From Octopus vulgaris (Eukaryota): a stretch of 64,000 nucleotides of DNA. The notes beneath the pieces are model-generated. The model saw nothing but the letters and a program-made list of their open reading frames with translations. It was not told the DNA's origin and ran no database searches. The stretch spans positions 172,546,001-172,610,000 of the forward strand of contig OX597814.1 in the NCBI GenBank assembly GCA_951406725.2, in the 5' to 3' direction. Of the stretch, positions 1 to 64,000 are shown piece after piece; the first letter of the stretch is position 1, and the number at the start of each line of letters is the position of its first letter. The position numbers were made by a program, and so were the translations under genes.

Positions 1-70
1 GATAAAAATCAATTTAAAAAGTGATCTGCGGCGCGACTGCTTCTGTCTCATGGCACAGAGAAGACAAAAT

Positions 71-144
<74 letters not shown>

Positions 145-146
<2 letters not shown>

Positions 147-292
147 CGCAGGAGTAGCTTGCTTACCAACCACATGGTTCCAGATTCAGTCCCATTGCGT
201 GGAACCTTGGGTAAGTGTCTTCTACTATGGCCTCGGGCCGACCAAAACCTTGTGAGTGGATTTGGTAGACGGAAACTGAAAGAAGCCCGCCG

Positions 293-371
<79 letters not shown>

Positions 372-590
372 TTGTGTGTCTGTGTTTGTCCCCTCACCAT
401 CGCTTGGCAACCGATGTTGGTGTGTTTACGTACTGTAACTTAGCGGTTCGGCCAAAGAGACCGATAGAATAAGCACTGTTCTTACAAAGAATAAGTCCTG
501 GGGTCGGTTTGCTCTCGGCTAAAGGCGGTGCTCCAGCATGGCCACAGTCAAATGACTGAAACAAGTAAAACAGTAAAAAGAGTAAAAGAG
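145..590 (+). mobile_element. tRNA-headed SINE, local family A (head - internal TA/TG microsatellite - CR1-like 3' tail)
   Basis: Pol III-like head with B-box-like GATTCAGTCCC, CORE-like CCTTGGGTAAGTGTCTT, internal microsatellite, tail GGTGCTCCAGCATGGCCACAGTCAAATGACTGAAACAAGTAAAA; more than 15 homologues in the window. Confidence 0.9.
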
Positions 591-680
591 TATCACTGAA
601 GTCATGACGAAAACATTTTTAAACAGACAACACTAATGGGAATTTCTTATTGTCTTATTGTCTTATTTCTTATTTTCCAG

Positions 681-1368
681 ATGGCCGGTCGCTTGACTGT
701 TCAAGAGCGAGCTAAGATAGCAGCACACTATGAAGTATGGAATTCTGTTGTTTTGGTTCAGAGATGGTGGCGTGCATGGAAAGCTAAGCATGCAACACTA
801 CGTTTGGGGACAATAAAAAGTTGTCATGCAAAGCTGATGACAATGGGCTCTGTGAACGATGCAAGAAGAAGTGGCCGTCCACCCCATTCCGATCAGCGGA
901 GAACGTGGAACGTGGAACGTGCAGGAAATGTTTAATTGCAGCCCGAAAAAAAAATCAACATGTCAAGCAGCTTGTGAAAGTGGACTAACAAGACACACAA
1001 TACGTACGGTGTTGCATAAGGAATTGAATTTTCCTCTGTAGAAACTCCATTACATGCAGGAGCTGATGGAATGACGTGGACCTCATGAATGGCGTCCAAG
1101 AAGCCCAGATTTCACTCCATGTGATTTTTACCTTTGGGGTTACACAAAAGAGAAGATATACAAGACAAAACCTCGCATACGGGAGGACTTGGAAACAGAT
1201 TCAGGAGGTTCTCAGTGATATCCAGGACGATTGCCTTAAATTTGCGGATTTACTTTAATTTCCCCATTTAATAAAGAACACGTATCATTTGTTTCAATGA
1301 ATTTGTAAAAGGGATATGGACTTTACTACCAATTTTTAATGCCTACTTACTATTCACCCACCCTTTAT
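681..1368 (+). pseudogene. Internally deleted Tc1/mariner-superfamily (Tc3/DUF4817-type) transposase relic with right TIR
   Basis: MAGRLTVQERAKIAAHYEVWNSVVLVQRWW...GSVNDARRSGRP HTH region; WRPRSPDFTPCDFYLWGYTKEKIY at about 1090-1165 (cf. WPPRSPDLTPCDFFLWG); ends CACCCTTTATA like a CAGGGTG-type TIR plus TA; central catalytic region missing. Confidence 0.8.
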
Positions 1369-1371
1369 ATA

Positions 1372-1810
1372 TACGACGGGCTTCTTTAAATTTCTGTTTG
1401 CCAAATTCATTCAAAATCATTGACCAACCTAGGGTTACTGTAGAAGACACTGTAACCCTAGGTTACAGTACAAGACACGGTAACCCTAGGTTCAAGGCGG
1501 CGAGCTGGCAGAAACGTTAGCACGCCGGGCGAAATGCGTAGCCGTATTTCGTTTGCCGTTACGTTCTGAGTTCAAATTCCGCCGAGGTCAACTTCGCTTT
1601 TCATCCTTTCGGGGTCGATAAATTAAGTACCAGTTATGCACTGGGGTCGACGTAATCGACTTAACCCGTTTGTCTGTCCTTGTTTGTCCCCTCTATGTTT
1701 AACCCCTTGTGGGTAATAAAGAAACATACAGTAGAAGACACTTGCCCAAGTTGTCGCGCAATGAGACTGAACCGAAACCACGTGATTACATAACAATTCT
1801 TAACACACAC
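1372..1810 (-). mobile_element. Decayed family A SINE head, interrupted by a family B SINE
   Basis: CGACGGGCTTCTTT...GTAGAAGACAC before 1496 resumes as GTAGAAGACACTTGCCCAAG after 1724. Confidence 0.75.
1496..1724 (+). mobile_element. SINE, local family B
   Basis: GGCGGCGAGCTGGCAGAA head, GAGTTCAAATTCC B-box, TTTCATCCTTTCGGGGTCGATAAATTAAGTACCAG body, AATAAAGAAA end; homologues at 9541, 33273, 46248, 60205. Confidence 0.88.
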
Positions 1811-1989
1811 CCGAACACGTAGAAGCTCCTTCGTTGGATCGTAGCAAAGCAAGTATTCTCGACTGTAATGAATGACGTAATTCCAAAACTTTATCATATT
1901 ACTAGTTATAAGAAACAACCATCAACTCTACATTTAAGTATGGCAGTAAGTATTCATTCACTTATCTTCATCTCCATTTTCTGCTGGTT

Positions 1990-2410
1990 GAGAAACAAGT
2001 GGAGTGATTGAGATTCGTTTGAATGGCTGAGGAACCACTGGAATGACTGCAGCAAAATTTGACCAGCTTATGATACAATCTGTGTACTATTCACGGAGTT
2101 GAAGCGGCAGTAGTGTAGCTGAAGTAGTAACGACACGACTGGAGTTTACGCAACATTATTGAAGTAGCAGAGATAAAATTTCAGCGAATGTGATATAAAT
2201 GGCTAGTCATTTACCCGGTTAGAATAGGACTGGCGTGATTTGTGCGGCAATGACACGGTTGGAGTGGCTGTGATACAACTGTAGCATAAGTGATATATCT
2301 TCAATGAAAATGATACAATCGATTTTGCAGGGACACTAGAGGAGAGAGAGGATGAAATACGTTTAGTGTGAGTGACTCAAATTGGGTGACTTTGAAACAA
2401 GGGTAGAAAA
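1990..2410. repeat. Highly diverged ~20-bp minisatellite
   Basis: Successive 20-mers TGACACGGTTGGAGTGGCTG / TGATACAACTGTAGCATAAG / TGATATATCTTCAATGAAAA / TGATACAATCGATTTTGCAG. Confidence 0.55.
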
Positions 2411-3580
2411 GGAGACACCATCGCTTTCAGACTCCTTCAAAGGACTATGAAAATGAACTGGAAGTTTTGCAGTGGCACCACCACTTCTTACTGTAGTGCA
2501 TCATTCCATTCGATGATATTTTGCGTGAAAGCATGCACGCCCTCACTTCTTTCGATAATTTTGGTCTCTTTTGTCTTTGATTATTGCTAAGCGAGTTGAC
2601 TTTGCAGAATTCTCTATTCTTGATGATATTAATGATGATGATGACGGTGGTGGTGGTGGTAGTAGTGTCGGCGGCGGCGGCAGCCAGGCAGCGATGGTGG
2701 TGGTGGCGTCGGCGAAGGTGATAATGATGAATGGATGTATGTATGTTAAACACCAAACTAACTCAACGGTGTGTTCAACTGTTTTTTTTTCGTTTGTCTT
2801 TTTTCGTTTGTTTTACGCCTGCACTATATAAACCCGTTTGCAAACAATATAAGTGTCGACCCAGCCACGTAATGCTGATGGATATTAAAATGCATATTTC
2901 GGTGTAATTGTCAAAACAATCGCGTAAACTCTTCTGAACAAGTTTTTAGACTACTTAAAGCACAACAGGGTTGGTTGCTGCTGTTGTTACCGACAATTTA
3001 TATTGGCGATGGAGAGAATCACAATGATGATGATGATAATGATAATGATGATGATGACGGCGATGATAAGTCGATGATCTGCCACAGAAAACAAGCTGTA
3101 ATGAGACAAATGGAACCTGCTAACACAACCGCCACAACAACAAGATAGTAAGATAGAAAGAAAGATGTTAATTTAAAATGAATAATAATGCCTGGCTCTT
3201 CCTGTTTTGACAAAAGCTAAACTTTAAATCATTATCAGTGTCTATTTTGACCTTAAACACTTCTCAGTAAATGTTTTACAGCTAACTGAAAGGTTTGTTC
3301 TTTTCTTTTTTTTATTTCTTTATATCTTTCTGACAGATATAGAAACTGAAGAAAAACAAAAGACTTCTCTGTGTGTGTATGCATGTGTGTGTGTGCGTGT
3401 GCGTGTGCGTGTATACTCACGCATATATATTATTTATGTGTATTTATATATATATATATATACATAAATATATATGTATGTATATGTGTGTATACCTATA
3501 CAAATATGTAAATGTTTGCATGCAAAATATTGGAAAGGAAGGTGTTGGTACAGTAAAGATATTCTGATCTGGACAGATAA

Positions 3581-3630
<50 letters not shown>

Positions 3631-3932
3631 GGACATGTACATAGGCTAATGATGCCACATGGTTAGATAAATACTTACAGACACTCGTGCACGCACACGT
3701 ACATGTCATTTGTTCGATGTGTGTAGTAAAGTCGTTACTTTGAATATACGATAAAATGTGAAAGGTAACTGGTTCTAATTCACAACAAAACATTAATCAG
3801 CCGAAATTGCGAGGATGATCCGGTTCTTGACTGAAGATTAGAGGTTTCGAATGACCCGTTCGTTTTTTGTGTCGTCTATTTGAATGTTTTGCGTTCTTGT
3901 CCCATTTTGTATTTTTATATATAATTTTTATA

Positions 3933-4337
3933 CAGGAGTGGCTGTGTGGTAAGTAGCTTGCTAACCAGCCACATGGTTCCGGGTTCAGTCCCACTGCGTG
4001 GCATCTTGGGCAAGTGTCTTCTGCTATAGCCCCAGGCCGACCAATGCCTTGTGAGTGGATTTGATAGACGGAAACTGAAAGAAGCCTGTCGTATATATGT
4101 ATATATATATATATGTATGTGCGTGTGTGTGTGTGTCTGTGTTTGTGCCCCTAGCATTGCTTGACAACCGATGCTGGTGTGTTTACGTCCCCGTCACTTA
4201 GCGGTTCGGCAAAAGAGACCGATAGAATAAGTACTGGGCTTACAAAGAATAAGTCCCGGGGTCGATTTGGTCGACTAAAGGCGGTGCTCCAGCATGGCCG
4301 CAGTCAAATGACTGAAACATGTAAAAGAGTAAAAGAG
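3933..4337 (+). mobile_element. Family A SINE, near full length
   Basis: All family A modules and the (GTAAAAGA)n end. Confidence 0.92.
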
Positions 4338-4341
4338 TAAT

Positions 4342-4391
<50 letters not shown>

Positions 4392-4413
<22 letters not shown>

Positions 4414-5300
4414 CAGGGTTTATCATTTTAAAAGGTATATTCCATTTGTATAGAATTTTCTTTAAATGAATGTATGCTAGTACATTCATACAGCATTAAG
4501 GCTAATACATAGAACGAGATTAGCGACCACGATCAGAACTCCACTAAAGGAATTGATGTCAACAATTTTCCCAGGATCTCTTCGGCAAAAATAGTGAATG
4601 CCGATGCAGAGTAACCACTAGCGACAAGAACTGTAAACCTTATTATCGATATGTCTGCCAATGATTTTTAGATTTAAATTATATTTTCTTTCCTGTTATA
4701 TCTGATGGCGGCCTTCTATTCTCTTATGGAAATCTTAATAGAAGAGTTATATTGTTTGTTCTAACCACCGTTGTTGCGTCTTGTATGCAGTCGCAGGTGA
4801 AGTGAAACTGTGTCAGTAATCAGGTTACAGTAAGTGCGACGGAAATGTTGACACTAAATAATAAATATTTAAGTGAAGATAACAGATTTGTGTGTTTTCC
4901 AATGTCTAATATGAGTTTTCCATAGAGTAATCTCGTTCTTCAAGAATTGTTGGCGAGTTTAACTTTCGTTCTATCTTATTTGGAACTTCATGAATATTTA
5001 TTAAATATTATATTCTCTTTTTTTATTGTTTCTTCTTTAATAATTCAATCAATATTTTCGTAATATATTATAATTAAAATAACTACTAAATTGTGTGGAA
5101 CACGTTTCACAGAAGATGACACCAAATGTCGAAACAGCCGACCCGTTTGCGAATATAGCTGGATTAAAAGCAAAACTTGTAATCAGTTCCAATACTAGAA
5201 ACTAATCAAGGTTCTTAATCACTTTTCTAAGATGTGAGGAAAAATATTACCCCGCGCGAAATTTTATTCCTTCCCAAAGAAAGAAACGCCAACCAGGAAT
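4392..5300. mobile_element. Probable decayed Penelope-like element (GIY-YIG-like remnant on minus strand, degenerate hammerhead at 5110-5142)
   Basis: Minus-strand frameshifted HFTCDC...SIRE*KAAIRYN at about 4695-4805; CAGAAGA-TGACA-CCAAA-TGTC-GAAACAGCCGAC; lies between TA arrays. Confidence 0.4.
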
Positions 5301-5347
5301 TAATGTGATTATGCATACAGAGATGTGTATGCATCTCTCTCTCTCTG

Positions 5348-5418
<71 letters not shown>

Positions 5419-5423
5419 GTATG

Positions 5424-5522
<99 letters not shown>

Positions 5523-5879
5523 TTACATACATACATCATCCATGTGAGCGAGGTTGGGGTGTACGTATGTCAAATATTTACAACTATGAAGCACATAGAG
5601 ACAACATACAGAAAAAAAAACACAATATAAATATATCTACTGTAGATTATTATGTACACCTCGCTACTTTCGCCTCTTCATTGTAACAAAGATCTATCGT
5701 GGGTCACTGTGTCAAGCCATAAATATGTCAAATGATACATAGAAGCTGTGATTGATGTGCCTCATTATTCTATCACCAATGTAGTTTTACATCTTGATGC
5801 TCATTTATTTTTGAGATGTGGTGAGGTCTTCTTCAATCATTATATATCTATTGGTTTATTATTTTTTTGTTGTTATCAT

Positions 5880-6012
5880 AATCGGTAACATTATGATCAT
5901 CATTATACTTATTACTATTACTATTATTATTGTTATTATTATTATTATCATCATTATTATTATTATTATTATCATTATTATTATTATTATTATTATTATC
6001 ATCATCATTATT

Positions 6013-6051
<39 letters not shown>

Positions 6052-6052
6052 A
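5880..6052. repeat. Compound (ATT/ATC)n-(GTT)n trinucleotide microsatellite
   Basis: Direct reading. Confidence 0.95.
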
Positions 6053-6439
6053 TACCCTAATCCCTTGGTGGTAGCTGTTGGTGAACTACACCACCATGAG
6101 GTATTGAATGACTGAGAGGAATAAAAACTGTTTCATTTCGTTTCTGATCCCGAGTGTGTGTAGATATACATACATATATGGAAAAAAATCCAAGGTTGTG
6201 AAAGATTTCAGAACATTTATAAAGAGCTGTAAGACCTTCTCTTTAAATGTTCTGAAATCTTCCATACCCTTGGAATTTTTATCTCATTCTGTTAATTTTT
6301 TAAAAATATATGCATGCTAATATATGACCTACGTTCGCATAATCACCGAAACTGGAGCTTAACAGTTCTCTGTCCGTAGCACTTACTCAGCATTACCTTA
6401 CAACTTTGGGTCTGCTTGACACCACTACCTCTCATAATC

Positions 6440-6474
<35 letters not shown>

Positions 6475-6724
6475 GTCGTGCACAATGTAAAGAAGTACGA
6501 CTCATTGTTAGTTTCATGAAGCTGCTATCCGATACATGTAGCCACATGTATTGCATAATTTCCCACGGATCATTTTTATGCAATGTGGTGAGAAATTAAG
6601 CATCATAGAAGCAACTGTAACGAGCAATAAAGCTGTGCTACATTTATTTTTTGTTTTCTTATCTATCTAAGTATCTATCTATTGGTCTTCCCCTTTCTTC
6701 CGCTCTTTACTTATCCTTATGTGT

Positions 6725-6779
<55 letters not shown>

Positions 6780-7060
6780 ATATGTATGTATGTATATATG
6801 CATGTATGTAGATATGGATGTATGTATGTATGTATGTATGTATGTATGTATGTATGTATGTATGTATATCATTTGCTTTCCAATGGACACTTCGATATAT
6901 GTATATATCGGACATAGGCTGTGTATCGTTAACCAGATGGAAAAGACGTTTTCCTGAGGTTAAAATGTAATGTTAAAGTGGCACAAATCCGTCACCATCT
7001 AGTATTGTTTCTACTTAGAGATTAACAGCTAACTACTTTGCTCCTTAAGTGTGTGTGTGT

Positions 7061-7100
<40 letters not shown>

Positions 7101-7121
7101 GTGTGTATATATGCATATATG

Positions 7122-7168
<47 letters not shown>

Positions 7169-7170
<2 letters not shown>

Positions 7171-7571
7171 CGTAAATGTGGCTGTGTGGTAAGTAGCTAG
7201 TTTACGAACCACATGGTTCCGGGTTCATTCCCACTGCGTGGCACCTTGAGCAAGTATCTTCTACTATAACCTCGGGCTGACCAAAGCCTTGTGAGTGGAT
7301 TTGGTAGACGGAAACTGAAAGAAGCCCGTCGTATATATGTATGTGTGTATATGTTTGTGTGTCTGTAGTCGTCCCCCCCCCGCCCCAACATCGCTTGACA
7401 ACTGATACTGGTGTGTTTACGTCCCCGTAACTTAGTGGTTCGGCAAAAGATACTTATAGAATAAGTACTAGGCTTACAAATAATAAGTCCTGGGGTCGAT
7501 TTGCTCGACTAAATGCAGTGCTCCATCATGGCCACAGTCAAATAACTGAAACAAGTAAAAGTGTAAAAGAG
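7169..7571 (+). mobile_element. Family A SINE
   Basis: Full module set, preceded by (TA)n. Confidence 0.9.
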
Positions 7572-7877
7572 TATATATATAAACTCTGTTTATATATATA
7601 TATATACGGGCTGACCATTCCGATACAAAAGCCACGTCTCTTTACCTCCCCCTCCTTCTGAAAAAAACAACATTTTTCTTCTTTCTTTTCCCTTGCTTGG
7701 AAAACCCCACAAAATTATTTATAAAAAGACCAAGAAATCTAACTTCCGATAACGGAATAATGCGCTAAAAAAAATCTAAATAAAATGCAAACAAAAAATA
7801 TATATAATCATTCAGTATTCTGACTACCTTATTATTCTAAATAAACAATATCTTGACATCACTTCAAAAACTCTTTA

Positions 7878-8067
7878 TATATACATACATACATACATAC
7901 ATACATACATACATACATACATACATACATACATACATACATACATACATACATACATACATACATACATACATACATACATACATACATACATACATAC
8001 ATACATGTATGTATGTATGTATGTATGTATGTATGTATGTATGTATGTATGTATGTATGTATGTATG
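7878..8067. repeat. Inverted (CATA)n/(TATG)n microsatellite pair
   Basis: (CATA)n switches to its complement at ACATGT near 8005. Confidence 0.9.
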
Positions 8068-9058
8068 TGGTTAAATTGTACTTTATAAGAAATGTAGAAA
8101 TCAGTACCGAATAACTGGAAGGTAAGAATGTGTTGTTTCAATACCTAACAGTGGCCAATGTTTTCATTCCGGACAGGAATCTTCGGTTCCACCGGTAGCT
8201 TTCAACTGCTTCTATCCAAAAGGGTTTATCAATCCAATATATACTTTTATAGAGCACTTTGTGGAGGTTTTGATGTGGGACTCAACTCAGAACTATGTGG
8301 TTGATAAGCATGCTTCTTACCACACATCCACGTGAAGAAAATTTCAAAAGAAGAAATCTGTAGTATATCTCAATCTATTTGATCTAAAACACTGTTTGAT
8401 TGTCGTGTTCTACCGCATGGTCCGCGATATAATTTCTGCTCAGTCATTTTGTCAGTGAGTCAATCGTATTGAATCCGCATTCAAACAAATACGTGCTAGG
8501 AAATGCAGTAAGAAGTCTTCGAGCTTTTTCTCAATGTTGGCCATCTATTTAGTTGATTACTCTTGATTCAAAATATGTTTTGAAGCTGATTGAATTGGCC
8601 ACGTTTAGGTGTATCACTTCGAAAATTACTCAAACTCTCTTAGGTTTTTGCTTCGACGTCGGTCGACAGCACTTAACCTGGGTGGAAAATGAAATGCAGG
8701 TCACTGAATATATACAGATAATAAGATTTTCTATAATTTTCTTTTTTTTTTTTTTTTTGTACCTGCTTCTGATGTTTCACATAAAGATTATTTCGCTGTT
8801 TTCCAGTACATCGGTGATCGTTTTCTGGTTTATAAGTTCTAAAAATTCCCGTCATGCTAAATTTTGCCATCAGAATTAAAGATTTTTGAAGAAAGAAGCG
8901 ACGGCTTTTTCGCGTAACAACCAAATAACAATTAGACTTTTTGCCTTGAAATGTCTTGTTTAGCATGTTAAATGTCTAAAATCTTTCTACTACGTTAAAT
9001 GTCTGTCTAGGCAACAGCGAGTCTTTCTTTTGGTTATTTATTAAATTTTAAAGCAAAT

Positions 9059-9213
9059 AGACGCAGACGTGGCTGTGTGGTAAAAAGCTTCCTTCCGAAC
9101 CATGTGGTTCCGTGTTCAGTTCCACTGCGTGGCACTTGTCTTCTGCTACAGGCTCGGGTAGACCAAAGACTTGTGAGAGGATTTGGTAGACGGAAACTGA
9201 AAGAAGCCCGTCG

Positions 9214-9265
<52 letters not shown>

Positions 9266-9478
9266 TATGTGTGCCTACGTTTGTCCTCCCATCACCACTT
9301 GACAACCGGTGTTGGTGTGTTTACGTCCCCGTAACTTAGTGGTTCAGCAAAGCAGCTCGATAGAATAAGTACCATGATTTAGAAATAATACTGAGGTCGA
9401 TTCATTCGACTGAAAATTCAAGGCGGTGACCCAGCATGGCCGCAGTCAAACGATTGAAACAAGTAAAAGATAAAAGAT
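9059..9478 (+). mobile_element. Family A SINE (diverged) inserted in the hAT relic
   Basis: Homology to other A copies. Confidence 0.88.
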
Positions 9479-9540
9479 ACTGTACCAGTATGTAAATAAA
9501 TCATTGAAGAGAGTTTTCAACAGAAAACTATCTTACCTTA

Positions 9541-9768
9541 GGCGAGCTGGTAGAAACATTAACACGCCGGGCTGATTGCTTAGCGGTTTTTCGTCTGTCT
9601 TTATGTTCTGAGTTCAAATACCGCCGATGTCGACTTTGCCTTTCAATCTTTCAGGGTCGATAAATTAAGTACTAGTTACGCACTGGGGTCGATATAATCG
9701 ACTTAATTCCTTTATCTGTCCTTGTTTGTACCCTCTATGTTTAGCCCCTTGTAGGCAATAAAGAAATA
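9541..9768 (+). mobile_element. Family B SINE with 15-bp target-site duplication
   Basis: AAACTATCTTACCTT at 9525-9539 and 9772-9786. Confidence 0.9.
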
Positions 9769-10719
9769 AGGAAACTATCTTACCTTTTCATGCAGCAGAA
9801 ACCTTGAAAGCCCTCCTAATTTTCATTACAGCCACAAGTGTTGATGATGAATCCTATGAACCGATGATGTATATCCATTGCACAATATATTCTCCATTGG
9901 AATATTACTCGTATTTTGAACTTCAACAAAAGTCATCCCTTAACTCTTTGTTTTAACTTTGATGGCAACCAGCATCATTACCTTCAGTTCATTTCCGTTT
10001 CGGAATCTCACATGATCCATGAAATGAACGTTTATATTTTTGTAATGTAGTTTCATCTTATTTAAACCATTTCTTGTATTGAATTGAACTGAACTGGCCC
10101 TTTTGTCTTCAATGTCCTATGCTATCTTATCGATTCTCCTGATAACAATGCCGTCACTTAAAGGAATTAATTGAATTGTTTCTGTGTCTCTCAAGATTAT
10201 AACATCACATATTATTATGAATAATGACGACAGGATAAGCGACTCGCTTTGCTTTGAGCTTCTCTAACTTTTCTTTTCATACAAGAAGTCTTTCTAATTT
10301 TCTCATATTGTTGTTAAGGATTGTTTCAGTATTGATATACTTTAGAAATATTTCAAATGATTTTCAAGAAATCTTTCTTCTCTGAAAGCGAGTTATGTAA
10401 AAGTTTGTACGATTGTTTTCATTTTACTTCGTCTCATGCTTTCATTAGAAATCGTTGATCCATATAAACCATATTGACAGAGCTTGTATTTATGGAAACG
10501 CAATGAAACCATACGATAAGTACTACTCTGAATACTGTCGAAATTTTTCGTCAAGGTAATCATACTTTAAAGGTCTCTAAGATTCAGAGGGAAAAATCAA
10601 AGGTTCGTTCTTTAACAAAAGCAAGACGTCGTTTGAAAAAGCAGAAGTTTGATATATAATTTAAGAATTTATTTTAAATTTTAGAAGCAGCCAAAACATC
10701 TCGGAAATAGGCATAGGAG

Positions 10720-10840
10720 GAAAATTACAAACTACATGATTATGGTGAAAGGAAAGAAACGGGGGGAAATTCAACGTTTCAGAAAATGCCTTTGGTTAAG
10801 AAAAAAAGAATAAAGGAAAGGCAAAGAGAAGAAAATAGTT
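10720..10840 (-). mobile_element. Strongly decayed copy of hammerhead-bearing family H1
   Basis: GGAAAGAAACGGGGGGAAATTCAACGTTTC aligns with GGAAAGAAAGAAGGAGGATTTAACGTTTC at 27013-27041. Confidence 0.4.
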
Positions 10841-11395
10841 TCATAAAAATTTATTATTCCAAAGCATGGGAACCGGCGAGAGTATAATTTCAATGTAGGG
10901 TATAAACTTGATGGTAGAAGATATTTTAAAGTAACGGTGTAATTTGGCTGTCTTTTCTAGCAGGTAAGCGACCACATAGAGGCTCCATTCTAACGTTTGT
11001 TGCTTCATAACTATTACTACTACTACTACTATTACTGTTGCTGTTGATATTACATGACATTAAACTGTGTTACGTAGCATCGTATGTGTGTATGTGTGTG
11101 TGTGTATGTGCGTGTGTGTGTGTGTGTGTGTCTGCGTGTGTGCGTGTGCGCGCGAGTATGTGTCTGGAATTGTCTCCTCTTACATACGGTAATCAATACT
11201 TGCAATCAATAGTGTGTCAACAATAACTGTCTCGAATTTCTTCCCTTCGTGTTATACTTTTCATGAAATTTCACAGTTTTAAATATCATCAATACAAAAG
11301 TTATACACATGTATATATATATATACGTATGTATGTATGTATGTATGTATGTATGTATGTATGTATGTATGTATGTATGTATGTATATATATGTA

Positions 11396-11530
<135 letters not shown>

Positions 11531-11588
11531 CATTGATACAAAATACACGCGCATATATATATATATAAAACACTGATACATAATATAC

Positions 11589-11636
<48 letters not shown>

Positions 11637-12002
11637 GCATATAGGTGTATATCCTCGCAAACATATAATACATATGCGTTGTTAGTTGATATGCATGCAC
11701 GCACGCACATGTATCGTCACACTTTTGTAAGCGCATGCACAGTAGCCTATGTTACTTCCTGGTGCACTCCAATGTTAACGCCTACTGCATCATTGTAATC
11801 ATCTGAGCCATATGTCTGACACTCACACTGCTTTCATCTCTTCCTAATAGAATTTCAATAGACGGTCGAGCACGCTCATGCCTGACGTACACGTTACCCT
11901 CCACATAGACAGACACACACACACACACACACACCGTCATGCACAGTAAAGAGGGTGTCATGTTATATGCAGCGGAAGTCTATCGTAATAATATGGAAAG
12001 TT

Positions 12003-12056
<54 letters not shown>

Positions 12057-12222
12057 TACATACATATATATAGATATACATACATACACACATGTATATA
12101 TATATATATATATAAATATATATACATATACATATATATATATACACACATATATATACATATATATATATACATATATACATATATATGTATACATATA
12201 TATACATACACATATATATACA

Positions 12223-12263
<41 letters not shown>

Positions 12264-12329
12264 TGAGAGAGAGAGACAGATAGACAACCAGAAAGACAGT
12301 GAGAGAGATAGATAGACAGCCATATAAAC

Positions 12330-12366
<37 letters not shown>

Positions 12367-12899
12367 CGTGTGTGTATGTATGTGTGTGTGTGTGTGTATA
12401 TATATATGTATGTATGTATTTATATATATATATATGTATATATAGATAGGAAAATAGAGAAGGAGAGAGATAACCAGTCAGATAAAGACAAATAGAGAGA
12501 GAGAGAGGGAGAGAGGGGAGAAAAAGGGGAGAAGAAACAGAGAAAGAAAGAAAGTAGGAAGGAAGAAAGAAAGAAAGAAAGAGAAAGAAAGAAAGAATGA
12601 AAGAATGAAAGTGTGAGGGAAATCGAGAGAGTGACATTGAGGCAGGCAGATAGAGTAGGCGGGGAGCAATCCAAATTACAAAGTCTCTGAGTAACCATGA
12701 AACAGAAAACCCATTTCTTCTGCTAAGAGATTGATCATTCCCGAACAGAAGAAAAATCTTTATGAGAAATCCCTGTTTTTCTGTTTCGTAACGATAACAG
12801 TACAGTGCTTTCAGCTCCTCTGCAATCTCCTACGTTAAATATATTCAAATATATAAATAATGATATCTCTATGTTATACATATTTCGGGTTTTCTGATT

Positions 12900-14720
12900 T
12901 AGGCTGTGTTCTACATATCAGTAAAGAATGAGATAGTGGAGAGGTGTTTTGCACCCATTTGGAACTAAATTACCTACGTAGGACGTGGGATAAGGAGCGT
13001 CACAGTGGAAACGCAGTTCGAAAATGCTAATATAGCAAAAGAGGTGTCGATAAGAACGTTGAAAAATGAAGAAATCATATTACTACCCACGTATCTTGGG
13101 AGAAGAACCGCAGAGATAACAGTGGAAGAAATACCAGCAGGATACGATGTAATGTGGATAGCGACAGCCGTAATTTACGATAGAGATGGCGATACTGCAA
13201 ATGAAGAAGAGGGAGGCAGTGAATTGAAGGTTACAGACCTTCGAGATGTTTGTAGAGGCTTCAAACGAAGTGTTGGAGACGCTGCCAGATAGAGGTTTTT
13301 TTTATTGGGGAGGGGCTGAGCGTCAGAGTCCCGGTCGAGGGACGTAGGCCTCGGTGCTTCAAGTGCTGAGAAAAGCGCTACGTCCGCTCAGAACGCGAGA
13401 AAAGGAAACAAAAAGAGTGAAGGCCCTCCTCAAAAAGGGAGAGAAAAAAGCAGAGAAAGTAGAAGAAAAGGAAGAAAAAGAGAAGCAAAATACCCAAGAG
13501 AAAAAAAGTACAACACTTGTAGCAGAAGAAGACATGAATTTTACTATGGTCGTATCACACAAAAGAAAAAAGGCCCAAGCCCCAGACTCCCCTCCCCAAA
13601 CAAATAAAACAAACAAAAACACTACAGAGACGTGAAAAAATCCCCACTCCACTCCCAATTTAAAAGCCTTTGTTCCCCCACCAAAAAAAAAAAAAAAATA
13701 AATAATTAGGTTCAACGAAAAAATCGCTGTGTTAGCAAGAGCAATTCGAGCGTATCATAAGGCTCGTGTATATAAAGCAATAAAAGACCTGCCACGTAAC
13801 ATCATTGTGGCTAGAATGGATGCGGAGTTGTTCCAAGGGTTCGGGAGAGGTACCCCAATGACATTCATGATGTAAGCCAGGAGATAGCAGGCAAAATTTT
13901 ACTTTTTGCTGAGCGGCTACACCGCAGAAAGAAAAGGATGGGGAGTTGCCGAATTCGTGCAGTCCTCCTCAAACTTAAAATGTAAGTAAACTTTTACCAT
14001 GGAGATTAAGTTAGGGTGTATAAATGCGCGTGGCCTGGGGTCGAAATGGAAACAAACTTGTCTCCTGAACGACCTTAGGTCACTGGATGTCCACTAAATT
14101 GTCCAGGCATGGAATATCAGTGCCACCGGCGTGCCCAAGGTGCGCGCAGGACAATGAAGCCGTCTCGCGCGCTCTTGTACAGTGCCCGGAGTTTTCGGGC
14201 TTGATAATTTACGTAGAACACATGTTGTCGCATCTAGGAAGAGTACAGCTATCAGCTGAGTATGTGATAAAGATTATACCGCCAACGGGACTACCAAAGG
14301 AAGATGAGGCATGCTTTTTGTGTTGAATGAGTGTATGTGGAGAACTAGAATTCAAGGACTCGTGACAGGATCTTTCATCTCCGGCCCTGGCCTGCTGTAT
14401 TCAGATATCATCTGAAGAGCAAGTTAAGGCTGGAGAGGAGACGCCTGTCGTGAAGTATATTCGAGAAAAGATGGAAGGATGTAACAAGGAAGTTGAGCGT
14501 GATTGAACCTACTTAATCTCATTCTTGGTAAAAGCAAGGTGTAGTCGCTGGACTTCACGGTCATGGTTTATCTGTAAAAGGTACAAAAATGTTTAAATAT
14601 TATATTCACTATCCGATTTTTAAAAAAACATTTTAATATGAACTCATAATCGCTCTATTTGTTTGTAATGTCCTGTACTGTCCTTTTCTGTATACAATAT
14701 TAATGATCATAATAAAGAAT
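12900..14720 (+). mobile_element. Tx1/L1-clade non-LTR retrotransposon with most of ORF2 deleted
   Basis: ORF1 relic with zinc knuckle EGRRPRCFKC*EKRYVRSE (about 13337) and Lys/Glu-rich tail; ORF2 start MEIKLGCINARGL (13999, APE N-terminus) joined within about 100 bp to C-terminal CPRCAQDNEAVSRALVQC; AATAAA near 14711. Confidence 0.78.
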
Positions 14721-14965
14721 CATCTCTTAGATACGTCTCATTGACAAGAGTCAAAAGACTCAAAACGTCGATGCCTGAGATTCCTAACGGATGGCGACAC
14801 TGACGTACTAGTGTTTTCACACCTTTTTACCATAAGGGAAATTTTTTCTCCTCGGTAACTGCCTTTAGCAGTTGAAATATATGACAAACATATTTCAACT
14901 AACCTATATATATATATAAGTATATGTATGTATGGATTTATATATATATATATATATGTATGTAT

Positions 14966-14996
<31 letters not shown>

Positions 14997-15023
14997 CATA
15001 CATACATACATACATACATACAT

Positions 15024-15096
<73 letters not shown>

Positions 15097-15780
15097 GTCG
15101 AATACACATACACGAGATGCGTGTTGTTAGTCTGACGGGCGGCTACGTTTTTCATGCGTAACAGAATATAATTTCAATGCCCTTGGTGTATAAACAGCCA
15201 AAAGCAGGTCATATACATGACAAGCTTCTTTCAGTTTCCATCTTCCAAATCCTCTTACAAGGCTTTGGTAGCCCAACCTACCGTACAATGGAACTGAACC
15301 CAAGATCTCATAGTTGGGAAGCAGGTTTCTTACTACACAGCCTCACCAACACTTATATTTACACATTTAAAATTGAATTAGCCACAAGCAGGGTTATTGG
15401 TTTATTACCTAAACTACAAGACATATTTCTTTAAATTTATTTTCCGTGGTGCTGGCGAAGGAAGTTTCAATGTGATACCTCAACTTGCGAGTAACATCGG
15501 CCAAATATCTCTCGGATTTCTTGACACCGTCTTTTTTTTTTCTGAAAGACTTATATAGTCTTATATGAACTGTATACGTAAAAGTATGTAGGATAGTCTT
15601 AACTGGAACACTTTTGATCACAGTTCTCTTTTCTCTTTATTATAGGCATAAGGCCTGAATACAGAGGGGACATACAACTGACATGCGAGACATAAAGACG
15701 AATGGAAAATGATAATGAAATGAACATAATTATGATGCAAATGAGACAGCCATCTCGCCCCCACTACGAGACTAACCGTG

Positions 15781-15875
15781 AAAACCTTTACAATTAAACT
15801 TTACAATTAACTTTACAAATACACTTTACGATTAAACTTTACAATTAACTTTACAAATACACTTTACAATTAGAC
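15781..15875. repeat. Short tandem array of ACTTTACAA(T) units with a ~38-bp higher-order duplication
   Basis: AAACTTTACAATTAACTTTACAAATACACTTTAC occurs twice in tandem. Confidence 0.8.
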
Positions 15876-16269
15876 TTAACCACCTCTAATTTCGCTACAA
15901 TGCGAAACCGTGACCTTTCCTTTCGTTTCCTTGCCTTTAAAATGAACGTTCATATGTGTCCTTTTTTTCAATAAAAATGTAACTTTTTTTTAAAACATTT
16001 AAATACTTGTTTGTTCATCAATTCATTTTACATTATTTCTTCTTTTTGTTTACAATAATTTACAATGTTCATGTGATTTCTTTCAGTTATAGATTTTTTC
16101 CACAATTTTATATACTTACCGTTCTTCAACCTATCTCATCATGTTTTACTTCGTGTTTTTGTTTTCCTCGTAGTTTCTTCCTTTTTGATCATAGTTCTGT
16201 CCGAAGAGAGTCGGCCTCGGAATAAACTACTATAATAGCTATAACCCACAATACACTACTTCTAACTTA

Positions 16270-16780
16270 TCAGCCATCCGACAGGTGTATTCCCTTCTGT
16301 CTAGGGGTCGGCTTGACAAGACTCCTCAGTTCATTCTCTGTTGTGCTGAAAGAATACAATCAGTACGGCTCTTGATTCGAGATCATTCTTTGATGTCTTC
16401 AGTCTACAAACGTCTTCCCCTCCACCCTTGTTAACCTGCAAAATCTAATTTTCAGTCAATTATGATTTTCTTTGTTCTTCTAAGCAATACCGACTATCCA
16501 TATGTTTGATATTTCTTTTAGTTCCTTCAGACGTATCAATTGTCCATTATACTTCTTTCTCGTGTTCTTGGCATCTGTTTAGCTCCAACACACCACCTAC
16601 ATTTCCTTTTATTTTAATTTTCATCGTTTAAATTATTCATACAATCATTAGATTGCCACTGCGTTCTAACAAGGACGTTAAAAAGCTTTTGCTTTCTTTT
16701 TATTTATATCAACTCGAGTACGTTTGTAATCATTTTAAAGAAATTCATAATGGTTAACTTGCGTAACGAAACATAACCCA
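16270..16780 (-). mobile_element. Very old RTE-type LINE 3' fragment
   Basis: Minus strand reads RGRRL*TEDIKE* (cf. RGRPRRRWTDDIKEW), preceded by KIIID*KL-like residues. Confidence 0.4.
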
Positions 16781-17084
16781 ACCGGAACTGAATACGCTAA
16801 ATTATTTTTATAGTAACTCCACGCCGACATACACGAAACGTACGTACACTCAGAGACACAAACATACAAGCGTACAAACATGCATATATATGAAACGAGG
16901 TATCTTGGTTTTGAATAGAAGAGACTAAAGCAGGATCAGTTAATTATGATTCCGCTCTCAGATTCACACACTTATTGTAGCGGTTTTTCATGGCCCTGTA
17001 AAAGAACTCGGAAGGTTGGCCTCCAGCCAGGCCTTTCGCAATACCCTTAAAAGCAGGAACCTTTCAGCACCTCCTGTATATATA

Positions 17085-17240
17085 CAAAAATACAATAAGA
17101 TCACAAGAACAAAGAGTAAGGATTTAGTTTGACGTGGATGCTAAGAAAAATAATTTTTGAGGTTTCAGACGTGTTCGACCTTCAGTGGAGGAAAAATGGA
17201 AGGAAAAAAGACGAAAAAATGCAAAGGAGTTGTTTTGTGG
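17085..17240 (-). mobile_element. Strongly decayed copy of hammerhead-bearing family H2
   Basis: TTAGTTTGACG...TTTTGAGGTTTCAGACG follows the layout of 40730-40800. Confidence 0.4.
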
Positions 17241-17563
17241 ATTTTAATGGAGGATTATAATTTGGTTACTATATCTATCAAGACATACTGTCGCAATTTC
17301 ACTCCTTTTCCTAGAAAGCTCCTTGTTTTGGCAAAGTAGATACTTTCACGTTCATGTAGTACTGCATATGAAGCTGCGCTGGGATATCTTACTTTAAGAA
17401 GTAGGGTATTACAAATAGTAAAATCAAGCAATTATTTGCATGGAAGATTTATGAAGTGAAGAAAAAGAAACAAAAATATTATCTACAGCCTTGACTGCTT
17501 GGTTAAAATGCCGAAAAGAGTAATGTGTGTGTGTAGATATATTTGTTTTCTGCTTTTTAGCCA

Positions 17564-17755
17564 TGTGTTGTGTATTTAAGCAAAACGCTTCACTTCACGT
17601 TCTTCCAGTCCGACTTTCAATCAGTAGTGGAATGTTGCCCTGGTCGCCTAGCCAACAGAGAAACGTCATTCGAAGGCTAAAACAATGCAAAGCGCATTGT
17701 GACCAGCGATGTGTAACAACATCTGATGGCCTGGTTGATCAGGTGATCATGTGAT
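17564..17755 (+). mobile_element. Chimeric SINE: D-type body plus RTE-type tail, 5' truncated
   Basis: AGCAAAACGCTTCACTTCACGTTCTTCCAGTCC matches the 32485-32731 body; CATTCGAAGGCTAAAACAATGC...TGTGACCAGCGATG...GTGAT matches the family C tail. Confidence 0.8.
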
Positions 17756-18054
17756 ATATATGTATACGTTATATACGTGTGTATGTGTGTACTTGGAAGC
17801 ATATTGACAGGTGGTACAGAAAGATATGCATAATAATTTGAGTTCTAATACAAGCAGTGTTACCCGTCAATATTTATACTGAATTACAAACATATGTTTC
17901 ATAAGTCAATATTTAGTTTCCCTCTGAAATAGGTACCGTGTTTCAACCAGAGATTTTTTTTTTCACCGTGGGATCTGAATCGAACCAAACAGTTTAGTTT
18001 TTTTTTCTCTGAAAGATTACTTAATACTGCTTTCCAAGTTTCTGAAAGTAAACA

Positions 18055-18890
18055 GTGTAAATGAAAGTATTTGAAATTCTAATTGAGAAATTTTTTATAT
18101 CAAAGTGAGGCTTCACAACTTGGGATTGAGATTAGTAATTTCAAAATGAGACTTTAGCTCTTAAAATGAAAGTAGAGATTCCAACGTGAAAATAAAGATT
18201 TGAACTCAAAAATACTCAATCGAAAATACGAAAGCAAAACGTCACAATATCATTTGTAATGTCAACTAATTTACTTGGTTAATCATAAGAGTGTATCCAC
18301 CAAACAAGGAAGAATAAAATTTCATTACATGTCTATAATACCTTCCAGTTATTTTTAATGATAAATACTGCTATGGCACCTAATACTGATTTTCTGAGAA
18401 TACTGTATAGTTTTAATGTGTGTGTGTGTAGCATTTATAACAGCTGCTGTATAATTTCACCACTACAGTGCAAAGCCTAGTGGAGAAAGTTTTATTTTCA
18501 TTGCACATTTTATACGCAATAAAAATAAAACTTTTATTGCATATTTTATACACAGGAATCATTCTTCTACGAGATTACGCTGAGGCGAATACTCCAGCAG
18601 ACGTTTCAAACAACAATAAAAATATCTTGAATGCAATCTTCGATCTTACGGCGAATGGGTGCATTAGTGAACATGTCAGTACAAAAAAACTACTTCATGA
18701 GAGTACAAGCACTTTAAGTCACTATAAGTTTTGTTCAAGTAAAACTCACTTTGAAATCATTAATCCCACTTTGAAGCGACATATGTTCACATTGAAATGG
18801 CTTTCTTTTGAAGTCACATGTGCTCACTTAGAATTACAAAAACTGTACTTTCATCATGAAGTCTACATTCACAGCGAAATTAATTATAAC
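18055..18890. mobile_element. Possible foldback-type element with oppositely oriented ~20-bp subrepeat arrays
   Basis: Left array of TCAAAGTGAG-like units (18095-18210), right array of CTCACTTTGA-like units (18740-18875). Confidence 0.4.
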
Positions 18891-18966
18891 TGTACTAAAT
18901 ATATAGATATAACATACTATGTGTACTAATACATATGTGAGGAACTATGTAGTAAATAAATATATG

Positions 18967-19043
<77 letters not shown>

Positions 19044-19159
19044 GTATATATATATATATGTATGTATACAGAGCGAGAGAGAGAGAGGCAAATAAACAGA
19101 CAGATTAGCAGGTAGACAGACAGACATACAGACAGACAGACAAATAGACAGACAGACAT

Positions 19160-19265
<106 letters not shown>

Positions 19266-19283
19266 TGCATTAACACACAACTC

Positions 19284-20555
19284 TTGGGTTTGCAAGAAAG
19301 TAATTTCGTTGTTTTTTAGTGTGAAATAAAAGTTATTATTTTTTTCATGCAAAGTGTGAACTGTAATCAATTATGTATTTTCCATTTTGTTCGATGACTT
19401 TTGCCATCTTTTTGGCAACTTCATGATTCCGCGCTCATAGAACTTCTGGTCCTTAGCCAAAAACTGAAGCATGTGCGATTTCAGGTCATCAGCATTATTG
19501 AAAGTTTTACCATTTAAAGAATTTTGCAAACTTCGAAATAAATGGTAATCTGGTAGTGCAAGGTCAGTGCTATATATCGGATGTGACATCGCTTCCCAAC
19601 GAAGCTCCAATAACTTTTCACGAGTTAGCAAAGATGTGTGTGGTCTAGCGTTGTCATGGTGAAACACGATTGCTTTACGATTTGCCAATTCTGGCCGTTT
19701 TTCTTTGATTGCTTCCTCCAGTTTCACTAGTTGTTGACGGTAAACATCTGAATTGATCGTTTGGTTCCTTGGAAGCAGCTCAAAATATATAACACCTTTG
19801 TAATCCTAATTTACAGCATGACCTTTTTTTGATGCAATTCAGCTTTCAGTGCGTTTTGTACTGGTTCATTACACTTGGACCATGATCGTTTTCGATTGCT
19901 ATTATTGTAGACAATCCATTTTTCATCACCAGTGATAAGTTGTTTCAAAAAAAGGTTGATTTCATCGCGTTCGAGATGCATATTGATTCGTTGTGCTAAG
20001 TGAATCTCTTTCAAATTATGTGAAATCCAAATATCGAGCTTAGCGAGTCCAAGACATTTTAAGTGATTTTCAATTGTTGTATGTGATGCATTTAACCTCA
20101 CTGCAAACTCTCGCACAGTTATATGACAATCAGATTCAATTATGGCTTTGATTCGGTCATCATCAACTTCAGTAGGTCGACCAGAATGTTGGTCATCTTT
20201 TAGTGAAAAACCTCCAGAACGGAATTTTTTTAACCATTTCTGACATGTGTGTTCTGTTAAGCACTCAACACCATAGACTTCACATATCTTTTTGTGAGCC
20301 TCAGCAGCTTTCTTTGCCTACGGAAATAAAAAAGCGAAATGTGGCGAAAACGTTCGTTTTTGCTCTCCATGTTAAAATCGACACTGAACTAACAGCTGTG
20401 AACAAAATTACGTGCAATTTGCTTCTAAACTAATCTAAAAGTAGCAGCTATCAAATGTCAAAAGAAAAAAAATCATAACATTGACAGAAGTCATTAAAAA
20501 AAAATCGTAACTCTATCTATTTGCGAGAAACGAAATTACTTTCTTGCCAACCGAA
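19284..20555 (-). mobile_element. Full-length mariner (DD34D) DNA transposon, about 1.27 kb
   Basis: 27-bp TIRs TTGGGTTTGCAAGAAAGTAATTTCGTT (19284-19310) and AACGAAATTACTTTCTTGCCAACCGAA (20529-20555), 2 mismatches; TA on the right flank. Confidence 0.95.
19371..20370 (-). pseudogene. Mariner transposase pseudogene
   Basis: MESKNERFRHI start; ITGDEKW, HHDNARPH and YSTDLALPDYHLFRSL motifs; split by frameshifts and stops. Confidence 0.93.
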
Positions 20556-20814
20556 TAAAATACTTTTAAACAAAGAAACTAACGAAGCTTTACTGTCTTT
20601 AAATAGTAACCTAACACGATTCAAAAGGAATAATAACCGAACTAGATCTTAGACCGTTTCAAACCCATTGCTATCTACATTCTGCAATGAAGAATCTTAA
20701 AAATATTGGATTTACTTGCAATATCTCTTCTTCTTGCTTACTAATAGAAAAACAACATTCAGTTAAAACCAGCCAACGGGAGTGTTTTCTGGGGGGGGGG
20801 GGTGACAGCCGATC

Positions 20815-21005
20815 GTCTTGCTTGACTGCGAGAAATATATCTCAAATTTGCCTCAAACCACACCTTAGCCTAAAAAAATATGGAAAACATTCAATAATGT
20901 AGCCTACAGTGCATCGCCATCGTTTGTGAATGAGATGCAATGATCACCGCTTTGATCGTAGAGTCTGCTAAGTCTGGCTGGTTTGAGTATAAATAACTGC
21001 AATAA
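20815..21005 (+). repeat. Old interspersed repeat (GAAATAGCAGCCAAATCT-like family)
   Basis: Similar degenerate motif near 22485 and 51490 and, inverted, near 10940 and 49230. Confidence 0.4.
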
Positions 21006-21681
21006 CAAGCTTTCGTTAAAATGCACGGTCAGCAGAAATGCATTTTACTTGAAATATTGACGCCGACTGAGCAGAAACGTTTTGCGTTTAATCCACATCG
21101 AACCTGACTGTCTATTGTTTCTGAAGGGAGAACAATATTTAATACGGCAGGTCATGTAGGTCTACTAAAGACATGAATGTCCGAGCTATTTTGCTTTACA
21201 ATTTCCCTTTTTCTCTGCAGTTCTTGTTCATGTTCTCTCTCCCTCTCCTCTTTCTTCCTCCTCCTTTCTCTCTCTCTCTTTCTCCTTCCTCATCTCTCTC
21301 CGTCTCTCTCTCTCTCTCTCTTTCTCTTTGGAAATCTTTTTCCCCCATATCCATCTCGGAGATGCTGTGCTGCTGTGTGTGCTGTTCCACAGAGAGTTTT
21401 TACAATAACAAGAGAACATAACCTGGAGCATTATAATTGCATTATTGCTTTCGCTATATTCATTAATCTAATCACAAACGACTTTCGGTTAAAGAAACCT
21501 GATACAAGACCTTAATATATCAATTATCCAATCAAACCTGAGGAGCACGTATAAAGCTACGTATCACTTTTTCGCTTGAAACCTAAAATCTTCTCAGGCT
21601 TCTTTTCTCGCTGAGTCATAAAACTAACGAGATATTTTTTACTCTCTTTAACTCTTTCATTCCATTCCACTCTCTCTCACA

Positions 21682-21725
<44 letters not shown>

Positions 21726-22861
21726 TTTCTTTTCTTTTCGGTGTATTTTTTGTTAAATTTATGTATTTATTATTATTGTTTTTAACGATTTTCTCCTCTT
21801 TTTATTACGATGCCGGGGAAATAAAGCTCCTTAAAAGTCAGCGTTGTCCAACGATGATATAAAATGCAAAATTCATTTAACTATCGCAAAAACGAAAAAG
21901 CAAACAAGAAGAATACCAGCACCCACCCACCCACCCATCTACTCATCTGTTCATATGGATGAGGAGAGAAGATTAAAGAAGATTAATACAAAAATCAACA
22001 ACAAAATCATTAGCTTCAGAAAGAGACTTTTTCAAGGACACCGTTACCAAATATATGATAGTTATTTTTATGGTTCGGCCATGCACCAAATAAAATATAT
22101 ATAACCCGAAGCTATACTGTTCTATAATCAAATAACACAATCATAACAAAACAAGAAAAATAAAATTTTAAAAAATAAGCTAGAGGAAGGGAAAAAAGAA
22201 AAGAGTTTAAAATAAACTTAATTTCATTGTTGTTTGCGTTTTTTTCCCTATATATTTCTTATCGTCATCAACGATTCCTTTCATTGTATTCCTGTTGTTT
22301 TTGTTGTTAGTTATTGTCACTATTGTCAACGCTGTCGTTAAAATAGAATTATTTCGTGGAAGCAAGACAATCAAATAACTCTAAGAATCACAGGTTGTGG
22401 CTTCTATATCTCTAGCACCACCAATATGCTAACCTATATGTAGAAAGCTGAAAGAACCACCCCACGCCCTATCTGTGCGCTCAAACTGCAAGAAATAGTG
22501 GCTAAATCTCTCTCATATAATATCCTGCTGTCTTTTTTTCTTAACAAAAGTGTTGAGACATATTAGCTAATGTAGTTTGATGAATATTACGTCTGAAAAG
22601 ACGTGATGGTTATAGCCTTTGATCTTAAGTTTATTCGATCAGGGTTGACTTAAGGTTAAATATGTACAACGAGTTCACATCACAGCCACGTGGATGGTTC
22701 CTAGTCTGATTACTGTACGTTGTACGTACTTTAAGCAAGTGTCTTCTATCGTGACTTCAGGTGTATCAAAGCCTTGTGTGTTTGTTTGCGTATGTGTGTG
22801 CATGTATGTATGTATGTATGTTTGTATGTATGCATGCATTTATATATATATGTATACATAT

Positions 22862-22995
22862 ACAACAACTGGAGCAAAAACACATACAGGAGTGGTGATG
22901 TGAAACGCCTCACGCTGAAGAAATCAGAAAGACAACGGTGGTGCTCCAGCATGACACCGTAGCCGCATGGCTGAAACGAGTAAAAGAATAGAATA
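22862..22995 (+). mobile_element. 5'-truncated 3' end of the CR1-like LINE
   Basis: CATACAGGAGTGGTGATGTGAAAC...GAAATCAGAAAGAC...GTGCTCCAGCATGAC matches 55681-55779. Confidence 0.85.
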
Positions 22996-23046
22996 ATGTG
23001 TATGTGTGTGTGTGTATGTGTGTGTGTGTATGTGTGTGTGTGTGTG

Positions 23047-23115
<69 letters not shown>

Positions 23116-23661
23116 AACGACCCTACATGTTTGTTTTCGTTCGGTTTCCTTGTATGTTTCCACTGTCTTGTTTTTGTTCCCAACTTTGACCCTCCAAAAC
23201 TCTAAAATTTTGTTTTGGTACTTATGGGGGCAACTGTCTTCGAAGACTCATATTGTCGCTGATTGCGCGAAATGAGGAGTAGATAGACAACCAACAACTG
23301 ATGAAGGATTGTTCTATGTATTATTTGTCCTGTTTTCCATTTTTCTCTAGTTGTTTGCGTATTTAATTCGTTTGTTTTCATATTTCATGATGTTTACTGT
23401 TGGTGACGTCCTGTACCCATATATGCATGTAAGTATATATATATAGAAGACAAAATAGAGTGAAAAAGTCTACAGAAGGCTTGTGTTATATGGTTAAAGA
23501 ATATTTTTTAATCATTATGTTAGAAAAACGTTAGAAAAGTTTGCGTATAGTAACATTGTCTTTGGAGAAATAACTGGTTTCATATTTTCTTTTCAAATTT
23601 CTCAAACTTCTTTACCTATATTGTGTCATGTCTTCGCTATGTTGTGAAATATGAAGTCCCA

Positions 23662-23862
23662 GACATCCTCTCAAAAGGGTTTAAATTCACCCCAGCTCCA
23701 CGCAGAGCCAACCAAAATGTAGAAAAGTAAGACTCACAGAAGCATTAGCCAATTACAATACTGAAGATGACTCACTAGTCAAAAACAAAAGTGAACACAT
23801 CCCCCACAAAGGAAGAAATATAAATCTTGATGAATTCTGCAACCACATTGTGAAATATCCAT
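23662..23862 (+). pseudogene. Penelope-like element ORF N-terminal fragment
   Basis: DILSKGFKFTPAP...VRLTEALANYNTEDDSLVKNKSEHIPHKGRNINLDEFCNHI (one frameshift), matching the LxKGLKFxPTP...KSxFxP...LD pattern upstream of PLE reverse transcriptases. Confidence 0.68.
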
Positions 23863-24221
23863 AGACAAACAGTTAACTCAAACTCTAGCTCTAGACAATG
23901 GAAGGAACTAACAGAACGTTTTTCGAACAAAGAAAGAAAAAATTAGTGAAACGAGACAGGCAACATATTTGTTTCTTTCGTTGTTCTAAGAAAAAGTTCG
24001 TTTTCCATGTTTTTGCTTTTCATGTTCTCGTTTCTCATTTTGCTCACGTTTTCTTGATGTCCTGTACCCATATGTGCATGTATATATACATATATATGTA
24101 GGTATGTACATATATGTATATATATATATGCATACATATATTATTTATATTATTTATATTATCATATGATCGAATGCCACGCATCCATTTCCAAGTATAT
24201 ATACATATATATATATTATGC

Positions 24222-24426
24222 GACCGCGTGTGTATCGTTGGCGATTTTCTTTCTCCCTCTTCCCTTCTTTGGACATTTCCTTTTTTCTATATTTCTGATG
24301 AAGAGCTCTGCTCGAAACGTTAAATCCTCCTTCTTTCTTTCATTTCCTGACCGTCCAGTAACACTATACTTGTTCCACGTCCGCGCGCTGTTGTGTTTTC
24401 TCTTTGTTCATGTTTGGATTATTTAC

Positions 24427-24428
<2 letters not shown>
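24222..24428 (+). mobile_element. Short Penelope-type element, local family H1, with minimal hammerhead motif
   Basis: Homologous to 26929-27135 (opposite strand); ends in (TA)n. Confidence 0.75.
24291..24325 (+). ncRNA. Minimal type I hammerhead ribozyme motif (intact core)
   Basis: ATTT-CTGATGA-A-GAGC(TCT)GCTC-GAAACGTT-AAAT: stem I ATTT/AAAT, 4-bp stem II, palindromic ACGT stem III. Confidence 0.7.
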
Positions 24429-24509
<81 letters not shown>

Positions 24510-24763
24510 AATAATGAAGTTAAATCAATAATATTTTGAAGTTACTATAAAGTCATTTAATATGTACGTTTCAGGTTTGCATAACATATAACTAGAAATG
24601 CATAATTTCAAAACATGAAGCAATAGGTGGAAATATTTATATATATATGGTCAGAACAGTAATTGGCTTCTACGTTAGGCGGATGTATACGAATATAGAG
24701 GTGGGAGAAAGAAGAGGTAGTTAAACGCCGATTAATTCGTTAATATTGGGGCCGAAGTAACGT

Positions 24764-25519
24764 TATATGGGAGTTCTAGCGTCCATAACAGGCGGCTCTC
24801 GTCTGCTACGATTTATGGTTGTGCTTTTATGCACCAAGTGCCGGTATGAGAGGATCTCACAGGGCTAATAACAATCTATTCCGCGTTCTAACAAGCGATC
24901 TACGTTAAGGTGGATGACGGGATTGCTTTTTGATACTAATACAGATTTCGTTGGTAATAATTAATTTTGGTACTTTTTGGTTATCTCACACCCATTAAAA
25001 AATGGGTTATCTCCCCACGTTTTATGAGAAATTTCGGTACTTCATGTTATCTCCCTCAACTAAAAAAATTGTTTAACCCCCAATAAAAAAAAAAGTGAAA
25101 AGATGAATCTGATAAATTCTTTATAACAAATCATACAAAACTCAAAAGATTAATAAACTCGAAAACTGAAAAAATTAAACATTCTATTGAATCTGATAAC
25201 ATTTTATAACAAATCATACCATGCCTATTAAGGAGACGAAACGTCAACAATGTGAAATAACCAAAAGGTACCTTAATTTTTAATAAGCGACATCACTGTC
25301 TGGAAAGATGCTGATATTCTATATATCGTGACAGCGAGATCTGTTTGGTATTCTGGTATTCAGTAACCGGATGCCTGCTACTGATGAGCTCCAAGTAATG
25401 GAAATTACTTGATATGGGAGTTTCGGCATCATTAAAAGACGATACTCATTTACTACGATTTATGTATGTTCTTTTATGCACCATGCGCTTATATGGTCGG
25501 ATCTCTCAAGGTCAATAAC
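24764..25519. repeat. Diverged ~108-bp direct repeat pair (24764-24871, 25412-25519) in a probable TE relic
   Basis: ATATGGGAGTT...CTACGATTTATG...CTTTTATGCACCA...GGATCTC...AATAAC in both copies. Confidence 0.7.
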
Positions 25520-25996
25520 GCAGTATTAGAATACATATACATATATACGAACATCCACGCATATACGAATTTATGCGTATGTGTGCACTCGCGTGAACAT
25601 GTGGGTGCATACGTGTGTGTGTGTGTGACTAAGTACTTTCAGACTTTGGATACACTGGAATAGTAAGGCAACCTTCAGTGAATCCGAATCCCTTTACCAG
25701 ACTGCGATCATGCCGAAATAGTGTCACGAATGACTGGAACGATCCTATAGTGGTCAGTTTTCATTCTGGTCTGGTGCTAAGTTTATTGCACTCCATTTGT
25801 TGAATCGATAATTTACGGGATATGAACGTGGACAACCGCTGAACCAGTGAAAACAAAGACAGACGGGGACAGAAATACACCTATCTACATATATGCATAG
25901 ATGTATACAAACTTATACGCATGCGCATACACACACACACACACTCTCTCTCCCTCTCTCCCTCTCCCTCTCTCTTGCATAAAAATTCACTTATAT

Positions 25997-26192
25997 TGTT
26001 ATATCGCAATACTACACAGTGGCTGTGTGAGCTACGAAATCCTTGTCGCCACTATTATATCGCACGGTCTGATGATCTCTACTCAACACGACTCTACTCT
26101 CTACTCTGTTCTAGTCTTAACGTCAAGGCTTCTCCCTCTATATCTACGTATTGGGCTAGCCTACTTTATCGTCTGGGGGCGTCCACACAACA
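25997..26192 (-). mobile_element. Possible collapsed Gypsy-type LTR retrotransposon remnant with PBS
   Basis: Minus strand TGTTG...GCGATATAATA then GTGGCGACAAGGAT (TGGCGACGAGGA-like PBS), then a second GCGATATAACA end; flanks TATAT/CATAT. Confidence 0.42.
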
Positions 26193-26740
26193 CATATATA
26201 TCTTGCAATTATTTCAGCGTAGGACACTAACTAAAATTCCGTGTTAAAGCTCAAACAATTGCTGAGCAATTGTTACAAACCCTTGTAGAAAGCACGTCTT
26301 CGGTTCTTTCGGTTCTTTATTACAAATTAACTTAAAAGCTGACATAAAAGTATATTTTGTGGGGACGTATATCTACTTTCGCTTTCTGGTGATGAAATAA
26401 CAGAAATATTTTGCCTTCTGGGATCAATTCTGTCCTTTCATCCTTTTGGGGTCGATAAATAAAACGACAGTGTTATGCAATGGAATGATGAAATATTCAG
26501 AGCATTGGAAGGGTTGTCTTGTAGTATTTGTTCCGAATACTTTCGTTCTGAGTTCAAACTATTTGTCCAGTTGACAGAAGGTGAGAAAGTCTTTTACCAT
26601 CAGATTATTCTGATTTTTCTGATGGGCGGATAACTGAAAAGATGGCTGCGTGGATTTCCACTTCGACATCCGAAACTACGACTATTTACATAATATTGAG
26701 GTGTGTTTTATTGTCTTACCGTTTTTATCAATATATATAT

Positions 26741-26819
<79 letters not shown>

Positions 26820-26928
26820 TATTATATGATTGAACGCCAATTAGCATCTTGCAAGTAAGTTTTGTCTGTCTATCTATCTATCTGTCTATATATGTATATA
26901 TACATGCAAGCATATATATATATATATA

Positions 26929-27135
26929 GTTAATCCAAACATGAAAACACAAAGAGAAAACGCAACAACGCAGGACGTGGAAGAAGTATAGTGATATTGG
27001 ACGCTCAGGAAAGGAAAGAAAGAAGGAGGATTTAACGTTTCGAGCAGTACTCTTCCTCAGAAATATAGGAAAAGGAAAGATCCAAGGAAGGGAAGACGGA
27101 GGAAAAAAATCACCAACGGTACACACGCGGTCACA
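26929..27135 (-). mobile_element. Family H1 element with hammerhead motif at 27030-27064
   Basis: Minus strand ATTT-CTGAGGA-A-GAGT(ACT)GCTC-GAAACGTT-AAAT; intact core, G-U in stem II. Confidence 0.75.
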
Positions 27136-27171
27136 TGCTTACATATTCAAACAGACACATACATGTAGGTG

Positions 27172-27195
<24 letters not shown>

Positions 27196-27204
<9 letters not shown>

Positions 27205-27675
27205 AAAGGGCTTAGTAAAGTAAATTACTTTGCCACATACTGAACCCATTAGAAATAGCAGCTAAAAAAATTTTTTTAGCTATTTCTAATACTTAAAGAA
27301 AATCTCTCTCAGATAGTGTTTGCTCAAACCAACTCACGAAGGTATGGGGGTAAAAACATTAAAAAAATCACAAGTGCAAAGGTTATTTGAGAACGTACGT
27401 TTCTAGATTAGTCAAATCGACATTTCTTTCGCCAGCTCAGAACTCCTTGATTCGGATTTGGGAACACTGAAAGTGGGAGCATACCCTTTTGGCTTCTTAT
27501 CACCACCGGACATCCGCTCGAACTAACAGTGCTAACAAATTCAAAATATGCAAGCGAAGAATTTCTGCTCTCCCCCTTCCACCAGCGTGGGTTAAAATTG
27601 GTAAACACTATGTTTTATCGGTGAAAACCGAAGCATTAAACAGAGAGAAATTAATTATAATTTCAACAATTGTTG

Positions 27676-27680
<5 letters not shown>
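27196..27680 (-). mobile_element. Penelope-type element, local family H3, in (TA)n; degenerate hammerhead at 27388-27439
   Basis: Minus strand TGAG-CTGGCGA-A-AGA..GTC(GATTT)GAC..TCT-A-GAAACGTACGTT-CTCA; first ~210 bp homologous to the palindrome arm at 36231. Confidence 0.65.
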
Positions 27681-27709
<29 letters not shown>

Positions 27710-27710
<1 letters not shown>

Positions 27711-27888
27711 AAGGGAAAGTTTACGAAAATAAACAAAAGACGAAGGCAGGTGGAGTACAAACAAATGTATTAGTATAGCGCTCAAGAATAGAAATAGTCT
27801 TTTACGTTTCGAGCCTACGCTCTTCGACAGAAAGATATACAAAAAAAAACAAGAGAAACAAGGAGAGAAAAAATACGTGTAGTAGCTA
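27710..27888 (-). mobile_element. Family H2 element with hammerhead variant at 27798-27835
   Basis: Minus strand TCTTT-CTGTCGA-A-GAGC(GTAG)GCTC-GAAACGTA-AAAGA; TA-flanked. Confidence 0.75.
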
Positions 27889-27914
27889 TATATATGTGTG
27901 TATGTATATACCTA

Positions 27915-27986
27915 TAGTAGTAGTAGTTGCAGTAGTTGCAGTAGTAGTGGCAGCAGCAGCAGTAGCAATAGCAGCAGCGGTAGTGA

Positions 27987-28050
<64 letters not shown>

Positions 28051-28066
28051 GGTGGTGGTGGTGGTG
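27915..28066. repeat. (AGT/AGC)n-(GGT)n trinucleotide microsatellite
   Basis: Direct reading. Confidence 0.95.
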
Positions 28067-28746
28067 ACGGGGGTGTTAAGAGTAATGTAAAAATGCTTTC
28101 CAAACCGTCAATCATGGCCTTTCTACAAACATTCCACTCGTCAAGATCAACACGAGATCCCATATATCAATATCCCCCTCCCCCACATACGCCCATCCTA
28201 TTTTCTCGAACCCTAAAATGTCGATTCGCTCTCCCTGTCTCTGTCTGTCCGTTTATGTGTCTGCCTGTATCTCTCTTTTTCTCTGTTTCCGTCGCTCTGT
28301 CTTGTATTCTCTCCCTCTCTCACGTCGCCATCCCGTCTACACTTCCTAAATATATTTTTGAATATTTTTGTTTTTATGGTAGGGAGGACATTTCTTATTT
28401 TAGGCTTTTTTGCTTTTGCACCTGTGTGTGTGTTTGTGTGTGTGCGTGCGTGCGTGTGTGTGTGTGTGTGTGTGTGTTTCTGTGCTTGAGCGTGAGTGTG
28501 TGAGCGTGAGTGTGTGAGCGTGAGTGTGTGAGCGTGCGTGTGTACGATGGTGTGTGTCTAACAAAATCATACAATATAATAATATATTAATTGAAACAAG
28601 TCTATTTCAATGTGTTTATGTACATGTGTACAAATATATCCATGAAACTATGTATATAGATATGTGTGGGTATGTATATATATATATCTGCGTGCATGTG
28701 TGTCTATACGCCTCTATGCATATATGTATATGTATATATATATATA

Positions 28747-29146
28747 CTCTTTTACTCTTTTACTTGTTTCAGTCATTTGACTGCGGCCATGCTGGAGCAC
28801 CGCCTTTAATCGAGCAACTCGACCCCGGGACTTATTCTTTTGTAAGCCCAGTACTTATTCTATCGGTCTCTTTTTGCCGAACCGCTAAGTAACGGGGACA
28901 TAAACACACCAGCATCGGTTGTCAAGCAATGCTAGAGGGACAAACACAGAAACACAAGCACACACACGCATATATATATATACATATATACGACGGGCTT
29001 CTTTCAGTTTCTATCTACCAAATCCACTCACAAGGCTTTGGTCGGCCCGAGGCTAAAGTAGAAGACACTTGCCCAAGGTGTCACGCAGTGGGACTGAACC
29101 CGGAACCATGTGGCTGGTAAGCAAGCTACTTACCACACAGCCACTC
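28747..29146 (-). mobile_element. Family A SINE
   Basis: Full module set on the minus strand. Confidence 0.92.
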
Positions 29147-29409
29147 ACCGTTGCTATAATGCAAAAGTGTCTTAAGTCCAAACCGTTGCTTTTTCAAAAA
29201 ACGAAAGAATAGTTTCATCATTCCACAGGAAAAACCGTTGTACTACACTTTCACAATTTTGATATCTTAGCATCTGAAGCAACTGGAGATGCGATACTTT
29301 GATCAAAAGAACCGGCTATTGCAAGCAAAAGTAAATACTGGAAAAAAAAAAACTCGCAGTTGGTCAAATTTGGACATACGACAGTTTAACATAATAGCAA
29401 CGATATATA

Positions 29410-29781
29410 CTCCTTTGCGTTTTTACTCCTTTACACGATTCAGTCATTTTACTGCGGCCATGGTGGAGCAATGCCTTTAGCCGAAGAAACCGACCCCAAG
29501 ACTTATTATTTGTAAGACTAGTAATTATTCTATCGATTTCTTTTGCCGAACCGCTATGTTATAAACAAACAAAAATCTGTTTTCAAGTGATGGTGGTGGT
29601 GGGTCAAACACAAACACAAAGAAACACTCATAAATATATATAAACATATATATACACGACGGGCTTCTTTCAGCCCGACGCTATAGTAGATGACTCCTGC
29701 TCAAGGTGTCACTCTCTGGGGCTGAACCCGGAAGCATATGGTTGGGTAGCAAGTTTCGTATCACACAGCCACGCCAACGTC
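29410..29781 (-). mobile_element. Diverged family A SINE with internal deletion
   Basis: Tail and head homology; deletion after GGGCTTCTTTCAG. Confidence 0.8.
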
Positions 29782-29802
29782 TATATATATATGTATATAT
29801 AT

Positions 29803-29850
<48 letters not shown>

Positions 29851-29862
29851 ATACATATATAT

Positions 29863-30149
29863 ATCACGTGACCGACCAGACCATCAAATGTTGCTACACA
29901 TCGCTGGTCACAATGCGTTCGCATTGTTTTAGCCTTCGAACGACGCCACCCCACTGACTAAGCGAGTAGGCCAACAGAAGAAAGAGTGAGAAAGAGTGGT
30001 GTACAGCAGGGATCACCACCTCCTGCCGGAGCCTCGTGGAGCTTTTAGGTGTTTTCGCTCAATAAACACACACAACACCCGGTCTGGGAGTCGAAACCAC
30101 GATCCTCCGACCGCGAGTCCGCTGCCCTAACCACTGGGCCATTGCGCCT

Positions 30150-30151
<2 letters not shown>
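29863..30151 (-). mobile_element. SINE, local family C (tRNA head, C body, RTE-type tail)
   Basis: A-box TGGCCCAGTGG, B-box GGTTTCGACTCC, ends GGTCACGTGAT; (TG)n 5' and (TA)n 3'. Confidence 0.9.
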
Positions 30152-30195
<44 letters not shown>

Positions 30196-30323
30196 GTGTG
30201 TGTGTGTATATATATATATATACATATATATATGTGTGTGTGTGTGTGTGTATACAAACACACACACATGTGCATATATTGTATTTCGTTATGTTTTTTT
30301 GGGGGCCAATTAAATACACACGT

Positions 30324-30441
30324 TATATATTCGTTTTTCACTCGTTTATTACTGTTCTTATTCTAACTCGTGTCCATTATCCGGACAATGGACACGAGTT
30401 AGAATAAGAACACTAATAAACGAGTGGAGAACGAATATATA
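30324..30441. repeat. 118-bp near-perfect palindrome centred on TCCGGA
   Basis: Arms of about 59 bp with a few mismatches. Confidence 0.9.
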
Positions 30442-30912
30442 GTGCGCATGCTTGTTTGGCAAAAGAAAAAGGAATAAATATCCCGAAATAAACAATATCT
30501 GTTTCAACACGAAGGTTTCACATCAGGAATCTTGCAACGCAATTTCATAAATGTATATATGCATATATATACATAAATGTCAAACGATGAAAATGAGTGC
30601 TCAACACTGCATTGGTTTCATGTTAAGAAAACTAGGAAAGATAGAAACTAGTCTTCATTCAGTACGACGGTCGTTTCTATTCTTCCTGAAACTGTCCTTT
30701 CTGGGTAGGATTTTGTGCAGCTAATAGTGCAGCATCAATCTTTGCAGTACGTGCATAGAGAAGGGGATGTCCCGCTCAATATACTTAGTCGTCCTGCGCA
30801 TGTTGTTCGAGACTTCTGTATCTTGGTTATAACATATATATGCATATAAAGAGGAAAACAATTTATTTTAAATCTGTAAACGAGAAGTAAGTAGTAACAG
30901 TATTACCGAGTA

Positions 30913-31120
30913 AAATCTATTTGCCACCGTAAAGTGGCACTCCTGATGTTACTAGCATTTTAGCCTCAGAGAAACATCTTTTCTAGCTAGCTACCGACGC
31001 ACAACTGCGTCCTTATACCTCGAAAAAGGGAGCTATTGTCCGCACACAGCCTTAAACGATACCTGCGGACAACAACATCGTCCTAATCAGGACTGCCACT
31101 TTACGGTGGCAAATAGATTT
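30913..31120. mobile_element. MITE-like 208-bp element with 35-bp inverted termini
   Basis: AAATCTATTTGCCACCGTAAAGTGGCACTCCTGAT / ATCAGGACTGCCACTTTACGGTGGCAAATAGATTT (1 mismatch); no clear TSD. Confidence 0.7.
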
Positions 31121-31159
31121 CACACACTCTCTCTCCCTCTCTCGATTTCACTCTCCCTC

Positions 31160-31194
<35 letters not shown>

Positions 31195-31197
<3 letters not shown>

Positions 31198-31363
31198 GAC
31201 TGTGTGGTAAGTAGCTTGCTAACGAACCACATGGTTCCGGTTCAGTCCCACTGCGTGGCATCTTGGAAAAGTGTCTTCTACTATAGCCTCGAGCCGACCA
31301 AAGCCTTGTGATTGGATTTGTTTGACGGAAACTGAAAGAAGCCCGTCGTGTATATATATATAT

Positions 31364-31447
<84 letters not shown>

Positions 31448-31666
31448 GTATGTGTGTGTATATGTTTGTGTGTCTGTGTTTGTCCCCACAAGATCGCTTG
31501 ACAACTGATGCTGGTGTGTTTACGTCCCCGTAACTTAGCAGTTCGGCAAAAGCGACCGATAGAGTAAGTACTAGGTTTACAAAAAATAAGTCCTGGGGTC
31601 GATTTGGTCGACTAAAGGCGGTGCTCCAGCATGGCCACAGTCAAATGACTGAAACAAGTAGAAGAG
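31195..31666 (+). mobile_element. Family A SINE with expanded internal (TA)n
   Basis: Full module set. Confidence 0.9.
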
Positions 31667-32351
31667 TATATATATATACAAATACACATATATATACATA
31701 CATATATATACGTCCCCACACACATATGCGCATGTGTGTAAACATAGATCTAAGTATATATGCATACAATTATATGTACACACACATACGTACACACATA
31801 CGCACAAACACACACATATATATGTATATTAAAATGTTTCCAAGCGCACTTGATCTATGAATACATGGAATTTTAATAATTTAACATTACACCCTTACTG
31901 ATAAGAAAAATAATTTGTGAAATGATAAATTGTGATTGAAATTTCAAAATTAATTAAATTTGGAATGTAGTGCTGAATGATTCGGATCTTTGACAGCAAA
32001 ATGAAAATTCCAAAAATGTTTCGGTCTTATTTGACCATATCAGTAAGGCATAGTCCAATAATAGCTGTATATATATGTATATATATATATATGGTTTTTG
32101 TGAATGAACAGTAAGTGGCATGTTTAATTCATTTCAAGAAAGATGATACACTGAATGGTTCTTATCACCTGGATATAAATTATATCAGAAATAAGGTAAC
32201 TATTAAGGAAATGTGACCACTGCTCAGCCGAATTTGATAGTTTTTAGCGCAGGAAGTTAGATATGATAAGAAATAACAGGGAAGTTTCTTTCACTGTAGC
32301 TGGTCAGCACATAGATTTTAGAGACACAGACAGACAAGCAGAAACAGAGAG

Positions 32352-32389
<38 letters not shown>

Positions 32390-32484
32390 GAAGAAAGAAA
32401 TAGAAGAATTGTTCCCACTACAGGAGTGGAACATTATTGGACTTTGCAAAAATAAAATGTTATGTTGGCATATAATAAAAATAA

Positions 32485-32731
32485 ACGCGCCCTTTCAAAG
32501 CCTAGCCAGTCTCATGGGCCCGGCTTCCCGGTTTCTATGGCGTATGTGTTCCCCGGTTGGATGGGACGTCAGTCCATCGCTGCATTACTCATTTTTGCCA
32601 GCTGAGTGGACTGGAGCAACGTGAAATGAAGCGTTTTGCTCAAGAACACAACGCGTCGCCCGGTCCAGGAATCGAAACCACAACCATACGATCATGATGC
32701 TGACAGCATAACCACTAAGCCACGCGCCTCC
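32485..32731 (-). mobile_element. SINE, local family D (tRNA head, D body, tail 2)
   Basis: Minus strand GGAGGCGCGTGGCTTAGTGG...GGTTTCGATTCC head, GTTCTTGAGCAAAACGCTTCATTTCACG body, GCGATGGACTGACGTCCCATCC...GAAACCGGG tail. Confidence 0.85.
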
Positions 32732-32868
32732 ACATTTTGGCATAGGTGCAAAAATAAAATATAATGTTGGCAGCAAATACCACATGATATTTTATCAAAG
32801 GCTCTAACAAATACGACTACTCTCCGCCTGATTCGTCACTCGCAAGAGTAAATGATTAGATAGCATTC

Positions 32869-32954
32869 ACGGGGATCGGCTGCAAAGTTCATAGGCTAAC
32901 TAAGTTACTTACAGAGAATGTGACCAAATGAGATTTATTTTTCAATATAGTCCC
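32869..32954 (+). mobile_element. Mariner-type terminal fragment
   Basis: ACGGGGATCGGCTGCAAAGTTC resembles CGAGGG...AAAAGTT mariner ends (cf. 63931), followed by TTTATTTTTCAATATAGTCCC. Confidence 0.45.
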
Positions 32955-33065
32955 GTTCAAATCAAATTTTATATTACTTTGATTGTACAGTACTATATTT
33001 AAGAGATGTACATTATCTATATTATTTACATTCTACGGATATTTGTCCTCATCTTGTTTGTTGTT

Positions 33066-33112
33066 AACACAACGTTTCGGCTGATATACCCTCCAGCCTT
33101 CATTAGGTGTCT
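33066..33112 (-). ncRNA. Minimal hammerhead motif, G5-to-A mutated, in a Penelope-type fragment (about 33000-33115)
   Basis: GACAC-CTAATGA-A-GGCTG(GAGGGTATAT)CAGCC-GAAACGTT-GTGTT: 5-bp stems I and II. Confidence 0.65.
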
Positions 33113-33272
33113 CATACCAATCAAAGACTTTACAAGTAGAACATTTTCAAATATAAATAAGTGGAAGTATGCAAAAATTAACACTATTTTCCATCATACC
33201 GTTCATTTTGTTTCATTTTAAAGAATAAAAAGTAAAAATTTATACTATGGTTTATTATTATTATTTATATTT

Positions 33273-33655
33273 TGCTGGCAGAATCGTTAGCATGCTGGAT
33301 GAAATGCTTAGCGGTATTTCGCCCGTCACTAAGTTCTGAGTTCAAATTCCGCCGAGGTCGACTTTGCCTTTCATCCTTTCGGGGTCGATAAATTAAGTAC
33401 AAGTTACGCACTTGGGTCGATGTAATCGACTTAATCCGTTTGTCTGTCCCTTCTTTGTTTAGCCCCTTGTGGGTAGTAAAGAAATAGGTATTTCGCCCGT
33501 CGATAAGTTCTGAGTTCAAATTCCGCCGTGGTTGACTTTGCCTTTCATCCTTTCGAGGTCGATAAATTGAGTACCAGTTCAGTACTGGGGTCCATATAAT
33601 CGACTATCCCCGTCCCTCAAATTTCTGGACTTATGGCTTTAGTAGAAAGTATTAT
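33273..33655 (+). mobile_element. Two tandem family B SINEs; the second is 5' truncated with an alternative tail
   Basis: GGTATTTCGCCCGTC...AAGTTCTGAGTTCAAATTCCGCCG repeated at about 33314 and 33487. Confidence 0.85.
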
Positions 33656-33860
33656 TTATATTTTGGATTACATTTATGAGGGCATGAAAATCTTTCCAGT
33701 TCCAAGGCCTCTTCGGGTATTAATCTGGCCCTATTCATACTTGTATACCTACATACACATATAGATGCATATGAACATGCACGATAACAGCTTCATTTTG
33801 TCAGACGATATGTAAAATTCCTCTAGAATTCTACTAGTAACATCTAACCCGGTACAACTA

Positions 33861-34099
33861 GTTGTTGTTTGTTCCTTCTCGAGCCATGCCTGACTCATAA
33901 GGACCGGTTTTCCGGTTTCCTTAGCGTATAGGTTCCCCACCTGGACAGGACGCCGGTCTGTCGCATGTGGGTTGCAAGATGCTGGAGGAAAGAGTGAGAG
34001 AAAGTTGTGGCGAAAGAGTTAGCAGAAGTTCGCCATTACCTTCTGCCGGAGCCGCGTGGAGCTTAGGTGTTTCGCTCATAAACACACACATGCCCGGTC

Positions 34100-34100
<1 letters not shown>
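33861..34100 (-). mobile_element. Chimeric SINE: C body plus tail 2, head lost at the (TAA)n array
   Basis: AAGCTCCACGCGGCTCCGGCAG...CTTTCTCTCACTCTTTCC (C body) followed by GGCGTCCTGTCCAGGTGGGGAACCTATACGC..GAAACCGG (tail 2). Confidence 0.82.
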
Positions 34101-34174
<74 letters not shown>

Positions 34175-34183
34175 TAATAATAA

Positions 34184-34752
34184 TTGGCACAACGCGATTA
34201 CAAAAGACATGACAATGTGGCAAGAATGATCCGTTGTGGTCTCTGTCGAAATCATGACCTACAAAATGCAAAGCCGTGGTATGAGCAAACCCCAGAACGA
34301 GTCGCCAAGAATAAAATTGCAAAATCCTCCGGGGTGCAATGATTCAGTGTAATCATCTGACTAGATCTCGAAAACCGGACATCGTTGTAGTGAATAACAA
34401 AGAAAGAACTAGCATGATAATCGACATAGCATATCCCGATAACAACAGGATCAAAGAGAAAGAAGAACAACTGAGCAACTATGACGATTTGAAGTGGGAA
34501 ATACGAAGGTTGTGGTCATTGAGGAGAGTAACTGCGTATTTGGAAGTATCAGCACTCAACTACTAGCATGGCCCAAAAAGATTGGTGCAAGTATGAACGT
34601 AGAACACCTACAAAAATCAGCATTGCCTGGAACTGCAAGAATTCTTAACAGGGTTCACAAAGCATGACCAGTAAACAAGTGTCAGCCTGCTGGCTGTGTA
34701 CAGCTAACTCTTTCCAACATTCCCAGCTAAATAAGCCAACAGTTTTCATCAA
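34184..34752 (+). mobile_element. R4/Dong-clade non-LTR retrotransposon 3' fragment (restriction-like endonuclease) in (TAA)n
   Basis: LAQRDYKRHDNVARMI...WYEQTPERV...RKPDIVVVNNKERTSMIIDIAYP...YDDLKWEIRRLW...LQKSALPGTARIL; TAA repeats on both flanks. Confidence 0.85.
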
Positions 34753-35387
34753 ATAATAATAATACTAATTCAGTGAGTGCTCATTGGATTTTAACAGCGT
34801 TAACTGATCATGAGCCAGCATTTAAACCTAGATGCTCTACTACCTAAAACGCTCATATGTAGGAAAGTACTTGATAGACGAGAGGGAACAGTTTGAAGAA
34901 CTATTGTGGAAGTAGCAAAGAAAAAACAGAGACAAACAGAAACGGAAAGGCTGAGAGGAGAAGATTTAATAAGAGATTTCAAGGCGTGAATCATTGTCAA
35001 AGTTTTAAATTATTCATCTCGTATTAATTTCTTGAATCCGTATTCAAAACACTGGCGATAAACACAAACGTATCGCCCCTAGCTATTATAACTATTCACA
35101 TATAGTCACCCGTGGGTGCATGAGCAATCATACACCCATACAGACACACCCATACAAATAGAAGTGTACTTGTGGATGCACACGCAATTAGATCTGTGAA
35201 CACGCCCACTGACAGCGATATTTATACACATACGTACATACATACATACATAATGCATACATACATACATACATACATACATACATACATACATACATAC
35301 ACACATACATACATACATACATACATACATACATACATACATACATACATACATACATACATACATACATACATACATACAAACATA

Positions 35388-35449
<62 letters not shown>

Positions 35450-35823
35450 GTAGGAATAACAGAGGTAATGAGAGCCTGAAACAAGTTGCAGAACTAAGTG
35501 AAAGCAAGTGACTGTAAGACCAAAATCGCTCAAAAGCAAAAGCCGCGAGAAAAAGGAAATATCGGAGATATAAGAGAGAGAGACTAGGGCAATATTTAAC
35601 ACGTTTTTATAGATATTTATACTTGTATTCTCTCTATCACACACACATATATATACACACAATAATAACTATAGAATGATATATCATAAAATGTATACTC
35701 CGAATACACATCTGTGTGTGTATATATTTGTATATATACACACACACACTCACACACGTTCATAGATCTATATAATTGAAGAAATTGAAGTCAATATGGA
35801 GTACGGTTGGAAGTTACTTTTTA

Positions 35824-35925
35824 ATCACTACAATTGTTTCCTCACAACGTAGTTCTCCAAAACTACTGGTATTTGATTATACAACTGTTTGCATAATGAG
35901 ATTTAGTTGCGCTTCCTCAAGTGAT
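35824..35925 (-). ncRNA. Hammerhead-like motif with long stem II insert (degenerate)
   Basis: ATCAC-TTGAGGA-A-GCGCAAC...(~50 nt)...GTTGTGAG-GAAACAATTGTA-GTGAT; stem I ATCAC/GTGAT, palindromic ACAATTGT. Confidence 0.55.
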
Positions 35926-36187
35926 ATTCTACCGTTGCTTCTGTTAGCTTAAAATCTTCGATAGGCCATCCTATCCGTCCAACCTGTTTTAAATTTACCA
36001 GCAGCTAGTAAATTCATGTTGTTTACTGCCAGAGTACGTCTGCCAAACGGACTCTGCTAGTAATCACGAAGTAGGGAGTAGTAAAACAGTCGACAACTGA
36101 CGAGTGAGTCATCTACTTTTGGTATTTTGTCCTGTACTTATCACTCGTGCGCTCACGTATTTTCCACTCGTTAATGATGTCCTGTGC

Positions 36188-36230
<43 letters not shown>

Positions 36231-36238
<8 letters not shown>

Positions 36239-36650
36239 AAAGGGCTTAGTAAAATAAATTACTTTGCCGCATACTGAACTCATTAGAAATAGCAGCTAAA
36301 AAACTTTTTTAAAACTATTTCTAATACTTAAAGAAAATCTCTCTCATATATAGTGTTTGCTTAATTCAACTCACAAAAGTTTGGGGGTAAGGACATTAAA
36401 AAATCAAATGCTAAGGTTATTTGAGAACGTACGTTTCAAATCTTGAAACGTACGTTCTCAAATAACCTTAGCATTTGATTTTTTAATGTCCTTACCCCAA
36501 ACTTTTGTGAGTTGAATTAAGCAAACACTATATATGAGAGAGATTTTCTTTAAGTATTAGAAATAGTTTTAAAAAAGTTTTTTAGCTGCTATTTCTAATG
36601 AGTTCAGTATGCGGCAAAGTAATTTATTTTACTAAGCCCTTTTATATAAT
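36231..36650. repeat. 420-bp almost perfect palindrome made from family H3
   Basis: Arms 36231-36439 and 36443-36650, 3-nt loop ATC; only one indel seen (G5 vs C4). Confidence 0.95.
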
Positions 36651-36809
36651 GTAATAATTTGAATTCGCCTTAAATGGTCCCTTTGCATACTGAACACTTG
36701 GTGAAATTGATTAATAATTAATTAATTTTACCCTCAATTGTTGAAATATATATATATATATGTATGTATATATGTATGTGTGTGTGTGTGTGTGTGTGTA
36801 TGTGTGTGT

Positions 36810-37115
36810 GGAGGCGCAATGGCCCAGTGGTTAGGATAGCGGACTCGCGGTCGTAGGACCGCGGTTTCGATTCCCAGACTGGGCGTTGTTAGTGTTTATT
36901 GAGCGAAAGCACCTAAAGCTCCACGACGCTCCGGCAGGGGGTGGTGGCGATCCCTTCTGTACTCTTTCGCCACAACTTTCTCTCACTCTTTCTTCTGTTG
37001 GCCTGCTCGCTTAGCCAGCGGGGTGGAGTCATTTGAAGGTTAAAACAATGCGAAGCGCATTGTGACCAGCGATGTGTAGCGACATCTGATAGCCTGGTCG
37101 GTCACGGTGATCACG

Positions 37116-37120
<5 letters not shown>
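36810..37120 (+). mobile_element. Family C SINE
   Basis: Full length; ends (CACGGTGAT)2; between (TG)n and (TA)n. Confidence 0.92.
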
Positions 37121-37181
<61 letters not shown>

Positions 37182-38115
37182 ACTATATCTCTCTATATAT
37201 ATAAATAGCGAGAGAGGGAGAGAGACAAGTAGTTACATATGTTTAAAGATATATATATATATATAGCTATATACATGCATATATATTTACATATATACGT
37301 ACATACATAAATGCGTACATATATATGCAAACTAACATACACGCACACATTCACACACACACACGTATATATATGTACAAGCAGGCGCATATTGTATTAT
37401 TGAGATTAATAATAATGTATATATACATAATTGAGTGTGTATGGCTGAGTTTGCGCTAGTATTTCTCGGCTCCCGCTTGTCAGCAATAGGGCTTTGGTTT
37501 GGACGAGGAGTCACCAGTGACGTGGGCACACGCCTTGTTAATTTATTTATATGACACATCGATCTATTTATCATTTTCCGATACGCCTCAGATTATGTAT
37601 ATCTGTGTTTCTGTTAGCCTCTGTGTACATTCGTATGAGCGTGTACGTGTGTATGTGTTGCGCTTTGCTTTGTATTTTTTGCTCACACTCACACACACAC
37701 ACAAAGATAGACCATAACTAGCCTTCTTTATTTCTGTCAATATATATTGTATACCTACTGACACAAAAGCATATGTGTGTTTGAGTTTGCGTGTGAATAT
37801 GAGTTTCTATTTATGAGAGAGAGTGTGTGTGAGTGAGTGGAAGAGTTTGTGGTTTATATAAACACACGTTAGAATTTATATGTATGCCAAAGAAAAGGTG
37901 CTTTATATTCTTTCTCCCACTTAGAGGAAATGTTCGTCTCATCAAGGAAGTTCGTGTAAGACGTTCTCTTTTCTTTGTATGTTAGTAAATTTTCTGCTAA
38001 TTATTTTTCCCTTCCACTAACCGGGGAATTTTGGTTTATTGAGAATATTTTGCGTTCGTCCCTCGGCAGACAAAATCAATATATATATATATTTATTGAT
38101 CTATATATTTATTGA

Positions 38116-38161
<46 letters not shown>

Positions 38162-38171
38162 GACGCCATGA

Positions 38172-38350
38172 TAGATCGTTCGCCACTACATACATTTTTT
38201 TCTGTCCTTGTTTCTTCTATGTCCCTTTCTGTAGAAGAGCGTAGGCTCGAAACGTAAAAGACTTTCTCTATTCCTGAGCGTCATACTAATACATCTATTT
38301 GTTTTGTACACCACCTGTCTTCGTCTTTTATTTTTTCGTAAACCCTCCCT
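38172..38350 (+). mobile_element. Family H2 element with hammerhead variant at 38225-38260
   Basis: CTTT-CTGTAGA-A-GAGC(GTAG)GCTC-GAAACGTA-AAAG; TA arrays on both sides. Confidence 0.75.
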
Positions 38351-38353
38351 ATA

Positions 38354-38429
<76 letters not shown>

Positions 38430-38447
38430 TGGATAGATAAATAGATT

Positions 38448-38543
<96 letters not shown>

Positions 38544-39093
38544 TGTGTATGTATGTGTGCATCATAAACTTTACAAGGAAAAAGTTGACTGTGCTATCAA
38601 AGTTTCCGCTTTGCTCACCGTCAGATTTTCTATTTGCATGTTTTGCGTTTTCGTTGGAATTTTGTAAGCATTAATGGATATGGTTTCTCGATCTAGTGAT
38701 GTATCTCAGAAGATGGCATTAGGTAAATTAGTACCTATAGATATTTTTAGGTTTAGATTATTAAATATTGATAATATGGAGAATATATAAGTATAGACAT
38801 CGCTATGATGTGGAACTGCTAAACTATGATCTCAGTAAGGCGGATAACTTGGTTCAGGAATCTATATTTTATGATATCTGCTGTATACAAACTAGTCAAC
38901 TCACATTTTTTGACAACGTCGTATGCTCCGATCGAGATGGTGAATAGGTCATTTGGTTCAGATTATACTCGTGCACAGACACATGCGCACACACGCACAC
39001 ACGCACACACACACACACACACAACACATACTCTCAAACATACGCAAAAACACACATAGTCACTTATAAACACAAACGCCCTCACATACACAC

Positions 39094-39151
<58 letters not shown>

Positions 39152-39319
39152 CTCCAAGAAATTTAGAGGTTGTGAATCCAACCAACTAAGGGATAATATC
39201 TAACCAATATACTGCTGGTAGAATACCTAGTTATTAATGCCCAAGTGTTTTTTTATTGCATTGAAATTACATTACCTAGTGTAAATGGGTGAAGGTAAAG
39301 AGATATATTACCTTTAATT

Positions 39320-39628
39320 TATATAGCAATAAGAAAATGGAGGGATCAATAGATGGTTCATCAACTTTTAGACATTATATTATGTTAACTTATTTATATA
39401 TTTACTAAACTGATAATTACAATAATATACATACATATAACTTTGTTGTTTTATAATAATTACTGGTATCCTTATATATTACTATATTTTAGATCTTATA
39501 TGTAAAGAATAATATGTTATATGTATGTATATTATTGTAATTATTAGTTTAGTAAATAAATAAGTTAACATAACATAATATCTAAAAGTTGATGAACCAC
39601 CTAATGATCCCCTCCATTTTCTTATTGC

Positions 39629-39634
<6 letters not shown>
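39320..39634. repeat. Inverted repeat, ~120-bp arms with ~75-bp spacer, in a TA-flanked element (about 39150-39634)
   Basis: TAGCAATAAGAAAATGGAGGGATC... / ...GATCCCCTCCATTTTCTTATTGCTA. Confidence 0.88.
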
Positions 39635-39662
<28 letters not shown>

Positions 39663-40417
39663 TATATACATATACATATATACATAGATACATATACATA
39701 TATATATATAAACACACACATATATATATATGTAGATGTGTTTATCAATATATTTATACACACATTGTACATGTGTATGTATCTATATATTTATATAAGT
39801 ATGTTTGCATACATATACGCATACACAAAAACACACATATTAGCCGTTAAATGAACACATGAAGCAACAAACAAAAAACGCTTAGAATTCTATATAACTT
39901 CATTTTATTTTTTTCATGTTTTGTGTTTGTTATCACTTATTCATTAACTTTATTTATACATTTCTCTAGCATTTTTAACCCCATGTGAAAAATATAAAAA
40001 TATATCCTCTACCCCATAACACTACGATTTCTACCACAACCAAAAACTTATTAGCTGAATGTGACTGTTGACCTGAAATAACTTGCATTGAGGTTTAGTT
40101 TGGTGTTAGGTTCGGGAAAAAGTGACAGGAAAACCCTTCCGATTTGTCATGAGTTAATCAAATTTGCGAAAGCGTTTTACTCATAAAATCAGAGACGTTC
40201 CTGCCTCTGTAGTTACTACCGTCATCGTTTAGTCATATGTTGGCTCTGGTAGAGGAAATCTGAGATCTACTTTATTGAGAGCCATAGCCAGCATATCTCT
40301 TTTTTTTTAAATTTCAAGCTCAGTTTATCTAGAAGAGTGATTCTCAATCATTCTTTGCTTAAGACCACCTTTTGGTTCCTATTTCACAGAGGTGGACCCT
40401 ACGAGCTAAACATCCTT

Positions 40418-40852
40418 TATTCTTTTGTTTCAATCATTTGTCTGTGGCTATGCTGGAGCACTGCCTTTAGTCGAATAAATCGACCGCAGGACTTAGCCTT
40501 TGTAAGCCTAGTACTTATTCTATCGGCCTCTTTTGGTCAACTGCTAAGTTACGGGGACGGTTGGCAGGCGATGATTGGGGTACAAACACAGACACACAAA
40601 CATATGCATACATACATACATACATACATACATACATACATACATACATACATACATCTATATAGATATATGTTGAAATTTATAGAAAAACAATAAACGA
40701 AGACAGGTGTATGAAAAACAAACAGGAGTATTAGTTTGACGCTCGGGAAAGTGAAAAACTCTTTTACGTTTCGAGCCTACGCTCTTCAATAGAAAGGAAT
40801 GAGAGAAAATAAATAGAGAGAGAATAAAAACTTGTAGATTTAGTGAACAAGC

Positions 40853-40904
<52 letters not shown>

Positions 40905-41072
40905 CGATCAAGCATATATATACGACAGGCTTCTTTCAGTTCCGTTTACCAAATCCACTTACCAGGACTGAGGCTATAGCATGAGACAGTTGCCCAAGGT
41001 TCCACGCAGTGGAACTGAACGTTGAACCATGTAGTTGGGAAGCAAGCTACTTATCACACAGCCACTCCTGTA
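40418..41072 (-). mobile_element. Family A SINE split by an H2 insertion in its internal microsatellite
   Basis: Tail half 40418-40605, head half 40920-41072. Confidence 0.82.
40672..40853 (-). mobile_element. Family H2 element with mutated hammerhead at 40761-40796
   Basis: Minus strand CTTT-CTATTGA-A-GAGC(GTAG)GCTC-GAAACGTA-AAAG. Confidence 0.72.
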
Positions 41073-42215
41073 CCTATTGTATTTTTATGCAATTCACATT
41101 TGCATTCTTTAATCTCTGAGATGTCGAAGATTCAGTAGCTAATGTGGCGTCGCTTGGGTTGAAATATGTGCTTTCTGTGGAGCAAGAAGATGTGCAGGGT
41201 AAAAACTTCCCGGCTAAAACATATTCCACTTATTTATTTGTTTTTTTTTTAAATTTTTGCTTTTTGTTTTTTTGTTTTTTATAGAGTGGCCTGGATTGTT
41301 GGAAATATTATATTTGAAGTAGAATCCAATTCTGTGTTTTTCTGAAGAGGTACAGCTTGCCTGTGGTTAGATACAGTCAACTGTCTAGGAAACTAATGGT
41401 TTTTTCCGATAGTATCAATTGTAATTTTTAATTAAAGTTTCTCAAATGTGCCTATTCGGGTTCCTTACTTAACTTAGCTATTTATTCATTTATTTGCGAA
41501 TGATATGGAACTTGTCGGTTAGACAAAAATCGTCGTTATTGCTCCATTGCTTAATTCTGCTCTCTTACCAATATTAGCCATATAACTATGGTCGACTTTT
41601 GATAAATGTGTCAAAGTTCAGCAGGTTGTGTTTGACTGAGAAACACCATATTATTTCCCACTTTACACCTTAATCAAGTGAAGAAAAATAATTTGAAATC
41701 GACGAATGTGCCCAAATTCTTTTTCAGGAAATTCAAAATAACCCACTTCGAGCATAGTAATTAATATATAATCACTATTTAACTTACATACAGACGCACT
41801 CACACCCGCACACACACACACACAGAGTGGGGGTGGCATGCAATTTTAAGAAGTAATGCCTTATCTTAAAGTAGATGGAGCTACTACATATTGTTTTCTT
41901 TCTGTCTGTCATAAAAACGAATGATTTACATGAAAATCTGATTTGTTATTAGCATTCACTTATATGTCTTAGGCATGTGTATTGTCTGTCTCGCATTCAT
42001 GAACCAAACGCCACAATGCATATTATTCAAGTTAGATAAAATTGATGGAAAGACAATGCTCATAAGTGCAATATCTGTATAGAAATTAAACTTTCGAAAA
42101 TAAACTCATCTGGAAGTTCCATATTGCCTAACTTTAAAACTTCGACTTTAATTTCACTTAAGTCCACTTGAGAAATTTACTTATTTTTAATGCGTGAATG
42201 AGAGAGGGGAGAGAA

Positions 42216-42258
<43 letters not shown>

Positions 42259-42842
42259 GAAAGACAGACACTCAGAGACAGACAAAGAGGGAGAATAATT
42301 TCCTATGTATGTGTCTGCACGCAGTGTGTATATGTCTCTATGTTAGTGTATCTCTGTATTTGTGTGTTTGCGTATATCTATGCAATCTGTGTTGTTTTGG
42401 ATGTGTACCCTCAGGTGTAACAACGCGCAAATAGTCTGTCAAGCATTTAGGTGAGACCTTCCTTCACTTCTATTATTCCAAATATAACATGACTCCACCT
42501 AACAGACGGACCTTATTGTGCAATCTGACATTCAATTGTTGGTCGTGTGTAATGGATCTAGCGTTGCAGTCTCGGTATCTCACCCTCTATGTACTTACTA
42601 TCCAGCAAATTTTGGTATGAACGACAGCGAAGGTGGTAGGAGTAGGGCACTCATTGCTTTTCCCTACTTAAAAATTATAAACATCTCACGACCTGCTACA
42701 ATTAGCAGCCAAATCTTTTTCAGCTTACTTTCTTAAAACATGGATAACATACTGGATGAATCTCAAAGTACCAGAATAGATTTAAGGATGATCACAGACA
42801 GAATGATGATCGAGCTGTAACTTCTGGTACGCAGTGTTTTTT

Positions 42843-42844
<2 letters not shown>

Positions 42845-42874
<30 letters not shown>

Positions 42875-43400
42875 TGTATGTATGTATGTATGTATGTATG
42901 TATGTATGTATGTATGTATGTATGTATGTATGTATGTATGTATGCGTGTATGCATGAATGTATATAACTATGTATGAATTCATTATACATTTTCTGTGTG
43001 TGTGTATGTATGTATGTATGTATGAATGCGTGTATGCATGAATGTATATAACTATGTATGAATCCATTATACATTTTCTGTGTGTGTGTATGTATGTATG
43101 CATGTATGTATGTATATATGCATGAATGCATGCGTGTATGCATGAATGTATGTAACTATGTATGAATGCATTATACATTTTCTCTGTGTGTGTATGCATG
43201 TATGTATGTATGTATGTATGTATGCGTGTATGCATGAATGTATATAACTATGTATGAATGCATTATGCATTTTCTGTGTGTATTTATGAGTGTGTGTATG
43301 TATGTGTATGTATGTATATATAACTATGTATCTATGTTATGTATATAACTATGTGTGAATGTAGTATGCATTTTCTGTGTGTATACATGTATGTATATAT
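42845..43400. repeat. Microsatellite-derived minisatellite, ~80-100-bp unit, 4-5 copies
   Basis: GCGTGTATGCATGAATGTATATAACTATGTATGAAT.CATTATACATTTTCTGTGTG repeated with variable (TATG)n. Confidence 0.9.
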
Positions 43401-44432
43401 GGATGTATATACGTATACATATATGAAACCCTAACCATATTACGTGGCTTCCGATTCAATTTTGTTGCGCAACACTTTAAGTTTCTTTTTCTTTATCTTA
43501 GAAATTTTCAAAGGCCTGTGAGGGTAACTCCGTAGGCAGAAACAGTGGAAGCTTGTTGGAATTACAGTTCTTGATGTTAGGCGATAGACTTCATCCGTTG
43601 CCCAGTTTAACTTCTTGGTTTTTAGTTGCTGTTAGCAAATCTAGTCCTTACAGGCATTCGCAACACATGCCGTATCTTCGATACTTTTATCGTTCCTTTC
43701 TACCATGAAAAATTGAAACTCAGAAGAGCTCTTTCTCCTCAGACTGAGCTTCAAAAAAGAAATTTGCTTATGTGCTATGTATATAGAAGAAGCGCTGTAG
43801 AACAAAATTACTTTAAACGAATAATTTCGAATAGAAATACCAAAGAGAAAATTAAAATACAGAAAAAAAAATGATGAAAAGACATAGGGTTAGAGTCAAA
43901 ATTAATAACCAGGGCATAATGAGTAACTTCTGCTCTCTTATTTTATTCCTAAGTCCAAGTATCGCATCATTGTTTTGTATTAGGAGTAAAATTTGCTCAG
44001 CATAGTTGTTGTTGGAGTTGAGAGAGTCCGAAACATAGTCAGGTAGCAGATCCTTTTCTTTCAAAAAATGTTTCCCTCAATTTTGGCCCGATTTTAATCG
44101 GTGTTGCTATAAAACATCTGGATAATATTTGGTGATAAACAATCAATATTCTTTTCTCTGTTGGATTCAACTTTTCCCACTCTAATGTCTAATTTGATAA
44201 TTTTCAAGTTCCAAAAAATAATACCTAAAATGAGGTCAAATGCGTAATGTGTAATTTCAGTAATTGCTTCTCTTTAACTTCATGGTTAGTAAATATATCT
44301 CGAAGAGAACATTCCAGAAGATCGTGAATAAGCTATGGATAATATTTTATGCTGAGTTTTTATTTTTTTAACAAGCCGTGTTTCGTTCATCATATGCCAT
44401 TTTCCCCCGATTCTCTTTCATTTGATCTAGAT

Positions 44433-44677
44433 ACTCTTTTACTCTTTCACTTGTTTCAGTCATTTGACTGCGGCAATGCTGGAGCACCGCCTTTAGTCGA
44501 GCAAATCGACCCCGGGCCTTATTCTTTGTAAGCCTAATACTTATTCTATCGGTTACTTTTGCCGAACCGCTAAGTTACGGGGACGTAAACACACCAGCAA
44601 CGGTTGTCAAGCGATGTTGGGGGGACAAACACAGACACACAAACACAGACACACACACACACACACACTCACCCCCC

Positions 44678-44712
<35 letters not shown>

Positions 44713-44885
44713 TTATACATATACATATATACGACGGGCTTTTTTCAGTTTCTGTCTACCAAATCCACTCACAAGGCTTTGGTCGGTCTGAGGCTATAGT
44801 AGAAGATACTTGCCCAAGGTGCCACGCAGTGGGAATGAACTCGGAACCATGTGGTTGGTAAGCATGCTACTTACCACACAGCTAC
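44433..44885 (-). mobile_element. Family A SINE
   Basis: Full module set. Confidence 0.92.
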
Positions 44886-44892
44886 TTTTGTT

Positions 44893-44927
<35 letters not shown>

Positions 44928-45344
44928 TTGCATTTCTGATCTTACTGAGGTCTAGGAATGGATATTGATGTGTATGAGTTTGTTTTTCGGAGAACTGAAG
45001 CGGTAAATTTACCTTATCTTGTCTTACTCATTTTGCCCCAGCCACATTTGTCATTAATATGCTCAAAGTAAAAAAAAAAACGCCTCATTTTTGCTACACC
45101 GATACACACGCACGCACACACAGAAGGAATCTCCGCTGAATGGGAAATATCCAATGGCTCCAGTTAAGAATTAATAAGACTAACCTGTGTCTTTATTATT
45201 TAACCCCAATTCAAGTATATCTAGTACTCCATTTCTAATACAATGCTTCTCAACCTTCTTTTTTTTTTCTTTTGACAATCGCTCCTTTTCTTTCACTAAG
45301 AAGTTTTCAATCCAACTTTCTACAATTCAGTAAGATTGAATATA

Positions 45345-45509
45345 GGCGAAGGAGTGGCTGTGTGGTAAGTAGCTTGCTTACCAACCACATGGTTCCGGGT
45401 TCAGTCCCACTGCGTGGCACCTTGGCCAAGTGTCTTCTACTATAGCCTCGGGCCGACAAAAGCCTTGTGAGTGGATTTGGTAGACGGAAACTGAAATAAG
45501 CCCGTCTTA

Positions 45510-45540
<31 letters not shown>

Positions 45541-45770
45541 GTATGTGTGTGTATGTGTTTATGTGTCTGTGTTTAACCCCCCCCCCCGCCAACGCCGCTT
45601 GACAACCGATGCTGGTGTGCTTACGTCCCCGTAACTTAGCGGTTCGGCGAAAGAGTCCGACAGAATATGGAGTAGGCGCTTACAAAGAATAAGTCCTGGG
45701 GTCGATTTATTCGCCTAAAGGCGGTGCTCCAGCATGGCTACAGTAAAATGACTGAAACAAGTAAGAGAGT
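45345..45770 (+). mobile_element. Family A SINE
   Basis: Full module set. Confidence 0.92.
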
Positions 45771-45932
45771 ATATCATATTTACCAATGCATATATATTCA
45801 CATCATTATCTAATGTCAATGTTTTAATGACTGACTTTAACACATATATGAAAAGGCCCGTAAATTTTCGATATAATTTTAAAAATTATACTTTACTTTG
45901 CTTCCAATAATTCACATGCATAAATGGTATAT

Positions 45933-45974
45933 CTTCTTGTTCTTGTTCTTGTTCTTGTTCTTCTTCTTCTTCTT

Positions 45975-46008
<34 letters not shown>

Positions 46009-46033
46009 AACTACTACTACTACTACTACTACA

Positions 46034-46077
<44 letters not shown>

Positions 46078-46078
46078 A

Positions 46079-46116
<38 letters not shown>

Positions 46117-46207
46117 AACTACTACTACTACAACTACTACTACAACTACTACTACAACTACTACTACTACTACTACTACAACTACTACTACTACAACTAC
46201 TACTACA

Positions 46208-46248
<41 letters not shown>
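45933..46248. repeat. (TTCTTG)n-(TTC)n-(TAC/AAC)n compound microsatellite
   Basis: Direct reading. Confidence 0.95.
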
Positions 46249-46250
<2 letters not shown>

Positions 46251-46436
46251 AGCGGTATTTCGTCTGTCGCTACGTTGTGAGTTCAAATTCCGCCGAGGTG
46301 ACTTTGCCTTTCATCCTTTCGGGGTCGATAAATTAAGTACCAGTTCCGCACTGGGGTCGATGTAATCGACTTAATACCTATGTCTGTCCTTGTTTGTTCC
46401 CTCTATGTTTAGCCCCTTGTGGGCAATAAAGAAATA
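46248..46436 (+). mobile_element. 5'-truncated family B SINE
   Basis: Body and tail match 1496-1724. Confidence 0.88.
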
Positions 46437-46451
46437 GGCATATCTAGTATG

Positions 46452-46675
46452 TTTTACTTGTTTCGGACATTAGACTACGGCCATGCTGGGGCCTTGAAGA
46501 TTTTCTTAGTCGAATAGATCGTCTTACTTTTGTTTTAAACCTGTTAGCTATTATATCGGTGTATTTTGCCGAACCGCTATGTTACAGGGACAGAGACACT
46601 CTAACAACGGCTGTGAGGCAGTCGTAGGGGGACAAACACCGAAACAAAGATGCGCACACACACATACACACACAC

Positions 46676-46718
<43 letters not shown>

Positions 46719-46890
46719 CATATATATATATATGTGTGTATGTATATATGTATATATTACACAGGCTTCTTTCAGTTTCTGTGTACCAAATCCACTCACA
46801 AGGTTTTGGTCGGCCCGAGGCTATAGAAAAAACACTTGCCCAATGTGCCACATTGTAGGACTGAGCCCGGAACCATGTGGTTGGGAAGCA
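46452..46890 (-). mobile_element. Diverged family A SINE
   Basis: Tail and head homology. Confidence 0.82.
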
Positions 46891-47013
46891 ATCAGTTTTT
46901 TTTCTTACTTGGCCATATCTCCAAATATTTTGGTATTGTTGATATCGTTGTTATTGATCATGGTGTTGCTGTCTTAAGTGTGTCAAATAAACCATTCATC
47001 ACAATATTATATA

Positions 47014-47413
47014 CTCTTTACTCTTACTCTTTTACTTGTTTCAGTCATTTGACTGCGGCCATGCTGGAGCACCGCCTTTAGTCGAGCAAATCGACCCCGG
47101 GACTTATTCTTTGTAAGCCCAGTACTTATTTTATCAGTCACTTTTGCCGAACCACTAAGTGACGGGGACGTAAACACACCAGCATCGGTTGTCAAGCAAT
47201 GCTAGGGGGACAAACACAGACACACAAACATATACATATATACATATATACGACAGGCTTCTTTCAGTTTCCGTCTACCAAATCCACTCACAAGGCATTG
47301 GTCGGCCCGGGACTATAGCAGAAGACACTTGCCCAAGATGCCACGCAGTGGGACTGAACCCGGAACCATGTGGTTGGTTAGCAAGCTACTTACCACACAG
47401 CCACTCCTGCGCC
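47014..47413 (-). mobile_element. Family A SINE, full length
   Basis: Full module set ending at CCACTCCTGCGCC. Confidence 0.93.
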
Positions 47414-48737
47414 TATGAACATTTTTTAAAAAGTTAATATAATAATAATAATAATTAGTTATATTAACTAATCATATATTAATTAATATAATAACTAAAA
47501 CTTAACTAGCTGTATAGATACATCTATCGCTTCCTACTTTTTTGTCCCCTATAATAATTTCCCGGGGGAGTTACTGCTCACTTTCAAATAGTACTGTTCT
47601 AATTGTTTTCATTCTTTTCTAACATGATAAGGGAGCGAAAGACGCGATTTGAGTAAATATTGAATGCGACTTCTGGCAAATCAAAAGGCCACGCAGAGGC
47701 CTCCTGCTGACTCGTCAGCAATTTCTTTTATTACATTAAGTATTATTTTAATTGAAAAAGAAAGGGAAGGAAAAGATGGTGTGTAGACGAGAAGGGGTAA
47801 GAAATAATAATTATTAGAATGTTTAGTATTAAATATTGTATTACATCGGTATATAAACAGCGCCATGTATCTATCTCTTGATGAAATGAAAACAAAATAT
47901 ATTTAAATGTCGGACGTTGAGGAGCGAAGAGAAAAAGAAAGGAAACTAAATAGGGTTGGTTATTTTCTAAAGATATAAAGGCAAGGGTAGTATCAGTTAA
48001 TTTCTATTTTGAAGACAGAATAAAACCTGGGGTCCGAAACATCAGTTTTAATACGTATAGGTTACAAATGAGAGTCCAAGTTGGGAAGAGTGATATTTTC
48101 AATGAAGGTAGATGAGGAGGAAAAAAAAAAGTTCCCCACCTCCACTACAAGAAAAAATAACGAAAGAAAAGAGAAGAAAAAAGATGCAGCGAAACAGAAA
48201 TTATCTTGAATGAGTTGGTTTGTCAACCATAGCGTCGAGAATACAAAAGAAATGAAACGGCTAAATTGTATAAGTGAACATGGAAGGGGTTATACCGTTT
48301 AACACTATACTGTCGGCGCCACGGAGCACTCAACTTAGGGACGTCTAGTGATATCCTACCGAGCAGAGATTCATTAAGGTGAATCGAGAGATTAGAGGCA
48401 AGGTCAGAGGTTAAGGGATAAGATAAATATCGTTCAAATTACCTCCAAAAGTTGTCAGTTTTATTTTTATTTCTTGATTTGTTATTATTTATATTTCTTT
48501 TTCATCACGGGACATTTGCTGGTCTTTCCCTACCGCACTATACTGCCACTTGTACGGCTAAACTTCCTATGTTTACTGATGCAGACTTTATATGAATACC
48601 TTATCCAGCATTTAATCCTTTCTTCTCTAGGGCTGTGGGACAAAGGGTGTAGGGTCTAGAAAATAACATTGATTCATTGTAATTGAGTTTATGAGAGACC
48701 GGGATGATGATTGCTCTTTTAAGAAGGTTGCTGCAGT

Positions 48738-48827
48738 TATTGTTGTTTTCTTCTTTTTTTTCTTTTCCTTCTTGTTCTTCTTGTTCTTCTCGTTCTTGTT
48801 CTTGTTCTTCTTCTTCTTCTTCTTCTT

Positions 48828-48870
<43 letters not shown>

Positions 48871-48920
48871 CACTACTTCTTCTTTTTCTCCTTCTTCTTC
48901 TTCTTCTTCTTCTTCTTCTT

Positions 48921-48976
<56 letters not shown>

Positions 48977-49130
48977 TCTGCTTCTTCTTTTTCTTCTTTT
49001 TGTTCTCCTTCTTCTTCTGCTTCTTCTCCTCCTCCTCCTCGTCCTTCTTCTTCTTCTTGTTCTGCTACTACTACTACTACTACTTCTACTACTACTTCAT
49101 CATCATCATCATCATCTTCTTCCTCTTCTT
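48738..49130. repeat. Compound (TTC)n/(TAC)n/(TCA)n microsatellite
   Basis: Direct reading. Confidence 0.95.
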
Positions 49131-49677
49131 TATTTAGCTCTAGGCCAATGCTGATTGAGAAAACCTATGAGTATATGTGCTAGTAGTGCTCATCTCGTTA
49201 TTTTAGCAATACCTACGTAATGTGCCTCTCTTTTTAAGAAGGTAAGGTATGATTTAAGAGAGACCTGGCTGTTATTTTTAGCCGATTGATCAGACCCCCC
49301 CCCCGCCTACATCCGTCATTGACTCGTTTTCAGAAAGATCTCCCTTTCAGATAAAGGAAGACGAACAACGAGGATATTACTTACTTTCTTGACCCTAACA
49401 TAGCACTGGTACATACTACAATTGATTGAAACTCTTTAAATCTTTGATTAGGAACATCATATGTCACAAGGAAAAATCTGGTCATTGCTTGTATGTAAAA
49501 ATTCCTTTTAAGCCCCTTTACTTTATAAGATATATCATTAACAGTTTCAAACTCAATAATAAGCATATTTTTAGCTGTTTCCAAAAAGCTTTCAGTCTAC
49601 AAGTGTCTTGAATATTTTCTGGTCAAATCCTATCAGTTTCAAACCAACTTATAAACAAAATGATTCTAATACCATCG

Positions 49678-50160
<483 letters not shown>

Positions 50161-50163
50161 CGT

Positions 50164-50812
50164 GCTGTTCATGCGGTCAGACAACGTACCAACAGGTCGA
50201 ATGGTGATCGGCAGTGATGAAATAGAGGAGGTAGGGGAATATGTCTACTTGGGACAGGAAGTGAATATGTGCCGAGATATCGAAAAGGAGATCTCACGGA
50301 GAGTAAGGGCCGGATGGAAGGCGTTTAATGGCATAAGGGATGTGCTCAAGGGAAGGTTGGACAGGACCACCCGCGCTAACCTCATTAACAGTGCAGTTCT
50401 ACCTGCTATGTTATATGGTAGTGAAACATGAGCTACTACAAAGAGAGAAGAGCAGAGACTGGTAACGGCTCAAAGAGCCATGGAAAGATCAATGCTTGGC
50501 ATCTAGTTCAGAGAGCACATCAGTAGCGAGATCATCAGAAAGAAGTCCGGCGTGAGAGATGTCATCGCAGTGTATACACGCAGCAAGTATAGATGGGCTG
50601 GACACGTCGCCCGGCTCACCGATAATCGGTGGACCCACGCAGTTGTCGAGTGGTATCCGCGCGAGCAGAAAAGACCACCCGGAAGACCCCACGACGGTGG
50701 AGTTACGATTTCAGGAGGACGATTGAGATCACGTGGATGAGAAAGGCGCGATCCAGAGAGGAGTGGACAGCGTGCTGTGACCAGCGGTGTCGGTCAAGGT
50801 GATCAAGGTGAT
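50164..50812 (+). mobile_element. RTE-clade LINE, 5'-truncated 3' fragment
   Basis: [11 protein letters not shown]...[13 protein letters not shown]...[11 protein letters not shown]...AQRAMERSMLG...RWAGHVAR..DNRWT..VVEWYPREQKRPPGRP; ends (CAAGGTGAT)2; probable TSD ATAT(A/G)TAGGCGT. Confidence 0.92.
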
Positions 50813-50815
50813 ATG

Positions 50816-51216
50816 TAGGCGTAGGCGTGCTGTGTGGTAAGTTGTTTGCATCCCAACCACATGGTTCTGGGTTCAGTTGCACCGTGTGACACCTTGGGCA
50901 AGTGTCTTCTATTATAACGTCGGGGCGACGAAAACTTTGTGAGGGATTTTGGTAGACGGAAACTGAAAGAAACCCGTCGTATATATATTTGTGTGTGTGT
51001 ATGTGTGTGTGTCTTTCAGTCTGTCTGTAATTTTCTCACCACTATCGCTTGACAGCCGATGCTGGTGTGTTTATGTACAATGTAACTTGGCGTTGCAGCA
51101 AAGGCGTCGCTTACAAAGAATAAGTCCTGGGGTCAATTTCTTCGACTAAAACCCTTTAAGACGCTACTCCAACATGGCCGCAGTCAAATGCGTGAAACAA
51201 GTAAAGGAATAAAAGA

Positions 51217-51218
<2 letters not shown>
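50816..51218 (+). mobile_element. Diverged family A SINE
   Basis: Head starts immediately after the RTE tail. Confidence 0.85.
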
Positions 51219-51280
<62 letters not shown>

Positions 51281-52023
51281 TTATATTTATATTATATAGA
51301 GGGCATTACTATACATAAATGCCACACGCTAGGAGGGACTATTAAAGTCAAAATTATCAAAATAAATAAACACATCGTACCGGATGCAACTCTTGAAGCA
51401 AGTCATTTAAAAACAGAATTTTGTTTTTGAATTATGTATGCAGATGGAAAAATAAAAGCGTGCTTGGAAAACACGCGTAAATGGAGACTTGATCTGCTAG
51501 AACTCGCTGCCAAATCTTCATCAAAGCGTTCAAAAATAAATATGGCGTTTGAATTAAAGGCTTAACACAGCTAAGCGCGAATGTCTTCAAGAAATATTCT
51601 TTATAATATCTATTATGCTAGTTATAACGCCCGTGAGTTTCGAGTGTTAAACTTTAAACATACTTGAACTATGGACGGAAATCAAAGGCACAACTAAAAT
51701 CATTTGACATTTCGAAACAACTTATAAATTTATACAATAATATTTGAATACGAAAATTTACAAAATCAGTTTTTCCCCTTCATTTTTGTATTTGGTTTCT
51801 CGTTTGTATAAGATGGGTTTTTTTCTTAGTGCAAACAAACATTATGCAGTTTGTCTTAGCAAACGTGCTAAGGGAGTTCTCTGCGCATGTGACTCTCTGT
51901 TGCGGCGTTCATTTACACTCGTCTGTGCTCGTTAACAATCGTTAAGTCTGCCTTCGTTTATGTTCGTTCGAGTTCGTCTACGTTCGTATCGATTCATATA
52001 ACACACAAACACATCATCTCTCC

Positions 52024-52068
<45 letters not shown>

Positions 52069-52848
52069 GACGTTCTACACACACTCATTAAGATCGAATG
52101 ATGAGTAAATTGAAGCAGAGCACATGGAATGATGGATGCGTTCTCCGCCGGGATTCAAGAGAGGGTTAACAATCATAGTGCTAATTCGTTTAAAGCTTTG
52201 ACATTCTGATCTGGCAGCGAATTTGTGATAATCCAGATTTCAAATGGTGATAATAATGCCGACGTGATCTTTAACGGCCGCATTTCTCTTCTTCCCCCTC
52301 TCTCACTATCTCTTTCTATCTACTCCTACCATCCTCCCCTCTTTCCTTTCATCTGTTTGTATCGCTCTTCCTCTCTTTTCTCTCTTGGCCGACAAAGCCG
52401 GCAGCTGCAACTGATAATAGTAACGCAGAAAGAGCAGGAATTCACGCGCAAAAACACATGCGATTTGACGCACTTTGACATTCATATAAATGCTTATGTT
52501 TATAGACACACAGACATACAGACTGACAAACAGGCGAGCAGACAGACAGACAGCCAAACAGACTCGCAAAAATGATAGATACACAGATAGATAAATAGAT
52601 AAATTGATAATTGTGTCTGCGTGTATATTATATACAAATGAATACACGCACATACACACATATATATATATACATACACACACGTGTGTGCCCGCGTGGA
52701 TGCATATTTATACATATACGTCACATGCATATATACATATGTAAGTATATATATATACTTATATATATATGTATGCATATATATATATTACTTATATATA
52801 TGTATGCACATATATATATATATGTATGTATGTAATATATATATATAT

Positions 52849-52901
<53 letters not shown>

Positions 52902-52905
52902 TTAC

Positions 52906-52944
<39 letters not shown>

Positions 52945-52989
52945 GTTGGAGAAGTTAAGTTATACACACTATTCTTGCATTTTCATATT

Positions 52990-53047
<58 letters not shown>

Positions 53048-53994
53048 TACGCATATACGAATATGTGTGTGTGTGTGTGTGTGTGAAAGAGAGAGCGCTA
53101 GAGAGTATGTATCTACTCACAATTTGGCCCTTCTCACAAATGTCAGTCACCCGACAATTTTTTTCCTTACCATCTCAACATTCCACACCAATTCAGTCCA
53201 CATTACACTTATAAACCACACCACCACAACACCTCCCGCCTTTCTGTCCCTGATATCTATAGACCTCGACCTACCCACACCCCTATAAATCGCATTCTTA
53301 TTCACTTGATCTGATGCCTCTACAGTCACCCTCAACTTCACCACCTCGTCACTCCTCCACTAAAATGCCTTAACCTCTTCCCCTTCTCGTTTTATTTCAA
53401 CCATTTCTCACTTTACTCTTTGTATTTAGCTCCCTGCCAATACAATCTTCACAGTCATTAACACCGATGACACTACTTCCATGACCATCACCACCAGCCC
53501 CATTACTAATCACAGTTTTCTTTTGGTGGGTGGGAGTTGTTTTTGTTTTTGATTTTTGTTTTTTTACAGAAAATGAAATTGAATAAAATATTAGGGCAGA
53601 AAAAATAATACACAAACTATTATCAAAGCAGAAAAGAAAATAGTTCAAATATTGAATCTACACACTCACACAATTGCACACACATATATACATACACATA
53701 CATGCATGCATACATACACACACATACATACATACATACATACATACATACATACATACATACATACATACATACACACATACATACATAAATATATATA
53801 TATATACACACATATACATATATATACATATGAATACATGTGTGTATATATATGTGTGTATATATATGTGTGTATATAAACAGATGAGTGGTACAACAAG
53901 GCACCAATATTTACTGGAAAATAGCAATCGATACAAATACGACGCAATTGTAAAGCTTCACTGCGTATATACAAGCAAAGTATACGCATTTTAT

Positions 53995-54065
<71 letters not shown>

Positions 54066-54099
54066 AGGAGATGTGGAACACGACTTGTGATATATAAAA

Positions 54100-54420
54100 A
54101 AAGGAAATGAAGAAAATGTTGACAAAATAATTTAAGTAAGGGAGAGTGTATTTAATTAGGTGAAAGTTCTTTTTACCGGTTACGCATTTGTTATGCTTAT
54201 CAAAAGATATATTTTTAAGAGAGATAGAGTTCCTTTCTGATAGATTATTTTCTCTTATCAGGTAAGAGAAAAGAATCTATCAGAAAGGAACTGTATCTCT
54301 CTTAATAAAATATCTTTTGATAAGCATAACAAATGCGTAACCGGTAAAAAGAACTTTCACCTAATTAAATACACTCTCCCTTACTTAAATTATTTTGTCA
54401 GCATTTTCTTCATTTCCTTT
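54100..54420. repeat. 321-bp palindrome carrying two mirror hammerhead-variant motifs
   Basis: Arms of about 158 bp, loop TCAGG (54258-54262), about 5 differences; TTGATAA-GCAT(AACAA)ATGC-GTAACCGGTA at 54317-54346 and inverted at 54174-54203. Confidence 0.92.
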
Positions 54421-54467
54421 ATATATATATATATATATATATAAAAAGAGTAAAAAAAGAGTAAAGA

Positions 54468-54537
<70 letters not shown>

Positions 54538-54557
54538 ATATATATATGTATATATAT

Positions 54558-55779
54558 ATATGTCATAAGCTACGAGACTTTGACATTGCCGGTAAATGGG
54601 GAGAGTGGCTGCATGACGTCCTTAAAGATAGAAGTCATGTAGCTGCAGTCAATGGTGTTCTTTCTGAGGAAACTCAAATCCTTAATGCCATTCACCAGGA
54701 AACTGTTCTGGGGCCATTACTGCTCAAATAGCGCGCTTAAACATGCCTACGGTCACTCGGACAGCCACTGTCACTACCAATGTTGATATAAAAATATCAT
54801 AAGCAATAAAAAACGAAGATGACATCGGAAGCTTACAACAGGACCCGAATTCGAAATACAACTGGTCCAAAATAAACAACCTGCAGTATGATATTGGAAA
54901 ATTTCAAGCACTGCACTATCAATTAACGAATGCACTACAGCCTGCATATACAGGACTTGAAGGCACTACAATTCTAGAGTCACAGGCAGTGAAAGATTTG
55001 GGGATGAGTATGTGTAATGATGCATCATTTTGTATGCACATTACCAAGATGGCAGTAAAGTGCAAATAACTGGCTGGATGGATACTGAGGTTCTTCAAGA
55101 CAAGGGGACCAAGAAACTATGTTGTCCTTGTGAAGAACTTTTGCTCTCAGACGCCTGGACTACTGTTACCAGTTATGGCCACCACATAGTGCCAAACTAA
55201 TAGCGGAGCTTGAATCAGTCCAACGCCACTACACCAATAAGACTGAAGCAGTGCAGTGGATCAGCGACAAGGATAGGCTGAGAAAACTGCAACTTTACTC
55301 CCTGGAGCGAAGGCGTGAGAGATATGCAATAATCTATATATGGAAAACTCTAGAAGGGCTTGTACCTAACTTTGGCATTGAGTGTTATATAAATAACAGA
55401 AATGGCCGCCATTGTATTGTACCAAATATACCATCACTCCATCTCAATTCAGAACCAGGTACTGCAATAGTCTAAGGATCAAAGGCTCACAACTCTTCAA
55501 TGGGCTGCCACAAAAATTAAGAAATCTGCATAAGGTGGAAGTACTTGTCTTCAAAAAGGATATAGACACCCTTCGCTCCACAATACCTGATGAACCAACA
55601 GCCCGACATGAAGTACATATGAGGGCAGCGGAATCAAACTCCCTTATACATCTAATATGCCAACAGCTGGGACAAAGGTACATACAGGAGTGGTGATGTG
55701 AAACAGCCTAGACTGAGGAAATCAGAAAGACCACGGTAGTGCTCCAGCATGACCGCAGCCGCATGGCTAAGTAAAAGAG
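54558..55779 (+). mobile_element. CR1-like LINE, RT C-terminal region plus 3' UTR, decayed
   Basis: HKLR..IAGKWGEWL..L.DR...VNG..S...QETVLGPLL; KDLG; LDYC.QLW.P; LESVQRHYT; RLRKLQLYSLERRRERY.IIY.WK.LEGLVPN; ends GTAAAAGAG. Confidence 0.88.
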
Positions 55780-55818
55780 TATATATATGTATACGCATGT
55801 ATATATATGCATATACGT

Positions 55819-55858
<40 letters not shown>

Positions 55859-55895
55859 AGTGCGTTTGTATATGTACACATACACACACATATAC

Positions 55896-55961
<66 letters not shown>

Positions 55962-56295
55962 ATTAATAGTAATTTTTATTAACTTTTATAGCTTTAGAAT
56001 TTTATGAACTGAACCATGGTTTTAATTATTATTTTTCATCTCCCTATGTGTTAGGTTTTTTTTAAAAAAAAATATTAGCCAAATATGTATAATATCGGTA
56101 CTTATTAATATTAATATATACACTGATATATATTTTGTTTTATTTTGTTCTGTTTACCTTCCTTTATTGTACCAATGTGTATTATATTATATAAGTGTAG
56201 CATTATGATGTATAAGTTTTTATATTTTACATTTTTATATTTTTATATTTATATGTATATGATTATATAATATTTTTCACAATTATAACAAATTT

Positions 56296-56422
56296 AATTT
56301 AATTCTCTGAAGAGGCCGTGGGGCATCCTTGTTAATGCCTCATTTATACCTGCCTTTATGGCTTATAGGTTAAATGAGGTATGACTGCCCTCACTGCCGA
56401 AACAGCTGTCAGTTTTGATTAA
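56296..56422 (+). ncRNA. Type I hammerhead ribozyme candidate with perfect core (56307-56410) and ~85-nt stem II
   Basis: CTGAAGA-GGC...GCC-GAAAC-AGCT-GTC; nested helices GTGGGGCA/TGCCCTCAC, TGCCTCATTTA/TAAATGAGGTA and ACCT/AGGT; imperfect AT-rich stem I. Confidence 0.75.
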
Positions 56423-56603
56423 TTGCATATTATATTTGAAATTTTTTACTTATATCTCTTTATCTTTTTACTATTAATGTATATCTCTTTTTGTATAATG
56501 CCTCTACTCATATGTAATGGTGTATTAAAGTATTGATTGGGTATCATCGGATAGTTGATGTTTTATTGATTTAAGTATGTTTCTCCATTCTCTAATTTTG
56601 TAG

Positions 56604-56636
<33 letters not shown>

Positions 56637-57127
56637 GTATGTATTTATGTATATATGTGTGTATATAAATATATGTATGTATGCATGCATGTATGTGTAT
56701 ATATATATAAATATATATATGTGCATGTATGTGTATATATATGTATTATTGCGTATATGTGTAAATAAATGTATGTATGTTTGTATACATATAATATATA
56801 AGCATACCTGAATACCTACACGCATACTTAGATCAATGAAAAGGACACATGTATATCTCCTACGCTTTTCTCACTCGTCGCCCCACTCTACTGCACCCGC
56901 TGTTGTGGGCAATCAACGGATGAAGATCTGTATTTTGTCACTTTGATTTAAACCGCTGTCATTATATTGACAGACACATGTGATGGATTAAGGAATGATA
57001 CCCTTGACTACATCTATTTTGCACACATTATTTGTCCTAATCAATAGGTTAATTCCCATTAATTGAAAAAAGAAATGAATATTTTTTTTACCTACATATC
57101 ACTTATTGGTGAAATGAGGATACATAA

Positions 57128-57287
57128 GTGCTGGCATGTCTGTGTCTTAGATAGCCCCCTTTGCAACAGTGTGTTTTCGGTTTCAGACCCACTATGAGGA
57201 TATTTTACCAATGGTCATCTACTGTAGCTCTGGGTGATTAATGCCATGTGAGTGAATTTGGTGGATAGAAACTGTCTAGGAGCCAGT
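57128..57287 (+). mobile_element. Ancient family A-related SINE head
   Basis: GGTTTCAGACCCACT...TCTACTGTAGC...TGTGAGTGAATTTGGTGGATAGAAACTG; similar relics near 8200-8330, 15215-15345 and 43430-43555. Confidence 0.6.
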
Positions 57288-58074
57288 TCTTAATCGAAGT
57301 GTATAGTGTTATATATCCATTACGGCCAATCTTACCAGTCGGTTTCACACTGGGTATTAAATCAGATGTCTGATAAGATCCAGTTTACGTAACCATGAGC
57401 TCATCAGAGCTAGCAGTTATTGAAGCAAACGTGACTAGATGACTGTGAGTGTGTGTGTGCGTGATTATACACTCAATATATATACAAAATATAAGACCAT
57501 TAAAGTGGATTCCTAATGTGCTAAAAATAGACGTCAAATCGCCTTACCGCGAAGAGAGTGTTCTCAAGAAAATTTCAGCAAACGCCAGAATGTAAAAATG
57601 AGCAAGACAAATGAAAATATACAAAATGAAACGATTACCTACGTACGATGGTTTCGTCTGTTAATATTTACGAATGTAAATATCTGCAGACTCATCAGCG
57701 TAGTCCATCGCTTACAAAACATAATTCTCAAAACTAGACACCGAACGTTCAATCGAAAGAGAACATGTATAAAGTTTTGCAAATTATATTTGGGGGTATC
57801 TTTCAAATAGCTGGAGCGAGCATTTATCAATCTCTACCAATTTCTGTCCATTCTCTGTCGCGAACACCTGGCCGCTGCTGGTGGATGGAAGAGGTTCGCT
57901 CCTCTGTTTCCAGTATATGAATGCTGCAAGCTGAACCTATAGCCAGCTAGCGGAAGATCAGCCTGGGATTAATTCGGTAGGAATATTGATGTGGCCATTA
58001 ACTTTACTTGTCAGTATAGTTACTACTAAATACACACACACACATACACACACACACACATATATATATATATA

Positions 58075-58487
58075 CTCTTTTACTCTTTTTTCTATTTGTT
58101 TCAGTCATTTGACTGCGGCCATGCTGGAGCACCGCCTTTAGTCGAGCAAATTGACCCCGGGACTTATTCTTTGGAAGCCCAGTACTTATTCTATCGGTCT
58201 CTTTTGCCGAACCGCTAAGTGATGGGGACGTAAACAAACCAGCATCGGTTGTCAAGCAATGCAAGGGGGACAAACACAGACACACAAACACACACACACA
58301 CATACATATATATACATATATACATATATACGACAGGCTTCTTTCAGTTTCTGTCTACCAAATCCACTCACAAGGCATTGGTCGGCCCGGGGCTATAGCA
58401 GAAGACAATTGCCCAAGATGCCACGCAGTGGGACTGAACCCGGGACCATGTTGCTGGTTAGCAAGCTACTTACCACACAGCCACTCC
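58075..58487 (-). mobile_element. Family A SINE
   Basis: Full module set. Confidence 0.92.
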
Positions 58488-58603
58488 ATATATATATAAT
58501 GCCTTACATTGCGGCTAAGATATAAATACTTTCAGATATCCTGTAATGTGTGCAATATTGTAGTTTTCAAAACATCAAGGGTAATCAAGTCTACAGCCCG
58601 TCA

Positions 58604-58657
<54 letters not shown>

Positions 58658-59273
58658 GAAATCTATGAAGTTGAAGTCATAGGAAATTATAAAGAGGAAA
58701 ATAGACTGACAGGTATAGAAAACTTTGAAAGATTCAACACAATGAACAGAAGTGAGAATCATTATGAATTGAGCTGTCTTATATCTAATATTACTGGTGC
58801 ATGAAAAGTATCACAACGCACTTTTTCACGCAGTTGCTACTTAGAAACGGTAAATTATCCTCACTGAATTTAGAGTACATTATCATTTATATAAATATAA
58901 TTATACCGAGCACTGTCGTGCAGACGATTGCTCCCTTGGTGTACGGCTTGAACAATCGTAATTAAATTTCTGTTTGGAGATATATCTATTTTCGTTTTTT
59001 CGTTTGATAAGCTATGGTTTATCAAAGGCGTAAAGACAGAAAACCCTAGCCTTTATTTATTTGTTCGTTTTAATTCATTAATTTATTTATTTATTTTGTA
59101 GGGTCCCCATCATAGGTGTGGATTAGAGCATTCAGAAGCGGCGCATCAAGTCATCGAGGAATCATTATGCCAGACATCTGGTCTAAGAGCTCGCAGTAGA
59201 ATAGATTTCGCTGATATCCTTTAAGGACTATCAGGTGACGTAAACTGGGTAAACTGGACGTAGAGAGTTTACA

Positions 59274-59790
59274 TCTATATATATAAAACTGTAGTTGTGT
59301 GAGTGTCTGTCTCCTACGATTTAGATTCCTAACTACTCCCACATTTTGCGGTGCTGTTTAACCAAATTCGGGTATCTTATAGTCGTGATTAATATCAAGC
59401 CCGTCTGGCTATTAGCGCGCGTCTACGATGAGTCTACGATTTTAAAAATAGTTTAACATCATTTTTTATTCCATTTTAATGCATAATTTTTCGTGTGTCG
59501 ATGGCGGCGTAGTTGGCGTCCACGCTCAAACACCTGCACCTGTGTTTGCTTCTCCCCCTTCTTCCCTCCCTCGTGAAGCTGTGGGGAAGGGAGTTTAAGG
59601 AAATCAACGTCGTAATGCGTTGTCAAGGAGACCAGCGTTCTTTTAGAACAGCGACTTCATGGCTTGAAGACACCAAAACAGAAATGGCTAAGAAAGCCCG
59701 AATTGGCATCTATAAAGGAAGTAACTCTCTAAAAATGCTTATATAGTTATTTCCCTTACAAACCCGAGCAACGCCGGGCGATACTGCTAG
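59274..59790 (+). mobile_element. Non-autonomous Helitron, 517 bp
   Basis: A|TCTATATATATAAA 5' end; GC hairpin CCCGAGCAACGCCGGG (59763-59778), then CTAG|T; inserted between A and T without TSD. Confidence 0.88.
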
Positions 59791-59929
59791 TATTCAATAT
59801 TTTTTCTTTTGTCTACGACGAACTTCTTACAATGTCTGTTTGGTGGGAATCTTGTAATTCTCTACACACAAGAAATTTTTTATTGCACCCGCCGAAACAA
59901 ATGTCACATAGACTGATTTGCATAAACTC

Positions 59930-59936
59930 AACATCA

Positions 59937-59969
<33 letters not shown>

Positions 59970-60033
59970 GTCGTCGTCACCGTCATCGTCATCATCATCG
60001 TCATCGTCATCGTCATCATCATAATCATCATCA
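59930..60033. repeat. (CAT/CGT)n microsatellite
   Basis: Direct reading. Confidence 0.9.
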
Positions 60034-60204
60034 AGCGACCGCAGCAGAAATGCGTTTCACCACGCACCGCCAAGAATCTCAATTCCCATTTATTTTGGAA
60101 AAAGTCCTCAACTTCATATTGTGCCTCTTTCTGCTAAAACAGTGATGTAGGAGAAGGATATTCATCCTCTGTTGATGTGTGGAAGTCTTTAGCTTATAAA
60201 ATCT

Positions 60205-60786
60205 TATTTCTTTTTTGCCCACAAGGGGCTAAACATAGAGGGGACAAACAAGGGCAGACAAACGGATTAAGTCGATTACATCGACCCCAGTGCGTAATTG
60301 GTACTTAATTTATCGACCCCAAAATGATGAAAGGCAAAGCCGACCTCGGCGGAATTTGAACTCAGAACGTTTCTGCCAGTTCGCCGCCATTCACTGCCTT
60401 AATAATCCTTTCTACTAAAGGCACCAGGCCTGAAATTTTGGGGGAGAGGACTAGTTGATTACATTGACACCAGTGTTTTACTAGAACTTACTTTATCGAC
60501 CCCGAAAAGACCCCAGTGCGTAATTGGTACTTAATTTATCGACCCCAAAATGATGAAAAGCAAAGCCGACCTCGGCGGAATTTGAACTCAGAACGTTTCT
60601 GCCAGTTCGCCGCCATTCACTGCCTTAATAATCCTTTCTACTAAAGGCACCAGGCCTGAAATTTTGGGGGAGAGGACTAGTTGATTACATTGACACCAGT
60701 GTTTTACTAGAACTTACTTTATCGACCCCGAAAAGATGAAAGGCAAAGTCGACCTCGGCGGAATTTGAACTCAGAACGTAACGGCA
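60205..60786 (-). mobile_element. Family B SINE cluster containing a 226-bp tandem duplication
   Basis: 60283-60508 repeated at 60509-60734 with one substitution seen. Confidence 0.88.
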
Positions 60787-60899
60787 AAAATCTGATATTA
60801 CTTGCTGTTCAGCATAATAGCACTGGGCAACAAAGACCACTCGTCAATGAGCAACAATAGTTGATATAGAGATGAGTAGAATGTGTCAATTACTCTCAT

Positions 60900-61137
60900 G
60901 TATATATGTATGTATTTGTATATCTGTTTTTGTCCCCACCCCATCATCGCCTGACAATCGATGTTGGTGTTTTTACCTCTCCGTAACTTGGAGTTTCGGC
61001 AAAAGAGACCGATAGAATAAGTACTAGGCTTACAAAGAATAAGTCCTGGGGTTGATTTGTTCGACTAAAACGGTGCTCCAGCATAGCCGCGGTCAAATGA
61101 CTATGAAAAGAGCAAAAGTGTAAAAGAGTAAAAGAGA
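60900..61137 (+). mobile_element. Family A SINE 3' half
   Basis: Post-microsatellite body and tail only. Confidence 0.82.
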
Positions 61138-61274
61138 ATATATATTTATGTGTGTGTGTATGTGTATGCGTGTGTATATATAGGTGTGTTTATATATGTG
61201 TGTGTGTATATATATGTGTGTGTATGTGTATATATGTGTGTGTGTATATGTGTGCGTATATATATATGTGTGTG

Positions 61275-61310
<36 letters not shown>

Positions 61311-61681
61311 CGCGTCAGTGCGTGTGTGTACGTACACGCTGTCTCACAGACGAATGTGAAAGCCTGAAACGAAACCTCATCCAGTTTCCCTATTCGGTAT
61401 CTATTGTGTCCCAAATGGCTTGAACAAAGGACATGAACGTTGAACGTCATGCAGTATGATTTTTTTTTCCTGCCCGAACGCAACCCCCCACACTCACCCC
61501 CACCACCACTATCACTACCGACCCGCTGTTACTTATATAGTTGTGCGCCTCTATGTAAGATAACAAGCAATCCACAACTGCAACCAGGCTTCAACCCTCT
61601 CAGCGCCCCTCCACAACATATACCTGTGTATGTATGCACCGATAACATATATAAATACACACACACACACACACAGATATA

Positions 61682-61739
<58 letters not shown>

Positions 61740-62059
61740 GTATGTATGTATGTATGTATGTATGTTTTTGCTAACGTCTTCTCTTTCAGATCCATTACAT
61801 TTTAAAAACTGAAATGATTGATATGTTTCTCTCTACGTGACATCACATTATCTCGCAGCCGTGTTCCTTTGGATGGTTCTTTTCCTTTTCTTTTCTAATT
61901 TTTCCTTTCCTTTTTTTTGTGTTTCTTTTTTTTTTTTTGCGTTTTGTTATCATTGTTCTCTGAATTTAAATCTCCTCCACAGGACATCAATGAAATTAAG
62001 TACTAGCAATGAAGTAATGGGGATTATGTCCTGTACTTTCAACACGGACAAGGTTGGTT

Positions 62060-62101
<42 letters not shown>

Positions 62102-62460
62102 AACCAACGCCGCCACCGCCACCACCACCTCCACCACTGCTACTACCCCTACTACTAATACTACCGCACCACCACCACCACCTCTACTACTATTACTTCC
62201 ATTACCACCAACGCCGCCACCGCCACCGCCACCACCCACCACGACTACCACCACCGTTACTACTACTACTACCAATACCGCCGTCATCACCACCACACCA
62301 CCACCACCATCACCATCACACCACCACCACCATTACCTCCTCCACTACTGCTACTACCTCCTACTACTAATATACCACTACCACCACCATCACCACTACC
62401 ATTACCAGCACCACCACCCTTACTACCACTACTACCCCCACTACTACTACTACTACTACA
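62060..62460. repeat. Imperfect (CTA/CCA/CCG)n low-complexity tract
   Basis: Direct reading. Confidence 0.9.
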
Positions 62461-62580
62461 AAATTGCTCCACGTTGCCGCTTGACCTTTTAGGAATAGCC
62501 TCTGTTAAAAGCACCCAATACCTAGTGGTGGTATTAAACCGGTTTATCATTCTTACATTTTCACCAATCCACTTTTGTGG

Positions 62581-63280
62581 CAGTGGTGGCCCGTGTATAG
62601 AAACTGCGAAACTCTAGCACCCCCACTTCTACTCGATATTATCGATAATATTCAATAGAATTAGTCCTTTTTTATCTTTAATTCTTTCTTTATACTTGTA
62701 CATTATATAATCTTTAAGCTTAATGTCAGTAGCCATCCCTTAATTTATGAAAAAAAAATACAAAAGTACTTGTATAGAACTGTGCGCTTCACAGTTCCAG
62801 CGACGCGGTATTTGGCTCTTGTGCGCATGCTCACATGTCCCAGATAGGAAGCTTCGCACTAGGGAGAGAGAGCACTGCCAGAATGACAGTGTCGGGTGAA
62901 AGGTAGTGCTTCTTTTTGACTCAGCGTGTGTTGTGCTTAAAAACGTGTTCATATTCTTGAATGTTATAAAGTCTAGAATTAGATTCTCCTGCTTCCAGCT
63001 TCAGTGTTGCTGCCAGGATTTGAAAAATTGGGCACATTCCCCCCACCCCACCCCTTATTTTGTGATCTAGTGGGTATTTTTGAAAAACAAGGGGGAATTC
63101 GCGGCGGTGTTCAGTGAACAAATTAAACACACTACCCGGCAGTGGCTAACGCGCGAACCGATCAAGTTTATGTATAAATTTTCTTTTTATATGCTTGTTT
63201 CGTTTTACACAATATTAAAATAACGGCTAAAAATTTTCTGAAGTAGCATCTCCACCAATTTTATCTATGAGCCGCCACTG
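62581..63280. mobile_element. Probable hAT-like MITE, 700 bp
   Basis: Imperfect TIRs CAGTGGTGGCCCGTG / TATGAGCCGCCACTG; TSD not convincing. Confidence 0.55.
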
Positions 63281-63299
63281 GTCGTGGGTTGCCTTTTTT

Positions 63300-63363
63300 T
63301 TTTTATCGACATCGACAGAATGAAAAGCAAACCTGTCCTTAGCAAGATTTGAACTCAGAACGT
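63300..63363 (-). mobile_element. Family B SINE fragment
   Basis: TTTATCGAC...ATGAAAAGCAAA...ATTTGAACTCAGAACGT. Confidence 0.65.
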
Positions 63364-63882
63364 CGAATCTCAGTACAAATAACGTGGCGAGGTATGAGTC
63401 GTTCAGAATACCTCGCGTTATTTCTACTGAGACTCTACCAACTCACCTGTTACACGAGGGACAGAAACAGACATCTGAAGGTTTTCTACTCAGAGCTGGA
63501 AATGCAGAGAAAAAGAAAAGTTTTGTGATAGCACAGAAAGCGACAAGAGCGGTTGATAGAAACTATCGTTTTCTGAATACTATCGCTTGCAAAATTGCTT
63601 GCAGTAACGAGGATTGATTAAAAGAGAATTGGGCTGTGATTATTTGGAGCATGCAAGATACAAACTGCCGGTTAAAATCTAATTACAGTGCTTTGAGCTG
63701 TTGTACTTTAACAACCAACAGGATGTGGACTCTTTCTTTCCCTTAGCGTTGCTTCAATACAGATAGCATAGAAACAAAAAGCTGCAAGGGTAATGGGGGT
63801 GACTGTGTGAGGGTCAGTTGTCCTTTTACGCTTTGTCTATGTCTCATTTAATTATACATACATACATACATATATATATATG

Positions 63883-63930
<48 letters not shown>

Positions 63931-63931
<1 letters not shown>

Positions 63932-64000
63932 GAGGGTGTGGCGAAAAGTTCCTGGCTTTAAGGGTATCCTGAAAGGCTTGGTTGGAGGCCCAGCCTTTCG
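63931..64000 (+). mobile_element. Left end of a mariner-type element running off the window
   Basis: CGAGGGTGTGGCGAAAAGTTCC directly after (TA)n. Confidence 0.55.

What the first reader, a model, noticed from the sequence alone, without database searches (positions are those of the whole stretch)
56296..56422. Perfect-core hammerhead with an ~85-nt extended stem II
Seen: every conserved core base is present (C3 U G A A G A9, G10.1-C11.1, GAAA, GUC triplet). Stem II is a long nested rod of 3+8+11+4 bp, a GC-richer island inside a very AT-rich ~650-bp element between (TAT)n and (TA)n. Established: natural hammerhead stem II is usually short. Inference: this is the best candidate here for an active ribozyme, and the long arm could be a protein (RT) binding or packaging element. 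Stem I is weak in this copy (two U-U mismatches), so activity is uncertain.
Basis: partly seen in the sequence, partly recalled or inferred. Interest (0 to 1): 0.75.

Follow-up and report, generated by a model that had tools for sequence, protein, structure and literature searches.

The report
Long-armed hammerhead of Penelope-like retrotransposon
This is the hammerhead RNA motif in the tail of a young, thousand-copy jumping gene of a known group; its side arm is about four times longer than in described relatives and has kept its pairing through many subfamilies, and it likely cuts only now and then, as a pair.

Summary
The motif is real: a perfect type I hammerhead core with an 85-nt, 33-bp stem II (z -6.6). 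It lies in the 5'-truncated last 700 bp of a young 5.6-kb Penelope-like element whose ORF carries the Hydra-clade motifs. About 980 young and 1,299 older long-armed copies match in this genome. The arm is selected: older subfamilies keep an 85-122-nt rod at 41-94% identity, with compensatory changes, and it is better conserved than its flanks. Published Hydra hammerheads have 3-7-bp stems II. Most copies were made from uncut RNA (25 of 30 leader-bearing loci run through the site), but 10 truncated copies begin at the predicted cut against 3 and 3 at two control positions (p about 0.016): modest evidence of occasional cutting in vivo. What the arm does is untested; a folding scaffold is most likely, a protein handle possible. 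This copy is not special. The scan noted long-stem-II hammerheads before on other DNA of this genome. New variant of a known kind.

The parts
55898..56605 (+). 5'-truncated 3' end (pseudo-LTR region) of a young Hydra-clade Penelope-like element; full unit 5,579 bp with a 947-aa RT + GIY-YIG ORF elsewhere in the genome
   Evidence: 98-99% identical to the ends of copies that carry the ORF
55898..55981 (+). (TAT)n run, internal to the element's 3' UTR; this copy is truncated in it
56293..56306 (+). Stem I, 5' strand; only the two core-adjacent pairs are near-invariant across subfamilies
56307..56313 (+). Core C3-A9 (CUGAAGA)
   Evidence: sequence
56314..56398 (+). Extended stem II, 85 nt, 33-bp interrupted rod; pairing kept across subfamilies
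56399..56402 (+). Core G12-A15.1 (GAAA)
   Evidence: sequence
56402..56409 (+). Palindromic stem III (8 nt), predicted to pair between two hammerheads
   Evidence: invariant in 22 of 22 aligned rows, though the search patterns required it
56410..56411 (+). Predicted cut site (C17|A1.1); 10 truncated copies elsewhere begin at the base after it
56411..56422 (+). Stem I, 3' strand
56600..56605 (+). Fixed 3' end A (about 195 nt after the cut), inferred start of reverse transcription
   Evidence: 64 of 124 young contexts end here, 34 at a second end about 375 nt after the cut
56604..56746 (.). (TA)n-type microsatellite, insertion target
   Evidence: 60 of 64 end-A copies are followed by TA repeats

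Best explanation
The motif is the type I hammerhead in the terminal repeat of a young Hydra-clade Penelope-like retrotransposon, with an unusually long stem II whose pairing is conserved across subfamilies; it likely cuts only occasionally and as a dimer, and the arm likely serves as a folding scaffold. Shown: in a tandem copy one hammerhead lies 513 nt before the start codon and the next 2,225 nt after the stop; copies end at two fixed points about 200 and 375 nt past the cut and sit in (TA)n; most long copies run straight through the hammerhead. Inferred from known PLEs: RNA is made across the tandem junction, the element's GIY-YIG nicks (TA)n, and the RT starts internally at one of the two fixed points, which needs RNA that is uncut at the 3' hammerhead (or re-joined). 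Inferred: two hammerheads pair through the palindrome, perhaps helped by the element's protein, and cut a minority of RNAs; RT running off such a cut end leaves the roughly 1% of copies that begin at the cut. Inferred, least certain: with stems I and III nearly unstable in a 21%-GC UTR, the 33-bp rod is the only part that folds reliably and holds G10.1-C11.1 and the core in place; it may also be a protein handle. The window's own copy is a truncated by-product.
For: Element identity: ORF copies with RT, C-terminal GIY-YIG, DKT, CxCx5C, CxxC..E..N..CxH match the Hydra definition and, by eye, the published alignment. Structure pLTR-ORF-pLTR and inverted pairs. Arm selected: 25 clusters from 91 distinct copies all have 85-122-nt arms, 21 of 25 medoids z <= -2 (median -4.3) against 6 of 25 upstream controls (median -1.0); arm better conserved than flanks (0.94 v 0.77/0.82, 0.85 v 0.68/0.72, 0.74 v 0.58/0.73); window-derived structure on 14 rows: 84% of cells paired, 11 of 35 pairs with two-sided change, against 31-44% and 2-6 when slid; on a tree, 22 pair-keeping v 13 pair-breaking changes, p 0.0005 against one third. 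G10.1-C11.1 probability 0.97, stem I 0.32, stem III 0.002. Cutting: 10 true junctions at +1 among 13 hits v 3 of 5 at -6 and 3 of 6 at -33, one-sided p 0.016; no pile-up at the base of stem II, so structure stalls do not explain it. Dimer design and low activity of PLE hammerheads: PMC4209133; protein-assisted cutting and uncut template: PMC11167929.
Against: No cleavage, binding or expression was measured. The cut-site excess is small (10 v 3 and 3), rests on two controls, and AT-rich microhomology favours some positions: position -8 has 4 junctions against 7 at +1, and direct (TA)n junctions are no commoner at +1 than at -8 or -46; none of about 20 distinct loci in the first 100 of 162 rows began at +1. 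None of 30 leader-bearing loci has its main arm starting at the cut. On all 22 rows RNAalifold keeps only 8 basal pairs: the distal rod shifts register in the most diverged subfamilies, 4 of 25 medoids do not beat shuffles, and the tree test is not significant against one half (p 0.09). The two-sided pair count did not beat its shuffles (47 of 500). Several older subfamilies carry U4C in the core. Nothing distinguishes scaffold from protein handle.
Confidence: 0.7

Rival explanations
1. The arm is mainly a binding site for the element's RT-endonuclease (or a host dsRNA-binding protein) that loads the enzyme near the two RT start points and turns cutting on or off.
For: Conserved length and a recurring one-sided U-rich bulge about 12 bp from the core; 200-375 nt from both fixed ends; the Anolis PLE hammerhead cuts only with its protein (PMC11167929).
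Against: Arm sequence drifts to 41-55% identity and unpaired bases are not invariant; in Anolis the RNA needed for insertion lies downstream of the ribozyme; described Hydra elements move with short stems II. No binding test.
Confidence: 0.25
2. The rod protects the 3' end of the cut RNA: cutting at both hammerheads gives a unit-length, non-polyadenylated message ending 12 nt after the hairpin, used for translation and not as template.
For: Geometry shown by sequence: the arm is on the upstream product; a 3'-cut RNA lacks both RT start points. Viral hammerheads in UTRs aid translation (PMC13725137, passages).
Against: No RNA data with ends (one search had contigs only); cutting appears rare.
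Confidence: 0.12
3. The hammerhead no longer cuts in this lineage; core and arm are kept as a structural or promoter element, or the arm grew by local fold-back and is merely tolerated.
For: Stem I of the youngest subfamily has lost its third pair while it amplified; U4C is fixed in older subfamilies; 25 of 30 long copies come from uncut RNA; other families in this genome also have 54-76-nt arms, suggesting a genome-wide drift to long hairpins.
Against: Core, C17/A17 and palindrome are kept while flanks decay to shuffle level; stepwise compensatory changes through G-U; excess of junctions at the cut.
Confidence: 0.15
4. The 700-bp piece is an independent non-autonomous retrozyme.
For: Non-coding, AT-rich, hammerhead-bearing, about 1,000 copies; a preprint derives retrozymes from pLTRs.
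Against: No head-to-tail short repeat; it is collinear and 98-99% identical with the 3' end of ORF-bearing 5.6-kb copies, and left ends are scattered.
Confidence: 0.03

Closest known systems
Hydra clade of Penelope-like elements and their hammerheads (Craig et al. 2021, PMC8557442; passages, section 11, supplement parts 2 and 58 read)
   Same: C-terminal GIY-YIG, DKT, CxCx5C linker, CxxC/CxH around E and N, no CCHH, (TA)n targets, pLTR and inverted truncated copies, type I hammerhead near the 3' end.
   Different: Unit 5.6 kb with a 2.2-kb 3' UTR and Asn-rich ORF insertions (described: mostly under 3 kb). Stem II 85 nt / 33 bp; the 25 Hydra families in File S2 have 3-7 bp and 3-10-nt loops (Hydra-1_oBim 7 bp + 8 nt). 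Two fixed 3' ends about 175 nt apart against a 30-40-bp tail.
Minimal dimer-type hammerheads of metazoan PLEs (Cervera and de la Pena 2014, PMC4209133; parts 1-2 of 4 read)
   Same: Type I, short helix I, palindromic helix III, G10.1-C11.1, enlarged helix II, most copies single and truncated, opposite-strand pairs 100-700 bp apart.
   Different: Helix II there is 6-8 bp; here 33 bp in several segments. No extra base between A9 and G10.1.
PAc (Poseidon of Anolis; Frangieh et al. 2024, PMC11167929; parts 1-2 of 4 read)
   Same: Two internal RT start points downstream of the hammerhead, uncut RNA as main template, AT-rich targets.
   Different: Other clade; its ribozyme overlaps the start codon, here the cut is 513 nt upstream; no RNA ends at the cut were found there, here some genomic copies begin at it.
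PLE-X1_sMoe / PLE-X1_sTam hammerheads (PMC8557442 File S2)
   Same: PLE hammerheads with enlarged stem II region (9 bp + 35-nt loop in sMoe), marked as deviating.
   Different: Plant EN-minus elements; arm about 53 nt, not described as a paired rod.
Animal non-LTR retrozymes (PMC7229834 passages; bioRxiv 10.64898/2026.07.22.740005 part 1 of 5)
   Same: Type I hammerhead in AT-rich repeats.
   Different: Retrozymes are short tandem non-coding units; this is the end of an autonomous element.

Membership tests
Hammerhead ribozyme (type I) | Core C3 U4 G5 A6 N7 G8 A9, G12 A13 A14, A15.1-U16.1, H17 | tested here: met
   consensus as in PMC3088659 passage
Hammerhead ribozyme (type I) | Core-adjacent pairs in stems I, II, III; stem I open | tested here: met
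   U-A, G-C, A-U present; stem III only as an intermolecular duplex
Hammerhead ribozyme (type I) | Loop I-loop II tertiary contact of fast hammerheads | tested here: inconclusive
   No terminal loop at the canonical distance; only a 1x1 mismatch after 3-4 bp. Contacts cannot be predicted here.
Hammerhead ribozyme (type I) | Self-cleavage after N17 | not testable with these tools
   Indirect only: 10 junctions at +1 v 3 and 3
Hammerhead ribozyme (Rfam families) | Match at gathering score | tested here: not met
   0 matches in the window; the long insert is the probable reason (inference)
Penelope-like elements, EN+ | Single ORF with RT and GIY-YIG | tested here: met
   947-aa ORF in L157, motifs matched by eye to the published alignment; Pfam gave no hit
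Penelope-like elements, EN+ | pLTRs from partial tandems, inverted 5'-truncated copies, tail | tested here: met
Hydra clade | DKT, CxCx5C linker, C-terminal EN without CCHH, CxxC and CxH around E and N | tested here: met
Hydra clade | N-terminal RWK motif | tested here: inconclusive
   RWR at the matching place
Hydra clade | Insertion into (TA)n | tested here: met
   60 of 64 end-A copies
Hydra clade | Generally short (under 3 kb); a description, not a strict criterion | tested here: not met
   5,579 bp
Hydra clade | Placement in an RT phylogeny with reference elements | not tested
   Reference proteins were readable only as supplement text
Non-LTR retrozyme | Short non-coding head-to-tail units, each with a hammerhead | tested here: not met
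Naiad clade | N-terminal endonuclease, no canonical hammerhead | tested here: not met

The most novel reading that the evidence does not exclude
In this lineage the hammerhead has become a long, selected RNP handle and switch: the element's protein binds the stem II rod and decides whether an RNA is cut (a hairpin-capped message) or left whole (the template), and the copies that begin at the cut are a genomic record that Penelope hammerheads do cut in vivo, which has not been shown for an animal PLE in the papers I read.
Probability: 0.25. Interest if true: 0.7.

Novelty: new variant of a known kind. Interest (0 to 1): 0.42.

Why it matters
What hammerheads do in endonuclease-bearing Penelope-like elements is an open question (PMC8557442 calls it unclear; PMC11167929 found cutting dispensable in vitro and no RNA ends at the site). 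This family offers intact young ORFs, a graded series of natural arm variants, two fixed RT start points and a measurable excess of copies starting at the cut, so the question can be tested. Long arms also escape standard descriptors and Rfam, so over 2,000 such motifs in this genome would be missed by usual searches. The window's copy itself is ordinary.

Tried and rejected
Rfam scan: no match. Pfam on the ORF: none. ESM Atlas gave no result. Metagenome scan for relatives in other species: 594 pattern hits, none confirmed, so arm length outside this genome is known only from File S2. Sequencing runs: no RNA holder listed; four runs laid were contigs only, covered the motif, and cannot show ends, strand or level; no editing signal can be read from them. 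RNAalifold on 22 rows kept 8 basal pairs only, so covariation was counted on 14 closer rows; three medoids with private indels or a TA expansion (L191, L205, L196) were left out of both alignments and eight more diverged ones out of the second. First junction search was swamped by overlapping TA matches and showed no +1 peak. Copies ending at C17: none among 124 young contexts apart from one probably unrelated match, but many loci were chosen with downstream sequence, so this is weak. SECIS considered and dropped: the ORF has no in-frame stop. Naiad and Nematis considered from memory, rejected on domain order and linker motif. Literature searches for a long stem II in PLE hammerheads; none described one, but Lunse et al. 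(PMC5785218) and Arkhipova et al. 2017 (PMC5850863) were not held and may do so, and supplements other than that of PMC8557442 were not read. No earlier scan note matched this sequence.

Full report
Observation. The 85-nt arm folds as a 33-bp interrupted rod, z -6.6, 0 of 200 shuffles as stable, and is 48% GC in a 21% GC element. In the ensemble G10.1-C11.1 forms with probability 0.97, the first stem I pairs 0.32, stem III 0.002-0.003; stem III is an 8-nt palindrome whose self-duplex is -11.1 kcal/mol. Rfam does not see it.

What it belongs to. In the window's genome (2.8 Gb) the 141-nt query had 1,076 first-look candidates; all 40 scored were identical, many in opposite-strand pairs 0.6-3.2 kb apart. 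The shared stretch is about 55898-56605. Longer copies carry an ORF upstream. L157 is a full unit: hammerhead, 513 nt, a 947-aa ORF, 2,225 nt, hammerhead; 5,579 bp from cut to cut. The ORF has DKT, an RT core, a CxCx5C linker, a C-terminal GIY-YIG region without CCHH and CxxC/CxH around E and N: the Hydra clade as defined in PMC8557442 section 11, and by eye it follows the Hydra rows of their alignment. Pfam gave no hit and I built no tree with reference elements, so the clade call rests on motifs. The (TAT)n run is part of the 3' UTR. Of 124 young hammerhead contexts, 64 end about 200 nt after the cut (60 of them into TA repeats), 34 about 375 nt after it, 24 run on into the leader, 2 are otherwise. 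The window copy is a truncated end-A copy. That the host is a cephalopod is my guess from recalled repeats, not a result.

Is the arm selected? An RT search returned 150 scored places from 100% to 56% identity; I fetched 60 and found long-armed hammerheads downstream of diverged RT-EN copies. A pattern for older forms matched 1,299 places, control 0; 30 of them were read. The 91 distinct copies in hand form 25 clusters with arms of 85-122 nt, down to 41-55% identity with the window. 21 of 25 medoid arms fold at z <= -2 (median -4.3) against 6 of 25 upstream controls; the arm is better conserved than both flanks in the three nearest subfamilies. With the window's own structure laid on a sequence-only alignment of 14 of the 25 medoids, 84% of cells pair, 11 of 35 pairs change on both sides, several through G-U intermediates; slid controls give 31-44% and 2-6; shuffles were beaten for cells and score (0 of 500) but not for the pair count (47 of 500). 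On a tree from the same alignment, 22 basal and middle pairs show about 22 keeping and 13 breaking changes (p 0.0005 against one third, 0.09 against one half) and 5 two-sided changes against 0-2 when slid. Against: on 22 rows RNAalifold keeps only 8 basal pairs, because the distal rod shifts register. So pairing and length are conserved, exact register is not. Stem I keeps only two pairs near-invariant, and the youngest subfamily has lost the third.

Does it cut? Most templates were uncut: 25 of 30 loci that hold the leader run upstream through the 5' hammerhead, none has its main arm starting at the cut, one inverted arm ends within a few bases of it. Both fixed 3' ends lie downstream of the cut, so the 3' hammerhead was uncut or re-joined in every copy made. 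An earlier scan note suggested testing whether truncated copies begin at the cut. 978 copies have C before the post-cut sequence and 13 do not; of the 13, 10 are true junctions, 2 point mutants, 1 ambiguous. The same test gave 3 junctions of 5 hits at -6 (same trinucleotide) and 3 of 6 at -33; one-sided p 0.016. In a set chosen by a nearby TA motif, 7 of 60 rows begin at +1 (the same copies, not independent), next 4 at -8, none piling up at the base of stem II; direct (TA)n junctions alone are not enriched, and one search showed no peak. I read this as modest support for cutting of a small share of RNAs. Public runs gave contigs only.

How it most likely works. Known for PLEs: short palindromic helix III, dimer cleavage, low activity (PMC4209133; PMC6765202 passages); protein-assisted cutting, internal RT starts that define the tail, uncut template (PMC11167929). 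The anatomy here fits that model step by step. The arm's role is inference. I favour a folding scaffold (it is the only stable part of the motif, and pairing but not sequence is kept), then a protein handle, then 3'-end protection of a cut message, then a tolerated outgrowth.

Comparison and novelty. Hammerheads in PLE pLTRs, and in Hydra elements, are known. Described stems II are 3-7 bp in Hydra, 6-8 bp counts as long in PLEs and viruses, often 2 bp elsewhere; the largest I saw in print is 9 bp plus a 35-nt loop. Seven searches found no 85-110-nt conserved stem II, but two relevant papers were not held. Other families in this genome have 54-76-nt arms and earlier scan notes report long arms in retrozymes here, so elongation is a trend of this genome. 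Verdict: real, selected, a new variant of a known kind; interest 0.42.

Noticed in passing
window 57698-57652 (-): Second type I hammerhead-like motif: 36-nt stem II, 5-bp stem I, near-palindromic stem III, fold z -5.1. Stem I is better than in the finding's motif; probably another PLE end.
   Followed up: partly
window 57407-57343 (-): Third hammerhead-like core with a 54-nt arm; fold no better than shuffles (z -1.3); probably decayed.
   Followed up: partly
window about 55100-55700 (+): Broken reading frame that resembles the tail of a LINE reverse transcriptase (resemblance recalled; translation).
   Followed up: no
L088-L116, L050, L053-L056: A separate, older family with an AT-rich stem II of about 57 nt and the same palindromic stem III; parent element not identified.
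   Followed up: no
L124, L127, L134, L184 and others: U4C core variant is fixed in several older, abundant subfamilies; PMC3088659 says U4C lowers activity in vitro yet suffices for a viroid.
   Followed up: no
L001, L006, L024, L033, L039, L163, L164, L169, L175: In inverted pairs one arm usually ends at about +200 and the other at about +375, as if each target strand were primed at a different RNA site.
   Followed up: partly
L157 ORF: Two long Asn-rich insertions between RT thumb and endonuclease make the protein about 950 aa; with the 2.2-kb UTR the element is twice the usual Hydra size.
   Followed up: no
L155:4070-4142, L143:2080-2168, L151:628-722, L125:5502-5427: Other hammerheads with 54-76-nt arms and different palindromes near divergent RT copies.
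   Followed up: no
window 60283-60736: Two-copy 226-bp tandem repeat, 99% identical.
   Followed up: no
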